DNA of 20,000 bases from Hydrurus foetidus (GCA_900617105.1 UYFQ01000732.1:174244-194243), one strand, 5' to 3'; positions 1 to 20,000 are shown, counted from the first letter of the stretch. Made by a program: numbers and translations. The notes: generated by a model not told the origin, from the letters alone.

Positions 1-528
1 GCCAAAGGCTTGCACGTGCTGCTGACAGACTTGGGCCTGCCCGATGGGTCTGGGCTCGACGTTATTCGCCACGCACGCAACCTGAACCCGGATTGCGAGC
101 CACTGGTGATCTCCATGTTTGGCGATGAAGACAATGTGCTGGCCAGCATTGAGGCTGGCGCGTTGGGCTACATCCACAAGGACAGTACCCCCGACGACAT
201 TGCGGCCACCATCCTGGAAATGCGCGCGGGAGGCTCGCCCATCTCGCCCATGGTGGCGCGTCGCATATTGGCTAAGCACAACAAGGGCAGCCGGAACCCG
301 GTGCCCACAACGCCCGTCGCCACCTCGACGGTATCCGCCCTGCTCTCACCCCGTGAACAAGAGGTGTTGGAGTTGATTTCTCAAGGGAATACCTATGCAG
401 AAATCGCGGCACTCCATCAATTGAGTCCCCACACGGTCCAAACCCATATCAAGCGGCTGTACTCCAAACTCAGTGTTCATACCCGGGGTGAAGCCGTCTT
501 TGAGGCCACCCGTATGGGATTGCTGTGA
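1..528 (+). CDS. NarL/FixJ-family response regulator (REC + LuxR HTH), 5' truncated by window edge
   Basis: Frame is open from base 1. REC motifs 'LLTDLGLPDGSGLD' and 'GALGYIHKD'; LuxR HTH 'LSPREQEVLELISQGNTYAEIA...TVQTHIKRLYSKL'. Stop overlaps the kinase start (GTGA, 525-528). Confidence 0.95.
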   Translation, partial: AKGLHVLLTDLGLPDGSGLDVIRHARNLNPDCEPLVISMFGDEDNVLASIEAGALGYIHKDSTPDDIAATILEMRAGGSPISPMVARRILAKHNKGSRNPVPTTPVATSTVSALLSPREQEVLELISQGNTYAEIAALHQLSPHTVQTHIKRLYSKLSVHTRGEAVFEATRMGLL

Positions 529-2444
529 AAGTTTTTTCGCGTCGCTTGGTGGAGGGCTTTGTTCTTGGCTTGTTGCTACTCTGTTGGAGTTTTGGTGCAC
601 AAGCAAAGGTTGATGAGTTAAAAACGGCGAGAGCGTTTTTGCAGGTCGCGTCGGACCTGCCCGAGGGTCTCCCCAAGGAAGAAATACGCGAGGCGGCCAA
701 GCTGCCGTTCCATTGGGACCGGAGCTTTCCCGGCACAACGGGGCAAGCAACTTTTGAAATTCCGTTTTCGCTGGAGTTTCGCCCGGCCTATCCCTACGCC
801 CTGTACATCCCCAGGATTGGCAATGCATATGCCATCTGGATCAATGATGTACTGGTGCAAAGCGATGGAGATCTCGCGCAAACCAATGGAGACGACTACG
901 CCAAGCTCCCCGTCTTTGTCACCATCCCGCCCAGCCAGCTTCGCAACGACAACACCATTCACATCCGCATCCGTGTTGACCGGGGCCGTAGAGGTGGATT
1001 GTCTTCCGTCATCCTGGGACCTCACCATGAGGTCTATCCCATTTTTCTAAAAGACCATCGTCTGAGGGAGTATGGGTCGCAAGCAGTAGCAACGCTCAGT
1101 TTGCTGGTAGGTCTGATTGCCATGGCTCTTTGGGCGACACAGGCAAACTTCCATCGCCACCATCATCAAGTGATGTCTGGTTTGGCACACGGGCAGGATC
1201 CGCTGTACCTCATGGCCGGGCTCGCTGAGTTGTTCTGGGCCTTCAGCGTAAGTGACTTTCTGATTGAGTCACCCATCTTGCCTTGGCCCTGGTGGGGGGT
1301 GCTGATGGTCACCGCAACCACCTGCTGGGCATGCCTGATGACCCTGTTCTGCGCCGAGGTCGCGCATTGGCGGCAATACAAGAGCTTTGTCTGGTTTCAG
1401 CGCTGGCTCATTGCCTTGGTCATTAGCTGTATTACCTCGACAATTGTTGCCCTGCAGTTTGGCTATCCGCTGGTGCTCACGGCGTGGTACGTAGTGTTTG
1501 GGACCACCTTTTTGGTCTTCATCGCCATCTTTGTGAAGGGGGCCTTTAGGGGTGCCAGTACTGCCCATCGTTTGGTAGCATTTTCTGCAGTGATCAATGT
1601 GGGGGTCGGCATCTATGACCTGTATGTGTTACGTTTTAGCGTGGACTACCGGGACAACACCTACTTGCGCTACTCATCCATCCTCTTTGGCATCACGCTG
1701 CTGTACATCGTCATCATGCGGTTTCGTTCGGTCAGCGAACACGCGCGAGACTTGATGGGTACCCTGGCAAGTCGTATCGCCCAACGCGAGAGCGAACTTA
1801 TGGATACCTATCAGAGGCTCGAAGAGTCCAACCGGGCACAAACAAAGAGCCTGGAGAGGACCCGGGTGCTACGTGACCTGCACGATGGCGTCGGCTCCCA
1901 CCTGAGCGTGGCGTTGCGTCAACTGCAAACTGAGAAGTACAGCCGAGAAGATGTTTTGCACACCGTGAGCGACGCTCTGGACCACCTCAAACTCTGCATC
2001 GACGCGATGAGTTTGCCGGCCGGCGACATCACGGCCGCGCTTGCCAATCTGCGCTATCGCCTGGATCCACGGCTCAAAGAGTCGGGCATTACCTTGCATT
2101 GGCACGTGGGCAAGCTTCCCATCGTCGAATATCTGAACGACAAAGCCATGCGCCAGTTGCAGTTCATTGTGTATGGAGCCCTGTCTAATGTGCTGCAGCA
2201 TGCGCGAGCCACAGAAATGCACATTCAAGCCAGCTGTTCGGCGCATGCAATTGAGCTGCGTGTTGTGGACAACGGCGTGGGGTTCGATAAGAACGAGCAG
2301 CGGCGCAAGGGTTTGCAGTCCATGCACGACCGTGCCAAGGTGATCGGCGCCTCCCTCTCCATCCATAGCCAACCGGGGATGACGATGGTGGAAGTAGAAA
2401 TTCCTCTGGCGCAGGGCGATTGGGTGATGTCGAGTCAGTATTGA
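525..2444 (+). CDS. Membrane sensor histidine kinase (signal peptide, periplasmic 7TM-DISM-like domain, ~7 TM helices, HisKA_3 + HATPase_c)
   Basis: N-terminal hydrophobic signal ending AQA; several TM segments; H-box 'RDLHDGVGSHLS', N-box 'ALSNVLQHA', G1 'DNGVGFD', G2 'KGLQSM'; coupled to the upstream regulator. Confidence 0.92.
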   Translation: MKVFSRRLVEGFVLGLLLLCWSFGAQAKVDELKTARAFLQVASDLPEGLPKEEIREAAKLPFHWDRSFPGTTGQATFEIPFSLEFRPAYPYALYIPRIGNAYAIWINDVLVQSDGDLAQTNGDDYAKLPVFVTIPPSQLRNDNTIHIRIRVDRGRRGGLSSVILGPHHEVYPIFLKDHRLREYGSQAVATLSLLVGLIAMALWATQANFHRHHHQVMSGLAHGQDPLYLMAGLAELFWAFSVSDFLIESPILPWPWWGVLMVTATTCWACLMTLFCAEVAHWRQYKSFVWFQRWLIALVISCITSTIVALQFGYPLVLTAWYVVFGTTFLVFIAIFVKGAFRGASTAHRLVAFSAVINVGVGIYDLYVLRFSVDYRDNTYLRYSSILFGITLLYIVIMRFRSVSEHARDLMGTLASRIAQRESELMDTYQRLEESNRAQTKSLERTRVLRDLHDGVGSHLSVALRQLQTEKYSREDVLHTVSDALDHLKLCIDAMSLPAGDITAALANLRYRLDPRLKESGITLHWHVGKLPIVEYLNDKAMRQLQFIVYGALSNVLQHARATEMHIQASCSAHAIELRVVDNGVGFDKNEQRRKGLQSMHDRAKVIGASLSIHSQPGMTMVEVEIPLAQGDWVMSSQY

Positions 2445-2522
2445 TGACTGACTTGCTTTGCTACTTCAGCAGAGCTGATGTCATCGAGGAGTGCTGGCCG
2501 TCAAATTTACGCAAACCCGCGA

Positions 2523-2701
2523 TGGAAGCATATCTGTGCCGCACGAAACCACAAGCGTGCCGTTTTGAAAATCGCTTTTGGATGGATCTGCATCAGCAAC
2601 GCGTTTTTTGGCTAAAAGCTGCCGAATTCACGCCTGAAATTGGAAGGTTTTGAAGTTGTACAGTGGAAGCATAAATGTTCCGCCCCCAATTGGAAGCATA
2701 A
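2523..2701 (+). repeat. Direct repeats TGGAAGCATA (2523-2532, 2664-2673, 2691-2700) plus partial TGGAAG at 2641
   Basis: Exact 10-mer seen three times within 180 bp of non-coding DNA; the second copy follows TGTACAG (2657-2663). Confidence 0.8.
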
Positions 2702-2739
2702 GTGGGCCTAAGCGGCCCAGATATGGTTCCAGTGACAGC

Positions 2740-2794
2740 GCCTAACGAGTAAGGTTAGATCGTGCGAAGCCACGATCTGAACCGATTGTTGGAC
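2740..2794 (-). other. attC-like recombination site (55 bp)
   Basis: Minus strand reads GTCCAAC-AATCG-GTTCAGAT-CGTG-GCTTCG-CACG-ATCTAAC-CTTACTC-GTTAGGC: R'' RYYYAAC, 5-nt spacer, 8-nt L'' with one unpaired base against a 7-nt L', central stem-loop, R' GTTRRRY. The right spacer is 7 nt, one longer than usual. Confidence 0.8.
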
Positions 2795-2991
2795 GAGCCC
2801 GGTCAGACCTACCTCTTCTGAAATTATCTTTTACGCCACATCGCCCGCGAAGGACCTTGGAACAAGCCAAGCCCGACGGTTGCGACGATTCAAGCCATCA
2901 TTGCAATGGTGCGTTGCCCAGTTGTGCTGATTTTGGCCGAGCCCAGCCACAGCACCCACTGGGCACTGGTGCGCTGGCGTTGATTCCCGAT

Positions 2992-4122
2992 TTAGCTGGC
3001 CGCAAAGTCCTTGCCGTTGCACGGCACCGGTGGCGCAATCACCGGCAAGATGCGTCGTCGCACGATAGCCATGACAGCGCCACAGCAGCGGCAAAGCAGC
3101 TTGGGTCGTTCAGTTGGAGTCGCTGATGCTGGTACTGATGAGGCGCAAGCCTTGCCACACGTCTTGAACACCAGCAAACGCAGCAACGCAATCAAGCGCT
3201 TGCTGTTGGGGTGCAAAAATCCATAATTGCGTGCACGCCGAAAACCCTTGGGCAACACGTGCTGCAACACCAGCCGTAAAAACTCCACCCCACTGACGGT
3301 GCGCTGCGCTGGCTTCTTGGTTTTGCTGTCCCGCCAGCGGTAGGTAACCTGCCCGTTCTCGCAGCGCAAAATATCCTTCTCCTGAATCACCCCCCGGTAC
3401 AAGTAGCGCCCCAAGTAGACCAAGGCCTTTTGACCATCACCCACAGACTTGCAATCCACCACCCACTTATCGGGCACGTCGGGCGGCAACGGCAACCCCA
3501 ACTCGCCCACGGCGGCCAGAAACTTGGCCCTAAACACCTTGGCCAGTGCCTTGTGGTTGAACAAATAGCCGTCCCCTTTGGAAGTCTTTCGCAATGAGCG
3601 CCACAAACCCTTATCGGCATCCAGTGCCGCCGCAGGCATGGCCACATGCACATGCGGGTGAAAATCCAGTTTGCGTGAATGCGTGTGCAGCACCGCCACT
3701 GCACCTGGGCTACCCTGCAACTGCCTGTGGTTCTGGCTGAACGTGCGCAGCGTCTCCCAGGCGCAATCCATCAAGGCGGCATAGAGCAAGCGCTGATGCT
3801 GCCAAACCAGGGTTCGCAGCTCAGCAGGCACGGTGAACGTGATCAGGAAATAGCTTCCCGGCACCAACGCCTGTGTCTGGCGTTCAATCCAGCGTTGGCT
3901 CTCAAAATGCTGACAGTGCGGGCAATTGCGGTGTCCACAGGAATGCGGCACCACGCGCTGCTCACCACAGTCGCCACAATGGGCCAACATTCCTGGGCCC
4001 AGGACAGAGCGACAGTTCTTCATGGCATTCAAGGCCTGGCGCTGACTGGGCAGCGCGTTGGTGCCGTGGTGCGTGAGGTAATCCAAACCGAAGCGCTCAA
4101 TGAGGGTGGAGAGCGTGATCAT
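2992..4122 (-). CDS. IS91-family (Y2/HUH rolling-circle) transposase, 376 aa
   Basis: N-terminal Zn-binding region 'CRS...HCGDCG...[11 protein letters not shown]'; 'YFLITFTVP'; HUH 'LHTH...FHPHVH'; tyrosine motif 'YLGRYLYR'; '[18 protein letters not shown]'. ATG at 4122 overlaps the recombinase stop (ATGA). Confidence 0.93.
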
Positions 4123-5050
4123 TTGACACCTGCCCAATCGATATTGAAGCGGTCCATCAAGGCCTCGATGCGAACACTGGCCTGATCGTTGGTGTGGCTG
4201 GTCAGATGGGTGTAGCGGGCGGTGGTCAGAATGCTGTAGTGGCCCAGAATCTTCTGCACCTCCAGCAGATCGACCCCGGACTCGATCAAATGTGTTGCAT
4301 AGCTGTGGCGAAGGCTGTGCGGGGTGATCTTTTTTTTAGCCCGCAGGAGACGGCCACTTGATGCAAAGCCTTTTGCACACCCCCACGGTCCAGCGGGGTA
4401 CGTGCGCTCTTGGCACCGGCCAAGCCGCCATGGCGGTTGGGGAACAAAAGCTCAGGATTGTGGTGGGTTTGCCAGAATCGGCGCAAGACATCCAAAGTGG
4501 CCTGTGGCAGCGGGACAAAGCGGTCCCGATTGCCTTTGGAGTCGCGGATATGCACGCGGTGGCGCACCGCATCGATGTCCGCCACAGTCAAAGCCAGTCC
4601 TTCGGAGAGGCGCAAGCCCAGGCTGTACAGCGTGAAATAGAACACCCGGTAGCTCAGGGTGTGGGTGGCCGCGAATATCGCTTGCGCCTCTTCGACAGTG
4701 ACGATATCGGGCAGGCGTGAAACCTTGGGTGGTTTGATGAAGTTGGGCATGCTCCAGGGCTTGCGCAGTACATGCAGGGTATAGAACTTGAAACCGTAAG
4801 GATCGATCTTGACCGCGCTCCAAGAATGCGAGGCAACCAGATCGTGGAAGTAGTCGGTCAGCTGCGCTGGCGACAGGTTGTCGATTTGGTGATCGAAGTA
4901 GTCCCCCATGCGTCGGATGGTGCGGGCGTAGGCGTCGATGGTCTTGGGCTGCAGGCCCTTGAGTTTGAGGTGCTTGAGGTGACTGCGGTACGTGCTGCTA
5001 AAGGGCTCAGCAAACGCGCTCGGATCGAACCCGCCGGGGTAAGTGAACAT
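4119..5050 (-). CDS. Tyrosine recombinase (XerD/IntI-like), full length (310 aa) only via a -1 frameshift at 4337-4330
   Basis: ATG at 5050 with GGAG upstream. Frame 0 has the N-terminal domain, 'GLRLSE' (Arg) and 'SKGNRDR' (Lys) and stops at 4286. The -1 frame continues [43 protein letters not shown]...WAGVK* to 4119, supplying HxxR, LGH and the catalytic Tyr. Confidence 0.9.
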
Positions 5051-5139
5051 GGGCAAACTCCAGGTAAGTTGAAGGTCAACATGCACCACAATGGAGGCAT
5101 GTGCCTACAGCTTACGAATTCACCGAATGGGGTTCCACT

Positions 5140-5161
5140 CCGCGTAGCGGCTTCGTCCAAC
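5140..5161 (-). other. Element 5' terminus: GTTRRRY core site (GTTGGAC) with subterminal hairpin CCGC-GTA-GCGG
   Basis: Plus strand CCGCGTAGCGGCTTCGTCCAAC. The hairpin at 5140-5150 lies upstream of the genes, where IS91-family terIS palindromes are found. Confidence 0.65.
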
Positions 5162-5239
5162 AGCCCTACTGGCGGGTAATCCATTGAAAAGAAGGGCTTA
5201 GACCCCTAAAATCAAGCGATCTACCCTCAGGAGAACGCT

Positions 5240-5434
5240 ATGGACGTTAGCAAAGCCAAGCCCGCACAAGTGCAACAGGCCCAAGCGCTCAAGCGCACCG
5301 ATGAGTCCCGGCAAACCCAACAGCGCGAGACCCAGGCCAAGGCACAAGCCCCCAAAAAGGCGGAAGAGCCCAAGCGCCCCGTGGTGAATGCCCAGGGGCA
5401 GACCACAGGCCGACTGCTCAACGTCAGCGCCTGA
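5240..5434 (+). CDS. Small Gln/Lys/Ala-rich hypothetical protein (64 aa)
   Basis: AGGAG RBS before ATG; GC-rich third codon positions; C-terminal motif shared with the next gene. Confidence 0.8.
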   Translation: MDVSKAKPAQVQQAQALKRTDESRQTQQRETQAKAQAPKKAEEPKRPVVNAQGQTTGRLLNVSA

Positions 5435-5470
5435 GTCCCACCCCTCCACCCATCCTCCAGGTCGACGGCC

Positions 5471-5902
5471 ATGGTTGCCATCACCGCCACCAACAGCGCA
5501 ACGCCTTCTTTGCAGGCGTCGCTGAGCATGGTGCACCTGGAGCAGGCCAAGCGGGAGGCGGACACGGCGGAGGCCAGGGCCCAAGACCTGCGCGCGCAGG
5601 CGAACGACGCCGAACGTGAAGCGCAAGGCCGCAAAGACAATGTGCGCGAGCTGAGCAGTAGCGCCAGCAAGCCGACCGACACGCCCACCAGCAGCACCTA
5701 CAGCGCACCGTCAATGTCTACGTCCACGGCCAATTTCATCGCCGTGCCGAGTGCCACCCAGGAGTTTTTGGTACGCATGTACAAGGCCACCAGCCCGCAG
5801 TTCGCTGCCAGTGGCAACGCCCTCAAGGACGACAGCGAGGCCGCCCCGACCATCAACACGCTGGGGCAGGCCACGGGGCGCATCGTCAACCTCAGCGTCT
5901 GA
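5471..5902 (+). CDS. Hypothetical protein (143 aa): coiled-coil N half, Ser/Thr linker, shared C-terminal motif
   Basis: 'LEQAKREADTAEARAQDLRAQANDAEREAQ' has coiled-coil character; ends PTINTLGQATGRIVNLSV. Start codon uncertain (weak RBS). Confidence 0.75.
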   Translation: MVAITATNSATPSLQASLSMVHLEQAKREADTAEARAQDLRAQANDAEREAQGRKDNVRELSSSASKPTDTPTSSTYSAPSMSTSTANFIAVPSATQEFLVRMYKATSPQFAASGNALKDDSEAAPTINTLGQATGRIVNLSV

Positions 5903-5917
5903 CGTCATTATTAATTT

Positions 5918-5974
5918 TTTGCATAGTTAGCAAATGAAGTGGCCTTGGACAGGTCGCCGTGGCAAGCCTACATT
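5918..5974 (+). promoter_or_regulatory. Candidate gdhA promoter with upstream dyad
   Basis: TTTGC-N7-GCAAA dyad (5918-5934, contains T-N11-A) in an AT-rich patch; TGGACA (5946-5951), 17 bp, TACATT (5969-5974); AAGGAG RBS before ATG 6007. Confidence 0.5.
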
Positions 5975-6006
5975 GCGGGCCATGACGACCACCACAAGGA
6001 GCTTTC

Positions 6007-7332
6007 ATGTCGCAATCCCACGCTAACCCGGCGTCTCCCGCACACCCTGCAGCCGCCACCCATGCGCTGCCTTCTTACCTGCAGGCCGATAATCTCGGCC
6101 CCTGGGGCATTTACCTGCAACAGGTGGACCGCGTCACGCCCTACCTGGGCCACCTGGCGCGCTGGGCCGAAACCCTGAAGCGCCCCAAGCGTGCGCTGAT
6201 CGTGGACGTGCCCATTCAGCTGGACAACGGCACCGTGGCCCACTTTGAGGGCTACCGCGTGCAGCACAACACCTCGCGCGGCCCCGGCAAGGGCGGTGTG
6301 CGGTTTCACCAGGATGTAACGCTGTCCGAAGTGATGGCGCTGTCAGCCTGGATGTCGATCAAGAACGCCGCGGTGAACGTGCCCTACGGCGGCGCCAAGG
6401 GCGGCATCCGCGTGGACCCAAAGACCCTGTCGCGCGGCGAGCTTGAGCGCCTGACGCGCCGCTACACCAGCGAGATCGGCATCATCATCGGGCCCAATAA
6501 GGACATCCCTGCGCCTGACGTGAACACCAACGAGCAGATCATGGCGTGGATGATGGACACCTACTCCATGAACACCGGCTCAACCGCTACTGGCGTGGTG
6601 ACGGGCAAGCCGATTGACCTGGGTGGCTCACTCGGCCGGCGCGAAGCTACCGGCCGTGGTGTGTACACCGTGGGCGTGGAAGCAGCACAGCACATCGGCC
6701 TGGACATTGCCACTTCGCGCGTTGCGGTGCAGGGCTTTGGCAATGTGGGCGGCATCGCCGGCAAGCTGTTCGCCCAGGCCGGCGCCCGGGTGGTGGCCGT
6801 GCAAGACCATGGCGGCACGATCTATCAGGAGTCTGGCCTGGACGTGCCGGCCCTGCTTGCCCACGTAGCGGCCCATGGATCCGTGGCCGGGTTTACACCG
6901 GCCGAGGTGATTGCCAATGACGCGTTCTGGGATGTGGACTGCGACATCCTGATTCCCGCGGCACTGGAGCAGCAGATTACCAAGGCGAATGCCGGGCGCA
7001 TCAAGGCCAAGCTGGTGATCGAGGGCGCCAACGGCCCGACCACGCCCGAGGCCGATGACATTCTGCAAGAGCGCAATGTGTTGGTTTTGCCGGACGTGAT
7101 TGCCAACGCGGGTGGCGTGACGGTGAGCTACTTTGAATGGGTGCAGGACTTCTCCAGCTTCTTCTGGAGCGAGGACGAGATCAACGCCCGCCTGGTGCGC
7201 ATCATGAAGGAGGCATTTGCAGCCGTCTGGAATGTGGCGCAAGACCACAAGGTGAGTTTGCGCACCGCCACCTTCATCGTGGCATGCAAGCGCATCTTGC
7301 ATGCACGCGAGCTGCGCGGCTTGTACCCCTGA
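6007..7332 (+). CDS. gdhA: Glutamate dehydrogenase (Glu/Leu/Phe/Val dehydrogenase family)
   Basis: '[10 protein letters not shown]', '[10 protein letters not shown]', 'DIPAPDVNT', NAD(P)-binding 'VQGFGNVG', 'EGANGPTT', '[14 protein letters not shown]'. Confidence 0.96.
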
Positions 7333-7359
7333 TACGCAAGGCGAGAACCTCAGCGGACG

Positions 7360-7842
7360 CTACTGCAGGGGTTCTTTCAGCGCGTCGGGCAGCGAAAAGG
7401 GCGTCACAGCTATGCCCTCTTCCACCAGCTCGCGCGCTTCTTTCTCTGTCGTGCGGCCGCGGATGCCGCGTTCTTCGGCCTCACCGTAGTGCATCTTGCG
7501 CGCCTCTTCCGCAAACTGCGAACCCACATCGGTGGTGGTGGCCACCACGTGGCGAGCCACGGCCATCCATGCGGCCGTCATGGCTGCGTTGTGCGGCAGG
7601 GGAGCAACCGCATTGCCATTGTCGGCAGGAGAAGAAGCTTGAGACGATGGCTGCTCAGCGACGGGAGCGCGGGCACCCGACAGGTTCAAGCGCGGGGCGC
7701 TGAGCTTTTTGACGACCGAAGGGTCACCACACACCGGGCATTGCACCAGCGCGCGGGCGCACTGGGAAACAAAATCGTCTTCCGAACCAAACCACCCTTC
7801 AAACGGGTGGCCTTGGGCGCATTGAAGGTCCAGAACTTTCAT
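7360..7842 (-). CDS. DUF1178-family protein (Zn-ribbon-like)
   Basis: Starts MKVLDLQCAQGHPFEGWFGSEDDF...CPVCG...KKLSAPRLNL; C-terminal 'DVGSQFAEEARKMHYGEAEERGIRG'. Start taken at ATG 7842. Confidence 0.88.
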   Translation of the reverse strand: MKVLDLQCAQGHPFEGWFGSEDDFVSQCARALVQCPVCGDPSVVKKLSAPRLNLSGARAPVAEQPSSQASSPADNGNAVAPLPHNAAMTAAWMAVARHVVATTTDVGSQFAEEARKMHYGEAEERGIRGRTTEKEARELVEEGIAVTPFSLPDALKEPLQ

Positions 7843-7859
7843 GGGTGTATTGTCTGCCC

Positions 7860-8459
7860 TCAGGGCAGGGGCAGTGCGGGGCCCCATTGCAAAGACCAGC
7901 TGCCCAGCAGGACTTGTTGCAGCCAGAGCGCGCCCGCCAAGGTCTTGGCATCGGTGACCCGGCCCTGCTGGCACCACTGCAGCAGCTCTTCCGGCGTGGT
8001 AGTGAACACTTCCAGAAATTCGCCGGCGTCCAGTTGCGCCGCACCGGGCGTCAGACCGCGGGCAAACCAGATGTCTATGAATTCGGTGGAATACGCAATC
8101 ACGGGGTGCATCTGGCCCGCCCGTGCCCATTCGGTGGCGGTGTAACCGGTTTCCTCCAGCAGCTCACGCTGGGCACAGAACTGCACGCTCTCACCCGCGT
8201 CCAGCTTGCCCGCCGGAAACTCCACCATCACCTGGCCAATGGGATAACGGAACTGCCGTTCCAAGACCACACGGACCTGGCCGGCGTCGTCTTGCAACAG
8301 GGGGATGACCATCACCGCACCGGGATGGACAAAGTACTCACGAGTCGCGGAAGCGCCATCGGGCAAGGTGACGGTGTCGCGAAAGGCGTGGAGAAACTTG
8401 CCTTTCAGAATCTCTACGCTGGAGTGCGTGTGCTCACGCAGGTGGCTGTCGTCTTCCAT
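7860..8459 (-). CDS. NUDIX hydrolase, ADP-ribose pyrophosphatase-like
   Basis: 'QFRYP...EFPAGKLD' and Nudix box 'GES...AQRELLEETGY'; 'DAKT' near the C terminus. Confidence 0.93.
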   Translation of the reverse strand: MEDDSHLREHTHSSVEILKGKFLHAFRDTVTLPDGASATREYFVHPGAVMVIPLLQDDAGQVRVVLERQFRYPIGQVMVEFPAGKLDAGESVQFCAQRELLEETGYTATEWARAGQMHPVIAYSTEFIDIWFARGLTPGAAQLDAGEFLEVFTTTPEELLQWCQQGRVTDAKTLAGALWLQQVLLGSWSLQWGPALPLP

Positions 8460-8474
8460 GGTGCGAACCGGAGG

Positions 8475-8777
8475 TCAGTTGCGCCGCTTGAGCAGGTAGC
8501 GATAGACAAAACCGGGGAAGGCAAACGTCATGAACAAGGCCCAGGTGATGGCAAAAAATTCCCAACCCTGTGGGGTGATCTGCCCAGCGTGTTTTTCCAG
8601 GCCCGCGCCCACCATGCCGGTCACGCCATACCAGAGCACCAGCTCTAGCAGACGCAGGCCCAGCGACTTGCGGCTCGCCACAGGCAACACGCCCATGATT
8701 TTTTCAGTGAAGAATGGCAGGTTGGCACCCAACAGTGCCAACACCACCAACGCACCCACCGCGAAAGAATTACCCAT
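8475..8777 (-). CDS. Small membrane protein (DUF2818-like) following nuoN
   Basis: 'ANLPF', 'QGWEFFAIT...FAFPGFVYRYL'; three hydrophobic segments; usual position after nuoN in Betaproteobacteria. Confidence 0.85.
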   Translation of the reverse strand: MGNSFAVGALVVLALLGANLPFFTEKIMGVLPVASRKSLGLRLLELVLWYGVTGMVGAGLEKHAGQITPQGWEFFAITWALFMTFAFPGFVYRYLLKRRN

Positions 8778-8791
8778 CAGTCGACGCGACC

Positions 8792-10306
8792 TCAGGTGCC
8801 CAGCATCTGCTTGATGGACGCTGCACACAGCGCCATCAGCCCGCTGGGGAACAGGCCCAACAGCAGCACCAGGGCGCCGTTGATGCACAGCACAACGCGC
8901 ACATCCATCGGCGCACTCACGGTGGTGGCGGTAATGGGCTCGTCAAAGTACATGACCTTGATGAGGCGCAGGTAGTAGAACGCCCCTACCAAAGACGTCA
9001 GCATGGCGAACACGGCGAGGCCGAGGTAGAACGAATCACCGGAAGCGATCAGGGCCTGCAGCACCGACAACTTTGCATAGAAACCGACCATGGGAGGAAT
9101 ACCGGCCAGCGAGAACAAGGCGATGGCCATGATGGCGGCATACAGCGGACTGCGCTGATTCAGACCCGCGAAGTCGGCAATCTCTTCGCTCTCAAAGCCT
9201 TCGCGTGAGAGCAGCAAAATCACGCCGAAGCTGGCCAGCGTGGTCAGTACGTAGCTGATCACATAGAACATGGCGGAGCTGTAGGCATTGGCGGCCGGGG
9301 CAATATTGCCGTTGACCACCCCAGACATCAGGCCCAGAAGCACAAAGCCGATCTGGGCAATGGTGGAGTACGCCAGCATGCGCTTGACGTTGGTTTGCGC
9401 GATCGCAGCAAAGTTGCCGATCAGCAAAGAACCTACGGCCAGCACCATCAGCATCTGCTGCCAGTCGCCCGCCAGCGGCAACATACCCTCCACCAGCAAA
9501 CGCATGACGACGGCGAATGCCGCCAACTTAGGCGCAGCACCAATCATCAGCGTCACGGCCGTTGGGGCACCCTGGTACACATCAGGTATCCACATATGGA
9601 ACGGCACCGCACCAAGCTTGAACGCCAAACCAGCCACGATGAAGACCAGACCAAACACCAGTACACCATGTTGGTACTTGCCAGACGAAATGGCCCGGAA
9701 CACGGCGTTTACGTCCAGGGAACCAGTGGCACCATAGAACATGGACATGCCGTAGAGCAGGAAGCCCGAAGCCATCGCGCCGAGCACAAAGTATTTCATG
9801 GCCGCCTCGGTGGCGGTTGCATTGTCACGGCGCAGGGCCACCAGCGCGTAGCTGGACAGTGTCAACAACTCCAGGCCCAAGTAGGTCACAAGGAAGTTGT
9901 TGCCGGAGATCATCACGAACATGCCTAGCAAGGCAAACAGGTTCAGCGTGAACATCTCGCCACCGCGCAGCATGTCGCGCTGGCCCGCGTAGGGGCGTCC
10001 GTACACCAGGGTCACCATCACCGCCAGCGTGGCAAAACACTTGAGCCAGTTGCCCATGGAGTCACTGACCACCATGTTGCCAAAGCCGTACACGGTTTGA
10101 CTTGCGCCCAACCAAGTTTGCACAGCACCAGTACCGTAGCCAGCCTGAAGCAGGGCCACAACAGCTAAGGTTGCCAGGGTCAAACCATAGGTGAGGTTGC
10201 GTAGAGTGCTTTTTACATCCAGGTCCACCAGGGCAATGACGCAGGCCATCACCATCAAAATGATTTCCGGGTAAACCGTGATCCAACTGAGTTTGTCAAT
10301 CATCAT
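8792..10306 (-). CDS. nuoN: NADH-quinone oxidoreductase subunit N
   Basis: '[12 protein letters not shown]', '[20 protein letters not shown]', 'KRMLAYSTI'; operon position. Confidence 0.97.
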
Positions 10307-10327
10307 TCGTCTCTCAATTCAGTCTGA

Positions 10328-11803
10328 TCAGTTCAACTTGGACACTGCCACATGCTTGAGCAGCTGGGCCACCGAAGCATCCATGACATCGGTAAAGGGC
10401 TTGGGGTACAGGCCCATGTACAGCACGGCGACGGCCAGCAGACCCAGCATCAGGAATTCACGTGCGTTGATGTCCACCAGTGATTTCACATCGTCATTGG
10501 CTACTGGGCCCAGGTACACGCGCTTGAACATCCACAGCGTGTAGGCCGCACCAAAGATCAGGGCACTGGCGGCGGCAAAGCCGATCCAGAAATTGAATTT
10601 CACGGCACCCAGAATCACCATCCACTCGCCCACGAAACCGGCTGTTCCTGGCAGGCCGCAGTTGGCCATGGAGAACAGAAGAGCAAACGCAGCGAACTTG
10701 GGCATGGTGTTGACCACACCGCCGTAGCTGGAGATTTCACGCGAGTGCACACGGTCGTACAGCACGCCAATGGACAGGAACATCGCGCACGACACAAAGC
10801 CGTGGGCAATCATCTGCACCAGGCCACCGGAAACTCCGAGGTCATTGAAGATGAAGAAACCCAGAGTCACAAAGCCCATGTGGGCGACCGATGAGTAGGC
10901 TACGAGCTTTTTCATGTCCTGCTGCACCATGGCAACGAGGCCCACGTACACCACTGCGATCAGGGACAGTGCGATCATGAAGCCGCCCCATTCATGCGCA
11001 GCATCTGGGGCAATGGGTATCGAAAAGCGTAGGAAACCGTAGGCACCCAGCTTCAGCATGATGGCAGCCAGCACGGCAGAACCACCGGTGGGGGCTTCCA
11101 CGTGCACATCGGGCAACCAGGTGTGTACGGGCCACATCGGCACCTTCACCGCAAACGCGGCAAAGAAGGCAAAGAACAACAAGGTCTGCGGCGTGCTCGC
11201 CAAGGGGAGCGCATGCCAGGTAGCCAGATCAAAACTGCCACCGGATTTGGTGTACAGGTAAATGAGCGCCACCAGCATGAGCAGAGAACCCATCAAGGTG
11301 TAGAGGAAGAACTTGAAGGCCGCGTAAATCTTGTTGGGACCACCCCAGATACCGATGATCAGGTACATCGGGATCAGCGTGGCTTCGAAGAACACGTAGA
11401 ACAGCAGGCCATCCAGTGCCGTGAACACGCCAATCATCAGACCACTGAGGATCAGGAACGCGCCCATGTATTGGTTCACACGCCGGGTAATCACTTCCCA
11501 GCCAGCGATCACTACCACCACATTGATGAAGGCAGTGAGCAACACAAACCAGAACGAAATACCATCTACACCCAGGTGGTAGTTGACGTTAAAACGATCA
11601 ATCCAGCGCGCGTTTTCCACAAACTGCATGGCCGCGGATGCGGTATCAAACTGCCCATACAACGGCAATGTCACCAGAAAACTGACCACGGCTCCCACCA
11701 ACGCGATCCAGCGCACCACGCCGGCATGCTCATCACGCCCGAACGCCAGCAGCACCAAGCCGAAGGCGATGGGAGTCCAAATTGCAAGGCTCAACAAACC
11801 CAT
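10328..11803 (-). CDS. nuoM: NADH-quinone oxidoreductase subunit M
   Basis: 'FFEATLIPMY', 'KVPMWPVHTWLPDVHVEAPT', 'KKLVAYSSVAHMG'; ATG 11803 with AAGGAG RBS. Confidence 0.97.
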   Translation of the reverse strand: MGLLSLAIWTPIAFGLVLLAFGRDEHAGVVRWIALVGAVVSFLVTLPLYGQFDTASAAMQFVENARWIDRFNVNYHLGVDGISFWFVLLTAFINVVVVIAGWEVITRRVNQYMGAFLILSGLMIGVFTALDGLLFYVFFEATLIPMYLIIGIWGGPNKIYAAFKFFLYTLMGSLLMLVALIYLYTKSGGSFDLATWHALPLASTPQTLLFFAFFAAFAVKVPMWPVHTWLPDVHVEAPTGGSAVLAAIMLKLGAYGFLRFSIPIAPDAAHEWGGFMIALSLIAVVYVGLVAMVQQDMKKLVAYSSVAHMGFVTLGFFIFNDLGVSGGLVQMIAHGFVSCAMFLSIGVLYDRVHSREISSYGGVVNTMPKFAAFALLFSMANCGLPGTAGFVGEWMVILGAVKFNFWIGFAAASALIFGAAYTLWMFKRVYLGPVANDDVKSLVDINAREFLMLGLLAVAVLYMGLYPKPFTDVMDASVAQLLKHVAVSKLN

Positions 11804-11816
11804 ATTATTTTTCTCC

Positions 11817-13862
11817 TTAGCGGCCAAGCCATTGAACAACCATGGGCCATGTCACAAAGTAGGACATCATCAAGAACACGCCCAAAATCATGACCAGCGC
11901 ATAGTGGTACAGGTACCCGGACTGCGCCTGACGCACCAGACCTGACACCCAACCCACCAACTTCCAGGACCCATTGACCACCGCTCCGTCAATGATGGCC
12001 TGGTCGCCCACCTTCCACAGACCCATACCCAATCCGCGTGCACCGCGGGCCAGGATGTTTTCGTTGATCCAGTCCAGGTAGTACTTGTTTTCCAACAGGT
12101 TGAAGATCGGCATCGCGTTGCGCTTGATGGTGGCAGGAACCGCCGGGAACACCATGTACATCAAATACGCCGTCACCACACCCGCCAGCGCCAGCCAGAA
12201 CGGCAGAGTCGTGAAGGCATGCATCGCCATTTGCAGCGGTCCGTGGAAGGCTTGGGCCAGCTCTTCCATGGCAGGGTGCTTCTCGAGGTTGACCGCAATC
12301 ACGCCCTTGAAGAAATCGCCGAACAACATGGGCTGAATCGTCAAGTAACCAATCAGCACCGAGGGAATTGCCAGCAGCACCAACGGCACCGTCACGACCC
12401 AAGGGGATTCGTGCGGATGGTGGTCATGGTGATCGCCATGGTCGCTGTGGTCGTCGTCGTGGTGTGCATCCGGGTTCTGGTCAAAGCGCTCTTTGCCATG
12501 AAACACCAGGAAGTACAAACGGAAGGAATAGAACGCCGTGATGAACACACCGGCCAACACAGCAAACGAGGCGAACCCGGCGCCCGGCAAGTGACTTTCG
12601 TGCACCGCCTCGATGATGCTGTCCTTGGAATAGAACCCGGCAAACAATGGCGTACCAATCAAGGCCAGCGAGCCCAGCAATGACGTAATCCAAGTGATGG
12701 GCATGTACTTGCGCAGGCCACCCATCCAGCGGATGTCCTGGTTGTGGTGCACACCCATGATGACCGAACCTGCGGCAAGGAACAGCAAGGCCTTGAAGAA
12801 GGCGTGCGTCATCAGGTGAAATACCGCCACGGAATAGGCCGAAGCACCCAGCGCCACCGTCATGTAGCCGAGCTGGGACAGCGTGGAGTACGCGACCACG
12901 CGTTTGATGTCGTTCTGAATGATGCCCAGAAAACCCATGAACAAGGCAGTGATGGCACCAATCACAAGGATGAAGTTCAGCGCCGTATCGCTCAATTCAA
13001 ACAGCGGCGACATGCGCGCCACCATGAAGATACCGGCAGTCACCATGGTCGCGGCGTGGATCAACGCGGAGATGGGCGTGGGGCCTTCCATGGAGTCAGG
13101 TAACCACACGTGCAAAGGGAACTGCGCTGACTTGCCCATGGCACCGATGAACAGGCAAATGCAGATCACGGTGATCAGCATCCAGTCGGTTCCGGGGAAA
13201 GACAGCTGCGCCAAGCTATCTGCCTTCGCAAAAACTTCTGCATAGTTCAGCGTACCGCCAAAGGCAACAATGAGGCTAATGCCCAGGATGAATCCGAAGT
13301 CACCCACGCGGTTGACTAAAAAGGCCTTCATGTTGGCGAAGATAGCGGTGGGCTTGTTGAACCAGAAGCCGATCAGCAGGTAAGACACCAAGCCCACGGC
13401 TTCCCAGCCAAAAAACAATTGCAACAGGTTGTTGCTCATCACCAGCATCAACATGGCGAAGGTGAACAGCGAGATGTAGGCGAAGAAGCGGTTGTAACCT
13501 TCGTCCTCTTCCATGTAACCCACGGTGTAGATGTGCACCATCAGCGACACAAAGGTTACTACGCACATCATCATGGCGGTGAGGCCATCTACCAAGAAGC
13601 CCACCTCCATTTTCAAACCGCCGACCACCATCCAGGTGTAGAGGGTTTCGCTGAAGTGGGCACCGTCCATGGCTACCGACTTCAGGGTCGATGCAGACAA
13701 CACGAACGCCACCAGCACGCCCAAAATGGTCAGTGTGTGGCTCAGCTTGCGACCGATCCAGTTGCCACCAAAGCGGGTACCAAATATGCCGGCGAGCAAA
13801 GATCCCACCAAGGGCGCCATGGGAACAGCCAGCAGCGTAGAAGCAGAAAGGGTTTGACTCAT
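11817..13862 (-). CDS. nuoL: NADH-quinone oxidoreductase subunit L
   Basis: 'GKSAQFPLHVWLPDSMEGPTPISALIHAATMV', 'DIKRVVAYSTLSQLG'. Confidence 0.97.
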   Translation of the reverse strand: MSQTLSASTLLAVPMAPLVGSLLAGIFGTRFGGNWIGRKLSHTLTILGVLVAFVLSASTLKSVAMDGAHFSETLYTWMVVGGLKMEVGFLVDGLTAMMMCVVTFVSLMVHIYTVGYMEEDEGYNRFFAYISLFTFAMLMLVMSNNLLQLFFGWEAVGLVSYLLIGFWFNKPTAIFANMKAFLVNRVGDFGFILGISLIVAFGGTLNYAEVFAKADSLAQLSFPGTDWMLITVICICLFIGAMGKSAQFPLHVWLPDSMEGPTPISALIHAATMVTAGIFMVARMSPLFELSDTALNFILVIGAITALFMGFLGIIQNDIKRVVAYSTLSQLGYMTVALGASAYSVAVFHLMTHAFFKALLFLAAGSVIMGVHHNQDIRWMGGLRKYMPITWITSLLGSLALIGTPLFAGFYSKDSIIEAVHESHLPGAGFASFAVLAGVFITAFYSFRLYFLVFHGKERFDQNPDAHHDDDHSDHGDHHDHHPHESPWVVTVPLVLLAIPSVLIGYLTIQPMLFGDFFKGVIAVNLEKHPAMEELAQAFHGPLQMAMHAFTTLPFWLALAGVVTAYLMYMVFPAVPATIKRNAMPIFNLLENKYYLDWINENILARGARGLGMGLWKVGDQAIIDGAVVNGSWKLVGWVSGLVRQAQSGYLYHYALVMILGVFLMMSYFVTWPMVVQWLGR

Positions 13863-13867
13863 TGCAG

Positions 13868-14176
13868 TTAGCCCTTTAGCGTATTGAGTTCATCGACGCT
13901 GATGCTTGACTTGTTGCGGAACAACAGAACCAGAATGGCGAGGCCAATCGCAGACTCTGCAGCTGCCACGGTCAAAATGAAGAACACGAAAATCTGTCCG
14001 TGCATGTCGTGCAAGTAATGCGAGAAGGCCACGAAATTGGTATTCACGGCCAAGAGCATCAACTCGATTGCCATCAGCAACACGATGAGGTTGCGACGGT
14101 TCAAGAAAATGCCAACCACCGACAGGGCGAACAGCATCGCGCCCAGCGACAGGAAATGTCCTAAAGTCAACGTCAT
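13868..14176 (-). CDS. nuoK: NADH-quinone oxidoreductase subunit K
   Basis: '[15 protein letters not shown]', '[12 protein letters not shown]'. Confidence 0.97.
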
Positions 14177-14823
14177 ACTTTGGTCTCCGCTTGCGGCTCG
14201 CCCGCTTCAGGGGCTTGTGCGGCTTGTGTTGCCGCCATCTTCACCACGGTCATCCGGTCACGTGACATCACGCGGACCTGGTCGCCAGGGCTAACGTACT
14301 TACTGTCCTTGCGGGTGCGCAGGGTCAGGGCAATCGCTGCAATCACCGCCACCAGCAAAATAGCTGCAGCTACTTCCAGCGGCAGCAGGTACTCCGTGTA
14401 GAGCAGCTTGCCCAGCTCTTTCGTGTTGGAGGCACCGGGAGCGACGATGGCATTCGCGGCAAAGGGGTCTTCAATCACGCGGAAGCCACCCATCAGCACA
14501 GCGGCCATCTCCAGCGCAATCACTACGCCCACCAAAGCAGCGAGCGGGAAATTTCTCCAGAAACCAATGCGGAGGTTCTCCACATTGATGTCCATCATCA
14601 TCACCACGAAGAGGAACAGCACCATCACCGCCCCGACGTACACCAACACCAGGGTGATGGACAAAAACTCTGCCTTCAGCAGCATCCACACCATGGCCGC
14701 CTGGAAGAAGGTCAGCACCAGGAACAGGGCCGCGTGCACAGGGTTGCGGGCCGTGATCACACGGAAGGCTGCGAAAAGCAGCACCGCCGAGAACGCGTAG
14801 AAAAGACCGGTCGTAACACTCAT
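14173..14823 (-). CDS. nuoJ: NADH-quinone oxidoreductase subunit J
   Basis: 'NPVHAALFL', '[16 protein letters not shown]', 'YLLPLEVAA'. Confidence 0.97.
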
Positions 14824-14848
14824 GATTCAAACACTTTCTTGCGACGGA

Positions 14849-15373
14849 TCAACGGTATTTGGCGTCTGCCTGTTTGGCAGCGGCAATTTCGCTTTCATAA
14901 CGATCACCCACTGCCAACAACATCTCTTTGGTGAAATACAGATCGCCGCGCTTTTCACCGTGGTATTCCAGAATATGGGTTTCCACAATCGAGTCCACCG
15001 GGCAGCTCTCTTCGCAGAAGCCACAAAAAATACACTTGGTGAGGTCGATGTCGTAGCGGGTAGTGCGGCGTGAGCCATCACTGCGCACATCCGATTCGAT
15101 CGTGATCGCCATGGCGGGGCAGACTGCTTCGCACAGCTTGCAAGCAATGCAGCGCTCTTCGCCATTCTCATAGCGGCGCAAGGCGTGCAGGCCACGGAAA
15201 CGAGGTGACAGCGGCGTCTTCTCTTCGGGAAACTGCACCGTGATCTTGCGTCGAAACAGATAGCGGCCAGTCAAGGCCAAGCCCTTAAACAGCTCAATCA
15301 AAAGAAAGCTGGACAGGAAGTCCCACAGCGAAAAAGGCGGGGAAGGTGTACGGGTCATAGCAGGCGTTGTCAT
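14849..15373 (-). CDS. nuoI: NADH-quinone oxidoreductase subunit I
   Basis: Two 4Fe-4S motifs, '[12 protein letters not shown]' and '[12 protein letters not shown]'; ATG 15373 with AAGGA RBS. Confidence 0.96.
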
Positions 15374-15384
15374 GTGGTGTTCCT

Positions 15385-16461
15385 TCAGGGCCAGATGTTG
15401 AAGGACGTTTGCATCCATGTACCTACAACCAGCAGCCAAACCAGCGTAACCGGGATGAATACCTTCCAGCCCAGACGCATGATCTGGTCATAGCGGAAGC
15501 GCGGGAACGTGGCGCGAACCCAAATAAACATGCTGACCACGGCGAAAGTCTTGAGACCCAGCCAGATCCAGCCGGGGATGAAATCAAGCGCGGCGAAAGG
15601 CGATAACCAGCCGCCGAGGAACAACAAAGTGGCGAGTATGGAGATCAGCCACATATTCACGTATTCCGCCAGATAGAACATCGCGAACGACATGCCGGAG
15701 TATTCCACCATGTGGCCGGCCACAATTTCAGCCTCACCTTCGACCACGTCAAATGGATGGCGATTGGTCTCGGCCAGTCCCGATATGAAGTAGACGACAA
15801 AGACAGGCAGCAGCGGCAACCAGTTCCATGACAGAATTCCCAAACCCTTCTCAGTCATCATGCCTTTGCCTTGGCCAAGCACGATCTCGGTCATGTTCAT
15901 GCTGCCGGAAACCATGAGCACGATCACCAAGCAAAACCCCATAGTGATTTCGTAGCTGACCATCTGGGCTGATGCGCGCATTGCGCCCAAGAATGAGTAC
16001 TTGGAGTTAGAGGCCCAGCCAGCAACTACGACCCCATAAACTTCCATGGAAGTAATGGCCATAAGAAACAGCAGACCCGCATTGACGTTTGCCAACACCG
16101 CATCCGGGCCAAACGGCACGACAGCCCATGCGGCCAGTGCCGGCATGATAGTCAAAATAGGGCCTATGAAAAACAGCCCTTTGCTGGCATTTGTCGGTGT
16201 CAGGATTTCTTTGGTCAACAGCTTGAGCGCATCGGCAATCGGTTGCAACAAGCCTAAAGGTCCGACCCGGTTTGGGCCAACACGGACCTGCATCCAGCCG
16301 AGGAACTTGCGCTCCCACAAGGTCAGATACGCTACCAGACCCATAAGCGGCAGTAGTACCACCACAATCTTGATCAGCACCCAAAGGACTGGCCAGACAG
16401 CGCCGGTCCACCAAGCTGCCGCTAGCAAGTTCAGGCCGGCGTTGTAAATCATGTCGATCAT
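15385..16461 (-). CDS. nuoH: NADH-quinone oxidoreductase subunit H
   Basis: 'ERK...[19 protein letters not shown]', 'AETNRHPFD', 'PRFRYDQIM'. Confidence 0.97.
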
Positions 16462-18596
16462 GACAAAACCTCTTCCACAGACCGGGTCGCAGATCGGGCA
16501 TCAGCCGTAAGCTGCAGCGATGTCGCGCGACGCACCGTACCGTCGAGCTGGTAAATCGAGGCAACCACAGGCGCAGCGCCCTGCGAAGACACATCGATAG
16601 GACCGCGATAGGCATTGCTCAAGCGGGCCTTAGGTACGAACTCGGGCACCACTAAATCGTCATTATGCAGGCTCTTCAGCACGTCTTGCGACGATTCAAA
16701 ATCAAACCCTGACAGACCCATGAGGTTGGCAAGCACGCGCAGCACCTTCCATGCGGGGCGTGTCTCGCCCAAGGGCTTGACCACGGCATGGAAACTCTGC
16801 ACACGCCCTTCCGCATTCACAAACGTACCGGAAGTTTCGGTGAACGGTGCAATGGGCAACAGCACGTCGCTAAAAGCCATATTGGCCTTGAAGGGGCTAA
16901 ACGTGACCACCATTTCGGCCTGAGAGATACCTTGCGCCGCAGCAGTACCCGCGGCGCTGTCGTAGACCGGTTCGGTGTTGAGCAACAACGCGGCTTTCAG
17001 ACCACCAGCCAGCATTTGGCCTGCGTGTGCACCATTGCCCTGCGGCACGGCGCCAGCGATCTGGGCGCCCACGGTATTGGCGGCTTCCGTCAAGTAGCCC
17101 ACAGTGGCACCCACTTGCTCGCCGATCCAGTTGGCCAGGCTCAGCAGGCTGCTGGACTTGCCATGGTGTGCCGCGGCATTGCCCAGCAAAATGGCTTTGC
17201 GCTCACCTGATATCAGCGACAAGGCAATGGCCTTGGCTTGGGCATTGGCAGTTCCGGGGGCGGGCGCAGAAACGCCCTTCTCTGCCGCCACGGCGGTGGC
17301 AATATCGGCCAAGGATTGCACCCAAGCGGACGCGGGCACTTGCACGCTGTACATCACGGGCAACGCCCAGTCAGGGTTGCTGGCCGTGATGGCGCTAACC
17401 ACACCACCGATTTTGGTGGCTTGGCGAATGCGCTGGGCGAACAGGGGATGGTCTTTGCGCAGATTGGAGCCCACGACCAGAACTCGCTGCAGCTGAGACA
17501 AGGAGGCGATGCTGGTACCCAGGTAGCGCACACCTTCGGTGGCCACAAACTCGGCATTGCGCAAACGGTAGTCAATATTGTCACTACCCAAACCGTGCAC
17601 CAGGGCCACGGCCAAATGCAGCTCTTCCAACGTGCTATGGGGGCTGACCAAGGCACCAATCGATGCCGCACCGTGGTTGGCCTTGATTTGTTTCAACCCA
17701 TTGGCCACATATTCCAGGGCGGTCTGCCAATCCACGTTTTTCCACTCACCACCCTGCTTGAGCATGGGGGTAGTTAAACGTTCGTCGCTGTTGAGCGCTT
17801 CGTAAGAAAAACGGTCGCGGTCGGCAATCCAACATTCGTTGACAGCTTCGTTTTCCAGCGGCACCACGCGCAAAACCTTGTGATTCTTGACCTGAACAAT
17901 CAGGTTGGCACCGGTGGAGTCATGCGGACTGACCGACTTGCGGCGCGACAACTCCCAGGTGCGGGCGCTGTAGCGGAACGGCTTGCTGGTCAAGGCTCCC
18001 ACCGGGCAGATATCAATCATGTTCCCCGACAGCTCGGAGTCCACCGAGTCACCAATGAAGGTTTCGATCTCGGCGTGCTCACCGCGGTGCGACATGCCCA
18101 ATTCCATCACGCCAGCCACTTCCTGGCCGAAACGTACGCAGCGGGTGCAATGGATGCACCGGCTCATTTCCTGCATGGAAATCAGCGGCCCCACATCCTT
18201 GATTGGGACTACGCGCTTTTCTTCTTCGTAACGCGAAGAAGATGCGCCGTAACCGACGGCCAGATCCTGCAACTGGCACTCACCGCCTTGGTCGCAGATG
18301 GGGCAATCCAGCGGGTGGTTGATCAGCAAAAACTCCATGACCGACTTCTGAGCCTTGATCGCTTTGTCGCTCTTGGTACGAACAATCATGCCTTGCGTCA
18401 CTGGCGTCGCACAGGCGGGCATGGGCTTGGGCATCTTCTCCACATCGACTAAGCACATGCGGCAATTGGCCGCGATGCTGAGTTTCTTGTGATAACAGAA
18501 ATGGGGAATGTAGGTGCCCGCTTTGTCGGCGGCATGCATGATCATGCTGCCTTCAACAATGTCCACCTTCTTGCCGTCGAGTTCGATTTCAATCAT
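16458..18596 (-). CDS. nuoG: NADH-quinone oxidoreductase subunit G
   Basis: 'IPHFCYH...ANCRMCLV', '[18 protein letters not shown]', '[11 protein letters not shown]', 'ICPVGALT'. Confidence 0.97.
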
Positions 18597-18598
18597 TG

Positions 18599-19978
18599 TT
18601 AGCTTTCCACCGCCGCATTGACCATGCTGGACTTGTGCTCGATCAGATGCGCAAACTCATGTCGATAATGTTTGATCATGGCGCGAACGGGCATAGCTGC
18701 AGCATCGCCAAGCGCGCAAATGGTGCGCCCCATGATGTTCTCCGACACGTTGTCCAGCAAATCCAGATCGCTGGGGCGCCCTTGGCCATTCACGATGCGG
18801 TCCACCATGCGCGACAACCAGCCCGTGCCTTCGCGGCAAGGAGTGCATTGGCCGCAAGACTCGTGCATATAAAAATAAGACAGACGCTGCAGCGCCTTGA
18901 CCATGCAACGCGTTTCGTCCAGGACGATCACCGCGCCAGAACCCAGCATGGACCCAGCCTTGGCGATCGAGTCGTAATCCATCGTGCATTCCATCATGAT
19001 GGAGGCGGGCAACACCGGAGACGAAGATCCACCAGGAATCACAGCCTTCAGTGCCTTGCCGCCTTTGACACCACCGGCCAGCTCCAGCAGCTTGGCGAAA
19101 GGCGTACCCATGGGGATTTCGTAGTTGCCAGGGCGCTCCACATCACCACTGACCGAATAAATCTTGGTACCGCCGTTGTTGGGCTTGCCGCATTCGAGAT
19201 AGGCCTGACCGCCGTTGCGGATGATCCAGGGCACTGCTGCAAACGTTTCGGTGTTATTGATGGTGGTGGGCTTGCCATACAGGCCAAAGCTGGCCGGAAA
19301 CGGCGGCTTGAAACGGGGTTGGCCTTTTTTGCCTTCCAGCGACTCCAGCAAGGCGGTTTCTTCGCCGCAGATGTACGCACCAAAGCCGTGGGCTGCGTGC
19401 AGCTGGAAGCTGAAGTTGCTGCCCATGATGTTGTTGCCCAGCAGGCCGGCGGCACGGGCTTCTTCCAATGCCTCTTCAAAGCGCTCGTAGGCCGAGAAAA
19501 TTTCGCCGTGGATATAGTTGTAGCCCACGCTGATTCCCATGGCATAGGCAGCAATGGCCATGCCTTCGATCACGATGTGGGGGTTGAACTCCAGAATGTC
19601 GCGGTCCTTGCAGGTACCGGGCTCACCTTCGTCGGAGTTGCAGACCAGGTACTTCTGACCCGGAAACTGGCGGGGCATAAAGCTCCATTTCAAACCCGTT
19701 GGGAAACCTGCGCCGCCACGCCCGCGCAATGCAGATTCTTTCACAGTGGCAATGACTTGGTCTTGCGTCATGCCCACGGTGCCAGATTCGTTCGGTTCCG
19801 CGCCGTCTTTGCCCAAAATCTTGCGCAGCGCCTGATAGCCACCGCGTGCTTCGTAGTCTTTCAGGCGCCAATTGTTGCCATTCAGACCTGCATAGATTTG
19901 GGGATTGATGTGACGATCGTGGAAGCAGGTCTGCACGCCGGTGGCGCGAAACTGGGAGAGAGTGTTCTCGACGGTCAT
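18599..19978 (-). CDS. nuoF: NADH-quinone oxidoreductase subunit F
   Basis: '[12 protein letters not shown]', '[13 protein letters not shown]', '[17 protein letters not shown]', '[12 protein letters not shown]'; ATG 19978 overlaps the upstream TGA. Confidence 0.97.
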
Positions 19979-20000
19979 CACTTGCCCTCCGTGGCGCGCA
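19978..20000 (-). CDS. nuoE: Probable last codons of nuoE (...RATEGK*)
   Basis: TGA at 19980-19978 in a TGATG overlap with nuoF; identity inferred only from conserved operon order. Confidence 0.55.

Follow-up and report, generated by a model that had tools for sequence, protein, structure and literature searches.

The window analysed here, a stretch of 20,000 nucleotides from Hydrurus foetidus (GCA_900617105.1, UYFQ01000732.1:174244-194243), carries on its minus strand a precisely bounded IS91-related element that fails two defining features of the IS91 family and two of integrons. Its surroundings are chromosomal, with a two-component pair on one side and gdh and nuo-like genes on the other (named from translations). 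No integron array is present in the 20-kb window around the element, the 25 longest inverted repeats of the window include no terminal inverted repeats, an Rfam search of the window gave no real match, and neither Pfam nor Rfam matched a reverse transcriptase or a ribozyme there. The ends that a first-pass annotation had placed at two G/TT points, together with the 2415-bp circle drawn between them, all hold: GTTGGAC lies at 5161-5155, GTCCAAC at 2794-2788 and GTTAGGC at 2746-2740, and DNA likeness to relatives sets in at 5161-5162 and stops at about 2740-2745. The parts of the element and its flank are as follows.

2746..5160 (-): the element, 2415 bp between two G/TT points; relatives with both ends span 2249-2458 bp
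5155..5161 (-): left core G/TTGGAC, the R' of the circle junction; GGAC positioned like the IS91/IS1294 terIS tetranucleotide
5140..5150 (-): sub-terminal palindrome CCGC-TAC-GCGG, terIS-like, 3 nt inward of the tetranucleotide
4286..5050 (-): zero-frame part of the recombinase, 254 aa; has the SAM_4 domain and the first catalytic Arg plus Lys, lacks H-x-x-R/H/Y
4329..4339 (-): shift site CTA-AAA-AAA-AG, conserved; A8 at 4337-4330
4119..4331 (-): -1-frame part of the recombinase, 70 aa; contains the catalytic Tyr besides HSLRH and LGH; fusion of 310 aa predicted
2992..4122 (-): IS91-family Y2 HUH transposase, 376 aa; CxxC 49/67, HPHVH 155, YLGRY 236
2817..2830 (-): oriIS-core-like internal motif, a variable 12-33 nt inward of the right-end hairpin
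2795..2800 (-): GGGCTC extension, pairing with the left end in the circle (fold)
2740..2794 (-): attC-like site, 55 nt; R'' 2794-2788, L'' 2782-2775, L' 2760-2754, R' 2746-2740
5162..5212 (+): target flank, intergenic and not attC-like

The attC-like site has an extra base at 2779 in L'', a 5-nt spacer between R'' and L'', a short stem-loop, and 7 nt between L' and R'; the R' bases 2745-2740 differ from target to target. On the left, a sigma-70-like promoter of the next host ORF (5184-5212) starts 23 nt beyond the element end, and two small ORFs (5240-5434 and 5471-5902) have no Pfam match, share a C-terminal motif of about INxxGQxTGRxxNxS and are kept beside gdh in several related genomes. 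Beside the right end, the motif TGGAAGCATA occurs three times in intergenic DNA at 2523-2710 (spacing 141 and 27) and could mark regulator boxes, a short intergenic hairpin at 2703-2719 could be a terminator, and a 31-codon ORF (2650-2745), too short to weigh, terminates at the target TAA.

Two enzymes and a conserved frame split

Both enzymes of the first-pass annotation, a tyrosine recombinase and an IS91 HUH transposase, are confirmed by Pfam and NCBIfam; the recombinase is not a single ORF, its catalytic half lying in the -1 frame. The recombinase has Phage_int_SAM_4 and Phage_integrase domains (Pfam/NCBIfam), and its catalytic set (R, K, H-x-x-R, H, Y) is complete only across a -1 shift, with H-x-x-R, His and Tyr encoded beyond the A8 run. 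The -1 frame at an A7 or A8 run recurs in 38 of 44 distinct contexts, the other six comprising four that are in frame (gammaproteobacterial), one shifted the opposite way on an A9 run and one not classed. The codon preceding the A-run ends in TA in 33 of 34 cases, CTA and TTA together accounting for 44 of 816 other Leu codons, and the catalytic His and Tyr are kept in all 41 distinct C-parts. The -1 frame of the recombinase stops in overlap with the transposase start (ATGA). A sequencing error is out as an explanation of the frame break, which is conserved in relatives, the shift site with its A-run being unchanged in sequencing runs X1 and X2 (two runs, one study). No downstream RNA stimulator of the shift was found (mean z +1.2 over 40 sequences), and because no conserved downstream structure was found, the slippage at the A-run may be transcriptional.

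Compared with four IntI sequences, the recombinase lacks the I2 insertion (about 28 residues), which in IntI docks the extra-helical bases of attC (PMC7790495), and it branches apart from these four in a tree with long branches and a root placed for drawing only. It also fails the IntI model (74 vs 265 bits); the best solved-structure matches of one in-frame relative are XerA and XerD, and a phage search returned distant integrases only. The transposase contains Zn_Tnp_IS91 and Y2_Tnp domains, scores 364.7 bits on NF033538 (cut-off 125) and has intact HPHVH and YLGRY motifs, the full HUH motif set being present in 56 of 75 HUH-bearing frames.

In the IS91 family, terIS is a tetranucleotide with a sub-terminal palindrome at the upstream end, and the targets are CTTG, GTTC and GTCC (PMC13181058). 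The left end of the element family is laid out in the same way, as G(G/A)AC, 3 nt and a GCCGC stem; of the ends used for comparison, that of L194 reads CGAG, 3 nt and a stem, and those of L189-L191 were likewise compared. The element boundary, however, lies 2-3 nt further out than the terIS layout has it. In the left palindrome the loop varies and the stem is kept, a stem that the search pattern itself demands. Of 60 distinct right ends, 58 contain an oriIS-like core, against 1.9% for a shuffled null; it is internal there, the hairpin and the variable 12-33 nt separating it from the end, whereas canonical IS91-family ends hold the ori core at a fixed 4 nt. GTCC stands 5' of the right-end AAC in 2 of 65 junctions and GTTC in none of the 65.

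The attC-like end across the element family

Relatives were gathered with two queries. In species genomes the transposase brought in 58 loci out of 101 candidate stretches, and in metagenomes the recombinase brought in 32 out of 437; six plasmid records were added to these 90 fetched loci. The family is widespread, its transposases are 39 to 89% identical among the relatives compared, and the plasmid records label the same gene pair as a site-specific integrase and an IS91 transposase.

The attC-like reading of the right end was upheld by a purpose-built covariance model of eight host attC sites, none from the element family (three further candidates, out of 11, aligned poorly and were left out). 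Minus-strand 2740-2794 is its best and sole significant match in the 20 kb (21.2 bits, E about 0.002), a score that is weak relative to those of the best host attC sites. The hairpin also travels with the element, as had been anticipated: across 31 aligned right ends 99.1% of cells are paired, 8 of 11 L-stem pairs carry two-sided changes (0 of 500 shuffles, kinship ignored; slid controls about 30% paired), and CGGGCT is invariant in all 31. The hairpin is under structural selection. Furthermore, the better R''/R' pairing predicted for the circle was found when 30 distinct copies complete at both ends were compared: 26 of them match R'' to the left end at 7 of 7 positions and four at 6 of 7, with a matched change in both partners in three of the 30, whereas R'' and the integrated R' pair at 3-6 of 7 positions in every one. 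The computed circle junction correspondingly folds on the bottom strand at -20.1 kcal/mol (z -4.6), against -11.2 kcal/mol (z -1.2) for the integrated right end (2-mer shuffles in both cases).

The end-to-end junction that had been predicted occurs in natural DNA, an exact right-end/left-end joint being present at L064 and L082. A free circle is out for L064, which is a tandem of two distinct copies with an overlap 91% alike, and the L082 junction is indistinguishable from a tandem. No circle or empty-site joint appeared among the joints listed for contigs of eight sequencing runs, contigs being prone to drop rare forms, and no empty allele of the window site was found in 144 genomes of the nearest genus, whose flanks match at 65-73% and in coding parts only. 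There are signs of the proposed autonomy, two genomes having multiple copies and no intact IntI found: in the draft genome G049, 17 left ends agree over 40 nt and IntI is represented by fragments only, while the complete chromosome G001 has the element at three places, none of its genes passing the IntI cut-off. IntI over the cut-off was found in four of seven genomes tested, G001 and G049 being among the remainder.

Several further arrangements were observed among the copies. In the samples of runs X1 and X2, a right-end variant of window 2743-2803 with a different inner sequence occurs at about five times chromosomal depth, and a left end (window 5094-5161) occurs with another flank; these extra end copies are possibly other or non-autonomous copies. 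At L059 and L023, two copies lie in a single array, in the same orientation and with one cassette-sized stretch between them. The element of L122, which sits in an inverted attC-like repeat, is immediately preceded upstream by a gene for a group II intron reverse transcriptase (1-1600). On a Shewanella plasmid (L141, 3001-3253), all that is left of an L124-like element is its terminal 253 bp (95% alike), which stops at the G/TT point within a cassette-like region. Short duplications of L'-spacer-GTT at the right junctions of L008 and L022 suggest repeated or slipped joining. Distant recombinase-IS91 pairs (L125, L126, L127 and L193) have, by inspection, end complementarity of their own, and their right ends contain an ori-like core; L126 has A/TT instead of G/TT, and L127 and L193 may sit forward ahead of a cassette gene.

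Targets and orientation of insertion

G precedes TT at all 96 distinct left junctions caught by the search pattern, a count outside which the A/TT junction of L024 falls, and GTT is found at 62 of 64 right junctions. By the covariance model, a host attC lies at 21 of 53 distinct left junctions (18 at E<=0.01), always antiparallel and in one register, the match reaching 6 nt into the element. A further 25 host attC matches in the loci, five of them training sites, are antiparallel too; the sole forward match in the loci is the element's own end at L064, and the model found no forward insertion into host attC in the 53 left junctions. Adding a hand-made attC scorer brings the union to 25 of 53 (null about 1.3%), but this scorer miscalls near-ties, such as L073, and the counts given here are based on the covariance model. 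The family also reaches class 1 integrons, on an E. coli IncC plasmid: comparison of L124 with the empty L140 places 2336 bp in the R'' of the aadA1 attC, with TTGTT common to both junctions, no base lost and no duplication. At L174 and L187 (G049:C287), one element lies backwards in the R'' of another member's own hairpin.

About half of the targets, including that of the window, are without attC. The window target is out as a hidden attC (fold z -0.3 and -1.4, no covariance match) and has one of four half-site bases. Among 14 non-attC targets of G049 (three attC-like sites of 17 omitted), the pattern T-12/G-10/A-9, in a register fixed beforehand from a separate junction set, gave 23 matches against 11.7 expected (p=0.00035), whereas eight slid registers gave p>=0.35; G-10 taken alone, at 6 of 14, is not enriched. 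A recombinase dimer, and not a tetranucleotide, would be expected to leave such a footprint. Two proposals are not supported by these observations: that the element behaves as one cassette of an array, and that it is probably moved by a host IntI, an option named in the first-pass annotation. The relatives lie antiparallel to cassette arrays in R'', about half of the targets show no attC, the window target is not an attC and the window holds no array.

Mechanism and comparison with known systems

Judging from sequence comparison, we give roughly even credence to a model with two steps, copy-out of a single-strand circle by the HUH enzyme and its insertion at G/TT sites by the recombinase that the element itself encodes. 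The HUH enzyme would bind the internal oriIS-like core, nick in the right-end AAC and release the bottom strand in circular form, stopping at the terIS-like left end; because GTT/AAC is common to both ends, any cut within it would yield the identical circle. The circle junction would then adopt an attC fold whose R box is complete, the recombinase would exchange one strand with a double-stranded target consisting of two boxes 5 bp apart, and replication would resolve the junction. The opposite strand of a host attC, across its R''-L'' half, would offer the best target, with weaker look-alikes such as the window site also used, and it is because this half serves as a two-box target on the opposite strand that insertion would be backward. 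Slippage at the A-run may in turn ration active recombinase and, through coupling, transposase.

Since ends and target share GTT/AAC, the junctions alone cannot name the enzyme, and other features have to be weighed. The conserved attC-shaped junction, the invariant G/TT, the second half-site at hairpin-free targets and a ter tetranucleotide that is not copied point to the recombinase as the probable agent of insertion, while the retained ter/ori signals, intact catalytic residues and many copies per genome point to the HUH enzyme as the probable maker of the intermediate. The missing I2 is the main difficulty for this model, since it leaves unexplained how the hairpin is read and how a second exchange is avoided; it is not fatal, given the precedent of CTX phage and XerCD, where a single strand is exchanged with a double strand without I2 (PMC3442271). 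Also against the model are the window target with its one matching half-site base, the variable distance of the core, and the presence of IntI in four of the seven genomes.

The alternatives assign the same parts to other roles. A canonical IS91 rolling circle, in which the HUH enzyme both excises and inserts at YAAC targets with a preference for attC hairpins as single-stranded targets, would leave the recombinase an accessory that resolves tandem or dimer circles or helps terIS recognition like Orf121. It would account for the terIS-like left end, the oriIS-like core and the overlap of recombinase stop and tnpA start, as with orf121; a bottom-strand intermediate without target duplication matches IS91 (PMC13181058), and a single 5'-truncated copy (L018), which sits in an inverted attC-like site and begins at an internal TTGGAC within tnpA, resembles early termination. 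We nevertheless consider it unlikely, as it leaves unexplained the attC-shaped end with its extra-helical base, the complementarity of left end and R'', and the base preferences 9-12 nt from the cut at hairpin-free targets, and the catalytic His and Tyr of the recombinase are invariably kept. Rather unlikely, in our assessment, is the reverse division of labour, in which the recombinase excises and inserts and the HUH enzyme is a replication initiator on the excised circle, giving many single-stranded circles. Here the circle junction would be the first place to unite GTCC, hairpin and oriIS-like core, in keeping with the internal position of the core, with the near-confinement of GTCC 5' of the right-end AAC to the junction form, and with the existence of tandem copies such as CTX phage needs (PMC3442271); but the integrated left junction is not an attC and would be a poor excision site, IntI itself excises weakly from attI x attC (PMC8876359), and a genome with 17 copies suggests that donor copies stay in place.

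That a host IntI or XerCD inserts the folded circle, making the element an ordinary cassette or a Xer hijacker, appears improbable. The right end does score as attC, IntI is present in more than half of the genomes tested, and ISShvi3 has been interpreted as a cassette (PMC9229058); IntI, however, inserts cassettes forward via the bottom strand (PMC8876359), an orientation absent by the model from the 53 junctions, the element has spread where no intact IntI was found in the genome, and its targets are scattered rather than a single dif-type site. Chance, or an attC passively carried, could be suggested by the modest score of the hairpin under the host-attC model, but with position and structure constant and compensatory changes across such divergent transposases, this origin is scarcely credible.

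The gene pair itself is already catalogued; its ends, targeting and frameshift were not found described in the literature searched. ISfinder lists recombinase-bearing IS91 elements, among which we take ISSod25, ISAzo26, ISSde12 and ISMno23 to belong. The search, outside whose scope ISfinder, TnCentral and most subscription papers lay, found no paper that describes the element ends, an IS91 element entering attC sites backwards, or the frame split. ISWz1 is called an IS91-family member (PMC11322121), and attC calls have been made at or after ISCR28 (PMC12772301); the available text of PMC9345347 and PMC11322121 contains nothing on element ends, and the main text of two frameshift surveys (PMC3711429; PMC5009743) no integrase or recombinase match.

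Should the model with HUH copy-out and recombinase paste-in be true, a catalogued but unexplained gene pair would use a transposition pathway undescribed for insertion sequences, and a natural I2-less recombinase with an attC-like substrate would make the origin of integron recombination, for which intermediates are lacking (PMC7790495), open to testing. A slightly less than even likelihood is attached to the broader proposal of a self-contained system, in which a HUH enzyme produces the single-stranded circle and a recombinase without I2, encoded by the same element, integrates its attC-like fold into double-stranded two-box sites, which would link rolling-circle insertion sequences, Xer-exploiting phages and integrons and provide a model for the origin of attC and IntI. 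On the practical level, annotation is at risk from a hairpin mistakable for a cassette end and a frame-split recombinase mistakable for a pseudogene.

Among known systems, the IS91 family (IS91, IS801, IS1294, IS1294b) shares with the element a Y2 HUH transposase, the absence of terminal inverted repeats and target duplication, an upstream ter-like tetranucleotide with palindrome, a downstream ori-like core, and an upstream ORF whose stop overlaps the tnpA start. Unlike in that family, the upstream ORF encodes a tyrosine recombinase, the ori-like core is separated from the end by an attC-like hairpin, the target is G/TT with a second half-site instead of CTTG, GTTC or GTCC, and the oriIS-like core is neither 4 nt from the end nor abutting a target tetranucleotide. 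ISShvi3 lies adjacent to an attC and was read as a new cassette structure, no IS interrupting an attC being reported in the available text (PMC9229058); that description sets it apart from the present element, whose hairpin is its own end and whose relatives interrupt host attC.

Programmed -1 frameshifting of the IS1/IS3 type also joins a DNA-binding part to a catalytic part at an A-rich shift site; the difference is that the shift here affects a tyrosine recombinase and that no conserved downstream structure was found. Integron cassettes resemble the element in the R''-5-L''...L'-7-R' hairpin with its extra base, in the G/TT crossover and in an R box completed in the circle, but the element carries its own enzymes and lies backwards at R'' and at many non-integron sites, and its recombinase, unlike IntI, lacks I2 and fails the IntI model. 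Group IIC-attC introns land in the attC R'' (TTGT/T) in the orientation opposite to cassettes (PMC7923331); the element shares this landing, its L124 target reading TTGTT, yet it is a DNA element without reverse transcriptase or ribozyme. Under the preferred model, finally, CTX phage and other Xer-exploiting elements would offer a likeness in a rolling-circle single strand, a folded site and one strand exchange into a double-stranded site, whereas the element differs from them in having its own recombinase, many dispersed targets and no phage genes.
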